Shown: positions 1 through 64,000 of the stretch, piece by piece | How the letters are laid out: every line of letters starts with the position of its first letter | Position numbering within the stretch: the stretch's first letter is position 1 | DNA from: a virus | Strand: one strand, 5' to 3' | DNA length: 64,000 bases | Virus record (IMG/VR): IMGVR_UViG_3300023184_003179 | Location: 24,587-88,586 of that record | Program-made: the position numbers and the translations under genes | Notes under the pieces: generated by a model | What the model saw: only the letters and a program-made list of their open reading frames with translations | What the model was told of the DNA's origin: nothing | The model's database searches: none

Positions 1-8785: not shown

Positions 8786-9791
8786 TAATTATTTTTAACT
8801 TAAGTTGTTCTTGCAACTCTAAGTCTTCCTTAACTCTATTAATAAAGCCATCACGTCCTTGCACCTTTGTACCATCATCTAGTTGATACCAAGCACCAGT
8901 TCTGTTAACAAGCCCCATTGACTCTGCAGTATCAACAAGATCGCCAATTGTATCAAGCCCAATGTCATCACCTCTGAAATAAAAGTCATATTCTCCAGAT
9001 TGGAAACCTGGTGAAGTTTTAGAGAATTGAAGTTCCCAGCGAATTTTTCTGCCAGTTTTTTCTTCAATTAATTTATCTCCAACTTTAATCTTACCTTTAA
9101 TTGCTTGATTATCTGATTCAGAAGAAAATAGTTTTATAATGCAAGATGAATAAAACTTTGTAGCCTGTCCACCAGAAGGCTGTTGACTTGTATACATTGC
9201 ATTAATATTATTGCGTGATTGAGAGATAAGCACTAACAATGTTGGCTTAACTTTATTATTAGCATAATTTAACATTTTCCAAGCATTACTAAAGTCACGA
9301 GACTCTGCACCAATTTGTTTAGTATTTTCAAGAGCCTTCATCTCATCTGAATCTTTTTCAAAATATATTGCAGGAAGCATTGATGTAATAGAGTCTACAA
9401 CAATTAAATCTACTCCAGCATTCATTAACCCAACACCAACATCAACCATATCGCTGATTGTTCTTGCTTGTGAATAAATTAATTTAGTTGGATCTACACC
9501 CAATTGTTTTGCCCAGTCTTCAGAGTAAGACATTTCTGAATCAATCCATGCACAAACTTTGCCTTCTTTTTGTGCTAATGCAATCATTTGTAGACACATT
9601 GATGATTTGGCTGAAGACTTGCTTCCCCAAATAAGAACTTGACGACCATATGGAAGTCCACCACCTAATGCACGATTCAATCCAAAACTTGGAGTTGGTT
9701 GATACTCAAAAGTAATTCCTTCTCCTGTACTTAAACGCTTACGCAATCTGGGATCTAGTTGTGCTAATACATCTTCTACGCTAACTGACAT
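8778..9791 (-). CDS. recA: RecA/UvsX-family recombinase
   Basis: LGGGLPYGR, Walker A GSKSSAKS, WIDSE, Walker B IVVDSI, GGQATKFYSS, GAWY. Confidence 0.93.
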   Translation of the reverse strand: MSVSVEDVLAQLDPRLRKRLSTGEGITFEYQPTPSFGLNRALGGGLPYGRQVLIWGSKSSAKSSMCLQMIALAQKEGKVCAWIDSEMSYSEDWAKQLGVDPTKLIYSQARTISDMVDVGVGLMNAGVDLIVVDSITSMLPAIYFEKDSDEMKALENTKQIGAESRDFSNAWKMLNYANNKVKPTLLVLISQSRNNINAMYTSQQPSGGQATKFYSSCIIKLFSSESDNQAIKGKIKVGDKLIEEKTGRKIRWELQFSKTSPGFQSGEYDFYFRGDDIGLDTIGDLVDTAESMGLVNRTGAWYQLDDGTKVQGRDGFINRVKEDLELQEQLKLKIINA

Positions 9792-12700
9792 TTACATCCT
9801 CCATTATTACTGTGCCATCTTTTGTTTTGCCAAAACTAAATCTATAAGCGTTTCCTTCTTGAATATGCATATACGCTTTTGGAAATGCAGTTGGAAATAC
9901 TGTAACAGAATGCAAATCTCTTGCAGTATCTGCTAAAGTAAGCGATGCCATTTTTTTTCCAGTTTTTGTAATTCTTGATTTAAAAGAAACAACAAACATT
10001 TCATCATCTTTGTATGGCAGTTGTTTATAGTTTAAAAATTTTACAAGAGCATCTGATGAACTTTTTAATTCATCAACTGGTATTGCAGACAAAATACGAT
10101 TATCACTTACTAAAATCAAACAAGTTTTTCCAGTTTCAATTTTTGTTTGTTCTTCGTCAAAAATTCCAACACTACCAGTCTTATCAAGTATTTCAACTCT
10201 TGACCAGCCTTTACCACGTTTAATTGATTTAACCATGCCCATAATGATAAATGATCCTTTTTCTTCAAAATCTTCAATTGGTTGAATAAAGGCATAATAG
10301 TGCGAAGGAACTGTAATATTAAATTCTGGAAGATTTAAATATTCATATAGGTTTTCTTTAATTTCATTGTCGTTACGTGGATTATCAACAAAAGTTGCTG
10401 CTCCAGTTAATCTTAATGCGCTTAGTGCTCTACTGTTTACTCCATTACCTTTAGTAAATGTAAACTCTTCAAGTTCTTTGTAAGTAGCAAATGGTCTTGC
10501 TGCAATATATTTAGATGCAATATTATCTGAAATAAATTTAATTCCAGTTAGTCCAAAACGAATTCCCTTACCTTCAATTTTAAAATCTAGATCTGAATCA
10601 TTAATGTGTGGAAGTTTAACTGAAATACCCATGCGTTTTGCTTCAATTAAATATTCTGTACGACCATCTTTATCTTTTTCATTTTTAAGAAGGGCAAACA
10701 TAAACTCTAACGGATAGTAGTATTTGAGCCACGCTGTCCAATACGAGAGAGTACTGTAAGCAACGGCATGCGATTTGTTAAACGAGTAGCCTGCATGTGC
10801 TTCAAAATCATGCCACAAATCCAAAGCGGAATTAGGAGTAATATACCTAGAGGCACCAGTAACAAACCTATCACGGAATTCATCAAATTCTTTCGCATCT
10901 TTTTTCTTTCCAATAATTTTACGAACTTTGTCAGCCTCTGCCATTGTCATTCCACCTAGATGAACGCAAGCCTGCATAACTTGTTCCTGATATAGAATAC
11001 ACCCATATGTATCGCTAGTAAAATCTTTCATAATTTGATGTATATAAGATACATTTTGCTTACCGTGTTTACGAGCAATATAGTCTTTACCAATTGTATT
11101 CATTGCTCCTGGACGCACTAGTGCATTTGAGGCTGCTAGTTCATTAAAATTCTTTACCCCCATTTTTACTAGAAGGTTTGTGTATGGAGTTGCTTCACAC
11201 TGAAACACACCCTTAGTGTATCCATCAGAAAGCATCTCATAAATCTTTGAATCTGCCATGTCAAGAGTAAGTAGGTCAACATCTACATAGTGATTTTCTT
11301 TAATCATAGATACTGCATCTTGAATAACGCTCAAAGTTTTTAGTCCAAGAGCATCAATTTTAATTAAGCCAATTTTTTCTGCTTCACTCATATCAATTCC
11401 AACAACAGGAATTCTTTCATCTGATCCTGGTGACGAACGAGTTTCTAATGGAGCATATCTAAATATTGGATCTTTACTTGTTACAACTCCTGCTGCGTGA
11501 ATTCCAGTACCACGAATTCTTCCACGTAACTGATCTCCATATATAACAACTTCTGGATATTTTTCTCTAAACCAAACAGTATTCTTGGATGTGCAAAACT
11601 CATCCCAAGTATCAACAAGTTTAAGAACTTTATTAACATCTGTTAAAGGAATATCAAGAACTCTAGAAACGTCTCTTACTACTCCTTTATCTTTAAATTC
11701 AAGGAATGTAGCAATAGATGCAACGTGTCTATACTGTCTAACTAAATAATCTTTTACATCATCACGTCTTGTGTCTTGAATATCTGTATCAATATCAGGA
11801 AAGTCATTACGCTCTGGATTAATAAATCTAAAGAAAAGAAGTCCGTGTTCTAATGGATCAATATCTGTAATTCCAAGTAGATAACAAACTAATGATCCAG
11901 CAGAAGAACCACGACCAGGACCAACCATGATGTTTTCTTTTTTAGCCCAAGAAATCATATTTTGAACTACAAGAAAATATGGTGCAAACTTTTTATCCCG
12001 AATAATTGCAAGTTCTTCGTCTAATCTTTGTTCATAAATGTCATTGCCGAGCCAATTAGAGTTAAGTCTTTTTTCTTCTAATGCAGTAAATGCTAAGTTT
12101 GCCAACTCTTGATCTGGATTTTTATATTGAACTGGAAGAAGGTTTAACCCATCTTTAATGTCATAGTCTTCTACTGTATCTGCTAATTTTAATGTATTGT
12201 TGTAAATATCTGTCCTATTAATACCCTGCGCTTCCATAGCAGACTTAATTTCTTCATATGACAACAAGTGAATATCAAATTTGTTAAAGGTAATTTGACG
12301 ATCTTCTCCATAAAGATAGTCAAGGCGAGACATCATATTTTCTTTCTTTTTAGACTTTTCATATGATGCTTCTTTATTTACTTTAGCATGTGTATTCATG
12401 AGTAATTTAAACTCTTGAATCTCTCTTTGAGATGTGTCTGAATGGTGGCAGTCTGGAGTTACAACAACATCAATTTTAAATTCATCAGCAAGTTCAATAA
12501 GATGTTTATTAATTTCTGGAGTGTTGTGTGGCATAACCTCAATGTAATAATCACTACCAAAAGTATCTTTAAACCACTGTATATGTTTCTTTGCAAGAGC
12601 AAATTCATTTTCTTCAAGCGCCTTTACAATAACGCTACTTGGACATGCAGAGGTTACAATAATTCCTTCTCTGTATTTTTTAAGAATTTCAAAGTCAAAC

Positions 12701-13068
12701 CTTGGCTTTTTAAAAAATCCGTCTGTCCATGCTATTTCACTAATTTTATTTAAATTTTCTAAACCTAATTGGTTCTTGGCTAGAAGGACTATATGGTTAT
12801 AGACAAGATCTTGTTGACCTTTTCTTTCAGACTTATCTCTGCGGTCAGAGATGTCTGCACACATATAGCCTTCTAGACCAAGTATTGGCTTAATACCCTT
12901 TTCTTTTGCAGCACGGTACATTTCTCTGTGACCAGATAGTGAACCATGATCTGTAATTGCAAGAGCGGTCATACCCAACTTGCTAGCACGGTCAACGTAC
13001 TCTTGTGGAGTCGCTACGCCGTCAAATAGGGAGTAGTGAGTATGAACATGTAAGCCTACGTAACTCAT
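9781..13068 (-). CDS. dnaE: DNA polymerase III alpha subunit (family C)
   Basis: PHP domain LHVHTHYSLFDG/ITDHG, GPGRGSSAGSLV, PDIDTD, HAAGVV, KIDALGL, YSFNKSHA, C-terminal OB folds; no intein. Confidence 0.96.
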   Translation of the reverse strand: MSYVGLHVHTHYSLFDGVATPQEYVDRASKLGMTALAITDHGSLSGHREMYRAAKEKGIKPILGLEGYMCADISDRRDKSERKGQQDLVYNHIVLLAKNQLGLENLNKISEIAWTDGFFKKPRFDFEILKKYREGIIVTSACPSSVIVKALEENEFALAKKHIQWFKDTFGSDYYIEVMPHNTPEINKHLIELADEFKIDVVVTPDCHHSDTSQREIQEFKLLMNTHAKVNKEASYEKSKKKENMMSRLDYLYGEDRQITFNKFDIHLLSYEEIKSAMEAQGINRTDIYNNTLKLADTVEDYDIKDGLNLLPVQYKNPDQELANLAFTALEEKRLNSNWLGNDIYEQRLDEELAIIRDKKFAPYFLVVQNMISWAKKENIMVGPGRGSSAGSLVCYLLGITDIDPLEHGLLFFRFINPERNDFPDIDTDIQDTRRDDVKDYLVRQYRHVASIATFLEFKDKGVVRDVSRVLDIPLTDVNKVLKLVDTWDEFCTSKNTVWFREKYPEVVIYGDQLRGRIRGTGIHAAGVVTSKDPIFRYAPLETRSSPGSDERIPVVGIDMSEAEKIGLIKIDALGLKTLSVIQDAVSMIKENHYVDVDLLTLDMADSKIYEMLSDGYTKGVFQCEATPYTNLLVKMGVKNFNELAASNALVRPGAMNTIGKDYIARKHGKQNVSYIHQIMKDFTSDTYGCILYQEQVMQACVHLGGMTMAEADKVRKIIGKKKDAKEFDEFRDRFVTGASRYITPNSALDLWHDFEAHAGYSFNKSHAVAYSTLSYWTAWLKYYYPLEFMFALLKNEKDKDGRTEYLIEAKRMGISVKLPHINDSDLDFKIEGKGIRFGLTGIKFISDNIASKYIAARPFATYKELEEFTFTKGNGVNSRALSALRLTGAATFVDNPRNDNEIKENLYEYLNLPEFNITVPSHYYAFIQPIEDFEEKGSFIIMGMVKSIKRGKGWSRVEILDKTGSVGIFDEEQTKIETGKTCLILVSDNRILSAIPVDELKSSSDALVKFLNYKQLPYKDDEMFVVSFKSRITKTGKKMASLTLADTARDLHSVTVFPTAFPKAYMHIQEGNAYRFSFGKTKDGTVIMEDVNVS

Positions 13069-13069
13069 T

Positions 13070-13726
13070 TTACCAATCTGTGTTGGTTGATGAAGTTACA
13101 GATGGAGTATCAAACCCCAAATAGAATGCTTCTTGTTCAGCATAAGGAATTTTCTTTAGTGCTAACTCAAGAGGGTATGGCTTAAGTGCTGCCCAGTCAA
13201 ACGGTTCTTTATCTGGTGCAGATGGAATTAGCGTATAACTTGTTTCAGTGCCCTGACCATTACGCTTTAACTTCCATGAAATATTTGAGATGCTTCCTGT
13301 TTCAAGAGCATATTCACGAATAGTATTAAATGCAGATTGCTTGCTTACGCCCATTGACCAAATAGCCACGTATGGCGCTTCAATTCCATCATCTACAAGT
13401 ACGTTGCAATAAAAACGAAGACGTGCTCTCCAGCCAGCCTTTGGATCTTTGCGATGCATTTCTTCAGCCCAGTCACGGCCCTCAGATTCCATAGTATCTA
13501 CAGCCTTACGCTTATAGTCTTTTGGATTTGTGTGTTCTTTAACAACCAGTGCTAATCCACGTTCTGGATTATAGTTTGCAGAGTCTTCATCAAGTTCTTC
13601 AATGAATCTGATCTTTGCAGATTGTCCATCAGCAAGTTTTAACCATCTTACCTTTGGTGAGTTTTCGTCATACTTTGGTTTATCAACTAGGGCATTAATG
13701 TTCTTGAGTCCCTTTACAATAGTCAT
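13070..13726 (-). CDS. Single-stranded DNA-binding protein (gp32-like)
   Basis: WLKLADGQSAKIRF...KLKRNGQGTETSY, flexible tail ending TDW, located between primase and polymerase. Confidence 0.75.
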   Translation of the reverse strand: MTIVKGLKNINALVDKPKYDENSPKVRWLKLADGQSAKIRFIEELDEDSANYNPERGLALVVKEHTNPKDYKRKAVDTMESEGRDWAEEMHRKDPKAGWRARLRFYCNVLVDDGIEAPYVAIWSMGVSKQSAFNTIREYALETGSISNISWKLKRNGQGTETSYTLIPSAPDKEPFDWAALKPYPLELALKKIPYAEQEAFYLGFDTPSVTSSTNTDW

Positions 13727-13751
13727 ATTATTTTTTCCTTTTCTGTTTTAT

Positions 13752-14675
13752 CTATCTTAACATACCAATAATAGAATTGTCAAACTGAAATTCCAGTTTT
13801 TTAATTGCATCATCATCCATGTCGCCTATATCTTTGTATTTTTTATCTATATAAACTGATGTAACTATAGATCCAAGTTTTTCAATTAACTTATCTCTCA
13901 TTATTACACCAGCATCGTCGTTATCTGCAATCAGTACAACGTTATTAAAATATTTTTCTAATAACTTTATCTGTGCTGCAGAAACATTTGCCCCTAGGGT
14001 AGCAACCGCAGGGAATCCAACTTGGTCTAGTCTAATTGCATCAAAAGATGATTCAACAACATAAACAGTGCTTGATGCTTTAATTCTATGAAGATTAAAC
14101 AATACCTTACCTTTTGGCAATCCAGGTGTATTTTTAAATTCTTTTCCCTCAACAGTTCTAGCAACAAACCCTATACACATTCCATCTGGTGAGTGTATTG
14201 GTATTGTTACTGAGTCTTGTTTTTCTGAATATCCAAGATTAAATTTATTGATAGATTCTTTTGTAATACTTCTTCCTTCAAAATATCTAACTGCCCTTGG
14301 AGACTCTAATGCTTGATTAGTTAATCTTTTAATTAGAAGTTCATCATATTGTACAAATTCTGGTTTTTCAACCAAAGCCCTGTTAACTGAATCTTCAATG
14401 TTTGTTTCTTGTTCTTTGCTTTTAATATATCTAATTGATTCAAAATATGTTCTGTTAGATGTATACATTATAAATTCAATAAGACTTTTTGTTGTTTGGC
14501 ATCCAAAACAAAAAAACGTTCCATGATCTTTTGATACTTCTCCAGCAGGAGTTCTATTGTTATTGTGATATGGACAAAAGACAATATAGTCAGTTCCATA
14601 CTCTGCTTCAATATCAATTCCAGCACCAGTTAAAACACGACGTACCTGTTCTGCCGTATATATATCTTTAACCAT
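13752..14675 (-). CDS. dnaG: DNA primase (CHC2 zinc finger + TOPRIM)
   Basis: CPYH...CFGC, VYVVESSFDA, IADNDDAG, KDIGD. Confidence 0.92.
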   Translation of the reverse strand: MVKDIYTAEQVRRVLTGAGIDIEAEYGTDYIVFCPYHNNNRTPAGEVSKDHGTFFCFGCQTTKSLIEFIMYTSNRTYFESIRYIKSKEQETNIEDSVNRALVEKPEFVQYDELLIKRLTNQALESPRAVRYFEGRSITKESINKFNLGYSEKQDSVTIPIHSPDGMCIGFVARTVEGKEFKNTPGLPKGKVLFNLHRIKASSTVYVVESSFDAIRLDQVGFPAVATLGANVSAAQIKLLEKYFNNVVLIADNDDAGVIMRDKLIEKLGSIVTSVYIDKKYKDIGDMDDDAIKKLEFQFDNSIIGMLR

Positions 14676-15406
14676 TATTTATATTCTTTTCTTGTCCAAA
14701 ATTTATATTTATATGTTCTAATAAATCTTGTTTTTACTATGTTGTCAAGAATAAAATCTGTTGATGCATCCCTATCCTTTTTTTCTGAAATCCAGGACTC
14801 TCTTTTTATTGGTATTAATTGTGCTATTGGAGTTCCCTCTGGAATTATTCCAATAAAATTATCTTTTATAAAAAATGGAAGAAAAAGTTTATTTGGATAT
14901 TTATCTGTATCAACAAAAGCAGTTAATGTTGTAAATGGTAAATCATATCTTTGTGATGGATGAGTAATCCAAGTACTATACCCAGGTGGTGTTTTAATTA
15001 TCCAATCTACTGACCAGCGAAATGAAGTTGGATTGTGTCCAGTTGGGATTGGAAAATTTCCTAAAGTGCGATCATCTTGAATATCTGCTGGGTCCCATTT
15101 AATTCCCCACTCAATATATGGTGAATATCCTTCCTCTGCGCTGTTTGTAACTAAAATATCACATGGAGTAACAAATTGATATCCAGATGTGACTGAATCA
15201 ACCAATGGAACACAAAGTTTAAATGTTCCTATATCGTTATTTCCTGATTTAAATGCTTTTATCATATTGTTTTGATTATTTGAAAATAATTTTTGATTTC
15301 TATACCAAGTTGGGACATTGCTTGTTGATGGTTTTGGAATATCTAAAATAAATTTAGCAGCATCATTACCTTCTTGAAAAATAATTTTTTTATTTTTTTT
15401 AAACAT
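14675..15406 (-). CDS. dUTPase-fold-like (DUF6065-like) protein, paralog 1
   Basis: PKP...VPTWY, KLCVP..D...GY, IKTPPGYS, VDTDKY, GIIPEGTPIAQLIPIKRESW. Start refined to 15406 (SD GAGGA). Confidence 0.7.
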   Translation of the reverse strand: MFKKNKKIIFQEGNDAAKFILDIPKPSTSNVPTWYRNQKLFSNNQNNMIKAFKSGNNDIGTFKLCVPLVDSVTSGYQFVTPCDILVTNSAEEGYSPYIEWGIKWDPADIQDDRTLGNFPIPTGHNPTSFRWSVDWIIKTPPGYSTWITHPSQRYDLPFTTLTAFVDTDKYPNKLFLPFFIKDNFIGIIPEGTPIAQLIPIKRESWISEKKDRDASTDFILDNIVKTRFIRTYKYKFWTRKEYK

Positions 15407-16625
15407 TTTTATCCTCATAATCCTTATAGCGATAGTACCCTCTATCAAAATCTACTTGAACTAAAAAGTCACCCATAAAACCATTTCTATTTTTTCTAAA
15501 TACGCATTCAATAATATCACTATTCGTAGCACGACCAAGAGCCATAACCCAGTCAGCATCGTATGCAATTTGTCTTGACCAAGCAGTCTGTCCAAGAGTT
15601 GGGGGACTAGACAAATCTTTAACATCATCTGGTGTAGCAGAAGAGATAGCCATAATTGGAACTTCTTCGCTAATAGACATAAGTTTTAATTCACGAGAAA
15701 GATTCTTCATGCGAACTGTTTCATTATCTGATTTTTGATTTGGAGACATAAGTTGTAAATAATCAACAACAACAAAGTCTGGCTTGTACTGATCAATCTT
15801 TCCACGTATAACTGAAGGAGTTACTTCTCCACCACTGTCATTAGATATGATGTGAAACTCTGGTTTACCCTGCAACTTATCAGCATGCCATTTTTTAAGC
15901 ATATCAATTTCTACTTCGCCATTGCTTAGTTTACGATGAGACCAAAGACCTTCACCCATAATTGCAAACACACGATTACGTACTTCTGTTTCAGACATTT
16001 CAAGACTTATAACAAGTGGACTGCGACCCTGTTTCCAAGCCTGTACAGCAAAATACAGAGCCAGCCAAGACTTTCCAATACCTGGATATGCAAGGAATAC
16101 TCCAAGTTGTCCTGGCATAATTCCAGATGGTAAATAATTATCAAATCCAGGAAGGCCAGTCTTGATTCCAACCTGTCCAAGGTCTTGCATTTTCTTTACA
16201 TTTTCAAAATAAGCAACTGCAGAATCAAGATCAGTTACTTCAATATCTCTAATTGCAGCAGTATTCTTTTTAAGTTCTGATGTCTTAGTAATTAAATGTT
16301 CAAGAGCATTATTGCCATTACCACTTTGAACTTCACCTGCTGCATTACGTAAAATATCTTTAAGGCTATCATTTAAATATTCTGATTGCAATTCTTCAAG
16401 GTGATGCTTTGTTGCCCCAACTCCTTCTACTGGAGCAAAATCTCTAAACTTTTCTACAACTAATGATGTTGGTGGAACTGATTGATTATTTTCTGAATAC
16501 TGTCTAATAAAATTCCAGACATCATTATGAGTTCTTAAAAGATTATCAACATTGGCTTGCAAAAGTACGTGAATCTGTTTATCGTTTAATACTGCAGTAA
16601 TTAATTTTGCTTCTGTATTATTCAC
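15399..16625 (-). CDS. dnaB: Replicative DNA helicase
   Basis: AYPGIGKS, ISLEMS, VVVDYLQLM, DADWV, KNRNG. Confidence 0.94.
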   Translation of the reverse strand: MNNTEAKLITAVLNDKQIHVLLQANVDNLLRTHNDVWNFIRQYSENNQSVPPTSLVVEKFRDFAPVEGVGATKHHLEELQSEYLNDSLKDILRNAAGEVQSGNGNNALEHLITKTSELKKNTAAIRDIEVTDLDSAVAYFENVKKMQDLGQVGIKTGLPGFDNYLPSGIMPGQLGVFLAYPGIGKSWLALYFAVQAWKQGRSPLVISLEMSETEVRNRVFAIMGEGLWSHRKLSNGEVEIDMLKKWHADKLQGKPEFHIISNDSGGEVTPSVIRGKIDQYKPDFVVVDYLQLMSPNQKSDNETVRMKNLSRELKLMSISEEVPIMAISSATPDDVKDLSSPPTLGQTAWSRQIAYDADWVMALGRATNSDIIECVFRKNRNGFMGDFLVQVDFDRGYYRYKDYEDKNV

Positions 16626-16926
16626 TAATCCACTTCCTTGCTAGTTCCCTGCGTTCTTTTCTTTCTTTAATATCTTGCTCTACTTCTAGTTTACCATTAA
16701 GAATTTTTTCTGCATTGTATGCAAAATAATTCCAAGTAGGATTTTCTGCTATTTTAAAATAATAATCTAATAAATCATAACATTGAGAAATACCGTATGA
16801 TTCAACAAGAGCATCTGCAGCCCATTGTTCAACATTAAGATTCATATTAGACTTGGCTTCGTATCTTTGTAGATGTAATTTATTATATCTACTTAGCAAA
16901 GCCATACGGTCTTTGCGTTCAGCCAT
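16618..16926 (-). CDS. Hypothetical protein (possible helicase loader)
   Basis: 102-aa helical protein overlapping the dnaB start; role inferred from position only. Confidence 0.65.
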   Translation of the reverse strand: MAERKDRMALLSRYNKLHLQRYEAKSNMNLNVEQWAADALVESYGISQCYDLLDYYFKIAENPTWNYFAYNAEKILNGKLEVEQDIKERKERRELARKWISE

Positions 16927-16927
16927 A

Positions 16928-17140
16928 TTAGTCCTCTATGAGTGATTCTTTTGCGTCTTTTACCTTTTGAATAACTTGATTCTCAACAAATGTATAAACA
17001 CGATCCATTGCATCGCTAGTTGTTTCACCTTGACGCACTTGATCTACTACTCCAAGATCAACTCTTAGAGATTGAAAATTACCTAAATTTAATGTGTATC
17101 CTAATGTTGCTGATACCTTTGTGCTGTTATTTTCTTCCAT
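16928..17140 (-). CDS. Small hypothetical protein
   Basis: KVSATLGYTLNLGNFQSLRVD; G-rich leader GGTGGGGT directly before the ATG. Confidence 0.7.
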   Translation of the reverse strand: MEENNSTKVSATLGYTLNLGNFQSLRVDLGVVDQVRQGETTSDAMDRVYTFVENQVIQKVKDAKESLIED

Positions 17141-17158
17141 ACCCCACCATTTCTTCTA

Positions 17159-17701
17159 TTAAATATTCTCTGCCCACACAGGAATAAACCTGCCATCTTC
17201 TGTCTTCGTATATGTAAGTATACCGTCTCCCATACGCCTTGTCAATTCTTGGCTTGTAGGAGTCATATTGTTTGTTATTAGTCCATCTTTTCTTGGTTGT
17301 CCAATATGTATAGTAGCCAGTATAGCACGTATGTCTCGTACCATGCTTTCTGAATAATAAGATCTTATTCTAAATCCACGTTCACCATTTAACTTTGCCC
17401 CAACTGGTGGCGGAATCATTCCAGTTTTAATTAATTTAGGCATGTATTTTCTATGACGATTAATTAATTTAGCAGTCTCTGCTACAGTATATGCACGTTC
17501 TCTATTTTTTCTAAAATCTATACGTAAACATGTTTCAAGTCTATCTTTAGTAATATTATAAACAGAAACTAAACCAGTAGATCTTGAACTGTGATGAAGT
17601 CTAACAAGATCACCATTAAGGAACCATATTTTTTGATTGCCTTTGATTACAGTTGAGTTATTGTATGTTTCGCTCTGAATAATTCCTTTGCCAGTAACCA
17701 T
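17159..17701 (-). CDS. MerR/excisionase-like HTH DNA-binding protein
   Basis: AYTVAETAKLINRH...KTGMIPPP...RSYYSESMV. Confidence 0.7.
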   Translation of the reverse strand: MVTGKGIIQSETYNNSTVIKGNQKIWFLNGDLVRLHHSSRSTGLVSVYNITKDRLETCLRIDFRKNRERAYTVAETAKLINRHRKYMPKLIKTGMIPPPVGAKLNGERGFRIRSYYSESMVRDIRAILATIHIGQPRKDGLITNNMTPTSQELTRRMGDGILTYTKTEDGRFIPVWAENI

Positions 17702-17838
17702 CTGCCTTCTTCGCTTTCTGTCGGTGGATGATAAAAAATTCTTGATCCACAGACCATACAATAAATTTCCATATGTTGCAAACCACTATATTGTCTATCA
17801 ATAAATAGTCTGCCATTGCATTTTTTGCAATTAAGCAT
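17647..17838 (-). CDS. Zinc-ribbon protein
   Basis: CKKCNGRLF...YCMVCG; SD AAGGA. Confidence 0.7.
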   Translation of the reverse strand: MLNCKKCNGRLFIDRQYSGLQHMEIYCMVCGSRIFYHPPTESEEGRWLLAKELFRAKHTITQL

Positions 17839-17853
17839 TATTAATGTTTATCC

Positions 17854-18294
17854 TTAGTTTGGAATTCCAACAATAACTAAATGTACTGCTAGTGATAAAT
17901 CTCCAGAAGTTCCAAATCTTACAACACCTTCAATTCTTGAAGTTGTTACAGTTTTTAGAATAACATTTACATTTTGTCCTGCAGGTGTTTGTCCAATATT
18001 AACTGCTGTTGCTGAAACTATTGGAGAGTATTTAAAATCACTAAAATCATATGTAAATGTTTTTTCGTTTCCAGCAGAAACGGTTGAGTTATTTGCAACC
18101 TCAACATAGCCACCAATTATTCTAGTTTCAGATGTTTTAACATTTTGTGCACCAGCACTTACTGTATCTACTGTTGTATAGTTATATGTTGCTGATGAAA
18201 CCTGTGTAGACAAATCATTTACAGCCTCAACAAGTGAATATAAATATGTAACATCAAGAGGTTGCCCTCTTTCTGGTAGTGGTACCTTAGCCAT
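17854..18294 (-). CDS. Virion structural protein, H-type-lectin-like C-terminus
   Basis: FSDFKYSPIVSATA...VHLVIVG; last gene of the tail module; SD AGGAGG. Confidence 0.6.
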   Translation of the reverse strand: MAKVPLPERGQPLDVTYLYSLVEAVNDLSTQVSSATYNYTTVDTVSAGAQNVKTSETRIIGGYVEVANNSTVSAGNEKTFTYDFSDFKYSPIVSATAVNIGQTPAGQNVNVILKTVTTSRIEGVVRFGTSGDLSLAVHLVIVGIPN

Positions 18295-18313
18295 TAATTT
18301 CCTCCTCTTTTCA

Positions 18314-18739
18314 TTATACCAATAATTCTATTCCTGAGTCGTATATTTCAAGACTTTCGTTTAGTGTTTTTTGTGATGCCTCAACCTGAACAATAACACG
18401 AACATTTGTAGTGCCAGTATTTAAAAATGAATATGTATGTATTGGTGATGTTCCATGATATGTTGGTGATGTATTATCAAAACCAACAAATATATCATAT
18501 TTTGGTCTATTTAGTTCATCTCCCCAAACAACTGTAGTAATTGTTTGAGATATTTGTAATGCACCATTAACTGTAGTAATTGAATCATCTGCAATTATGT
18601 TTATTGGGGACCACTGAGATGTTCTGTTTTTATCTTCTGATACAACTCTGTATCTAAAAATATATCCAATATTTTCAGAATCAATTGCTGGAAGCAATGC
18701 CTTTTTAATAATTGCTTTTTTTATACCTGAGTCAGCCAT
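18314..18739 (-). CDS. Minor tail/baseplate protein
   Basis: FN3-like beta character (YRVVSEDKNRTSQWS); tail-module position. Confidence 0.6.
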   Translation of the reverse strand: MADSGIKKAIIKKALLPAIDSENIGYIFRYRVVSEDKNRTSQWSPINIIADDSITTVNGALQISQTITTVVWGDELNRPKYDIFVGFDNTSPTYHGTSPIHTYSFLNTGTTNVRVIVQVEASQKTLNESLEIYDSGIELLV

Positions 18740-19914
18740 TACGACGTTACTCCGCCTGAAACATCCACAGAAAATCTAAATTCAATATAGTTACTAGTGT
18801 TAGGATTTTTAACAATTGTTGATGCATCTTGAGTTTGTATAATTGAATATCCAGTTAAACCATAAAGTGGATTTAATGTTGAAACATTTTCTAATCTTAA
18901 TGCATCTAGAGCAACATAATAATTTGGAGATGGAATTCCTATTGGTCCGCTTTCTTCTGCAAAAACACATGCATAAATTTTAACAACTGTAACAGCATTC
19001 CAGGTAAAGTTAGCAGAGGTATATAAGTCTTGAAGTTGTTTAGTTACTACAAAATATCTTTCTGTATCAAAATCATAAGCACCACCACTGCTGTCGTTTA
19101 CAACTTCAGCCTCAAATCTAGCATATTCTGCAGTCTCTGTTTCTGTTGATGCAAACTCAATAAGAACTCTAACTCTTTCTGGTATGTCATTAGATGTTGC
19201 ATCTTTATTAACTACAGAAAATGCTAGCCTTAATTCATCTGTTGGAGAGTTTCTTGTAAAATCAACACTAGCACCAGTTAGGTGAATATGGCTTGATCCT
19301 GGCTCTATTACAAAATGATCTTGGGCTGACCCACTTTCTTCGCTAATTGAAATATCAGCATCGTCGCCTTGAATCATTATTATATTATTTAAAAATCTTG
19401 GTCTTTCATATCTTTCAACTCTTGGAGATTTAAAAAATATTGGATTGTCTGAACTTGTTTGAAATACTGAATTTGTAACAGCAATAATATTATCGTATTC
19501 TGGTTGATCAAGTGCTGCAGAAAATGTATCAATTGCAACTGCTGCTGATGGCGTATGGTGTTGCCAATTTTCTGTTTGTGTAAAAGCAAATACTGTTTTG
19601 CTATCAAATGCACCAGCAGAAGGATTTGATCCAGCAGAGTATATTCCTACTTCAGAGATTTCATATCTTTCTTCTGTTGGTAGTTCTGCTGTTAATACAA
19701 TTTTATCTAGCCCACCTTCGTTTACAAATCCCCTTGAAGAAATTGGGACACGAAACATTTCAAAATCTAGGTTTGTTTTTGTTGAATAATCTCCAAGATT
19801 GTTTCCAGTTATAAGTGGTGTTGCACCACAACCTATGGCAATATAAGATGCATATGCTGGTGCCTGACCAAGCAGGTATTTAGCAATAATTGTCTTACCA
19901 GTATTAGTTATCAT
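18739..19914 (-). CDS. Minor tail/baseplate protein
   Basis: MITNTGK...YIAIGCG...ISEVGIY N-terminus typical of tail-tip/fibre attachment proteins. Confidence 0.65.
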   Translation of the reverse strand: MITNTGKTIIAKYLLGQAPAYASYIAIGCGATPLITGNNLGDYSTKTNLDFEMFRVPISSRGFVNEGGLDKIVLTAELPTEERYEISEVGIYSAGSNPSAGAFDSKTVFAFTQTENWQHHTPSAAVAIDTFSAALDQPEYDNIIAVTNSVFQTSSDNPIFFKSPRVERYERPRFLNNIIMIQGDDADISISEESGSAQDHFVIEPGSSHIHLTGASVDFTRNSPTDELRLAFSVVNKDATSNDIPERVRVLIEFASTETETAEYARFEAEVVNDSSGGAYDFDTERYFVVTKQLQDLYTSANFTWNAVTVVKIYACVFAEESGPIGIPSPNYYVALDALRLENVSTLNPLYGLTGYSIIQTQDASTIVKNPNTSNYIEFRFSVDVSGGVTS

Positions 19915-20750
19915 GACGTATAGTCTCCAAGATTCGCTTCATATATTGTACCATTTACTGTTATTTGAGTTTCTATTTGTTCATCATTGTTTAAATTAAC
20001 AAACTCAATAATAAGATCTCCAGTAGTTTCATCAAAATAAACATTCTCTCCATTTAGCCCATTGCCAACTTCAGGTATTTTATCCTCTAGTTTAATTGAA
20101 AATCCAGCAAAAAACCTATTTGCAGTTTGTTGAAGTCCTAAAATATTATTTGGATTATATTGTTGTTGAATTGCTGATAGATTTTTTATTGGTTGATAAG
20201 ATATTTTTTGTCCATTGACAGTATCTGATCTAACAATACTAATTAATTCTTGACCACCAATATTTTCAAAAATAAGATCTGACATTATTTCTATTGGAAC
20301 TGCTGCATCGTCAAACAAAATAGTGTCTATTGGGGCTGCTTTAACTAGTGGCGATGTTTCAAACATTCTTGCAGAAAACATTTCTGGCTCTGGTGCTGGA
20401 GGTGTTGCTTTTAAAAATGTAACTGGTTCATTGTTTGTTGGATGAATGCCATACATTCTATTATATTTAATGTCTCCAAAGTATTCTCTTTCTTTTTTAT
20501 CTAAAATTGCAAGCATTCCTTGTGTATTTATGCTTCCATTAGAAAGTGTTACGGATGCTCTTTCATTTGCAGTTAACTGTTGATACTCAGGAACATCATT
20601 AAAATATCCTTGAGAATTTACGCCACCTCTTGCTGCTACTTGCTCTGCTCCAACAATGCTTATTGCTTCTGCTGTTTTTGCAGCATTAATATCTTTATTA
20701 ACTGTATTATTTTTTTGGCGTTCATAATTTGCCCAATCTAAAGCACCCAT
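19911..20750 (-). CDS. Minor tail protein
   Basis: Coupled within the tail module. Confidence 0.6.
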   Translation of the reverse strand: MGALDWANYERQKNNTVNKDINAAKTAEAISIVGAEQVAARGGVNSQGYFNDVPEYQQLTANERASVTLSNGSINTQGMLAILDKKEREYFGDIKYNRMYGIHPTNNEPVTFLKATPPAPEPEMFSARMFETSPLVKAAPIDTILFDDAAVPIEIMSDLIFENIGGQELISIVRSDTVNGQKISYQPIKNLSAIQQQYNPNNILGLQQTANRFFAGFSIKLEDKIPEVGNGLNGENVYFDETTGDLIIEFVNLNNDEQIETQITVNGTIYEANLGDYTS

Positions 20751-20751
20751 A

Positions 20752-23700
20752 TTATACCTCCGCCAAATAAAGTGTCATGTCTGGACCATTTATTTTTCTT
20801 GTATAGTCAATATTATATACTACAAACTTAGAAGTATCTGAAGTTACTAAATCTACTCCATCAGAATTTTTATAGTCAATATTTATAATATCGCCTAATT
20901 GAATTATTGGATTTGCAAATATTTTTATTCCAATAGATTTTTTAGGTTCCATTAATTTATCTGTTAACCATCCCATTAAACTTTCTGCGTCATCTTGTGT
21001 TTGTATATATGGAGTTTCTAATGTAAACTCATTATTTCCATATATCATTCTACTTAATTTAATTTTATCAAATTTTTCTTTTAATACTAAACTAGATGTA
21101 ACTAATGAAGATCCAGTAAGTTCTGGGCTAGAAAGATTTCCCCTTTTCTTAAAATAATTGTCAACTGTTAATTCATGTGTTGTATCTTGTGTAAATGTTA
21201 TTCCTTGAATTCTTAAATAATTACCAGTAGTTTCATCAAGGTTTAATGCTGTATCTGTAGAATTAAATATTAAAAATTCTGCACCATAAGAATCTGCATA
21301 AAAACCAGATGTTGTGTATCCTTTTATTCTATTAAATGTTGGTGATAGTTGAGCATAAAGAGCAGGGTATGCACGGTCATACTTTATATCAAAATATGCA
21401 CACTCTCTCATGATTGATCCAAATTCTTCAAAATACATATTATATTTAGGTGGTTGCTGAGAACTAATGCCAGATAAATATGTTGATTTGATTATTCCAC
21501 TCATTCCATACTTTCTAAATGATTCATCTGCATCTATTACCTTATCTCCAAATGCAGAAGAAATTGTTTCTCCTACTGTAAATACTGTATTTTGAGAGTA
21601 GTTTTCTGAAAGAGCGTATACGTTTTCAAACATGCATCTAGATGATCCACGAACAAAAGTAGCCATATTATTATATGTTGGAAGCGGATCTGTATCATCA
21701 ACAACTTTTATTAATTTATTATTAATGTATAAATAAAACCTTCTTATTTTTCCAATGTCTTCATACTCTACTGCTAAATCATATACAGTTGGATTTTCTT
21801 CGCCAGTTGTTCTGTATTGACCAGTAAATCTTCCGTCATCAACAATAATCTTTGACAGCCCTCCCCAAAGTTTTACTGGAATTGCATTATTATTAGATGA
21901 ATCTTTTTTAATTTTATAAAATACAACATTGTTAATAGATATATCAGATTGACCTTGATTATCTAATTTTAAATAAGAGTTTATATTTTCTTCTGTTAAT
22001 GCAACAATTTCAAAATAATATCCATTATTTGTTTGTGGATTAAGAAGAACCGCCATTCCTCCAGATCCTCCACCAATGCTTACGTTTTGATCTGGCTGAA
22101 CTCCAGGAACCTGATAATAAGTTACGCTTCCAGTTGGTGTCTGGCTACGATTTTCATTGTTTTCTATTTTTCCAACAATTCTTATTCTTGTTCCAAAATG
22201 TTTATATGCGTTATCAAGTTCTTTATAAACATAAGAAACAAGATTTATTGGTGTTTCTGTTGTTGTAAAAGAAGGACCGTTTATAACCAAAGCAGAAGAT
22301 TGAATTGTTCCAGACTGTGTTGATAGATTGCTGTTTACTTCAGTTTCTGTTATGTGGCTTGACGACATAAAGTTTTTTATTGTTCCGCCTCGCGATGCTT
22401 GTCTAGCCTTTGTATCATTTATTCCAGCAGCGCCTATACTTGTTGCTGGCAAGGAAAGATTTTCTAGCAATGTTGTTGTAAATAAATATTGAGATTGCAT
22501 TTCACAACCTCTTACGTAGTCATTATTTGACCAATAAGAATTAATGCCAGCAGTGTGCTCTGCAATTTCTGTTCCAAATTGTGCACGACCATGTTCTGAT
22601 ACCGCTCCATTTTGCAAACGAGTTATTCCATCAATCGTTTCATAATAGGGAACTGTATATATCCTAATTAATCCTGTTGGATATATTTTTCCATTAAATG
22701 GAATAGATTTAAAATAATTTTGATAATCTTGATTGCTTGTAATCCAAACATTTCCAATGCCAGTAACATTAAATTCTGCTGCATCATATTTAATTATTTC
22801 ACCATTAGAATAAAAATATCCTTGGTATCGTGTAAGCCAATAAACGTTTTCACCTAAATCTATAATATTATTTATAACTGAATGATTTACAATTATTGGA
22901 GCAATTGCTGGCAGATCTGAGTTAAGTGGCATTGCACCCAAAACATACTTTCCTTGTTTTGATGCAACTTCATTTATTGTTTTTGTTGAATCAGTTCCAG
23001 AAACTTCCCATAATAATGCTGGCTTGTATATCCAAGTTTTTTCTTTATCTATCATACTTGCTTGACGTATAGATCCATAGGATCTTTGTATGTATCTAGA
23101 TGTATAATTAATCTTTCCATTATTATAAACCTTTTTATCTTCTGAGGCAATAGAAATAATATTAGGCAATGTACCAGATGTTTGATTTTCAATTATTCCG
23201 CTTTGTGATTGATTATTAGATCCAGATAAAGTCATATCTGCTTCTCTTGATGTTGGCAACATATAGTTTTTACTCATCATAACAAAATTATTATATTCAT
23301 CAAAAAACATTGCACTTTGTGTTGATACAGCCAACTGATTTAAAACTTCTGCAACAGTTTGATCTGGAGCAATAAAGAAAAATGGAATAATTGGTTCTGG
23401 TTCATTTTCTTCTCTATAAAAAATATAATTACTAAAACCAATATAGTCAAGCAATAAACTAATTGCATAACTAAGAGATGTTTCTGTTGTAAGAATTCTT
23501 GGTGCAGGCATTGATTCTAAGAAAAAATAAAAATCTCTTAATTGTAATTGTAGCGTTCCAGCAGTTACATCTGCTTGTGGAAAGCCATCTGAGTATAAAG
23601 TTTTAATAGGAACCCAATAGTCAAATCCTTCTACGTTTAATATCTTTTCATAAAAATTAAATTTAATATTTTTACGAATATAATCTTTTACAATACTTGT

Positions 23701-25065
23701 GGAATTATTATTGTTAAATGCTTGATCATCATCAAATAAAGATAGTGAGCCAGTTGATGCAAGTAGTTGTCCTACTGGTAATGCAGAATTTCCAAGATCT
23801 GAAAGAATTTTTTTAACATTATATTCAATAACTTTATCTGATATATCTACTACTAGTCTTGGAGACATTTCAATTAAATCAAACGTAGACTCAAACTTAT
23901 TCATTCTTTCTACTGCTACTCTTATTCCACGAATATTTTGAAACTCTCTATACACTACATTTCCATTTATACCTTCTTTAAAATATGCAGGATTTGTAAG
24001 TTCTTTTACAAAGGTTGTTTTATTATCTATTTCTTCATTTCCAAGTATCCAGCCATAGGCAGGGACAAAGTTTTCATACTCATTAGTTGTTCCGTTCCAA
24101 ATATAAAAAGTTCCAACATCTTCATTATTTTCAATTACTAAATAAGAATATCCAGTTATTGAAACTGTTGGAAGCAAAGTACTAGAAGACAGCGTTTCTG
24201 CAAAAACAAATGAATCTTTAAAGTTATCTGGGATGTTTGTTAATCCATATTGCAATTCAACATATCCATCATTTTTAACTATTTGACTTCCGTCTTCACG
24301 CAAATCATTTTCATTAAATACATATGCATCTGTCCAGTTATCTCCATTTAAATACTGAACTCTCCATCTTGTTGGAGTTGTTTTGTTGTTGTCTCCATAA
24401 AATGGATCTGCAAATGTTTTTGAAATATCTGTAAAAGTACCAAGATCAATATCCCCAACATTAGTTTGCATTTTAACAATAATTCTATTTGCTGGAACGT
24501 TTTCTTTATAAACTACAAATGGAACTGCATCATCTATGTAGTAATTACCATTGACTGTTATGTTTGCAATGCCACGCTCTGTACCAGATTCAGTTCTAAA
24601 AGATGTCCAGTATTTAAATTGATCATCTCTGGATGGCATGTAATATCTTGGTCGTCTTGCAAGATTGCTGCCAGAATTTGATAAATACTTTCCATTAAAA
24701 AATGTTGCTTTATTAATACCAGATCTTGGTCTAAATGGTTTAACGCAGTCTTCTAGTGAGTATAAAAGTTTAAGTTTTTCTTTTTTTGATGTAAATGCTT
24801 TGGGGGTTCCATTATTTTCAAAACCACCATCAACAATAACATCTGCATCTGTTGCTGCTGTATAAAAATTTCCAGTATCAGCATTATCAAATGTATTAAA
24901 AAGTGTTAAGAACTGAGAGTTTTGTTCTTGTGGTCTATATCTGTAGTTACCAAGTTTATAAATATTATCTGGCATATTCATATTCCACTCAGCAAGAACT
25001 AATGACTGAGTTTGAATTGTTGCTGATGTTTCAAAGTGATTTTTTAATTCTGTACTTTCAAACAT
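20752..25065 (-). CDS. Large tail-tip/baseplate hub protein
   Basis: 1437 aa, second gene after the tape measure; FFDEYNNF and ANPIIQLGDII motifs of Tal/hub proteins. Confidence 0.75.
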   Translation of the reverse strand: MFESTELKNHFETSATIQTQSLVLAEWNMNMPDNIYKLGNYRYRPQEQNSQFLTLFNTFDNADTGNFYTAATDADVIVDGGFENNGTPKAFTSKKEKLKLLYSLEDCVKPFRPRSGINKATFFNGKYLSNSGSNLARRPRYYMPSRDDQFKYWTSFRTESGTERGIANITVNGNYYIDDAVPFVVYKENVPANRIIVKMQTNVGDIDLGTFTDISKTFADPFYGDNNKTTPTRWRVQYLNGDNWTDAYVFNENDLREDGSQIVKNDGYVELQYGLTNIPDNFKDSFVFAETLSSSTLLPTVSITGYSYLVIENNEDVGTFYIWNGTTNEYENFVPAYGWILGNEEIDNKTTFVKELTNPAYFKEGINGNVVYREFQNIRGIRVAVERMNKFESTFDLIEMSPRLVVDISDKVIEYNVKKILSDLGNSALPVGQLLASTGSLSLFDDDQAFNNNNSTSIVKDYIRKNIKFNFYEKILNVEGFDYWVPIKTLYSDGFPQADVTAGTLQLQLRDFYFFLESMPAPRILTTETSLSYAISLLLDYIGFSNYIFYREENEPEPIIPFFFIAPDQTVAEVLNQLAVSTQSAMFFDEYNNFVMMSKNYMLPTSREADMTLSGSNNQSQSGIIENQTSGTLPNIISIASEDKKVYNNGKINYTSRYIQRSYGSIRQASMIDKEKTWIYKPALLWEVSGTDSTKTINEVASKQGKYVLGAMPLNSDLPAIAPIIVNHSVINNIIDLGENVYWLTRYQGYFYSNGEIIKYDAAEFNVTGIGNVWITSNQDYQNYFKSIPFNGKIYPTGLIRIYTVPYYETIDGITRLQNGAVSEHGRAQFGTEIAEHTAGINSYWSNNDYVRGCEMQSQYLFTTTLLENLSLPATSIGAAGINDTKARQASRGGTIKNFMSSSHITETEVNSNLSTQSGTIQSSALVINGPSFTTTETPINLVSYVYKELDNAYKHFGTRIRIVGKIENNENRSQTPTGSVTYYQVPGVQPDQNVSIGGGSGGMAVLLNPQTNNGYYFEIVALTEENINSYLKLDNQGQSDISINNVVFYKIKKDSSNNNAIPVKLWGGLSKIIVDDGRFTGQYRTTGEENPTVYDLAVEYEDIGKIRRFYLYINNKLIKVVDDTDPLPTYNNMATFVRGSSRCMFENVYALSENYSQNTVFTVGETISSAFGDKVIDADESFRKYGMSGIIKSTYLSGISSQQPPKYNMYFEEFGSIMRECAYFDIKYDRAYPALYAQLSPTFNRIKGYTTSGFYADSYGAEFLIFNSTDTALNLDETTGNYLRIQGITFTQDTTHELTVDNYFKKRGNLSSPELTGSSLVTSSLVLKEKFDKIKLSRMIYGNNEFTLETPYIQTQDDAESLMGWLTDKLMEPKKSIGIKIFANPIIQLGDIINIDYKNSDGVDLVTSDTSKFVVYNIDYTRKINGPDMTLYLAEV

Positions 25066-25701
25066 TTATACTTCTTCCAGCGTTACCGATATATTCCAAA
25101 GATCGTGATTATTTGCTCCACGCTTTACAACAGAATAGTTAAAGTCTGCAAAATAAACTTGAATTATTTGATTATATCTGTTTAAAGCATTATATTGATA
25201 ATTTTGTCCTTCAAGATTTTTATATTTATCATATGCTAAATACATCCAGAATGGTCCTTGATGATTTTCATACCAATCAAGAAGTTCTCCTCCACCTGCT
25301 CCACCATCTGCAGTATACTCATCTGTTGTTCTTATATTTGGGGATAATCCTGTTGTTTCGCTATACCCTGGCAAACCAGAATATCCTCTTGATGGAAGCA
25401 TATTCCAAGATACTGACATATTTAGTTTATCTGCAATATGATAAGAGCGCATGCGACCGTTAATTGTTCTTTGGCGCTCTTCAATTCTTTGATTATTAAA
25501 CTGCATCTCTCCTCTATTATGGTCAGATAATATAATGAATTGGTCTAATAGGTCTGTGTCAGTTTCTTCAGTTGTTGCTCCAACCTCTATGCCATTAGGT
25601 ACGTATAAGCCATTGGAGAGGGTTCCAGCGTTGTTTGCCCATAGAATGCTCTGTGGTCTAGAGTATCTTTTTCTACCCGTTAAATATGCGCTTGTGGCCA
25701 T
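25066..25701 (-). CDS. Distal tail (Dit-like) protein
   Basis: Immediately after the tape measure; RTINGRMRSY...WNISVTLEEV. Confidence 0.7.
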   Translation of the reverse strand: MATSAYLTGRKRYSRPQSILWANNAGTLSNGLYVPNGIEVGATTEETDTDLLDQFIILSDHNRGEMQFNNQRIEERQRTINGRMRSYHIADKLNMSVSWNMLPSRGYSGLPGYSETTGLSPNIRTTDEYTADGGAGGGELLDWYENHQGPFWMYLAYDKYKNLEGQNYQYNALNRYNQIIQVYFADFNYSVVKRGANNHDLWNISVTLEEV

Positions 25702-28700
25702 TATCTACGTTGCCCCCTAATTCTTTGTGCATCAACATTTTTAATTTGTGTCATAACTGCTCTAGCAATGTCATTAGCATTTGAACTATTTCCATTAATG
25801 TTAAAGCCTAAACTATAATTATACACTGCTGTAGAGTTATCACTTACTGAACTAGATACATTATTTATTGGGGCACCGTAACCTGAACTTCCTGCTCCAA
25901 TCATTGATGGATATTTAGATTCATTAAGTGATTTAAGTAATGGACCAAATCTCTTAGATGCTGCTTTATTTACAACAAATTCTCCAGGGGTTAACATTGT
26001 AGGAACTGAGTCAGATCCTATTCTTCCACCACTTGCAAAATATTCAGGAACCATTCCACCCATAGACATTGCTTTTATTTTTCCACCGTACATTCTGTCA
26101 TTAATTCTAAATCCAGTAAATGGACTATCTGTCGTTGTTGATGCTTTAGTTGTTGAAGCAGTAGGAGCAGTTGGTGCTGTACCAGTAACATAGTTTGTTG
26201 TAATTGTAATTACTTTGTTATTTATTTGTTTCCATGCTGCAAGTATTCCTTCGGCTGCAGTTTTTGCTTCTTTTATATTTTCCTTTGTAAATTCAAGTTG
26301 TGCATTTGCAGCCTCTATTTTAATTCTATTTGCTTCCCATTTATCAGCAGTTTCACCAAGGTATGTAACGCTCTCAACAATCTTATCTGTATATGCGTTA
26401 TAATCCTTAAGTGTTTGTGATGTACTATCAACTATTTTTTGATTTGGAATTAATGAATTTTGTTTAACTGTATAGATCTGCTGCTCAATTGCATAGTTCT
26501 TATCTTGAATAACTGTAATCTGATCTTGTAAAACTTTTTTCTGTTGTTCAAGTAAAAATGTTTGTTGTCCAATTTGATATGTACGTGCTTCAATTTGATC
26601 TTTAGTCATACCACCAGCAGTTAATCCAGTAAGTGCTGCTTGGCGTGATGCTTCCATAGATTTTTGCTGTTGATCTATTCTTGCTGCTGCTGATGCTGCA
26701 CGTGCTTCTTGTACTGCTACTGCTGCTGCAGAAATATCTCCAGACGTTAATGCATCTGCAATTGTAAGTCTTGATTTTTCCTGTGCTGCAAGTTCTTGAT
26801 TAAGTGATGATATTTTTTCAAGAGCATCAATTTGTGCATCATACTGTTTGTTAATACTGTCTTCTTGTTTACGAATAATGTCAAGATTATTATTTAATAT
26901 TGTTGACTCATCTTGTAACTTTTGAATTGGTCTATCATAGTTAAGTTCAATTTTGCGATTTAATAAATCTGCTTCATGATTATTTGCATCAATTAGTTCT
27001 TGCTTAGCGTCAATTTCTTTTTGTGCAGCATCTACTGCTTTTTGAGCATTGTCAATTTTTGACTGTAATAGATCTGCTTCTGACTTTCTTTGACGTCTAA
27101 TCAATGCTTCTTGTGAATCAAAGAAGTTTTTAATAATTGCATAGGCCTTATTGTATTTTTCTATATTTGTTATTTTTTCAGTGGAAGTTCCTGCATTTTT
27201 TGCTGCGGTTGCCATTTGCTCTAAAAACTTAGTTGCTAAATTGATTTGTGGATTAAGTTCATTTTTTACTCTTCCTGCAGTACGTTGTGTTGCTCCATCC
27301 CATTTTCCAGTTTCTGTAGAAGCAGCAGCAAGTGCATTAATCATACTTTCTGTTACTGTAATTCCAAGGGAAGCAGCCTTTAAAATAAGTATTTGATCTG
27401 CAACATTTTTAATTTTTACTGCTGCTTTTGCAAGTTCTGAAGGTAAAGATTTCATTAAATTTGACATTAAAAATAGTGCTTCAGGCTTTGGCATTGCTTT
27501 GATACTTGCAGATATTCCATCAAATGATTGACTAAATTGTTCTGCATTAATAGTACCAGATCGTAGTTGTGTGTCAAGGCTCATAAACGTATTTTGAAGT
27601 ACATTTGAAACTGTTGCTAAATTCTTTTTTAGGTCTTTGCTTAAAACTTCTACTTCTTTTACTACTCCTCCACCACGACCTGACCCTACATAAATTTTAG
27701 TTTTTGCGTATCCTTTATTAAACGCAGATTGATAATCTTTTAGCAATGTATCTACAGAACTTTGTAGTCCAGCCCGTCCTTCTTTTGTATTTAAATCAAT
27801 ACTCTTTAAATCAAATTTAACATCAGTTCTTCCTGCTTCTTGCTGTAGTGTATAAATAAAATTATTTATTGCTTCTTTTGTTGCTCCTTGTCCAGCAAGT
27901 CTTAGTGCTAATGATTTAAATACAATATCTGTAGTTTTTTTATCTGTAACAAAGTTATTGTTTTTATCTTTAGCACCCAATGTTTTAACTTGTGCTTTAA
28001 ATTCTTTATCTGTTTGTAGCAATTTTCTTGTTTCTTCAACTTGTTTACTTTGTTGTGGAGTGAGACCAGATACTGCTGGTTTAGCCAATTCTAAATTACT
28101 TTTAAGTGGAGTAAAGTTTAGTATTCCTCCAAGTTTTTCAATTTGTCCAGAAGATAAATTAGCAGCCTTGCCAAGACCTTCAATTGATTGACGTTCTTTT
28201 TCTCTAAGGGCGTTAGTTATTTTTATAATTCCATACATTCCTGCCAAACCACCAGCAACCAATTTAAGTGGACCTGGAAGCATCATGATTGCTTGTGCAG
28301 CAAATGCAATACCTGAAGCCTGTCCAGCAATGTTTCCTGCTGTTCCTGGAAGCATAGATGCAGCCATTCCTACACCCATCATTCCCATGCTAGCCTTCAT
28401 TGGATTAACATTTTTTAATCTTCCAAGTACGCTTGGCTTTTGTGTTGTTCCACCCATCATTCCCATTACCTTTGGACCTATAGCCATTTCTTGTTCAAGG
28501 TTTTTATATTTTAATTGTTTCTCTAATTGTCTACGGATAGACTTTGTAACAGGATCAATTCCACCTGTTGTTCCATACAAATTTGTTTTTGAAAGTGTTG
28601 CAATATCTGCAATTTTTGCTGCTTCAGTTTGTAGAGGTGTTTCTCCTTGTTTTAATCCAGTAAGAAGTCCACCAATAATATTTTTTCCAAGTCGCATAGT

Positions 28701-31700
28701 ACGTTTTGAATCGGAATGAGTTTCTGCTTTTTTTTCTAATGCAGAAAGCATTTCTTCCATTCCTGCAACACCTTGCAATTTAAGTTTTTTTACAAAACTA
28801 GATTGTCCTCTATATGTTGCTAATGCAAGATTTCTTTTAGCCAATGCTAATTCTTGTGGAGTTCTAGAACCAACACCTGGGCTTGCAGGTCCCATTGCAG
28901 CACGAGCACCTGCTGCTGCTAATGCGCCTTTTGCTGTTGTTGCAAGTCCTGCAGACGTTGTTTTCATAAGGGCAGTATCTGCAAGCATTTCTTTTAATAC
29001 TTTTGCTTGTATCTGTAATTCATCTTCAGTTAATGCAAGATTTTTTGTAATTTTTTCTTGAAGAACATTTTTTTCTTGATCTGTTGCATCTACTTTAGAT
29101 AATGCAGTTAGATATGCTTTTTGATTTCTTTCATATGTAAGAGATTGGCTTAATTCATTTTCAGCGTGGGTTTGAACAACAAATGCATTTTCTTGCCATG
29201 CTTCACCATATCTTTTTTCTGCATTTACAATTTCAATAACATGTGCTCTGTCAATTTGAAGTGCCTCATTTAGTTTGCTGCCAGTAATACCAAGGTTTTG
29301 ATATTCTTTATATACTGCTTCTGCTGCAGCATTTGCTCTTGCTACTTCTTCTGCACCTGCAGCGCCACGGCTTGCCATTTGTTCTGGAATACTTGCTGTA
29401 ATTCCAGCCTTTTTTGCACTATATTTTCTTGCTCCAACAACTGATTCTTTTAATTGTACATTTTCTAAAGAATGAGTTACAATATCTAATTCTTTTATAA
29501 ATGATCTAAAACTAACTTTAGAATCATCTGCAACTCTAACTAATGTTTCTGCAACTATACCTTCTGCATCGGTTAACTCTGTTCCTCCAGACAAAATTTT
29601 ATTAATTACTGATTGTATTTGTCCAAGCGCTCCAGCAGAATTAAAATTCATTTCAACTGCTTTTCCACCTACATTTAATGTACCTTTTGCATATCTACTT
29701 GCAACCTTGCCAGAAAATAATGATGCAAGTAATCCCATATTTTCTTTAGCAATACCTTTTGGAACAACCACTTCTCCAGGTGTAAGCATTGCTGGAACTG
29801 TGTCTCCATTTCCAGATCCTGGAACAACACCACCCTTTGCAAACTTTTTACGTCCCTTGATTGGCATCATCATTCCTGGATTTGCCATTGCAAAACTTGA
29901 TGAAGCCTTAATAGCGGATTCATAAGCAAGAACAAGTTGTTTAACTGCTGATGTTTCTGCTGTAAATGTTTGTGTTAAATTAGCATGTGTTTGATTAAGA
30001 GAGTGTGCTGCTGCTGCAGCATCTAACTGTTCCATAGTCATGTACTGTGTTTGTTCACCAAGAACTTGTGTTTGACCAGTTAATCTTAGATATCCACCAC
30101 GAAGAGTTAAAAATAATTTTATAATGTTTGCAAGACCATTAGCAAGCAAGCCAAATGTCATAAGAAGTATTGGTCCTGCAGCACCTATTCCTACTGTTAG
30201 CAGGGTAATTACTTTTTTTGTTCCGTCTGAAAGTTTGCCAAATTTTTCAAGAATATTTCCAACAAATTCAACTATTGGAGTTGCTGCTTGTAAAAATGCC
30301 TGGCCAACTGGAACAAGGGCTACCTTTAAATCTTCAACGCTCTTTTTAAATTTATTCATTGCAGAGTCAGCAGTCATTCCTAATTCTTTTTCAGATAATG
30401 CTGAAAGTTGCTCAACAGAAGCATTTGCTAAATCAAGAACACGAGATGCTTGATTTCCATCTTTTGCTACGTTAGCAAATAATGTTGATAGACGAGCAAA
30501 CTGAAATTTACCAAACATTTGTTCAATTGCTCTTGCTCTTGCCAGTGGATCTAATTTATTTAATGCTTCTGCAAAGCCAATAACTGTTGCTTTAAGATCA
30601 CCTTTATTGTTATCAACAATAGCCTTTGCATTAATTCCATATGATGCAAGCATATCTGATGCTTTTTTAGTTGGATTGATTAAAGATGCAAGACCAGATT
30701 TAAGTGCGTTAGCGCCTTCTGATGCATTTATTCCACCTTCTTTCATTGCTGTTAAGAAGAATGCAAGATCTTTTACGTTACCACCTAATTGTTGAATTAC
30801 TGGAGCAACTTTTGGAATTGCTGTTGTAATATCATCAAGAGATGTTACAGTTTGGTTTTCTACAGCGTTTAAAAAATCAATATTAGATGCAAGATCTTGT
30901 GATGAAATACTAAAAGCATTTTGTAATGCAATAGTTGTTTGAAGAGCCTGTTGCTGATCAATTTGACCAAGAACAGCAAGCCTTGTTGCTTCTTTAGTTT
31001 GTGCTTGTAAATCTAATCCTTGAAAACCTGCTGCTGCTGCATCTGCTGCAAGTCCTACCGTTTGAGATGCTGCAACACCATATTTTGTAAATGAGTTGGC
31101 AAGTTCTTTAACTCCAGCAAGTGCTTCGTTACTTTGTGCTGGAGTTGTAAATAAATCTCCATAAACTTTTCTAAATTTTAATGCTTGAGTTTCCATATCC
31201 ATAAAGGCTTTTGATGCAGTGCTTCCAAATGCAACTAATGGAAGAGTAAAACCAACCATCAACTGACGACCAGCCCACTGTGTATTTTTACCAAAATTTA
31301 AAAGATTGGTAGATCCTTGTTTCATTAATTGATTAAATAATGCTTGTTTTTGTGCTGTTAATTGAACCTGTGTTCCATAATCATCCATATTAAGTTGAGT
31401 TGGCATAATAGCCATTGCTTTCATTGTGCCGTTTGTATCACGGCCCATTTTAATATATTGTGTTTGTAGTCTTTTTACACGTTCTTCTGCTACTTTGCCA
31501 ATTGTGTCAAACTCTGTTTTAAACAGACGACCAAATGTTTTTGTTGATGCTCCCGCATAACGGAAGTATTCTCGCATTGAAAATTTGTTTGACTCTAATG
31601 CATGCGTAAATGATTCTGCAGATGTTTTAACTGTTCGCATCTCGGCTGAAAAAGCACCGATAGAATTTATACTACTTAAAAGATTTTTTTGTAAACTTTT

Positions 31701-31838
31701 TTGTGCAAGTGCTGCCGTTTCACTTGATTTGGCTATTGAGGTATGGAACTGTGCAATCTGTCGTTGGAGAGATTTTAACTGTGCTAATGCAGCAGATGAA
31801 TCAATATTAATGTCAATATTTGCATTAACATCAGCCAT
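25701..31838 (-). CDS. Tape measure protein
   Basis: 2045 aa, Ala-rich helical, TP901-type region (EGGINASEGANALKS), hydrophobic segments, coiled coil, two F..GG...D.VP.MLTPGE.VV motifs. Confidence 0.93.
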   Translation of the reverse strand: MADVNANIDINIDSSAALAQLKSLQRQIAQFHTSIAKSSETAALAQKSLQKNLLSSINSIGAFSAEMRTVKTSAESFTHALESNKFSMREYFRYAGASTKTFGRLFKTEFDTIGKVAEERVKRLQTQYIKMGRDTNGTMKAMAIMPTQLNMDDYGTQVQLTAQKQALFNQLMKQGSTNLLNFGKNTQWAGRQLMVGFTLPLVAFGSTASKAFMDMETQALKFRKVYGDLFTTPAQSNEALAGVKELANSFTKYGVAASQTVGLAADAAAAGFQGLDLQAQTKEATRLAVLGQIDQQQALQTTIALQNAFSISSQDLASNIDFLNAVENQTVTSLDDITTAIPKVAPVIQQLGGNVKDLAFFLTAMKEGGINASEGANALKSGLASLINPTKKASDMLASYGINAKAIVDNNKGDLKATVIGFAEALNKLDPLARARAIEQMFGKFQFARLSTLFANVAKDGNQASRVLDLANASVEQLSALSEKELGMTADSAMNKFKKSVEDLKVALVPVGQAFLQAATPIVEFVGNILEKFGKLSDGTKKVITLLTVGIGAAGPILLMTFGLLANGLANIIKLFLTLRGGYLRLTGQTQVLGEQTQYMTMEQLDAAAAAHSLNQTHANLTQTFTAETSAVKQLVLAYESAIKASSSFAMANPGMMMPIKGRKKFAKGGVVPGSGNGDTVPAMLTPGEVVVPKGIAKENMGLLASLFSGKVASRYAKGTLNVGGKAVEMNFNSAGALGQIQSVINKILSGGTELTDAEGIVAETLVRVADDSKVSFRSFIKELDIVTHSLENVQLKESVVGARKYSAKKAGITASIPEQMASRGAAGAEEVARANAAAEAVYKEYQNLGITGSKLNEALQIDRAHVIEIVNAEKRYGEAWQENAFVVQTHAENELSQSLTYERNQKAYLTALSKVDATDQEKNVLQEKITKNLALTEDELQIQAKVLKEMLADTALMKTTSAGLATTAKGALAAAGARAAMGPASPGVGSRTPQELALAKRNLALATYRGQSSFVKKLKLQGVAGMEEMLSALEKKAETHSDSKRTMRLGKNIIGGLLTGLKQGETPLQTEAAKIADIATLSKTNLYGTTGGIDPVTKSIRRQLEKQLKYKNLEQEMAIGPKVMGMMGGTTQKPSVLGRLKNVNPMKASMGMMGVGMAASMLPGTAGNIAGQASGIAFAAQAIMMLPGPLKLVAGGLAGMYGIIKITNALREKERQSIEGLGKAANLSSGQIEKLGGILNFTPLKSNLELAKPAVSGLTPQQSKQVEETRKLLQTDKEFKAQVKTLGAKDKNNNFVTDKKTTDIVFKSLALRLAGQGATKEAINNFIYTLQQEAGRTDVKFDLKSIDLNTKEGRAGLQSSVDTLLKDYQSAFNKGYAKTKIYVGSGRGGGVVKEVEVLSKDLKKNLATVSNVLQNTFMSLDTQLRSGTINAEQFSQSFDGISASIKAMPKPEALFLMSNLMKSLPSELAKAAVKIKNVADQILILKAASLGITVTESMINALAAASTETGKWDGATQRTAGRVKNELNPQINLATKFLEQMATAAKNAGTSTEKITNIEKYNKAYAIIKNFFDSQEALIRRQRKSEADLLQSKIDNAQKAVDAAQKEIDAKQELIDANNHEADLLNRKIELNYDRPIQKLQDESTILNNNLDIIRKQEDSINKQYDAQIDALEKISSLNQELAAQEKSRLTIADALTSGDISAAAVAVQEARAASAAARIDQQQKSMEASRQAALTGLTAGGMTKDQIEARTYQIGQQTFLLEQQKKVLQDQITVIQDKNYAIEQQIYTVKQNSLIPNQKIVDSTSQTLKDYNAYTDKIVESVTYLGETADKWEANRIKIEAANAQLEFTKENIKEAKTAAEGILAAWKQINNKVITITTNYVTGTAPTAPTASTTKASTTTDSPFTGFRINDRMYGGKIKAMSMGGMVPEYFASGGRIGSDSVPTMLTPGEFVVNKAASKRFGPLLKSLNESKYPSMIGAGSSGYGAPINNVSSSVSDNSTAVYNYSLGFNINGNSSNANDIARAVMTQIKNVDAQRIRGQRR

Positions 31839-31859
31839 TTAGTTCCATACCTCTTTAAA

Positions 31860-32189
31860 TTATTCAGCCATAGTTACGCCAAGAACGTCTGAAACTTCAG
31901 CAAGTTTTACACCTGATGCTGCTTCAACAATCTTGTAAACAGTTGGAAGATCAACAATCTCTTCTAACTTTGAAACGTCTTCTGAGAGTTCTGGCTTATA
32001 TTGTTTCATTGCAATCTGAACACATTCCATAAGAATGTCCATAGATTTTTCATTGTTATCCGCCACTGCTCCCACACCCTCAAACTTCTTCATAAATGGA
32101 CGAAGTAGAGAGATTTTTAGAGGACGTACTGTAACCTTTGTGCCATCAATTAGCGTAAGAATTTGTTCCTCATGCGTAGTTGTTGCCAT
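31860..32189 (-). CDS. Tail assembly chaperone, short (G-like)
   Basis: 109 aa directly before the tape measure; paralog of the N-terminal half of 32232..32927; SD AGGAGG. Confidence 0.75.
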   Translation of the reverse strand: MATTTHEEQILTLIDGTKVTVRPLKISLLRPFMKKFEGVGAVADNNEKSMDILMECVQIAMKQYKPELSEDVSKLEEIVDLPTVYKIVEAASGVKLAEVSDVLGVTMAE

Positions 32190-32214
32190 TATTTCCTCCT
32201 ATAGGTTAATAGCA

Positions 32215-32223
32215 ATTATAGCA
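32215..32223 (-). promoter_or_regulatory. Extended -10 promoter TGCTATAAT for the short chaperone
   Basis: Consensus TGnTATAAT upstream of the AGGAGG SD and ATG 32189. Confidence 0.65.
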
Positions 32224-32231
32224 TAGAAACG

Positions 32232-32927
32232 CTATTTTCTAAGGTCTTCATAATCAAGACCCATACCAATTCCAAACCCTGCTTGCCTTGCATTTTGTCC
32301 TTGAAGTGCTAAGATATCATTGCTATCATTTGTTGCACCTTTACTGAATACTCTTGCCTTTAAATCTTCCCATTCTTTTTGTCCCCTGCTAGATCCAGCC
32401 TCTTTATCTAAATCTACACCCTGAATTGCTGCAAGAAATTTTTTCTCTTCATAATCAAGTTCTCTACGACTTGATAGAGTTGCCATTAGTTCTGGCATAG
32501 ATAATGATTCTTCTAATTCTTTATAATCTTTCCAAATACCCAATAAAAAAACCTCAGATTCTATTTTTGCAAGATCCAAGTCTGACCATGTTGCTCCACT
32601 ATCTGTTGCTTGATCCTTTACAGGCTCTTCTGATTTTTGATTAATTTTAATTCCAGCAGAAACATCTAATATTTTATAAATTGTTGGCATATCAAAACTA
32701 TCTTCTACGGCTTCTTTTGTTTTTGATATTTCTGGATAGTATTGTTTCATTGCTATTCTTACACACTCAACCAAATTCTCTATGGCTTCGTCATCATTTT
32801 TTGTTAATTTAACATCTTCAAACGCCTCCATAAATTCACGTAAATATTTTATTTTTAATGGAGTTATTTCTAATTCTGAACCATCAATTAGATTTATTAT
32901 TTTACTTTGATAAACAGTTGTTGCCAT
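32232..32927 (-). CDS. Tail assembly chaperone, long (G-T-like in-frame fusion)
   Basis: N-terminal G paralog plus C-terminal WSDLDLAKIESEVFLLGIWKDYKELEESLSMPEL domain; lies between major tail and tape measure genes. Confidence 0.75.
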   Translation of the reverse strand: MATTVYQSKIINLIDGSELEITPLKIKYLREFMEAFEDVKLTKNDDEAIENLVECVRIAMKQYYPEISKTKEAVEDSFDMPTIYKILDVSAGIKINQKSEEPVKDQATDSGATWSDLDLAKIESEVFLLGIWKDYKELEESLSMPELMATLSSRRELDYEEKKFLAAIQGVDLDKEAGSSRGQKEWEDLKARVFSKGATNDSNDILALQGQNARQAGFGIGMGLDYEDLRK

Positions 32928-32936
32928 AATCTTTCT

Positions 32937-32945
32937 ATTCTATCA
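32937..32945 (-). promoter_or_regulatory. Extended -10 variant TGATAGAAT
   Basis: 9 nt before ATG 32927, no SD; near-leaderless. Confidence 0.5.
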
Positions 32946-32950
32946 TAAAC

Positions 32951-32982
32951 AAAACAAAAAACCCACCTCGTTAGAAGTGGGT
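32951..32982 (-). terminator. Rho-independent terminator after the major tail gene
   Basis: ACCCACTTC-TAAC-GAGGTGGGT followed by TTTTTGTTTT. Confidence 0.85.
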
Positions 32983-33004
32983 CTTTAGTTAATCTAAAGT
33001 TAGA

Positions 33005-33637
33005 TTATGACTGTCCCCAAGTACGATCTACGATCTTACCATAGGATCCAGATGTGTCTTCAGGAAGAAGACGGAATGAAACTTCAAACATTGACGCTTC
33101 GTCACGTTTAGCAGATACTGTTACATTTTCAATTGAAAGTGCACGGTATGCTGTGTAAACACGCTCAATAGAGTCAGATGCATCACAGTCTCCAGTTCCT
33201 GGTCCAACTGCAACAATTCCTCGTTCTACTGGACATTCTCCAAGTTCACCTGCAGATAGATTAAGTGTCTGACCTGTAGATGCTGCCTTGTTTCCTGTAA
33301 GTTGTGTATCTTTGAATGCTAGTGCAAGAAGCAAGTTTTCTAGTGTTGCTTCAGCAAAAGCGGTAGCAAGATTAACCTGCATACCTTGCTTATATAGTTT
33401 TGCAACGTCAAGAATCTGATCAACTGCAACCTCACCGAAATCAGGTTGGAATTGTAGTTCAAGACCGTTCATGGTGTAACCTACGTTGGTGTAATCTGCT
33501 TGTGCTGAAAGCGTAGTCTTAAAAGACTCGCTTGAATCAAAACCTTCCAGTGTACCTGGAGTAAGTGTTGTATCCGCAACAAAAAGTGCTGCTGCACCAA
33601 CGATAATGTTATTTGACGTACCACGGCTATATGGCAT
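33005..33637 (-). CDS. Major tail tube protein
   Basis: NIIVGAAALF...VGYTMNGLEL...EATLENL...FEVSFRLL; SD GAGGTG; precedes the chaperones. Confidence 0.85.
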   Translation of the reverse strand: MPYSRGTSNNIIVGAAALFVADTTLTPGTLEGFDSSESFKTTLSAQADYTNVGYTMNGLELQFQPDFGEVAVDQILDVAKLYKQGMQVNLATAFAEATLENLLLALAFKDTQLTGNKAASTGQTLNLSAGELGECPVERGIVAVGPGTGDCDASDSIERVYTAYRALSIENVTVSAKRDEASMFEVSFRLLPEDTSGSYGKIVDRTWGQS

Positions 33638-33709
33638 ATTTGTTCACCTCTTTCATAAAGTATTATTAAGTTGTTTGGCGTGTTTCCTCAAAACTAATTA
33701 TACTGCCTT

Positions 33710-34279
33710 TTATGTATATCTAGAATCGGCCTCTGTTTTTATATGGTAGTCATACTCAACAATAATCTTATTGACAAAAAGGGTTCTTGCTGAGGCTAAC
33801 TCTGCAACGTCTCTACTTTCATCTGCTTGATAGACCCTAGTGTTGTGAAAGAAGATGTTGTATGGAATTGTATCCCCTTGAGAGTTTAGGACTGGATTTG
33901 CAATAGCCCAGGAGTTGATATCTTGCGCTGATGAATCTTCACGATCAAGGGCATTAGATATTACACGAACAGAGTCTATCAATTTTCCAACATCTGTTGA
34001 ATACAAGAAATATATTAATTGTTCTCTTTTACGAGCATAGAATGGCGTTGGCCTAAACCTCATAAGTCTGTCATACACAACCAACAGTGGACTTTCTGTT
34101 TGTCTTATTACAATGTTGTCATTGTATAAATCTTCAATGTTTGTTGGAAACTGTGCTGGAACCATTGGGCTTGGATTAAGTAGGTCTGCTTCAGCAATTA
34201 AATTATAATGAGCCAATTCTGAAAGAATGTATCCATTTAAAAATGTTGGTGGAAATCCAGTATCTGTTAATATAGTCAT
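33710..34279 (-). CDS. Probable tail terminator/completion protein
   Basis: Position just before the major tail gene. Confidence 0.6.
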   Translation of the reverse strand: MTILTDTGFPPTFLNGYILSELAHYNLIAEADLLNPSPMVPAQFPTNIEDLYNDNIVIRQTESPLLVVYDRLMRFRPTPFYARKREQLIYFLYSTDVGKLIDSVRVISNALDREDSSAQDINSWAIANPVLNSQGDTIPYNIFFHNTRVYQADESRDVAELASARTLFVNKIIVEYDYHIKTEADSRYT

Positions 34280-34283
34280 AGGT

Positions 34284-34961
34284 CTATTCTACTCCAATTG
34301 TTGCATTGGCAATCCATTTAAATCCAGTTTCAATACCTTTGCTTCTTCCCATTCTTGATCCAGATTTTAGATTCTTTTTATATAATGTTGGTTTTTTAAT
34401 ATATTCATAAAGTCCAGATGCTTTTAAAAATGATTGTTTAAAATATCTTGAAATAAAAATATCAACTGTTGATTCAAAACTGCCAAATACTGCATCTCCT
34501 CCTGGAGAATCAACTTTAATTGGTTTCTTAGTAAAAACATCTCCATTTGGACCACTAAATTTTAAAACTTGTGATCTAGTAGGTGAAATTGTAACTGGAA
34601 TTCCATTTTCCATAATCTTGGCTTTATTATAAAAAGGCACTGTCATGTTTTCTGATACACTTCTTGATTGTCTAAATGTAGAGTTAATTGATAGTCCAAG
34701 ATTGCTAACTGTATAATTAAGATCAAACAACCTAGATGTAGGGCTTCCAGTTTGATTCCATTCATAAACGTGATGTAATGCTTTTGGATTAGATCTTGCC
34801 TCAACATCAACGTATTGAGCAAGGGCCTGTATTACACCTTTGCCAAGTTTATCAAGAAATATTTTTTTACCTTTTTGAACTCCTTCTAAAAAACCAAAGG
34901 AATAATTAACTATGTTATTCATTTGCATTTCAAAACTTTTAGAGTTCATTGTGACTATCAT
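34284..34961 (-). CDS. Head-tail/neck (tail completion) protein
   Basis: Basic protein (LHHVYEW) in the neck position. Confidence 0.55.
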   Translation of the reverse strand: MIVTMNSKSFEMQMNNIVNYSFGFLEGVQKGKKIFLDKLGKGVIQALAQYVDVEARSNPKALHHVYEWNQTGSPTSRLFDLNYTVSNLGLSINSTFRQSRSVSENMTVPFYNKAKIMENGIPVTISPTRSQVLKFSGPNGDVFTKKPIKVDSPGGDAVFGSFESTVDIFISRYFKQSFLKASGLYEYIKKPTLYKKNLKSGSRMGRSKGIETGFKWIANATIGVE

Positions 34962-35410
34962 TAGTCGCCTACCGTTTGATTCTCAGTTCTGCGCCAGAGC
35001 ATTTTATAATATTCTATATTTCCAAATGGCCCAGTAAAAGGCTCTACAGTTGCTATTTCATAAATAGTTCCTCTACCAGATCTAGCGCCTGCAGTTTCTT
35101 TATATATAACCAAATCATTTGCGGTTCTGATGTTTGTAATCAGTATGTTCGTTATTGCATTGTATGAACCATTAGATGATAGTCTTGGATCATTACTTGT
35201 TCGTGCAATTAGTTTATTTTCATATTGCAAAAATGCTTCTGGCTTTATATCTTCAGTTCCTGCTCCCCCTACTGGTGTTGCATTACATATAATTGTTCTG
35301 TCGTATACCCAGTCTTTTTTAGGTTGTCCATAGTCGCCTTGGGCAAGGATTGGAAAATATATATCTGCCTTCATTGGATACATGAAATCTGTAATTTCAC
35401 ATACAGTCAT
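34961..35410 (-). CDS. Head-closure (stopper) protein
   Basis: Beta-rich; GDYGQPKKDW...IYEIATVEP; position. Confidence 0.6.
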   Translation of the reverse strand: MTVCEITDFMYPMKADIYFPILAQGDYGQPKKDWVYDRTIICNATPVGGAGTEDIKPEAFLQYENKLIARTSNDPRLSSNGSYNAITNILITNIRTANDLVIYKETAGARSGRGTIYEIATVEPFTGPFGNIEYYKMLWRRTENQTVGD

Positions 35411-36396
35411 TACAACACTCCAGGACGAACAATATTATTAACATATTTAGACAAAATCTTGTCTACAATAATATTTCCAGTACCCTCAATCATTCTCTTA
35501 TCATATTCAATCTTAAATTGATCAGTACTATAATTCTTTACATATCTTTTATAGTAATCTAATTTCCCACACTTAATATCATCAATTAACAGTTTAGTTG
35601 CATCTTGAATATCAATGGGTACAACTTTATATCCAGTTTCAAGTAAGAAAATATAGTCTGTACCTTGTTGGAATCCTACACCAGGGGTAATTGTCTGTGT
35701 GTTTCCGCTGTCTCCTGTATCAAATAATGCGTATGAGTCAGAGACTGCCAAAGGAATTCTTGATGGGCGTCTTTCTGCTCTATTTAATGAGTCTGTTGCT
35801 TGAACAGGATCTTTTGTAATTGCTGTTTTATCTTTTGTGATAATATAATTAAAGTCTCCAAGTGCTGGACCATCTGCGTCACTTGTATCATATACTAGTT
35901 CTGCATTTTCATATGCCTTTAAAATTTTATGTGTTCTATCCCAAAGAGGAATATAGTCTGTTTCTTGTCCTACAACTTCTAGGTAATTACGTCTATAATA
36001 AAATCCATTAACTATTGAATCAATAATTGCTCTAGCCAAAAATTCGTGTTGTTTATATTCTGCTATTTCTGTTGCTGTTGTTCCTAAAGTATTTGGATCA
36101 ACATATGGACGTTCAATCTGTAGATTGTCTTCAATAACAATATCTCCACGTTCGCCATCAATGTCTTCATATACTGTTACAGAATAAGACTTATCATATT
36201 TTACAAAGTCTCCAGACAGGGTGTATGTTATGGTTCCTTCTGATGAAGATGTTTGTCCAGACTCTCCACTGACAAACACTTCAAGTTCTGTTTGCTCTGG
36301 TACGTCTTCAATAACAAGTATGTAATCTGCTGACTCATCTGGAACTGTATAGGTTACAGAAAGCGGGTATGGTGGAATGCGAAGAATGACTGACAT
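35410..36396 (-). CDS. Head-to-tail adaptor
   Basis: ARAIIDS...GYKVVPIDIQDAT...TGNIIVDKILSKY. Confidence 0.7.
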   Translation of the reverse strand: MSVILRIPPYPLSVTYTVPDESADYILVIEDVPEQTELEVFVSGESGQTSSSEGTITYTLSGDFVKYDKSYSVTVYEDIDGERGDIVIEDNLQIERPYVDPNTLGTTATEIAEYKQHEFLARAIIDSIVNGFYYRRNYLEVVGQETDYIPLWDRTHKILKAYENAELVYDTSDADGPALGDFNYIITKDKTAITKDPVQATDSLNRAERRPSRIPLAVSDSYALFDTGDSGNTQTITPGVGFQQGTDYIFLLETGYKVVPIDIQDATKLLIDDIKCGKLDYYKRYVKNYSTDQFKIEYDKRMIEGTGNIIVDKILSKYVNNIVRPGVL

Positions 36397-36398
36397 TA

Positions 36399-36752
36399 TT
36401 ATTTACCGTAGTATGAGGCTACTTCTTCAGGCTGTGCAATTCTGACTGCCTTACGAGTAATCCACTTTTCCGATGCCTCCTTTGAGACGATGTTATATCC
36501 CACTTTTACTTCTCCAACCCCATCCCAATAGATGTTTCTATCTGAATAAAGTGCTACCTTTTCAATTGGTGCTTTTTGTTCTGTAACGACTTCTGTTTGT
36601 CCGTTTGGAATAAAACTTGCAATTACTTCTAAAATTTCTAATTTAGTAGATACCCCAAATAGATCAATGTTATTTTTCTTAGCATAAGATTTTAGTTCCA
36701 TTACGGTCTTTTTTGCTAATTCTTCAATTGTCATATAATCTCCCATACTCAT
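36399..36752 (-). CDS. Hypothetical protein with Rho-N/HeH-like N-terminus
   Basis: LAKKTVMELKSYAKKNNIDL...KLEILEVI; preceded by TGGTATAAT at 36758-36766. Confidence 0.6.
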   Translation of the reverse strand: MSMGDYMTIEELAKKTVMELKSYAKKNNIDLFGVSTKLEILEVIASFIPNGQTEVVTEQKAPIEKVALYSDRNIYWDGVGEVKVGYNIVSKEASEKWITRKAVRIAQPEEVASYYGK

Positions 36753-36777
36753 TTGTAATTATACCAGAATATGACTA

Positions 36778-36807
36778 AGGGAGGACAGAAATTAATCCAT
36801 CCTCCCT
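36778..36807 (-). terminator. 3' stem-loop after the major capsid gene (weak U-tail)
   Basis: AGGGAGGATGG-ATTAATTT-CTGTCCTCCCT, 11 bp with two G-U pairs. Confidence 0.7.
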
Positions 36808-36826
36808 CAATCTGGGTGGTCAATGA

Positions 36827-37981
36827 TTACGAATCAGTTGCATCTGCATCTGCATAAGATACAGCGTCTAGTTCTTCCCATTGAATACCAAAACGGACGA
36901 ATACTGTGTATTCAATTGTGTCCTTCTTTGGCTTGTATTCACGGTTTACAGTGATGTCTCTCTGGAATCCCCATACACGGTTTGCTGGGAATGTAAGATC
37001 TACATAACCTGCAGGGTAGTAAGGAACTTCAAGAACATCTACACCTAGTACACGAGTTGTGCGTGAGTTACCAAGTGTTTGTGCATTTCCATCAAGATAA
37101 TCTTGACGGTTTGCTGGTGTTCCTGCTGTACGAGTAGCGAATGCTTCTGCTACTGCATCTGCAAGTGTACCGTTATTCTTAACGATACCTTGGAATGCAT
37201 CTGTACCTGCATAGAACTTAAGATTGCTCTTAATTGCACGATACTTACGTGGCATGGCCAAGATAATGCTTTGCATTGTGGCTGTTGTCCACTCGTTGTT
37301 TGCTACAGTAACTGCTGCTTCGTGAGCATCATTTGCTGCAACTTGGTTTACCTGAGCAACGAAGCCAGGCATAATTGAAAGGAATGCGTCTGCGCCAGTT
37401 CCAGTTCCATTAATCGCAAGATCTTCAATATCGTTAGCAAAAGCATTTGTCATCAAACGAACTAGATGATCTTCAAGTGCTGCACCTTCAATATTGTCTT
37501 CAAGTGATTCTGTAGAAACTTCCCAGTCCAAACGAATCTTCTTTGTTGTGAGTTCTACCTTAGAAAATGTAGCACCAACGTTTGTGTAATCTGGTGCACC
37601 CTGTGCTGCTGCACGGATAACACGCTCTCCAACGTTGACTTTCTCAATTTCCATTGTATTTGCTCGCATAGTGACCTTACGGCCATCTTTGGCGAGAACA
37701 GTTGCATCCCACACGTAGTCAATAAAACGACGTGCTTGTTCAGGTGCTAGAATACCACCAGAGACTCCTGTAGGATTTACGGCATTTGCTCCTGTTGTAG
37801 AACCAAATGCTGCTGTTGCTGTGTTACCAAGTTGTGCTGCTGGACTTACGTTACCGTCAGCATTACGTCCTGTTGCACCACCAACACCACCAGATACTAA
37901 TGCGCCTTGGGAGTTAATTTCTGCTCCTGAGCCACCTGAACCTGGATAGTTTTTTTCTATATTTGTATTTTGTTCCGACAT
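36827..37981 (-). CDS. Major capsid protein (HK97 fold)
   Basis: GGILAPEQARRFID, EDNIEG, DIEDLAINGT; SD AGGAGGTG; follows the protease. Confidence 0.92.
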   Translation of the reverse strand: MSEQNTNIEKNYPGSGGSGAEINSQGALVSGGVGGATGRNADGNVSPAAQLGNTATAAFGSTTGANAVNPTGVSGGILAPEQARRFIDYVWDATVLAKDGRKVTMRANTMEIEKVNVGERVIRAAAQGAPDYTNVGATFSKVELTTKKIRLDWEVSTESLEDNIEGAALEDHLVRLMTNAFANDIEDLAINGTGTGADAFLSIMPGFVAQVNQVAANDAHEAAVTVANNEWTTATMQSIILAMPRKYRAIKSNLKFYAGTDAFQGIVKNNGTLADAVAEAFATRTAGTPANRQDYLDGNAQTLGNSRTTRVLGVDVLEVPYYPAGYVDLTFPANRVWGFQRDITVNREYKPKKDTIEYTVFVRFGIQWEELDAVSYADADATDS

Positions 37982-38008
37982 ATTGTTCACCTCCTAGTGA
38001 TATATACC

Positions 38009-39319
38009 TTAGTTAAATAGGTCGGTATTTGTGAGGAAACGACCGCCCCATAGGGATTTTTGAACCACTTGTGGTGATTCCTGTACGATCTCGCCTAGAT
38101 CGCCAGACTTGCGGAAAGCGGTGTCTTGTTCTACAAGATCTACTCGCTTGCCAAACTCGTTAAAGTTACTCTTAATGCCATTAACATCAGATGTTACTGT
38201 ATCAAGAGACTTTGTTACTGCTGCTACCTGCTCATTAAGAGACTTAATAGTTGCAGCAAGATCGCCAAAGGCATTAGTAAGAGAAGCATTAATTTCTGAA
38301 ACTGCTTTAGCAACTTCTTCTTTAACTTCTGAAACGGCGTCAACCACTGCTTCTTCTGCTTTCTCTACTTCTACTGCTGCTTCTTCAGCAACAGGAGAAT
38401 CTGCACCGCCGTCAACTGCTTCTGCTGCAGGTGCTTCAATAGCAACTGCAACTTCTTCAGCAACTGCAGGAGTCTCTACAACTTCTGCTGGTTGTGCCTC
38501 TGGAGCAACCTCTGCATTTTCAACTACAGCGTCTACGGCTGCTTCTGTTGATTCTGTCATGGGATTTACCTCCTTAGTAATCTTAATTGTACTAATGCCT
38601 TTAGCACTATCAACTAAGAATTTTATCATTTCTGTATTTTCTTTATCATTTTTTTCTACAAAACCTATGTTCTGCATCTTATTACCATTGGTTGGGCTTA
38701 CTGCTGATTCAGCATCTGATACCATTACAATACCGCTTTCTGAATCCCAAAATACATTTTCAACTTCTGCTTTTGATAAATATCCACTAACAACATTTTG
38801 TCCATTTACTTTTTCAATAGATACAATGTTGGCAAATTGGTTTGCTGGATTATCTACCAAAGAAAGTTCATGTAGTTCATAATTCTTAATTACACGGATT
38901 GATTTATCTATTTTTTCATCATAGGCATCGTCCCATGTCTTAATATTTCCACCGATTGAAAAACCAGTATAGGTTCCATCCAGAACCTTTTCCCATGCAT
39001 CTTGTGCACCCTTTGAAACGTATGCAGATACATAGACTCCGCTGTAAAACTTCTTATCGTTTGGATCAAAATATTTATCTTCTTTAAATGAAACAATTTT
39101 TCCAACGGCTGATGGTTGGTGCATTTCACGAAGGTTTCCACGGAAGTTTTTAAATGCTTCAACGCTGGATTCTGTTGTTACAATATCGCCCTGCTTATCA
39201 ACGTTATCAAGCGTTGCAAATCCTGACACCATACGGCGTTCAACGTCTATTTTTCCAATGGGCATTGAGAGACGAACATTGTCACCTTCAGTTACCCAAT
39301 GAGCCTTGTTTGTTAACAT
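38009..39319 (-). CDS. Prohead protease fused to scaffolding domain
   Basis: VSGFATLDNVDKQGD, REMH, GFSIGG, ELSLVDNPAN; Glu/Ala-rich linker and coiled coil. TGCTATAAT at 39329-39337. Confidence 0.9.
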   Translation of the reverse strand: MLTNKAHWVTEGDNVRLSMPIGKIDVERRMVSGFATLDNVDKQGDIVTTESSVEAFKNFRGNLREMHQPSAVGKIVSFKEDKYFDPNDKKFYSGVYVSAYVSKGAQDAWEKVLDGTYTGFSIGGNIKTWDDAYDEKIDKSIRVIKNYELHELSLVDNPANQFANIVSIEKVNGQNVVSGYLSKAEVENVFWDSESGIVMVSDAESAVSPTNGNKMQNIGFVEKNDKENTEMIKFLVDSAKGISTIKITKEVNPMTESTEAAVDAVVENAEVAPEAQPAEVVETPAVAEEVAVAIEAPAAEAVDGGADSPVAEEAAVEVEKAEEAVVDAVSEVKEEVAKAVSEINASLTNAFGDLAATIKSLNEQVAAVTKSLDTVTSDVNGIKSNFNEFGKRVDLVEQDTAFRKSGDLGEIVQESPQVVQKSLWGGRFLTNTDLFN

Positions 39320-39359
39320 AACGCTTCTATTATAGCATTTGTTTATAAGTTTTTCTCAA

Positions 39360-40964
39360 CTATTGAGACGCTCTACCTTCACCTTGTGGATTACGTCCAG
39401 ACACTGTAGTTGTTGAATCAGAATTGTTATTTGTTCGTTGTGCATCTCTTTGACGTGTACCCGCTAAATTTGCTCTAGCGTCAGTTGCTTGTCTTGGAGA
39501 CATAATAAATGGCTCATCGCCATCTGCTCTTTGTGGCAAATCTAACTTTTCACGAGCCTCATTTGGAGTCATAACCTGTGTCTTTACATATCTTTCAAGA
39601 ATCTGAGATTGTGCAATTTCGTCAGTTAAGGTTAATTCGTTAAACTTGAGTTCAAGAATATCTGTCTTTTCTTTAATAATTTTGTTGACAATTTTCTCAA
39701 GGTGTCTCTGTGCTGGACGAGATACCTGTTCTTTAAATGTACGATCTTGTGACAGTGCTGCTGCAACACCTCCAGAATCTGCGCCACCAAGTTTAGACAT
39801 TGGAACTTGATGAGCAATTAAAATATCATCACGGTTTTGCTTGCGATACTCTTTAAATGAACCATCCTGAATACCATTTTCAATTGGCTCCATTTTAAAC
39901 TCAACTTTGTTGGTATCAGTATCGCCTGGAAGTGGTATGTATAGAGTTCTGTGTGACTGAGCCTTTAGTCCAGTCTGCAGGAATCTAAACATTTTATCTT
40001 CTGCATCCCCTGAAAGTTTTGCCCCTTTAAGTGTTACAACATATCTTGGAACAGCCTTGTTTTCAAAGTAATCAATATTATACTGAGATGCAAGTTGATC
40101 TCCAACTAGAGATGGCATTGCTGCAATAATGTCTGGAATTCCATAAAATGTATTTAATGGAGAATATTCTTTAAGATGAATAATCTCGTTTGGACGTGGA
40201 TCTGTTCCCATTGGATTTGGGTTCTTTGCAGCAAAGTTTCTAAAGTAAACAACTTTTTGTCCAATAATTTGAACAAATCCATCACGAAGACGACGAACAC
40301 GAACAGTAGTTGCTGGAATATGACCAACATATCCAATTTCTCCAGTTACAGTTCTTCCTACTTCAATAAATCCATTGCCAGTAGCCTGAAGATCTGTGTA
40401 AACCTTTTCCATTGTTTTTGTAAAACTATCGTCATCATTAAGATTTTCTAGCCAGTCACGTAGTTCAATTTTCATTCTTTCAATGCGACGACGTGCACGA
40501 TCAACTGCTGCTTGGTCATCGTTGTTTTCAAAACGCAGCATAGTTCTATCTGTAACATCAAAGCGATATCCAAGACCAACAACATTTTCTACCTTGGCAT
40601 CAATTGCAGCATGGTTAGCAAAAGATGTGTCATAGAAGTTAGCCAACTCATACATATTATATGGTGGAGTAATTACATCAAATAGACCATATCCATTGCG
40701 ATATACAGTTCCAGGATTAATCTGTTTTGATCCAGAATCAACTCCTGATGGGGTTACATTTGCAGCATTTAAATATGCTTCATTACCTTCTGGGTTAACA
40801 TACTTTGACATGTTGCGAGTTGTTCTGCGACGGAAGTTTTGATCAAGACCAGCATAGTCTTTTAAATTTTCCCAAGATTTGTTAAATGGATCTTGTGATT
40901 TAAAAATATTTTCATCACGCTCTTGCGTGTTTAACCCTGCACGTACGTATTCTTGATCAGCCAT
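39360..40964 (-). CDS. Portal protein
   Basis: DLQATGNGFIEV, EIIHLK...YGIP, YFENKAVP, MTPNEAREKL. Confidence 0.92.
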   Translation of the reverse strand: MADQEYVRAGLNTQERDENIFKSQDPFNKSWENLKDYAGLDQNFRRRTTRNMSKYVNPEGNEAYLNAANVTPSGVDSGSKQINPGTVYRNGYGLFDVITPPYNMYELANFYDTSFANHAAIDAKVENVVGLGYRFDVTDRTMLRFENNDDQAAVDRARRRIERMKIELRDWLENLNDDDSFTKTMEKVYTDLQATGNGFIEVGRTVTGEIGYVGHIPATTVRVRRLRDGFVQIIGQKVVYFRNFAAKNPNPMGTDPRPNEIIHLKEYSPLNTFYGIPDIIAAMPSLVGDQLASQYNIDYFENKAVPRYVVTLKGAKLSGDAEDKMFRFLQTGLKAQSHRTLYIPLPGDTDTNKVEFKMEPIENGIQDGSFKEYRKQNRDDILIAHQVPMSKLGGADSGGVAAALSQDRTFKEQVSRPAQRHLEKIVNKIIKEKTDILELKFNELTLTDEIAQSQILERYVKTQVMTPNEAREKLDLPQRADGDEPFIMSPRQATDARANLAGTRQRDAQRTNNNSDSTTTVSGRNPQGEGRASQ

Positions 40965-41355
40965 TTTCGTATGAATCTCTTCCATGTTTGTCTAGTGTTT
41001 GTTGCGCTGCATGCCAGGCACCAAGGTCATTCATTGAAGGAATTAATCCAGCCTTTAGTCTTTCTTTTTGTTCTGAATATTCTTCTTCACTAATTCTATG
41101 TAGCCCTGGAACAAAAACCGCTTTACCTTCTCCATCATCACCATGCAATATTGCTGCGCTTCTAAGTTCAGAAATCTTTGAAAGATCTCCACGTTCAGCA
41201 GGGATGTTTAAAATTGAGCCTTCATCATCTGTAAACCACTTGCCGTTTGACTTCTTGTAAACATAAAGACCCCAGTCATAGTGCTTTTCAATAACCTTAC
41301 GACGAACATTTTTAACATACGGTTTACCAGTTTTTGGGTTTATTAGCGATTCCAT
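40957..41355 (-). CDS. Hypothetical protein upstream of portal
   Basis: Leaderless start 7 nt after TGCTATACT (41363-41371). Confidence 0.7.
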   Translation of the reverse strand: MESLINPKTGKPYVKNVRRKVIEKHYDWGLYVYKKSNGKWFTDDEGSILNIPAERGDLSKISELRSAAILHGDDGEGKAVFVPGLHRISEEEYSEQKERLKAGLIPSMNDLGAWHAAQQTLDKHGRDSYENG

Positions 41356-41373
41356 AGCCATAAGTATAGCAGA

Positions 41374-44300
41374 TTATACTGGTGTAGAGACAGTGGTTGA
41401 CCACTCTATCTCTGTATATACCTTTAATTTTTCAGGCTGATACGCTAACCCTTCTCCATCATCAACAATAATCTTGTTTGTTCCAATATATGTTTTATAT
41501 ATGTCTGTTGGATTAATCCCATAAAACTGAGATGATCCAATAACAAGCATCCCATCCCAGGTAAAGTTATTAAACCAAAACTGCCAGTCAAAGACCGTTA
41601 CTCCGTCTGTCAAAACCTTAAACCAAGGTCTGATTGTTCTACTTTCAACTTCCTGTAAACTACTTGCTTGATAGTAAGCAATATTATTAAAAATGGCTGG
41701 ACCAGTAATATTAATACTACCAAGATATGAATCAAAGTTTAGTGGAGTTAAAAATGAAATACCAATAGTTGACCATTCTTTTATAGATAATACTGGTTCT
41801 CTTACTAGGTTTCCATTTAAATAAAATGAAAGACCATTATACTCAAGTCCATTTTCATTTAATGCAAATATTTTTCCTCTATCTCCTATAGAACTATTAG
41901 CCTGTAAATAAAATTTTATTGACCCATTTTTATGGTTAATTTCAAATAGTTCTGTTGGTATTTGTGGAAAAGTGTCTTGATCGTATTTAGTCCATAATTG
42001 CATAGCACTTACTCTATAAGATGTTGATAGTTCTTTATTGATTGGTAAAGATAAACCACGGTTTTCTAATATATTTAATTCTCCACGAATCTCTATTCCA
42101 GAGTTTTTAGTTAAATATAAATATGGTGTACTTTCTTTATAAATGCTAAATGGATTTTTAGATTTATAACTATAATATATTCCATTTTTCTTATATGGAA
42201 CTAGATCTACTCCAAATCTTGTTCCAATTGTATTTAAAGAATTATCGTTTAATGCTTGAGATGCTAATTGTAGTCTATTTAATAAAATTGGTTTTGTTAG
42301 TATTCCACGACTATTAAACTCAAGGCTATAGACAATGGCAAGTTCATTAAAATCTACAGTTTTAATTGGATAAATTAAACTATTATTTAATACCTCAAAC
42401 CTTGTTGTTTCCCAATTTTCGTAATTAGACACATCAATAATTTTATATTCATTTGGTGTTTCTTGATTTACAAAATCAGTTGGTATATTTGCTCCATTAA
42501 TAAGATATTGAAATGTAACATAACTTTTTATTTGTGCGCCAGTTGTATCATAATACATTTGCATAGATCCAGAATCTTCCAACAATTCTGACGTAGTTGG
42601 ATATCCTAGATTAAATTGCAAAAAGTCTAGGTCGTAAAACTTTTCTCCCTGAGCATTTTCTACAAACTGCCCAAAATATGAAAGTGGCAAGTAGTCTTGC
42701 CAATATCCAGATACACCTATGTCAAGAAAATATTTTTGATATGCTTCTGATGGAAGCAGTGTATAACTTGCTGTGTGATCAATTAATTCTTGACCATTAT
42801 CAATTAATACTATTCCACTTGAGTTAAAATTATTTAAAATTTTAGAAGAGTTTAGTGCTGTTGATAAACCAAAAGAATATAACCTTCCTGTAAAACTATA
42901 GTCTCCAGACTCATCTCCAGCAACATACATTTTTAGAATATTTTGATTTCCAAAAAATGCAGGAACATTATTTCCAAAATTATCAATTAACGTTTTTATA
43001 TTAAAACCTATAGAAAAAAGAGTATTTGATGAAATTGGATCAGATGTAAATAGAAGTTCAGAAGTTCCGTTATAAGTAAGTGAATATTTAATTTCATCAG
43101 CATCTTTAACTATTGTAAAGTAATCACTATTTAGTGGATTATATATTTTTACTAAAATTTCTTCTGATGATAAATTATGTGAACTAAATACAGCATAAAA
43201 ACTTTCAACCTGGCTAGACAGTATATTGAGTCTTGGGAAATTAATATATGAATCTACTGAATTCCAAGTGTTGTTTGGTCTAAATGATAAAAATTTATTA
43301 TCAATAACTGGTCCAGACTCGTTATCTTGTATTAGTTGATTATCATCATACAGTTCTTTTAATGTTTTTGTTCCAATAAATATTTCTGGTAATGAGTATT
43401 CTGGAGTTCTTAAACTTGTTTGAGTAGTTGATAGATTATCAAAACTTCCTTGATCCCATTTTGCAAAATCTGGATAGTTATAATTTGCTGTATAGTTTGC
43501 AAAAGGATAGTCTATAAATGCTGTTGTTCCACTATATGCAGAGTTGATTCCTTCTGGAGAAATAACACCTTGTCCATATACCCACCTACGTTTTGCTACG
43601 GTCACTGGAACATGATAAGAATAAATGGCTACACAGTCAAGTTCAAATGGATAGATATTTGCATAAGCATAAAAACCTAACCAGTCTTGATTGTCTCCAA
43701 AAGCATCAAGTTCGTCTGGTAAATTTAGATTAGCAGTATTTAGTGATAAAGAAAAAACTTCTTCGCCATTTACTAATAGTGAGGCTGAATTTCTAATTAA
43801 ACGAATATGGATAAGCATTGGCCTAAACCATTCACCAACAAAATGAGATGCAAATTGATCTCCAATAACTAATGTTAAAAATCCAGATTCAATATATAAA
43901 CCATCATCAGAAGATATAGGTCCAAAAATTTTTAATGGCATTGATGTATTTGCATTTATTCTTGCCCAAAACTCTATCGTGTAGTCGTTATACTGTCCTT
44001 TTTTATTTAAGAATCCTTTACCTGGAATTATTAATGATGCCCCTTGATTTGGCTCCAACTTAGTTACTCCACTAGCCCCATAAACTAATGGAATGCCAGA
44101 ATTTTTACACTTAAGTCCATTATTAGCAATGTAATAAGCAGTATCTTCTGCTATGCCATATGCTTGTGCTTCTACTGCACTTGAACCACCATATAAACTT
44201 ACAGACCCTGGAACTGTTATTGGCATAATTCCTAAAGAAGATGTATTAAACTCTTCATTTAGTTGCCCTATAGTTATTCCATTAAAATAAAACTCATTAT

Positions 44301-44838
44301 CTTCTATTCCATTAGATCCTTCAATAATTTTTATTTTTATAAGTATTCTTAATTGTGCATTAATATTAGGTATCTCAAAAGTTTCAGAAATAAATCCCCA
44401 GTTTTGATATAAAGAGTTAGTAAAAGTTTTTAAATTTTGAACAACTTCAGATGTATCTGGATCTGTATATTCATAGCCAATAGAAACTGTTTGTAAAAAT
44501 ATACTATTAGAATAAAAATATGTTCCAACGCAAAAAGTTCCAAGTTCTTGTTTTAAGTCTTGGAAGTTTATTAAGTCTGGACTCCAAAGAGAAATTTCTG
44601 AAGATGGACCAATTGGCACATCGCCATAGATTAATGTAGTATAACTGTTTTGAAATGGTGCATCGGCTGGTGTTGCCATTGGAGTACTTCCTCCATTGGT
44701 GCCGTTCCACAACAAACCAATATTTCTTTGTTCTTCAGTTATTAAACTTTTATAGTCAACTTTATCGTCTAATGCCCATAGAACAACTGGGTGTTCTGAA
44801 TATATCTTTTCTGCATATAAATTTGATGGATTAGACAT
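41374..44838 (-). CDS. Large virion protein with LamG/concanavalin-like domains
   Basis: HPVVLWALDD, YTIEFW, SLLVNGEEV, LDCVAIY; SD GGAGA; TGCTATAAT at 44856-44864. Confidence 0.7.
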   Translation of the reverse strand: MSNPSNLYAEKIYSEHPVVLWALDDKVDYKSLITEEQRNIGLLWNGTNGGSTPMATPADAPFQNSYTTLIYGDVPIGPSSEISLWSPDLINFQDLKQELGTFCVGTYFYSNSIFLQTVSIGYEYTDPDTSEVVQNLKTFTNSLYQNWGFISETFEIPNINAQLRILIKIKIIEGSNGIEDNEFYFNGITIGQLNEEFNTSSLGIMPITVPGSVSLYGGSSAVEAQAYGIAEDTAYYIANNGLKCKNSGIPLVYGASGVTKLEPNQGASLIIPGKGFLNKKGQYNDYTIEFWARINANTSMPLKIFGPISSDDGLYIESGFLTLVIGDQFASHFVGEWFRPMLIHIRLIRNSASLLVNGEEVFSLSLNTANLNLPDELDAFGDNQDWLGFYAYANIYPFELDCVAIYSYHVPVTVAKRRWVYGQGVISPEGINSAYSGTTAFIDYPFANYTANYNYPDFAKWDQGSFDNLSTTQTSLRTPEYSLPEIFIGTKTLKELYDDNQLIQDNESGPVIDNKFLSFRPNNTWNSVDSYINFPRLNILSSQVESFYAVFSSHNLSSEEILVKIYNPLNSDYFTIVKDADEIKYSLTYNGTSELLFTSDPISSNTLFSIGFNIKTLIDNFGNNVPAFFGNQNILKMYVAGDESGDYSFTGRLYSFGLSTALNSSKILNNFNSSGIVLIDNGQELIDHTASYTLLPSEAYQKYFLDIGVSGYWQDYLPLSYFGQFVENAQGEKFYDLDFLQFNLGYPTTSELLEDSGSMQMYYDTTGAQIKSYVTFQYLINGANIPTDFVNQETPNEYKIIDVSNYENWETTRFEVLNNSLIYPIKTVDFNELAIVYSLEFNSRGILTKPILLNRLQLASQALNDNSLNTIGTRFGVDLVPYKKNGIYYSYKSKNPFSIYKESTPYLYLTKNSGIEIRGELNILENRGLSLPINKELSTSYRVSAMQLWTKYDQDTFPQIPTELFEINHKNGSIKFYLQANSSIGDRGKIFALNENGLEYNGLSFYLNGNLVREPVLSIKEWSTIGISFLTPLNFDSYLGSINITGPAIFNNIAYYQASSLQEVESRTIRPWFKVLTDGVTVFDWQFWFNNFTWDGMLVIGSSQFYGINPTDIYKTYIGTNKIIVDDGEGLAYQPEKLKVYTEIEWSTTVSTPV

Positions 44839-44873
44839 TTTTCTCCTATTCCCCTATTATAGCAGGGTAAGGA

Positions 44874-46907
44874 TTAATAAAGTTTAATCTCACAAGCATC
44901 TGTAGAGCAATACTTTTCAGATTCTGCGTCTAAATTATCTTTACCATCGTATATTGCAGACCAGTCAATCTTACCAATTGTTCCAACATAGGCGTTATAT
45001 TCTTCTCTTGTGATCTCTGTATATGGCTGTTGAGGATATGTTTTATTTCCCATTGGAAGAAATGATACTGCCTTTAACTGACCTTCATACATATTAAGTG
45101 CTGGAGCAACAAACTTTGTTTCCTCTTCCTTGTCAAATGATAATGTTACGGAAACACCATTATCTGACCAGTACTTCTGAGCAGTTGCTGCCAAACCAAT
45201 TTTTTCAAATAGACTTACTTGTTTTTCAGAACGCTTATGTCCTGATGCAACTGGGAAATAAACTACTGATGTATTTGCTGATACTAGGTCATCTTCAATT
45301 TTATACCCTGCTGCTTTAAATAAATGAAGCATTGGATCTGTATTGCCAAAACGAATAGCACGAAGATAAAACTCTCCTCCAGGTCCCCAGTGAACTCCAG
45401 GAGTTGCACCAGAAAGAAGTGACACAGAACCTGATGGCTTAACAGTAGTTACACGAACTGATTCACGAACACAAAGCCATTCTGAATATGAATGATCATA
45501 TTTACGAATTGTATTATATCCTTCGTCCATCCATTCACGAATAACTGGAAGACCATGTTCATCTGCAAATGCTGCAATGCCTGTAAGAGATGTTCCAATA
45601 CGACGATTGCGTTGCATAATTCCATTTGTCTGTTGCCAGTGTGTTGGCATTAAAGTTACAGTCTTTCCATATAGATATGCAAACTTTAATGTCTTTAAAA
45701 AATCTTCTTTTGATTCATGACGGTTAAGGTGTACTTCAACTAACGTACATAATTCGTATGATTCTAATGGTTGTTCTGCACAAGGATTAAATCCCATAAT
45801 GCGTGAGTCTTTGTAATCTGGAGCATCTGCAAGACGACCATAACTACGAGCAACATCTAACCAGATAAATCCTGGCTCTCCGTTATCTGCAATTAAATCT
45901 ACATAATCTTCATACTTAGTTCCAACCTCAGCAGAAATAGAGTTGTTAGACATCCATGCCCAACCTGGTTTTTCTGGATCGTATGAGTTACGTTCTGGAA
46001 ATACTTCTGGATTTTTTAAGTTAATAAATGTTTCATCACCTGGTGCTCCAAGAGCAAGAGTGGCAGAACGACGAACATTTCCAGAAACAACACATGTGCC
46101 AATAAGATTAACAATATCTACAATTGCACGAGAGTCAAGTGTTTCTCCTGCTCTAGAACCAATGACATTACGAATTCGTATATGGAGATCCATAAGTGGC
46201 TGTAGACCGCTTGCAACACCTCCAAACCCCTTAATTGGGGCACCTAGAGGTCTGATTAAACTATAGTCAAACTCTTGAATAGATTGATTTTGACGTAAAA
46301 ATGAGTTTAGAAGATATCTAACAGATTCAACCCATCCTTCACGAGTATCTGGAATTTCATAAGTAATTGATGGCTCAGTAGGTGCATAAATAGGTAAATT
46401 TTTATCATTTCCAACGGTATCAAACCCAACACCAATACCCAACATTAATGCATCCATTACCCATGCAAATAAAGCACCTGGATCATTACGATCAATGTCA
46501 CGAGTAGATACCATTGCACAATTTTGAAGGGATGCTGAATTGCGCTTTTCCATAGTCATGGGTGTACCAAATGCCCAAAGACCACGACCTGGTGGAGTCC
46601 ACTTTAGTTCAAACATTCTTTGAAAGGCTTCTTGTGCAGACTTTTGAGCCTTATTATCATTCCATGGTAGACGATTATCTTTAGCATGATTTTTTTGTAC
46701 TGAATACATACCTTCAATTACACGACGACAAACTTCGTGCCAGCGTTCTTTTGTTCCATTTTCTTTTATACGAGAATATGTGCGAATAAACGTAATCTCT
46801 CCCAAAGAGTTAGATCCTGCATCAGAAAAACCAAATGGGGCAGGAACTCCTGAATATTTTGTTACAAAATCTTCTGATAAACGAAAAGAAAAAACACTGT
46901 CAGACAT
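44874..46907 (-). CDS. nrdJ: Class II (adenosylcobalamin-dependent) ribonucleoside-triphosphate reductase
   Basis: RTYSR, PPGRGLW, LQNC, GVGFD, VRRSA, NPCAEQ, CTLVE, VKPSGSVS and C-terminal CSTDAC redox pair. Confidence 0.93.
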   Translation of the reverse strand: MSDSVFSFRLSEDFVTKYSGVPAPFGFSDAGSNSLGEITFIRTYSRIKENGTKERWHEVCRRVIEGMYSVQKNHAKDNRLPWNDNKAQKSAQEAFQRMFELKWTPPGRGLWAFGTPMTMEKRNSASLQNCAMVSTRDIDRNDPGALFAWVMDALMLGIGVGFDTVGNDKNLPIYAPTEPSITYEIPDTREGWVESVRYLLNSFLRQNQSIQEFDYSLIRPLGAPIKGFGGVASGLQPLMDLHIRIRNVIGSRAGETLDSRAIVDIVNLIGTCVVSGNVRRSATLALGAPGDETFINLKNPEVFPERNSYDPEKPGWAWMSNNSISAEVGTKYEDYVDLIADNGEPGFIWLDVARSYGRLADAPDYKDSRIMGFNPCAEQPLESYELCTLVEVHLNRHESKEDFLKTLKFAYLYGKTVTLMPTHWQQTNGIMQRNRRIGTSLTGIAAFADEHGLPVIREWMDEGYNTIRKYDHSYSEWLCVRESVRVTTVKPSGSVSLLSGATPGVHWGPGGEFYLRAIRFGNTDPMLHLFKAAGYKIEDDLVSANTSVVYFPVASGHKRSEKQVSLFEKIGLAATAQKYWSDNGVSVTLSFDKEEETKFVAPALNMYEGQLKAVSFLPMGNKTYPQQPYTEITREEYNAYVGTIGKIDWSAIYDGKDNLDAESEKYCSTDACEIKLY

Positions 46908-46940
46908 AGAATTTAACAACCTCTCAAATAAAAATAATGA

Positions 46941-46979
46941 AGTACTTTATGTTTTGCAAAGTACTGTCTTATTGTAGCA
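46941..46979 (-). promoter_or_regulatory. nrdJ promoter (TGCTACAAT) with 5' inverted repeat
   Basis: Extended -10 at 46971-46979; AGTACTTT...AAAGTACT at 46941-46965. Confidence 0.5.
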
Positions 46980-47014
46980 CAAAATTTTTAAATAAAAAAA
47001 GTCATAATAAGCAC

Positions 47015-47045
47015 AAAACACCAACTATAAATGTATAGTTGATGT
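47015..47045 (-). terminator. Terminator after the long fibre gene
   Basis: ACATCAACTATA-CATT-TATAGTTGGTGT followed by TTT. Confidence 0.65.
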
Positions 47046-47072
47046 TAAGTACTTTTGTTTTATAAAAGTTAT

Positions 47073-49994
47073 TTATGCACCAATTAGCATGAACTCGCTA
47101 AATGCTGCTCCACCTGATGCAGCAGTTGCCCATTGAACACCAGTTCCAGTTGATTGCAAAACTTGACCAGATGTTCCTACTGAAGAATTTGCAGTAAGTG
47201 TTCCAGTAAGTGTAAGACCAGAAATTGTTGGGCTTGTTGCAAGAACATTAGATCCAGTACCAGTTATGGCATTAAATCCAACATATTCTGCATCCCAAGA
47301 AGCAGCAGTTGTTCCAGAAGAAAGTATTGAAGTAACCTTGATACTTGTTCCAGAAGGAATAGTAGCAATTGTATTAAGACCAGAAGACTGGACTGTTACT
47401 AGACCTGTGCTATTATTTTCAATAATATATCTAGTTCCAAGTGTCATTGTACTGGCAACTGGCATTACTACTGTTTGAGTAGTTGTACCAGTAAAGAGTT
47501 GTTGATTGTTGCTAGAGTTAGTAAGAGTAGTTGTACCAGCAGCAGTTGCTGTGGTTGTATATCCTAATTTAAAGTTATCAATTACTGGAAGAGATAGTGT
47601 AGGAGAAGTTGCAAACACTAATGATCCAGTACCAGTTTCATCAGATATAACTCCTGCAAGTTCTGAAGAAGAAGTTGCTGCAAATACTGAAAGTTTATCT
47701 GTTGTTACAGTTAAAGTTTTGCTTGTAGGAATAGTAGTTGAGTTAATAGTTAATCCAGCAATATTTGTAACTGTTGATCCAGATTCTATTGATGTTGAAC
47801 CAAGTGTTGGTGCTGAATATCCTGAAACTGTACCCCAAGAAAGAGTTCCAGATCCATCTGTTGTAAGATATTTTCCTGAGTTAGTTGCTTGTGCTGGAAG
47901 AAGTGCTGCTGCTGCTGTTGAGGCAGTAGTTGCTCCAGTACCACCATTTGCAATTGCAATAGTTGTACCAGTCCATGTACCAGAAGTAATTGTTCCTAAA
48001 GATGTAAGTGAAGATCCTGTAACTCCAGAACCAAGGGTTGATCCTGAAAGTACTGTTGTTCCATTAATCTCATAAACTTTGCCAGTTAGAAGATTCATAT
48101 TTTCTGATGAAGTCCAAGCATCTGTAGCATCTACCCAATTAAGAGTTTTATCAGTTGCACCCTTTAATGTTATACCGCCACCATCTGCTGTTACGTCTGT
48201 TGGTGATTCAATGTCTCCAAGTACAACATTCTTATCATCTACTGAAAGAGTAGTTGAGTTAATTGTTGTTGTAGTTCCATTTACTGTCAAATCTCCAGAA
48301 AGTGTAAGTGCTGCTGCTGAAACCGTACCAGTAAATGTTGGTGAGGCAATTGGAGCATAAGTTGTTGCAGCAGTTGCTGAAGCAAGTTTAGCATCTAGTG
48401 CTGTCTGTGTAGCAGTTGAAATAGGTTTTGCTGAATCTGCAGTATTATCTACTGATCCAAGGCCAACCATAGATTTAGTAACACCTGAAACTGTGCCAGT
48501 AAACGTAGGTGATGCTGTTGGTGCTTTAGCATCTATCTGAGTCTGAATTGCAGATGTTACTCCATCTAAATATCCAATTTCAGTATCTGAAACTCCAGTT
48601 ACTCTTAGTTGAATATTTGTTGTGTCTACTGTAATTGTATTGGTAGCGTCATTATATGTTAATCCAGTGCCTAACATTCCTCCAACTGCATCTTGTGCTG
48701 CTTCTGTAAAATCTGAAATTGTTGAGGCTGTTTGTGAGCCTGTGTGGTTTGCACGAGCAAGTGGGTCTGTTGCTAACTTAGATAAAGCAATTGCTGCTGA
48801 TGCATTAATGTCTTCATTCAAGATAGTTCCATTAGCAATCTTAGCAGAAGTAATTGCTGAATCTGCAATATCTGCTGTAGCAATAGTTCCATCTAGAATC
48901 ATTGTAGATGTAACAGTTCCTGATGGTAGTGTTACAGTACCTGTAAATGTTGGGGAAGCAAGAGGAGCCTTAAGGTCAAGGGCAGTTTGTGTTGCAGTAG
49001 ATACTGGCTTGTTGGCATCAGTTGTATTATCAACATTTGCTAAACCAACATCAGATTTTGTAATTCCAGTTGGTGTATTAATTACTGGAGACGTTAAAGT
49101 TTTATTTGTAAGGGTTTGTGTGTTTGTAGTTCCTACAACTGCACCTGTTGCTCCATGGGCCTCTGTAAGATTTCCATGTGTTGTAACATCTGATGTTAGT
49201 GCTACTGTTCCAGTTGTATCAGGGAATGTAATTGTTCTATCTGCAGTTGGATCAACTACAGTAAGTGTAGTTTCAAATGCATCAGCAGTAGTGCCTTCAA
49301 AAATTATTTGATTATTAACATTAATTGCATTACTATTAACTGTTGTTGTTGTTCCATTTACTGTTAAATTTCCAGAAAGTGTTAGATCTGCTGCATTTAC
49401 TGTACCTGTAAATGTAGGGGATGCAAGTGGTGCGTAAGTTGTAGATGCTGTTGAAGAAGCAAGTTTGGTATCAATTTGTGTTTGAATTGATGAAGTTACA
49501 CCATTTAGGTATCCAATTTCAGTATCTGAAACATCTGTAACACGAGCCTGAATTGCTGTTGTATCTACTGCTAAAGTTAATGTATTTGCTGCATCATTAT
49601 AAGTTTTTGTTATACCAGTTCCTGCAGTTAATGCATCATTAATTGCATCTTGTGATAGTTCTGCAATATCAGATGTTAAAGCAATTGTACCAGTAGCATT
49701 TGGAAGGGTGATTGTTCTGTCTGCAGTTGGATCTGTTACCTGAAGTGTAGTTTCATAAGAGTCTGCGGTAGCGCCTTCAAAAACAATGCTTGTACCAAAA
49801 GAAGGATTAACTGTAGAATTAGCATCAATAAAGTAGTCAAGGTCTATCCAGTGATTTGTACCATCACCAATCTTAAATTTATTAGTGTCTGACTCAAAAC
49901 CAATTTCACCAGCACTAAGAATTGGGCCACTGCCAGAGTTAGTAGATATCCACTGACTAGCAGTACCTCTACGCTGTTGCATTCTTGTTGCCAT
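47073..49994 (-). CDS. Long tail fibre / appendage protein with Mtd_N (hyaluronidase-N)-like domain
   Basis: RRGTASQW...AGEIGFESDTNKFKIGDG; Thr/Ser/Ala-rich internal repeats. TGATATAAT at 50023-50031. Confidence 0.8.
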   Translation of the reverse strand: MATRMQQRRGTASQWISTNSGSGPILSAGEIGFESDTNKFKIGDGTNHWIDLDYFIDANSTVNPSFGTSIVFEGATADSYETTLQVTDPTADRTITLPNATGTIALTSDIAELSQDAINDALTAGTGITKTYNDAANTLTLAVDTTAIQARVTDVSDTEIGYLNGVTSSIQTQIDTKLASSTASTTYAPLASPTFTGTVNAADLTLSGNLTVNGTTTTVNSNAINVNNQIIFEGTTADAFETTLTVVDPTADRTITFPDTTGTVALTSDVTTHGNLTEAHGATGAVVGTTNTQTLTNKTLTSPVINTPTGITKSDVGLANVDNTTDANKPVSTATQTALDLKAPLASPTFTGTVTLPSGTVTSTMILDGTIATADIADSAITSAKIANGTILNEDINASAAIALSKLATDPLARANHTGSQTASTISDFTEAAQDAVGGMLGTGLTYNDATNTITVDTTNIQLRVTGVSDTEIGYLDGVTSAIQTQIDAKAPTASPTFTGTVSGVTKSMVGLGSVDNTADSAKPISTATQTALDAKLASATAATTYAPIASPTFTGTVSAAALTLSGDLTVNGTTTTINSTTLSVDDKNVVLGDIESPTDVTADGGGITLKGATDKTLNWVDATDAWTSSENMNLLTGKVYEINGTTVLSGSTLGSGVTGSSLTSLGTITSGTWTGTTIAIANGGTGATTASTAAAALLPAQATNSGKYLTTDGSGTLSWGTVSGYSAPTLGSTSIESGSTVTNIAGLTINSTTIPTSKTLTVTTDKLSVFAATSSSELAGVISDETGTGSLVFATSPTLSLPVIDNFKLGYTTTATAAGTTTLTNSSNNQQLFTGTTTQTVVMPVASTMTLGTRYIIENNSTGLVTVQSSGLNTIATIPSGTSIKVTSILSSGTTAASWDAEYVGFNAITGTGSNVLATSPTISGLTLTGTLTANSSVGTSGQVLQSTGTGVQWATAASGGAAFSEFMLIGA

Positions 49995-50036
49995 TTATAG
50001 TCTCCTCTTAGGTTTTAATAACATTATATCAGGTAA

Positions 50037-50498
50037 TTAGTTAAAATTATCTATTGCTACTCCACCATTCCAGGTCATAGCCCATGAATTGAAATCATAG
50101 TAGCCTGCGTCCTGATCTGATGTAAACTGTGTATCATAAAATCCACCATCTTGATAAACACTAACAACTATTCCAGTTCCATCAATTGCTGTATCATGGA
50201 TATGTTGTTTTATGTCATATGAATCTGTTAATGTTGCAAATTCAACCCACGCTGAATTTATATAAATATTTAATCTGCCTGTGTCTGAATCTACATATGA
50301 TTGTCCTGCAACAGGAGATGCTGGAGCACTAGATGATGTAGAAAACTTGAAATTACTTAATGAAGTATCTACATATAATTTTGTTGTTGCATGTGTGTCT
50401 TGAGTAGGAGTGGCAACTGTAACAGTTCCTCCAAAAGTACCGCCTTGGGTTACATCTAGCCCATGCTTTACTTTAAAATCTCTGTTAGTAGTTGCCAC
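50037..50498 (-). CDS. Small fibre-associated virion protein
   Basis: N-terminus MATTNRDFKVKHGL shared with the next gene; HATTKLYVD and APASPVAGQSYVDS motifs. Confidence 0.65.
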   Translation of the reverse strand: MATTNRDFKVKHGLDVTQGGTFGGTVTVATPTQDTHATTKLYVDTSLSNFKFSTSSSAPASPVAGQSYVDSDTGRLNIYINSAWVEFATLTDSYDIKQHIHDTAIDGTGIVVSVYQDGGFYDTQFTSDQDAGYYDFNSWAMTWNGGVAIDNFN

Positions 50499-50516
50499 TT
50501 CCGACCTCTATTCTAA

Positions 50517-52298
50517 TTATGCTTCAATATAAATTTTGTGTACTTTAACAGCGGTATCTGCTGATGCACCAGTTACTTGAAGAAGAACATTTCCACCGCT
50601 GTAAACAGCGTTAGTTGTTCCTAGTTCAGCATTGCTGATTACATCTGCATATTCTGTTAAGTAAACGTTGTTTGCTCCATCAACTGTAACAAGTAACTCA
50701 ATTACTTCAATATCCCCACCTTTTTTCATTTGTACGATATATTTAGCGCTTGAGTATGTTGCTACTGCCCATGTATCAATTGTTGTTGCTGAAGTTGATG
50801 CTGTTGCTGTAGCAGTTCCAAGTAATGCATCTGCAAGTGTAATAGATCCACTAAGTTCAAGGCTTGAACCTGTTGCTGCTCCAATATTTGGAGTAACAAG
50901 AGTTGGTGTATTAGCAAATACTAGAGCACCAGTTCCTGTTTCATCAGATATGACTCCTGCTAGTTCTGAAGATGATGTTGCAGCAAGTGCTGAAATCTTA
51001 CTTGTTGTATAAACACCATTTGTTACTGTTGCAGCATTTCCTGTGTATTGTGTTGCTGATAGAACTTGTGTTCCATTAACTTTTAATACCTTACCAGAAG
51101 CAAGATCTAAGTGCTCAGAAGATGTCCATGAATCAGTTGCATCTATCCATGAAAATGTCTTGTCTGTAGTACCCTTAAGTGTAAGACCACCACCATCTGC
51201 GCCTGCATCTGTTGGAGTTGCTACTGAACCAAGTGTAAGGTTCTTGTCATCAACTGTGATTTCTGTTGAGTTAATTGTAGTTGTTGTACCGTTAACTGTT
51301 AGGTCCCCTGAAAGAACCAAAGATGTACCAGTTGCAGCACCAATGTTTGGTGTTACAAGTGTTGGGGTATCAGCAAAAACAAGTCCGCCAGTACCAGTCT
51401 CATCAGAGATTACTGTGCGAAGTTCTGCTGAAGATGTTGCTGCAAAAACATCCAACTTATTATTTGTAAGAGCAACAGTACCTGTAGCGTCTGGCAAAGT
51501 AATTGTACGATCAGCAGTAGGATTTGTTACTGTAAGAGTTGTCTCATTAGCATCTGCAGATGAACCTTCAAAAACAACGCTTGAGTCATTAAGTGTAAGA
51601 CCAGTTACTACTGGGCTTGTAAGTGTCTTATTTGTAAGTGTTTGAGTATTTGTTGTTCCAACTACAGCACCTGTTGCACCGTGTGTTTCTGTAAGACCTG
51701 CGTGTGTTGATACATATCCTGAAGCAGTTGATTCTGCTGCAGATTGTGCTGAAGATGCTGCACCATATGCATCATATGTGTTTGCAGTTACAGAAATTGC
51801 ACCTGTTGTATCGTTATATGAAAGACCAGTTCCAACTGAATTTCCAATTGCATCCTGTGCTCTTTCATCTGTAAAATATTTATTTGTTGAACCTTCTGAT
51901 AATCCATCTGTTGATGAAGGAATATCTGAAGTAAGTGCTACTGTACCAGTTGCGTTTGGAAGTGTTATTGTGCGATCTGCTGTTGGGTCAGTTACTGCAA
52001 GAGTTGTTTCGTATGCATCGGCTGTTGCACCTTCAAATACAATGCTTTCTCCAAATACACCAACTGCTTGTGGGGCAGCCCATTCAATGCCATTTGTTGC
52101 GCTTGAGTTTGCAGTAAGAATATATCCATTTGTTCCTGCTGCTAAACGAGTAACTGCATCATCTGCGCTACCTACAATTAAATCACCTTTAGCGTCTACA
52201 ACGCCTGCTGTGATTACGTTCTTTCCTGCAACGGTTGCTGTTGATCCTTCAACAACTAATCCCGATTTGACTCTAAAGTCTTTTGTTACTGTTGCCAT
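50517..52298 (-). CDS. Tail fibre / appendage protein
   Basis: Shares several modules with 47073..49994; C-terminal DTW...YSSAKYIVQ domain. Confidence 0.75.
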   Translation of the reverse strand: MATVTKDFRVKSGLVVEGSTATVAGKNVITAGVVDAKGDLIVGSADDAVTRLAAGTNGYILTANSSATNGIEWAAPQAVGVFGESIVFEGATADAYETTLAVTDPTADRTITLPNATGTVALTSDIPSSTDGLSEGSTNKYFTDERAQDAIGNSVGTGLSYNDTTGAISVTANTYDAYGAASSAQSAAESTASGYVSTHAGLTETHGATGAVVGTTNTQTLTNKTLTSPVVTGLTLNDSSVVFEGSSADANETTLTVTNPTADRTITLPDATGTVALTNNKLDVFAATSSAELRTVISDETGTGGLVFADTPTLVTPNIGAATGTSLVLSGDLTVNGTTTTINSTEITVDDKNLTLGSVATPTDAGADGGGLTLKGTTDKTFSWIDATDSWTSSEHLDLASGKVLKVNGTQVLSATQYTGNAATVTNGVYTTSKISALAATSSSELAGVISDETGTGALVFANTPTLVTPNIGAATGSSLELSGSITLADALLGTATATASTSATTIDTWAVATYSSAKYIVQMKKGGDIEVIELLVTVDGANNVYLTEYADVISNAELGTTNAVYSGGNVLLQVTGASADTAVKVHKIYIEA

Positions 52299-52313
52299 CT
52301 TATATCTCCTTGG

Positions 52314-52760
52314 TTAGGCCTTTAACCCCATACGCATGTAGCGTAGAGTTATAGGTGTGATTCCCCCTACTGGAACAACAGTTAGTGAAACTGTATCTCC
52401 AGCCCTTGAAACAGAGATGGTGCCAATATTCCCATCGTTTTCAACTATTCCATACTGACTAACAGATACACCTGTACCGTCAATCAGAATACTAATTTCT
52501 GTAGAGGAGTACTTGTTTGCACCACCTGCTACATATTTAATGGAAACCATATATTTCATTGATCTCCACTCACTTGCTAGAAAGTTATCAAAAACCGTTG
52601 AATTTTCAATTCCATTAATTGTTGATTCATTATTTCCATCTGATCCAAGATCGGTAGACCTAGCAGAAGTACTATCAATTAAGTCTTCATAATTTTCTTG
52701 CGATGGTCTATCGCCTGTTTGAAATAAGGCTTTTACGTTAGTGGTTGATATCTTTGCCAT
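52314..52760 (-). CDS. Virion protein
   Basis: FQTGDRPSQENYEDLIDS anchor-like N-terminus; C-domain paralogous to that of 50517..52298; leaderless, 6 nt after TGATATAAT (52767-52775). Confidence 0.65.
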   Translation of the reverse strand: MAKISTTNVKALFQTGDRPSQENYEDLIDSTSARSTDLGSDGNNESTINGIENSTVFDNFLASEWRSMKYMVSIKYVAGGANKYSSTEISILIDGTGVSVSQYGIVENDGNIGTISVSRAGDTVSLTVVPVGGITPITLRYMRMGLKA

Positions 52761-52780
52761 GGTCTTATTATATCATTATT

Positions 52781-53002
52781 TTAAAGTATATAGTTACTGA
52801 TTCCAATAACTTGAAGTCCAATTCCAGGAACATTGGAGTATGCACTTGGTATTCCAATGTTTGTAAGTTTTATTCTAAATGGAAGAACTTCATTTATCTT
52901 GGTTAGTCTTACAGAATGTAAAACCTTTGTTTTTGGATAATCTATTGTTGATACTGATCTTACTTTATTGCTAGAACCATTTATTATTGCAACTGAAGCC
53001 AT
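52781..53002 (-). CDS. Small hypothetical virion-module protein
   Basis: TAATG-coupled to the upstream gene. Confidence 0.6.
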   Translation of the reverse strand: MASVAIINGSSNKVRSVSTIDYPKTKVLHSVRLTKINEVLPFRIKLTNIGIPSAYSNVPGIGLQVIGISNYIL

Positions 53003-53412
53003 TATGACTCACTGTTGGTTACATCTTCAATAATATTCATTGTTCCTCTGGCTACCGTCCAAACACGACTTTCATCGCTTAATTCAATATCAAATATATC
53101 GCCAGTTTCTAATATTGTTGACTGCCCAGATGTTAATGAAACTGTAAACTCACCACTACCATCGCCAGTTGCTGGGGCTGGTGCTAAAGTGGTAATTAAC
53201 TCTGCATCATCTGTAAAATCACCAGGCTTTGTGTTTGGGCGTTTAATCTCCATATCAATTGTCCAGTCTGCAATTATTAATGGATCTTTGTTATCATCGG
53301 TTACGTATACTCTAAAAGCGGCTGTATCGCCTCTTACAACTGTCCAAACCACATTTGGAGGGGTAGATCCAACAGAATAAGAACTAAGTGCTTGATCTCT
53401 AAATGTAGCCAT
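53002..53412 (-). CDS. BppU-like adaptor protein (RGDT paralog 1)
   Basis: WTVVRGDT...FDIEL...VWTVARG...EDVT; TGGTATAAT at 53422-53430. Confidence 0.6.
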   Translation of the reverse strand: MATFRDQALSSYSVGSTPPNVVWTVVRGDTAAFRVYVTDDNKDPLIIADWTIDMEIKRPNTKPGDFTDDAELITTLAPAPATGDGSGEFTVSLTSGQSTILETGDIFDIELSDESRVWTVARGTMNIIEDVTNSES

Positions 53413-53477
53413 AATCATATCATTATACCACTAACTAAATAAATATTTAAAAATATTTTTAATTTTATTGCTCAAAG

Positions 53478-53507
53478 TTGACTCAATTGGCAAATTCATG
53501 TTATAAT
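53478..53507 (+). promoter_or_regulatory. Sigma70-type promoter: TTGACT, 18-nt spacer, TATAAT with extended TG
   Basis: Near-consensus -35 and extended -10, then the 5' hairpin ATGCTACC-TATT-GGTAGCAT and SD AGGAGGT. Confidence 0.75.
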
Positions 53508-53557
53508 TAATACATGCTACCTATTGGTAGCATTTGTTCTCTAGGAGGTATTTTACA

Positions 53558-54106
53558 ATGAGAGAAGCAAAGGTTTGGCTAGGGGTGTTGGTTTTGGTTA
53601 TTTGTAGTGCCGTTTTTTCTGGCTCTGCAAAGGCTGCAAACCAAAATAATTTACTAACTAAAAAGTCTTTAGACGTCTCTGCCACTCAACAGGTGGCTTT
53701 TTTGGTTTCTAAAGAGAAAAAACTTGAAAGATATGGAAATGCTCATAACTTGACTGATGAGCAACTAGTTGATATGTTAAAGGCTGTAGGATTTAAGGGA
53801 AAGGCTTTAAGGTCTGCTTGTGCTGTTGCAAAGGCAGAGTCTAATGGTCGTCCCCTTGCTTTTAACGGCAACATAAAGACTGGAGATAGTTCATATGGAG
53901 TATTTCAAATTAATATGCTTGGAGAACTAGGGTCAGATCGTAGAGAGAAATTTGAACTAGATTCAAATGCTGAATTGCTTAACCCAGTGGTTAATGCACA
54001 GATCGCTCTTCACATGACTAAGGGTGGATCAGATTGGTCTTCATGGAGTTCCATCAACGGAAAGCGGTATCAGGAATGGTACAGCAAATATCCATGTAAG
54101 CAATAA
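53558..54106 (+). CDS. Secreted lysozyme-like / lytic transglycosylase (SLT family)
   Basis: Signal peptide ending SAKA; AVAKAESNG catalytic Glu, SYGVFQIN, LNPVVNA, DWSSW. Confidence 0.85.
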   Translation: MREAKVWLGVLVLVICSAVFSGSAKAANQNNLLTKKSLDVSATQQVAFLVSKEKKLERYGNAHNLTDEQLVDMLKAVGFKGKALRSACAVAKAESNGRPLAFNGNIKTGDSSYGVFQINMLGELGSDRREKFELDSNAELLNPVVNAQIALHMTKGGSDWSSWSSINGKRYQEWYSKYPCKQ

Positions 54107-54117
54107 AAATTAAAGTA

Positions 54118-54152
54118 GAGATACCCCATCATTAATTTGGTGGGGTATTTTT
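54118..54152 (+). terminator. Rho-independent terminator between convergent genes
   Basis: ATACCCCATC-ATTAATTT-GGTGGGGTAT followed by TTTT. Confidence 0.85.
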
Positions 54153-54876
54153 ATTTATATTCTTTTTTTTGTCTATATAAAGTTTTATATGAATCAAAAA
54201 ACTTTGTACGTAAAAGTGAAAAAATTTTATTTTGATTAAGCATGTCTTCTTCGCTTCCTAACTCCATTTCCCAAGAATCTCTTTTAAATGGTATGGCTTG
54301 CACAATTGGTGTTCCAGCGGGTATTAAACCTTTGAATTCTATATTTTTTAAAACAAATGGAAAGTTTACTGGAGCAGTGTATTTATCAGTATCAACAACT
54401 CCTGGAAGTATTGAAAAAACAGACTCTCTATGTAAAGGTTCTATAAAAAGTGTTGAATATCCTGGTGGTGTTTTTATTGACCATGGATTTATCCATTTAG
54501 GATAAGTAATTTCATGCCCTGAGTTATTTGGATGATTTGGTGCTTGTTCAACTGGATGAAATTGAATAATACCAAAACTTGACCATTCATATGTTGGTTG
54601 TGTTATTTTTGGATTTTCTGGATTCACTGGAACTCTTCCTATCCAAACATCGCATGGTGATGGAATAATATATCCAGCATTTATAGAATCAAAAACTGGC
54701 ATACATTTTTTTATTGTTGCAGTTGTATTTCCATTTCCATCTGGTTTTTTTTCTCCATCTATGTAGGAGTTTAACTCTTTATACCACTCTGGAACATATT
54801 TTGATGCTGGCTTAGGATAATATTCTTCTGGAATACCAAGCATGTTTGTAAATTTTATTTTAACGTTATCATCCAT
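54151..54876 (-). CDS. dUTPase-fold-like (DUF6065-like) protein, paralog 2
   Basis: PKPASKYVPEWY, KKCMPVFD..GY, IKTPPGYS, PGVVDTDKY, GTPIVQAIPFKRDSW; leaderless, 6 nt after TATACT. Confidence 0.75.
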   Translation of the reverse strand: MDDNVKIKFTNMLGIPEEYYPKPASKYVPEWYKELNSYIDGEKKPDGNGNTTATIKKCMPVFDSINAGYIIPSPCDVWIGRVPVNPENPKITQPTYEWSSFGIIQFHPVEQAPNHPNNSGHEITYPKWINPWSIKTPPGYSTLFIEPLHRESVFSILPGVVDTDKYTAPVNFPFVLKNIEFKGLIPAGTPIVQAIPFKRDSWEMELGSEEDMLNQNKIFSLLRTKFFDSYKTLYRQKKEYK

Positions 54877-54888
54877 ACTTTAAGTATA

Positions 54889-55608
54889 CTATACACTTTC
54901 TTGTTTAAGATATACGTATTTTGAATTTAAAAAATTAATGTACGTATAAATATATTCATTTACCTTTTCATTTGTTAAGTCTGGAAGTGTTTTTATTTTA
55001 ACAATATTATCTTTAAAATTTTTCCATTCTTCTGAAAAATCTTCTTGATTATTTTCAAATCTAGGATTCTGCCAAGCAAAATTCCTATCCTCATAGCAAG
55101 AAATAAAGTAAAGTTCTTCCATGGACCAAATCCATAAAAGATCATGATTTGGAATATTTTTTGCAATATTATTCATACTTCTAATTTTCCAAAACTCTGG
55201 AGATTTTTCATAATGATCTAATAAAATACAATCATATTTTTCATCTGTCTTGTAGTCTTCAATATCTGCAACCTCTATTGTTACTTTATCTGGAAGAGTA
55301 TTGTTTTCTAAAAAAATATCAACAATATCTTGAGATATTTCTATTATTTTTATAGACTCTACTTCTGGCTTATTTGCAAGCCATAGAGTTAATGTTCCAA
55401 AACCTAAACCACTTTTTAATATTTTTCCATATGCAAGATCATAACTTGAATATAATTCTTTGGCTTCTTTATTATTTTTTATATTAAAAGAATTTTCCTG
55501 TTTTCCTTGCCTATACAAGACATAACTTGTTCCAAGTTTAACAATGTCTATATCATTTTTAAAAGTTTCTTTTATTTTAATTTTAGGAATTGTTTTTCTA
55601 TCGTACAT
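54889..55608 (-). CDS. Class I SAM-dependent methyltransferase / spermidine-synthase-like protein
   Basis: GKILKSGLGFG motif I, IIEISQDIVD, ADI, YDCILLD. Confidence 0.7.
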   Translation of the reverse strand: MYDRKTIPKIKIKETFKNDIDIVKLGTSYVLYRQGKQENSFNIKNNKEAKELYSSYDLAYGKILKSGLGFGTLTLWLANKPEVESIKIIEISQDIVDIFLENNTLPDKVTIEVADIEDYKTDEKYDCILLDHYEKSPEFWKIRSMNNIAKNIPNHDLLWIWSMEELYFISCYEDRNFAWQNPRFENNQEDFSEEWKNFKDNIVKIKTLPDLTNEKVNEYIYTYINFLNSKYVYLKQESV

Positions 55609-55624
55609 TCCCCCCCCTTTTTTA

Positions 55625-55882
55625 TTATTCTTCTACTATTGACTCTTCTTCTGGACTTGGGACAAATTCCCATCTTTTTAGTTCTTCATTCCATTCCCAA
55701 ATTTTATCATCAATTGGTTCTGGCGCTCTCCAAGAATCACCTGTTCTAATCCATCCAATTCCAATAAATCCATCATCTTCAACAATTTCTTTGCCTGGAT
55801 AAACAGTATAAACTTGTTCTTTTGGATCTGCAATTAAACTATCAATAATAATGTCGTTTTCAACTATATGCCAAGTTTTCAT
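55625..55882 (-). CDS. Small fibre-accessory protein
   Basis: GIGW...APEP...WEWNEELKRWE; follows the Gly-rich fibre; SD GAGGA. Confidence 0.6.
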   Translation of the reverse strand: MKTWHIVENDIIIDSLIADPKEQVYTVYPGKEIVEDDGFIGIGWIRTGDSWRAPEPIDDKIWEWNEELKRWEFVPSPEEESIVEE

Positions 55883-55897
55883 AATTTCATTCCTCTG

Positions 55898-57010
55898 CTA
55901 CTGAAGTCCATAAACATAAACTGCGCCACCAGTTCCTGCGCCACCCGCTCCACCAGAGCCAGATCTTGCTCCACCGCCACCGCCACCGCCTGTGCCTTTT
56001 AGTGTTCCAACACCACCTGCTGAACCAGGAGAATTTCCACCTGCACCACCAGATCCGCCACCAATATTGCTGATTCCACCACTGCCGCTTGGCCATGTAC
56101 CATTATAGTCTGTAGATCCACCGCCACCGCCACCGCCATTAGATTGATTTAATGTAGTTACGCCAAGGCCTGTTAATGTAAAGGAAACGCTATTTGGTGT
56201 ATTATTTACATCTCCAGATGAGTTTTGACCAGAGTTTACAGAAGGTTGTCCTGAACCTCCACCAGTTCCTGGACCATTTCCACCATTCCATCTATTGGTT
56301 AATGTAGTTGCATTTGTTGCTGTTGTTGGTGTTACTCCACTTGAATTTACTGTGTTGCCTACTACGCTTAATAAATTTCCAAAAGCAGTTGTTCCTCCAG
56401 AAGATCCTGCATTTCCACCTGCTCCAATATTTACAACATAAGTTTGTCCAGGCGTTACAGTATAATCTGTAAAACCAGATATTGCAGAACTGTTTGCACC
56501 ATTTCCGCCACCACCAGTGTAGTTGTGACCACCTCTTGCAGAATATGAAGTTCCAGAACTACCTCCAGAAGAACCGCCACTGCCTCCTCCTGTTGCAAAA
56601 ACTGTAATTTTTGAAACACCAGCAGGAATTGTATATGTTTCAGATGCTGTAATTGTTCTTAAAAGGGTATATGCACTATTAGTTGTTGTTGATGCACTTG
56701 CTGGACTACTTGGTCCAACTCCAACATTTCCAGTGCCAGCAGCAGAAAATGTATATGACGTGTTTGGTGTAAGTCCACTTACTGTTATAGGGCTTGTATT
56801 TCCACTAGCAGTCAAACTTCCTGGGCTTGATGTAACTGTATAGGTATTTGCAGTTGCTCCAATAGTTGGAAAAGTTAATGCAACATCTATTGCTGTTCCA
56901 GTGCTTGCAGCAGTTGTGCCAGTAATTACTGGGTTAGTTGGAACTGCAACGCTTGTATTATCTGCTGAAAGGTTATTAATTGTTCCCTTTTTTAAACTTC
57001 TGATTGTCAT
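55898..57010 (-). CDS. FN3 + glycine-rich domain fibre / receptor-binding protein
   Basis: YTVTSSPG...SPITVSGLTPNTSYTF, then YTIPAGVSKITVFATGGG and GGGGG repeats. Confidence 0.75.
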   Translation of the reverse strand: MTIRSLKKGTINNLSADNTSVAVPTNPVITGTTAASTGTAIDVALTFPTIGATANTYTVTSSPGSLTASGNTSPITVSGLTPNTSYTFSAAGTGNVGVGPSSPASASTTTNSAYTLLRTITASETYTIPAGVSKITVFATGGGSGGSSGGSSGTSYSARGGHNYTGGGGNGANSSAISGFTDYTVTPGQTYVVNIGAGGNAGSSGGTTAFGNLLSVVGNTVNSSGVTPTTATNATTLTNRWNGGNGPGTGGGSGQPSVNSGQNSSGDVNNTPNSVSFTLTGLGVTTLNQSNGGGGGGGSTDYNGTWPSGSGGISNIGGGSGGAGGNSPGSAGGVGTLKGTGGGGGGGARSGSGGAGGAGTGGAVYVYGLQ

Positions 57011-57339
57011 TATGAAATCTCTGATCCGTAAGCATTGAACGACATTGTAGCGCTTGATGCATAAACAGTTATAACATCTGTTGTTGCAAGCGTAATTCCA
57101 AGAGTAAGCGTTAAAGTGTCAACCGATGCAATTGTTGTATCGTATGCAATATAGTGTTTGTTTGCAATTGCCTCTCCTGCTGGCCGTATTGCTACTCTAA
57201 ATGTTCCTGCTGATGCTCCTAAGTTTGCAACTGTAATTGTTGATACAACTGCTGAAGTTGCTGCTGGAACTGTATATAAAGACGTGTTTGTGGTTGCTGC
57301 TGGGTTAGATTGCCCAAGCACTTTGTATGCTGTTGCCAT
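57010..57339 (-). CDS. Small virion protein
   Basis: MATAYKVLGQSNPAATT...FNAYGSEIS; SD GGGAGG. Confidence 0.7.
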   Translation of the reverse strand: MATAYKVLGQSNPAATTNTSLYTVPAATSAVVSTITVANLGASAGTFRVAIRPAGEAIANKHYIAYDTTIASVDTLTLTLGITLATTDVITVYASSATMSFNAYGSEIS

Positions 57340-57342
57340 ATT

Positions 57343-57774
57343 TTATCCTCCCATTAACATAAAATTAACTACATATGGATCTGGCAGTGTCTGCCATGAT
57401 GTAATTATACCATCTGTTTGCAAAAATTTACTTGCATTATCAGTTTGACTTGGTATAAAAGCAACCCATGCTGAACCACTATAATACTGAAGTTGGTTTA
57501 TAGTGTTTCCTGAGCCATCTTGTCTTATTACACAGATTGATCCAGCAACTGGAGAGGTAATTGATGCATCTCTTGCTGTTGGGTTAAGGTAATTATTTAT
57601 ACCCTTCTTTCCTATAAGGTGGTCAATAATTGTAACAGTTGATAGATTTGTATGTGGTCCAGCCCATTCAAAAGTTCCAGATGTGTCTGTTTTGCCAGAT
57701 AGTTCATACCAGGTATCATCTGCTGCATTATAGATATACCCTGGCTTTCCATCGTAATTAAATGATGTTGGCAT
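57343..57774 (-). CDS. Short fibre/adaptor protein
   Basis: TARDASITSPVAG, LQYYSGSAW, KFLQTDG; ends FMLMGG. Confidence 0.65.
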   Translation of the reverse strand: MPTSFNYDGKPGYIYNAADDTWYELSGKTDTSGTFEWAGPHTNLSTVTIIDHLIGKKGINNYLNPTARDASITSPVAGSICVIRQDGSGNTINQLQYYSGSAWVAFIPSQTDNASKFLQTDGIITSWQTLPDPYVVNFMLMGG

Positions 57775-58253
57775 CAAATCACCTGATTAAAAGTGCTAGT
57801 GTCTGCGTTATATACATACATCTCTAGTGGAACTGAACCCTTTTTTATCCATATAACTCCATTTGCCAAACCAGTTGATGGCTGTGTTGTTGTATAAATA
57901 GATGTTGCGGATAAATATCCTACTGGAGCAGCAGCATCTTTGTCCACCCAAATATATCCATTTGGAATTGTTGCAGAAAATGCCGTAAAGTTTGCTGCAA
58001 CGGGTGCAGAGTTTTGCGCTGAAGATATATTTCTTGCTGCCAACTCCAACGCAACTTGATCATCTATTTGCTCTTGCAAATCATTTATAGTATAAGCAAT
58101 TGATGGATTTAATAATTCTGCTGTATCGGTTTCTGCTGTATCAAAATCATATGACCCATAATGATATGCCCTTAAAGCATCCTGAATGTTAGCATCGTCA
58201 ATCAATGCTGGAATTTTAGTTGGTACTAAACTTCCTATATCTTCTACAGCCAT
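57774..58253 (-). CDS. Virion protein
   Basis: TKIPALIDDANIQDALRAYH; NGYIWVD and NGVIWIK repeats; TGGTATAAT at 58274-58282. Confidence 0.65.
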   Translation of the reverse strand: MAVEDIGSLVPTKIPALIDDANIQDALRAYHYGSYDFDTAETDTAELLNPSIAYTINDLQEQIDDQVALELAARNISSAQNSAPVAANFTAFSATIPNGYIWVDKDAAAPVGYLSATSIYTTTQPSTGLANGVIWIKKGSVPLEMYVYNADTSTFNQVI

Positions 58254-58288
58254 TGGGTCTCACCTCTTTTAAGATTATACCATTTTTA

Positions 58289-58864
58289 TCAAACTATAGA
58301 GATAAAAATATGTACCGTTTTATTTCCAGTAAGTGCTGACCAACTTGAACCACTGTATTGTGATCCATGTAGGTTTATTACTAGGTTTGTGCCTGCTCCA
58401 ACAAGTGCTGGTACTTCTAGTGAAGATGCAATTGGGTTTGCTCCTTCAATTTGATATTGTATATTAAAATTAGATGCCGTTAGTGGTGATCCAGTAACTG
58501 AAACAATATTTGAGATTGGAATAGTAATAGATCCATTACCAGATGTAAATGGAATTACTTCAACTGCAGAATATATTGCTGGATTCATATGCAAAACTTC
58601 TATCCAAGTATTTCCTCCTGGCTGAGATACATACTGATATAAGTATCCATAGTTTTCTCCAGGAGAAACATTTATATACATATCATTTAATATAAGTGTT
58701 TGACCAAGTAGAACTCCGCTTGATGTTTGTGAATTTGGTTCTCCAGAACCTACAATAAATTTTGTTCCACGAGTTCCTTGTGGACCTATGTCAACTAAAA
58801 CATCAATTGTTTCTGGTGGCCCTAAAACAACAACATCTTCTGTATTTAATAATACGTCTACCAT
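58289..58864 (-). CDS. Virion protein with collagen-like remnant
   Basis: DIGPQGTRG...GSGEP; coupled to the upstream gene. Confidence 0.6.
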   Translation of the reverse strand: MVDVLLNTEDVVVLGPPETIDVLVDIGPQGTRGTKFIVGSGEPNSQTSSGVLLGQTLILNDMYINVSPGENYGYLYQYVSQPGGNTWIEVLHMNPAIYSAVEVIPFTSGNGSITIPISNIVSVTGSPLTASNFNIQYQIEGANPIASSLEVPALVGAGTNLVINLHGSQYSGSSWSALTGNKTVHIFISIV

Positions 58865-59217
58865 TATGATTCATCTGCTCCAGTAATATCATTTGTTACT
58901 GTAATTGTTCCTGTTAAAATTGTATAAATTTCAGTTGGTCCATTATCTATTTGCACATCATATACATATGTACCAGCAGCAAGGTCTCTTCCAACACCTG
59001 GCAAAATTGTACATGTTACTGTGTCTGCACTGCCATCAACAACTGCTTGTGCTTCATAAGATTGTGTTGGTGCTGGACCTCTTGTATTGGCAATAAAAAA
59101 ATCTGCTGTAAACCCTGTTAAATCAAATGCTGAGCCATTTGCTGTTTTTGGACGTATCACAAATTCAGCGGTATCACCACGATAGTAATTAAAATTATAT
59201 GAGCCTGGAAATGCCAT
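58864..59217 (-). CDS. BppU-like adaptor protein (RGDT paralog 2)
   Basis: YYRGDT...FDLTGFTA...YVYDVQI...GTITVTNDIT; SD AGGAGGA; TGGTATAAT at 59233-59241. Confidence 0.65.
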   Translation of the reverse strand: MAFPGSYNFNYYRGDTAEFVIRPKTANGSAFDLTGFTADFFIANTRGPAPTQSYEAQAVVDGSADTVTCTILPGVGRDLAAGTYVYDVQIDNGPTEIYTILTGTITVTNDITGADES

Positions 59218-59241
59218 TAGTCCTCCTGCTTAATTATACCA

Positions 59242-59976
59242 TTAAGAAACTGATATATATATACCTTTTAGTATAACAGCACCTTCATTATCTGATCTGA
59301 TTTGTGGTATACCTCCAAAAACCTTAATAGCCCTATCTTCTATAAAGATAGTTTGATAAAAAGAAAGGTCGTATAAGTATTGATATTTTAGGTTTCCAAG
59401 ATACCCAGTAACTGAGTTTTCATCATCTACAGAGAATGTTCTAATCCATAATTCTGTATTATTATTATATGTCTCTATCTCTAGATCATATCTAACATTA
59501 ACTATTGCACCAGGTTGTAATGTTTTAAAATTAATTCTTTTTGCAACTTGATTTAATAATGATACAGATTTATTTGGAAGATATTTCTCAATACTTTGTT
59601 CTTGATCTACATCTAAAAATATTGATACCCACCCATCGTCTCCTCTTTCTGGACCAATTTTTGTTTTATTTTGATTTGCGTTTTTATAATATGCCCATCC
59701 TTGATATTGACCAGAAGCACTTTCATATGATTGCCCACAACCCTTACCTGGATCTCCTTTAGGACCTTGTGGACCTACTTTGCCATCTTTTCCATCTTTA
59801 CCTGGTATTCCTCTTTCACCTTGTGGTCCTTGTAAACCTTGTGGTCCTTGTGGACCTATATCCCCTTTTTCTCCTTGGATTCCTGGAACAGCAATATACT
59901 CAATTAATTTTTCTTCTTGAACGGTTTCTGAATATTTTTTCTTTTTAGGAAAGTCCATGCTTTTAGTCATGACCAT
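59242..59976 (-). CDS. Collagen-like (G-X-Y) protein
   Basis: About 16 consecutive G-X-Y triplets followed by a globular domain. Confidence 0.8.
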
Positions 59977-59983
59977 TCCTAAA

Positions 59984-60073
59984 CTACTTTATTTTTGTCT
60001 TAAATATTTTTTTACCAATTTTAATAACTGGCGGTATGAGCGGTGTTGGTGTTGAAACCTTAATTACTGTCAT
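59984..60073 (-). CDS. Small basic protein (29 aa)
   Basis: MTVIKVSTPTPLIPPVIKIGKKIFKTKIK; TAATG-coupled to the upstream gene and fills the gap. Confidence 0.5.
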   Translation of the reverse strand: MTVIKVSTPTPLIPPVIKIGKKIFKTKIK

Positions 60074-60471
60074 TATAGTCCTGGTGTTATGTCACTAAGG
60101 ACGCAGATAGTTCCAAGCACTGGAGTCCAGACCATATCTGCATCTGCTCCACTTCCACCCTCTATAGTTACCTGTAGGTCAAATTTTAACTCTGCAGCAA
60201 CTTGTTTATAGGCTGTACCCCAGTTTGAAGTAACTGATGCTGGCGCTGTGATTGTTGCTGTATGTCCGCTTACCTCTACCGCTAGGTCGTCTAGAAGATC
60301 TCCAACTGGATCATACGCTGTTGCTGTATATGTCCAGTCACTTGTATCAAAACCTGTAACTTCATCATCTTCTAGAAATTCTACAAGAAGTGTTGCTGTG
60401 TCTCCACGGACTACTGTCCATTGAATATTGGCTGGTGTAGCACCAAATTTTTCTATTATAGGAGCGCACAT
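60073..60471 (-). CDS. BppU-like adaptor protein (RGDT paralog 3)
   Basis: WTVVRGDT...FDLQV...VWTPVLGTI...SDIT; TGGTATAAT at 60480-60488. Confidence 0.65.
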   Translation of the reverse strand: MCAPIIEKFGATPANIQWTVVRGDTATLLVEFLEDDEVTGFDTSDWTYTATAYDPVGDLLDDLAVEVSGHTATITAPASVTSNWGTAYKQVAAELKFDLQVTIEGGSGADADMVWTPVLGTICVLSDITPGL

Positions 60472-60490
60472 AATAATTGATTATACCATT

Positions 60491-60547
60491 AAATAAAAGG
60501 CTGAACACCTAGACGCAGTGGGGTGGGGGTAGAATCTAGGTGCCAGC
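60491..60547 (-). ncRNA. Candidate ~57-nt hairpin sRNA with C-rich loop
   Basis: TGTTATAAT at 60554-60562, then GCTGGCACCTAGA / 21-nt loop TTCTACCCCCACCCCACTGCG / TCTAGGTGTTCAGC, then CTTTTATTT. Confidence 0.55.
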
Positions 60548-60803
60548 ATAAAAATTATAACATTATATTATAAATAGTATAAATAGGTATAAAAAGGACA
60601 TTTAGTATATTACGACCAGTGTATAAAAGTTTACCTAATTGTTACAATCCGATATGTCCGTTTTGTATTGTTTTATTACAAATGTCCAGGGTAGCGATAG
60701 TGTATACTTAAAATATATAAAGAAAAGAATAACTAGCAAGTTAATTTTAAATATTATCTTAATATATAGTATATAGTGTATAATTTAAATTGGGGTGATA
60801 TAA

Positions 60804-61535
60804 ATGTTTAAAAATGTAGATAAAAATATTGTCTTTTATCCAGTAAACGATACTGTCCCAAAATTTATTGATCCACCATACCCTTCATCAAAACATAATA
60901 TTCCACAGTGGTACAAAGATATTCCTAAGTATACAAATGGAGATAAAAGTTTTAAATTTTTAAATGGTCATAACTTAACAGTAAAATCATGTTTGCCAGT
61001 AGTTGATTCTTTAACTGCTGGTTATACTTTTGTTTTACATTGTGACGTTCAAGTTCATAGAGATGATCTTGGAAATGCTTTTTTTACATGGGCTTTAAAT
61101 CATCAAGGAATACCAGACATTGTTATAAAAAGAACAAAAGAAGAAAATTGTGCTTGGGATAATATAGAAGGATATGATAGTCTTGATTTTAATTGGTTTC
61201 CGTCTTGGAATATAAAAACTCCAAAAGGATATAGTTCAATTCTTGCTCATCCAATTAATCGCATTGATCTTCCATTTTATACTCTAGGAGGCATATTAGA
61301 TACAGATCGCTGGGGAGAGGCTGGAAATCATCCATTTTTATTAAAAAAAGGCTGGGAAGGAATTATTCCAAAAAATACACCAATAGTTCAAATAATTCCT
61401 TTTAAAAGAGATAGTTGGAAAAGTATAGTAGATCCAACAATGTTTAATGAAAATAGTAAAAATATGGTAATGCGTGATTCATACTTAAAAGATTATTATA
61501 AAAAATATATTTGGAGTAGTAAAAATTATAAATAA
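60804..61535 (+). CDS. dUTPase-fold-like (DUF6065-like) protein, paralog 3
   Basis: IPQWYK, VKSCLPVVD..GY, IKTPKGYS, GILDTDRW, NTPIVQIIPFKRDSW; TATAAT at 60779-60784 and SD GGGGTG. Confidence 0.75.
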   Translation: MFKNVDKNIVFYPVNDTVPKFIDPPYPSSKHNIPQWYKDIPKYTNGDKSFKFLNGHNLTVKSCLPVVDSLTAGYTFVLHCDVQVHRDDLGNAFFTWALNHQGIPDIVIKRTKEENCAWDNIEGYDSLDFNWFPSWNIKTPKGYSSILAHPINRIDLPFYTLGGILDTDRWGEAGNHPFLLKKGWEGIIPKNTPIVQIIPFKRDSWKSIVDPTMFNENSKNMVMRDSYLKDYYKKYIWSSKNYK

Positions 61536-61562
61536 CTATTTGTTTTATAGAATTGGACTAAA

Positions 61563-63155
61563 ATGATAAATATAAATAAAATTGTAATAGTTGGTGCAGG
61601 ATCTGCTGGCTGGATGTCTGCTGCAACAATGGTAAAAGCATTCCCAGACAAAGAAATTGTTGTTATTGAATCTCCAGATTATCCAATTGTAGGTGTTGGA
61701 GAATCAACACTAGGTGCAATTACTGGATGGGCTGATTGGATTGGCATTGATGAAAAAGACTTTATGCCAGAAACAGATGCCGTATATAAAATGTCTATTA
61801 AGTTTACAGATTTTTATAAAAAAGATTCTGGATCATTTCATTATCCGTTTGGAAATGTATTTTTAAATGGCACGGTAAATGGCTTAAATGATTGGTATGT
61901 TAAAAAAGCAAAATTTCCAGATCTAGATGTCGCAGACTATGCTCGTACATTTTTTCCTGCATTAACTTTGGCAGAAAATAATAAACTTTCTTGGAATAAA
62001 AATGGAAAACTTGGCAACTTTAATTTTAAAAGAGATGTTGCATATCATTTTGATGCTACTAAATTTGGTTTGTGGTTAAAAAATAATTATTGTATTCCTC
62101 GTGGAGTAACAGTTATTTCAAAAACAGTTGAATCAATAAAAGTTAATAACAATGGTATTGAGTCTCTTGTTTTAAACGATGGATTACAACTTAGTGCAGA
62201 TTTATTTATTGATTGTACAGGTTTTAAGTCTATGCTTCTTGAAGGCGCTTTAAAAGAGCCATGGAAAGACTTTTCAGACATTCTTCCAAATAATAGCGCT
62301 TGGGCTACAAGGATTCCTTATATAGATAAAGAAATAGAAATGGAACCCTACACTAACTGCACTGCCATTAACAATGGATGGGTTTGGAATATTCCATCTT
62401 GGGAAAGAATTGGAACTGGATATGTATTTAGTGATAAATATGTAACTCCAGAAGAAGCGCTAAAAGAATTTAAAGAACATCTTTTGTCAGATAAAATGAC
62501 AATTTGTGACACAGATCGTGATGTAGAATCTTTTGAGTATAAATTAATTAAATTTAGAACTGGAATACACGAACGCACTTTTGTAAAAAATGTTGTTGCT
62601 ATTGGATTTGCAGCGGGATTTATTGAACCCCTTGAATCTAATGGGCTTTTTACTGTACATGAATTTTTAGATAAATTAGTAAAAACATTAAGTCGCAATA
62701 CAATAACACAATGGGATCGTGATGCCTACAATGTAAGCACTCATCTTCAGTATCTAACATTTTTAGAATTTGTTGCTCAGCATTATGCACTTTCAAATAG
62801 GGAAGATACAAAATATTGGCAAGACATTAGTAATAAAGTTTTTAACGAAGATTTTATAAAACTAGACACACCAAAGGTTTTTGGTTTCCATGATCTTTCT
62901 GATATACAACTTAATCGTCAAAGACATGAGGCACTTGGTGGCATACACTGCATTGCAACAGGACTTAACTATTTTCCAGTAAACAAAGATACAGTACAGC
63001 GCTGGGAACACCATCACGGAATTGATTACTATGAGCGTTGTCAAAAAACATGGGACACATGGAAAATATTTAGAAAGATTTGGCAAGAAGAATCAGATAA
63101 ATCTCCAACAATGTACCAGTGGCTAAAAGAAAACTATTATAGTGATAACCCATAG
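61563..63155 (+). CDS. Flavin-dependent halogenase (tryptophan halogenase family)
   Basis: GAGSAGW FAD motif, VGEST, catalytic Lys in AVYKMSIKF, DLFIDCTGF, WVWNIP, GFIEPLESNG. Confidence 0.92.
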   Translation: MININKIVIVGAGSAGWMSAATMVKAFPDKEIVVIESPDYPIVGVGESTLGAITGWADWIGIDEKDFMPETDAVYKMSIKFTDFYKKDSGSFHYPFGNVFLNGTVNGLNDWYVKKAKFPDLDVADYARTFFPALTLAENNKLSWNKNGKLGNFNFKRDVAYHFDATKFGLWLKNNYCIPRGVTVISKTVESIKVNNNGIESLVLNDGLQLSADLFIDCTGFKSMLLEGALKEPWKDFSDILPNNSAWATRIPYIDKEIEMEPYTNCTAINNGWVWNIPSWERIGTGYVFSDKYVTPEEALKEFKEHLLSDKMTICDTDRDVESFEYKLIKFRTGIHERTFVKNVVAIGFAAGFIEPLESNGLFTVHEFLDKLVKTLSRNTITQWDRDAYNVSTHLQYLTFLEFVAQHYALSNREDTKYWQDISNKVFNEDFIKLDTPKVFGFHDLSDIQLNRQRHEALGGIHCIATGLNYFPVNKDTVQRWEHHHGIDYYERCQKTWDTWKIFRKIWQEESDKSPTMYQWLKENYYSDNP

Positions 63156-63429
63156 AGATATTTGGAAAATAACCAAAAGGCTATTTGAAAAAAAATATTG
63201 GACAAAGACAAATACTATAGAATTTTGTGCATTTTCAACAAAACTAATGATTATTTTCCCAGGTCTGATATTTGGTATACAGTTCTGGTGGTTTTATTTA
63301 TTTGCATTGGCTTCAAGTCTTGCTTTAATTTTTACATCAACAGTAAAAACACTTCCAACTATTATTTACTTTAATATTGGATGGTGTATTTTAGCAACAG
63401 TAGCAATATCAAAACATTTTATTATTTAG
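63142..63429 (+). CDS. Small integral membrane protein
   Basis: About three hydrophobic segments; overlaps the halogenase stop. Confidence 0.6.
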   Translation: MITHRDIWKITKRLFEKKYWTKTNTIEFCAFSTKLMIIFPGLIFGIQFWWFYLFALASSLALIFTSTVKTLPTIIYFNIGWCILATVAISKHFII

Positions 63430-63706
63430 AACGAGCAACGTAATCTAACAATACTTCATACATATGATCTAGTTTATCGCTAGTTGCTTTGCGAAGTTGT
63501 TTTGCGTCTTCTTGTTCTTTTTTAATCGCTCTAATTTCGTCACGCATTGAGGTTCCGCCGTTTGTTTTAGTTTCGGATCTAATGTCCTCTACGGCTTCGC
63601 GGATAGGTTTAATTTGAACTTTCACATACCACCGAATTCCACTAAGTACAATCGCTCCAATTGAGAGTAAAGTTAAAACAAAACCAGCCCATTCGGATGC
63701 AGTCAT
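63422..63706 (-). CDS. Single-TM coiled-coil protein (possible holin)
   Basis: N-terminal TM, then NGGTSMRD; TGATATAAT at 63716-63724. Confidence 0.6.
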   Translation of the reverse strand: MTASEWAGFVLTLLSIGAIVLSGIRWYVKVQIKPIREAVEDIRSETKTNGGTSMRDEIRAIKKEQEDAKQLRKATSDKLDHMYEVLLDYVARSK

Positions 63707-63846
63707 AATAAGATTATTATATCATTGTATGAGATTAAATTTTTGCGGGAATTAGTAAAGCCGAAAATAGAGATACCAAACCAACATATGACATAATACT
63801 AATGCTACGCATTTAAATAATGTCTAACTGGATGTAATATCTATGT

Positions 63847-63875
63847 TTGCTTACATTCCCGATATGGGTTATAAT
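63847..63875 (+). promoter_or_regulatory. Promoter TTGCTT-17-TATAAT
   Basis: 5 nt before GTG 63881. Confidence 0.5.
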
Positions 63876-63880
63876 GGAGT

Positions 63881-64000
63881 GTGCTAGAAGCAATTAAACA
63901 AACCCTTACATCTGGTTTGATAGAAAAATTAAAGATACATCATAGTGTCTATAGACTTCCATGCACAAGTGAATTTCTAGAAGAATTAATTTCTAACACC
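63881..64000 (+). CDS. Hypothetical protein, 5' fragment
   Basis: MLEAIKQTLTSGLIEKLKIHHSVYRLPCTSEFLEELISNT, open to the window end. Confidence 0.5.
   Translation, partial: MLEAIKQTLTSGLIEKLKIHHSVYRLPCTSEFLEELISNT

Follow-up and report, generated by a model that had tools for sequence, protein, structure and literature searches.

The -1 frameshift that joins the tail assembly chaperone genes G and T is among the most conserved recoding events of viruses, and it is usually explained by the fixed ratio in which it yields two proteins that share a domain. Its conservation among the tail chaperones of long-tailed phages was reportedly described by Xu, Hendrix and Duda in 2004, and Xu et al. are said to have complemented lambda in 2013 with G and GT supplied from separate genes. 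In lambda, the ratio of G to G-T of about 30:1 matters, and the binding partners of G and T are the tape measure protein and the tube protein, respectively, as stated in passages of PMC5009743. Arrangements with two genes have also been described: some T4-like phages have a short chaperone gene and a fused long gene (passages of PMC10885494, citing Vladimirov, Gautam and Davidson 2022, Virology 566:9), and Microbacterium cluster EA phages, for example those of subcluster EA1, have two separately expressed chaperone ORFs (passages of PMC7302621 and PMC11659878). With these precedents in T4-like and Microbacterium EA phages, the two-gene tail chaperone that we report here is not the first of its kind. 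An earlier note on the same DNA had presented it as an unprecedented alternative to frameshifting, and we confirmed the alternative as such, whereas the claim that it had no precedent was too strong.

The window, that is, the whole stretch of 64,000 nucleotides of viral DNA that was analysed, contains a late operon on the minus strand with the order capsid gene, head-tail genes, tail tube gene, a 231-aa gene, a 109-aa gene and tape measure gene. The features of this region are as follows.

36827..37990, minus strand: capsid gene, from the ORF list.
33005..33637, minus strand: major tail (tube) protein gene, 210 aa, an ORF matching phrog_2175 (4e-34) and phrog_885, major tail (0.0055).
32957..32986, minus strand: intrinsic terminator 3' of the tube gene, a hairpin of 13 pairs with a T tract.
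32937..32945, minus strand: extended -10 TGATAGAAT preceding G-T, its end 9 nt from the ATG, with no Shine-Dalgarno (SD) sequence, of leaderless or near-leaderless type.
32232..32927, minus strand: fused G-T tail assembly chaperone gene, 231 aa plus stop.
About 32628..32927, minus strand: G domain of the long gene, amino acids 1-100.
Amino acids 101-109: linker of the long gene.
About 32235..32600, minus strand: T domain of the long gene, amino acids 110-231.
32215..32223, minus strand: extended -10 TGCTATAAT preceding the short G, located in the 42 nt that separate its ATG from the G-T stop.
32195..32200, minus strand: SD sequence AGGAGG of the short G gene, 5 nt before the ATG.
31860..32189, minus strand: G-only tail assembly chaperone paralog, 109 aa plus stop.
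25701..31838, minus strand: tape measure protein gene, 2045 aa, its ATG 21 nt past the short G stop.

The tube protein was 42-45% identical to annotated major tail proteins of Streptomyces phages, and the N-terminus of the tape measure protein was 26-31% identical to stretches inside annotated Streptomyces phage tape measure genes. Both chaperone genes are flanked by the major tail and tape measure genes, the same position as that of lambda gpG/gpGT, and they encode, as in lambda, a short product and a long G-T product. Unlike lambda gpG/gpGT, the window has neither an overlap nor a slippery heptamer in either gene, G and T are in one frame, and the recoding that marks a lambda-type system is absent; each gene has its own promoter-like element, the G parts are paralogs with 44% identity, and the long gene precedes the short one. 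There is no T frame behind the short gene, because only 21 nt separate its stop from the ATG of the tape measure gene. The ORFs, the PHROG matches and the paralogy all agree with what the earlier note had proposed on both points, namely two separate genes, an in-frame G+T fusion (32232..32927) and a G-only gene (31860..32189) with no T frame following it. Our main reading, to which we assign a probability of roughly 0.8, is that the clade of phages to which the window belongs has replaced the -1 frameshift by two separate chaperone genes, a G-T fusion made at the slip site and a G paralog, with the ratio of the products set by their start signals.

Residues 1-100 of the long protein were identical to the short protein at 44 of 101 positions (44%, E 5e-31), close to the 43 of 96 that had been counted by hand. 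Among the PHROGs, the long protein matched phrog_10504 (residues 1-100, 2e-23) and phrog_10474 (residues 131-222, 2e-14), and the short protein matched phrog_10504 (2e-20) and, weakly, phrog_1932, 'tail assembly chaperone' (E 0.0049); phrog_10504 and phrog_10474 have no assigned function. The motifs PLKI, EC..IAMKQY and D.PT.YKI are common to both copies and to the G proteins of the frameshift-type relatives described below, and both copies have MAT(T) at the N-terminus. At the gene level, the pair therefore consists of a short product and a long product that share a G part, the long one with a T extension, the G parts being paralogous and not identical. No Pfam family was found above the cut-off for these proteins, with only sub-threshold matches at chance level, and a profile of 47 G-T proteins had no match among solved structures (one irrelevant hit at E 0.39). 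Therefore, their identity as chaperones rests on synteny, on homologues annotated 'tail assembly chaperone' in several Streptomyces phage records, on the weak PHROG match, and on a language-model look-up in which the named Atlas clusters nearest to the short protein were tail assembly chaperones (0.89-0.91), which we take as a lead only.

A tblastn search against cultured phages matched 127 records, all of them Streptomyces phages, and in all 40 matches listed of these 127 the long protein aligned in two pieces, with the T half on a separate downstream ORF. The fused layout was found in none of the cultured-phage matches listed, and megablast of window positions 25000-38000 against cultured phages gave no match. 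The Streptomyces Stanwilliamsviridae phages MulchMansion, Coruscant and Circinus, which, following the naming of the earlier note, we take to be members of clusters BE/BK, have the same gene order as the window, with G proteins 36-44% and T proteins 37-46% identical, and in each of them two ORFs are annotated in the interval from the major tail gene to the tape measure gene. Unlike the window, they have one G gene, and their second ORF, T, is in the -1 frame and overlaps the end of G, being open from 54-57 nt upstream of the G stop. The peptide W..L.L..LE.E.F.LG.WK, which is present in the long protein of the window, starts in these phages upstream of the annotated start of the T ORF. Five metagenomic loci (L086, L181-184) also had the -1 layout, and the frameshift-type set is made up of eight loci, the three Streptomyces phages, L086 and L181-184, in all of which (8/8) T is in the -1 frame of G and overlaps its end. 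L086, with a tube protein 62-74% identical, is closer to the window than the other frameshift-type loci; the T part of the window was 58% identical to the -1 frame ORF of L086 and 46% identical to that of L003, and the short G was 47% identical to the G of L086. The comparison with the frameshift loci of Streptomyces phages, which had been suggested beforehand, thus found the C-terminal half of the long protein to be homologous to the T ORF in the -1 frame.

In six of the eight frameshift-type loci (L003, L086, L181-184), C_CCA_AAN (ending in AAT, AAA or AAC) immediately followed the conserved motif G(I/V)K(L/M)N, where the open -1 frame has its first codons, and in two (L001, L002) the slip spot had C_CCG_GAA, whose status as a slippery site is doubtful. 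Passages of PMC5009743 name C_CCA_AAG as highly shift-prone in E. coli. The long gene of the window reads on in frame past this motif (..GIKIN-QKS..), and from residue 99-110 onward its T part can be aligned with the -1 frame ORFs; the fusion therefore sits at the old slip site. The short gene retains the G-type C-terminal tail. By parsimony, the frameshift is the ancestral state, since L086, the Streptomyces phages and L181-184 all retain the -1 layout. Further, with the fusion at the old slip site and the heptamer retained in sister lineages, the steps of the transition can be followed nearly at the level of single bases. According to our main reading, the ancestral -1 frameshift would have given way to two genes: in the first, G continues in frame into T where the slip used to occur, and the second, a diverged G-only paralog, keeps the layout of promoter, leader and SD sequence of the single frameshift-type G.

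The junction also bears on whether the long gene is still recoded, in which case slippage at its A-rich sequence (AAT CAA AAA TCA) would lead to a stop in the -1 frame and release a G-like short product, and the downstream G would be partly redundant. Five consecutive A are present at the junction, and the -1 frame reaches a TAA some 7 codons further on, but inspection by eye found no in-frame X_XXY_YYZ heptamer there, the ancestral C_CCA_AAN is gone from both genes, and a separate G is kept in 160 of the 161 loci that reach it, which argues that the G gene is needed. With no heptamer in the window genes and a conserved separate G, residual recoding was rejected, and we consider it very improbable.

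The viral contig collection contained 420 related stretches; one viral-contig scan, with query P0018, found no relative. The loci were taken from four scans in which the same contigs were partly repeated, and for this reason distinct sequences are reported. G and T were in one ORF in 165 of 169 loci, a count that leaves out L084 and L085 (the window's own genome), and the remaining loci were the three Streptomyces phages and L086; a further 14 loci comprised 10 fused and 4 frameshift-type ones. In these 165 and 10 fused loci, the genes are arranged as in the window, with the tube gene followed by G-T, G and the tape measure gene. Complete fused G-T ORFs numbered 173, were 225-239 aa long and represented 115 distinct DNA and 105 distinct protein sequences, and the fused proteins came from many metagenomes, down to about 46-50% identity. 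A short G was present behind the fused ORF wherever the locus reached far enough (160 intact, one with a frame break in L044), the other loci being cut by contig ends. The medians of pairwise dN/dS (omega) were 0.19 for the G part, 0.33 for the linker, 0.11 for the T part and 0.16 for the short G, and these low values indicate that both genes are maintained by purifying selection.

Such numbers also weigh on the concern, already raised in the earlier note for assembly, that an indel introduced in assembly or sequencing makes a normal frameshift cassette look fused. A single base missing or added at the slip site would indeed mimic a fusion in one contig, and we found no actual support for this; the 173 complete fused ORFs from many metagenomes, with their 115 distinct DNA sequences, do not bear the concern out, the presence of a second G gene is explained by no indel, and the contigs of DNA run X1 were identical across the junction (X1 may be the source sample). 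An assembly artefact was therefore rejected, because the fused layout is intact in 173 loci and all of its parts are under purifying selection, and we regard its probability as negligible.

The origin of the two copies was addressed with a tree of 99 G domains over 108 columns, in which the fused-N and short G sequences had been thinned at 85% identity to 43 and 15 rows, respectively, and which also took in 33 N-only hits of undefined context. The fused-N sequences were all on one side of a branch with an SH-aLRT of 95, and across it the short G sequences formed a clade (SH-aLRT 93) within a polytomy that also included the frameshift-type G. When fused-N and short G were constrained to one clade, the likelihood changed by +4.6 and the AU test gave no rejection (p-AU 0.587). 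Judging from this result, a single duplication in the stem of the clade would be compatible with the data as the source of the two copies. The gene duplication of the earlier note is thus compatible with the tree and falls short of being proven; the tree does not root it.

One copy may instead have been acquired by recombination from a distant relative, with the resident frameshift cassette remodelled afterwards. The free tree, which places the short G beside the frameshift-type G and across the SH-aLRT 95 branch from fused-N, leans in this direction, as does the finding that the short G is closer to the G of L086 (47%) than to the fused N domain of the window itself (44%). However, the one-clade tree has the higher likelihood (+4.6, p-AU 0.587), the 108 columns leave the relevant node as a polytomy, and both copies begin with MAT(T) and carry the same motifs, and we therefore consider such an acquisition unlikely.

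For the start signals, the earlier note had read a non-consensus -10 without an SD sequence before the long gene and a consensus -10 with AGGAGG before the short gene, and we located these elements at 32945..32937, 32223..32215 and 32200..32195. The upstream statistics of the relatives cover loci L004-L171 only, and among these all of the 79 distinct sequences upstream of G-T lacked an SD-like core and had an extended -10 whose end was 6-9 nt from the ATG. TATAAT was present in none of these 79 G-T promoters, the common forms being TGATAGAAT (40), TGGTAAAAT (20) and TGGTAGAAT (13). Upstream of the short G, an extended -10 with TATAAT was located 23-29 nt before the start in 75 of 75 distinct sequences, 69 of them with TGCTATAAT, and the SD sequence was AGGAGG in 70 of the 75, and the remaining 5 had shorter cores. 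In frameshift-type relatives, the single G is preceded by TG(A/C)TATAAT (in L003, TATAAT without TG), a leader and an SD sequence, as is the short G; the short G therefore kept the ancestral signals, and those of the fused gene are derived. Counted over the whole window, TGNTANAAT has 34 coding-strand sites and 5 sites on the opposite strand; 18 of the 34 are located in the approximately 9% of sequence that is intergenic, and seven of these 18 are of leaderless type. Among these seven leaderless-type promoters, six have TATAAT, and the G-T promoter alone has TAGAAT. The genes of the abundant capsid and tube proteins have AGGAGGTG and AGAGGTG, the tube gene with a TATAAT-like -10 and a leader of about 50 nt.

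The terminator that had been noticed between the major tail gene and the chaperone genes was recovered as the 13-pair hairpin at 32986..32957, with compensatory changes in 8 of 9 consensus pairs (30 relatives, out of 89 distinct sequences). No terminator-like site was listed in the 42-nt spacer between G-T and G in the scan of 25000..39000, so a transcript from the G-T promoter can also carry G, and with such read-through the amount of G RNA can only equal or exceed that of G-T RNA. RNA-library contigs of three studies (X15, X16, X18) covered the short G and the tube gene and next to none of the long gene; these are Logan contigs, which give no levels, starts or strands, and a part left uncovered by such contigs is not evidence; the pattern does not contradict a surplus of G over G-T. 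According to our main reading, G-T would be made in small amounts, from an off-consensus extended -10 and a leaderless or near-leaderless mRNA without an SD sequence, and G in large amounts, being transcribed from both promoters with a consensus -10 and a perfect SD sequence. It is plausible, as far as the signals in the DNA suggest, that a low output of G-T and a high output of G are set by promoter and RBS in this way. Leaderless mRNAs are common in actinobacteria, where they represent a normal mode of translation and are translated well, and the absence of an SD sequence therefore need not mean weak translation. The phage record has a WhiB gene (47 bits), and the stretch of the window is present in lake-water metagenomes of several studies; both fit an actinobacterial host, which makes the leaderless layout credible. 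The clade is thus likely to comprise lake-water phages with actinobacterial hosts, related to the Streptomyces Stanwilliamsviridae. In tail assembly, by analogy with phage lambda, both G domains would coat the tape measure protein, the T domain would recruit the tube protein, and both chaperones would leave before the tail is finished.

Frameshifting forces the G parts of the two products to be identical, whereas the two G domains of the window are only 44% identical and for this reason may not be interchangeable. The paralogs might accordingly be subfunctionalised, with G domains that bind different tape measure sites or partners, and would then act as a two-component chaperone and not as a ratio device. 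Each G domain does form a conserved group of its own (fused-N on the SH-aLRT 95 branch, short G in the clade with 93), and both are under purifying selection (omega 0.19 and 0.16), but the shared motifs are retained in both copies and in the frameshift-type G, and the conserved contrast of expression signals fits a dosage role. We regard subfunctionalisation as possible and, on balance, doubtful as a replacement for the dosage reading; the two are mutually compatible. Tentatively, we suggest that the uncoupled G domains may have evolved apart and that G-T may be a specialised low-dose nucleator with its own tape measure site, its dose set by the conserved, deliberately off-consensus leaderless promoter nested upstream of the bulk G promoter. 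If this were true, the clade, together with its sister lineages that frameshift at the shared slip site, would provide a natural experiment for asking why frameshifting has persisted so strongly in other G-T systems.

With respect to the two-gene precedents, the genes of the window agree with the two-gene, frameshift-free definition given for T4-like phages in passages of PMC10885494, a likeness by description only. Unlike the window clade, T4-like phages are contractile-tailed and have other hosts, and the layout of the window would therefore be of independent origin; such an origin is likely also because all 127 matched cultured-phage records are Streptomyces phages. Microbacterium EA phages and the window both have separately expressed chaperone genes, which is again a likeness by description only, and the passages of PMC7302621 and PMC11659878 concerned are silent on a G-T fusion with a paralogous G. 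Our literature search found no description of the window clade or of its chaperone genes. What appears new is an independent case in a large siphovirus clade, sister lineages in which the retained frameshift marks the position of the junction, a gene order reversed so that the long gene precedes the short one, nested promoters of which one gives a leaderless start and the other an SD start, and the divergence of the two G domains (44% identical). In siphoviruses too, the G/G-T ratio could in principle be set by promoters and translation starts, and the clade offers a testable natural pair of signals, an off-consensus leaderless promoter and a consensus promoter with an SD sequence.

When comparing the spacers between G-T and G, we observed an insert of about 780 nt in six loci, which in L018, the one examined, contained a 215-aa methyltransferase-like ORF; the gene pair can therefore be separated. 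In the Stanwilliamsviridae phages, G and T are annotated as separate genes or as hypothetical proteins, without a joined feature. As a by-product, our comparison supports an unannotated -1 frameshift in the three Streptomyces phage records examined, where G and T are filed as separate genes.

Seven extended -10 elements were located on the minus strand of the window, the last of which belongs to the fused G-T tail assembly chaperone gene:

63724, 60488, 53430, 52775, 39337, 36766 and 32945, minus strand: extended -10 elements

The distance from the end of these elements to the ATG is just 3-9 nt and a Shine-Dalgarno sequence is absent, and therefore leaderless or near-leaderless transcription units seem, from the sequence, to be a regular mode of expression in this phage. 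The intergenic DNA of the window is enriched for TGNTANAAT, which also has a strong strand bias in the window (34 vs 5). A further short element follows the tail tube gene, immediately 3' of its stop and 5' of the terminator hairpin, and is present at the equivalent place in the upstream sequences of many related loci:

32989-33004, minus strand: perfect short inverted repeat, AATCTAA. TTAGATT

One gene of the same phage record, outside the window, matches the WhiB family with 47 bits, above the Pfam cut-off, and points to an actinobacterial host for the phage:

G000:C1:13536-13709 (locus L186): WhiB-family gene

The G and T parts of three Streptomyces phages were compared with their annotation, which lists a separate gene for each or calls the products hypothetical proteins, and never gives a joined feature:

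L001:3288-3345: G/T overlap region of MulchMansion
L002:3288-3345: G/T overlap region of Coruscant
L003:3297-3351: G/T overlap region of Circinus

In all three phages, T has an open reading frame, -1 relative to G, over the 54-57 nt that precede the G stop, and the annotated T start lies downstream of conserved T residues. The conserved site reads C_CCA_AAT in Circinus and C_CCG_GAA, which is non-canonical as a heptamer, in MulchMansion and Coruscant. A -1 frameshift has probably been left unannotated in the three records.

Among related metagenomic loci with the fused layout, six carry an insert that makes the spacer from fused G-T to short G 776-781 nt long (its ORF content is taken from L018 alone), and L044 is the sole locus with a frame-broken short G, explained by a pseudogene or by an error in sequencing:

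L018:4725-5372: ORF of 215 aa with a SAM-methyltransferase-like glycine motif, between fused G-T and short G
L044:4797-5081: short G gene with a frame break at about codon 20

The metagenomic frameshift-type relative L086 carries a duplicated tail tube gene:

L086:774-2537: two major tail protein paralogs in tandem

These paralogs are 226 and 315 residues long (stop to stop), and the second has an insertion of about 100 residues past the N-terminus common to both.
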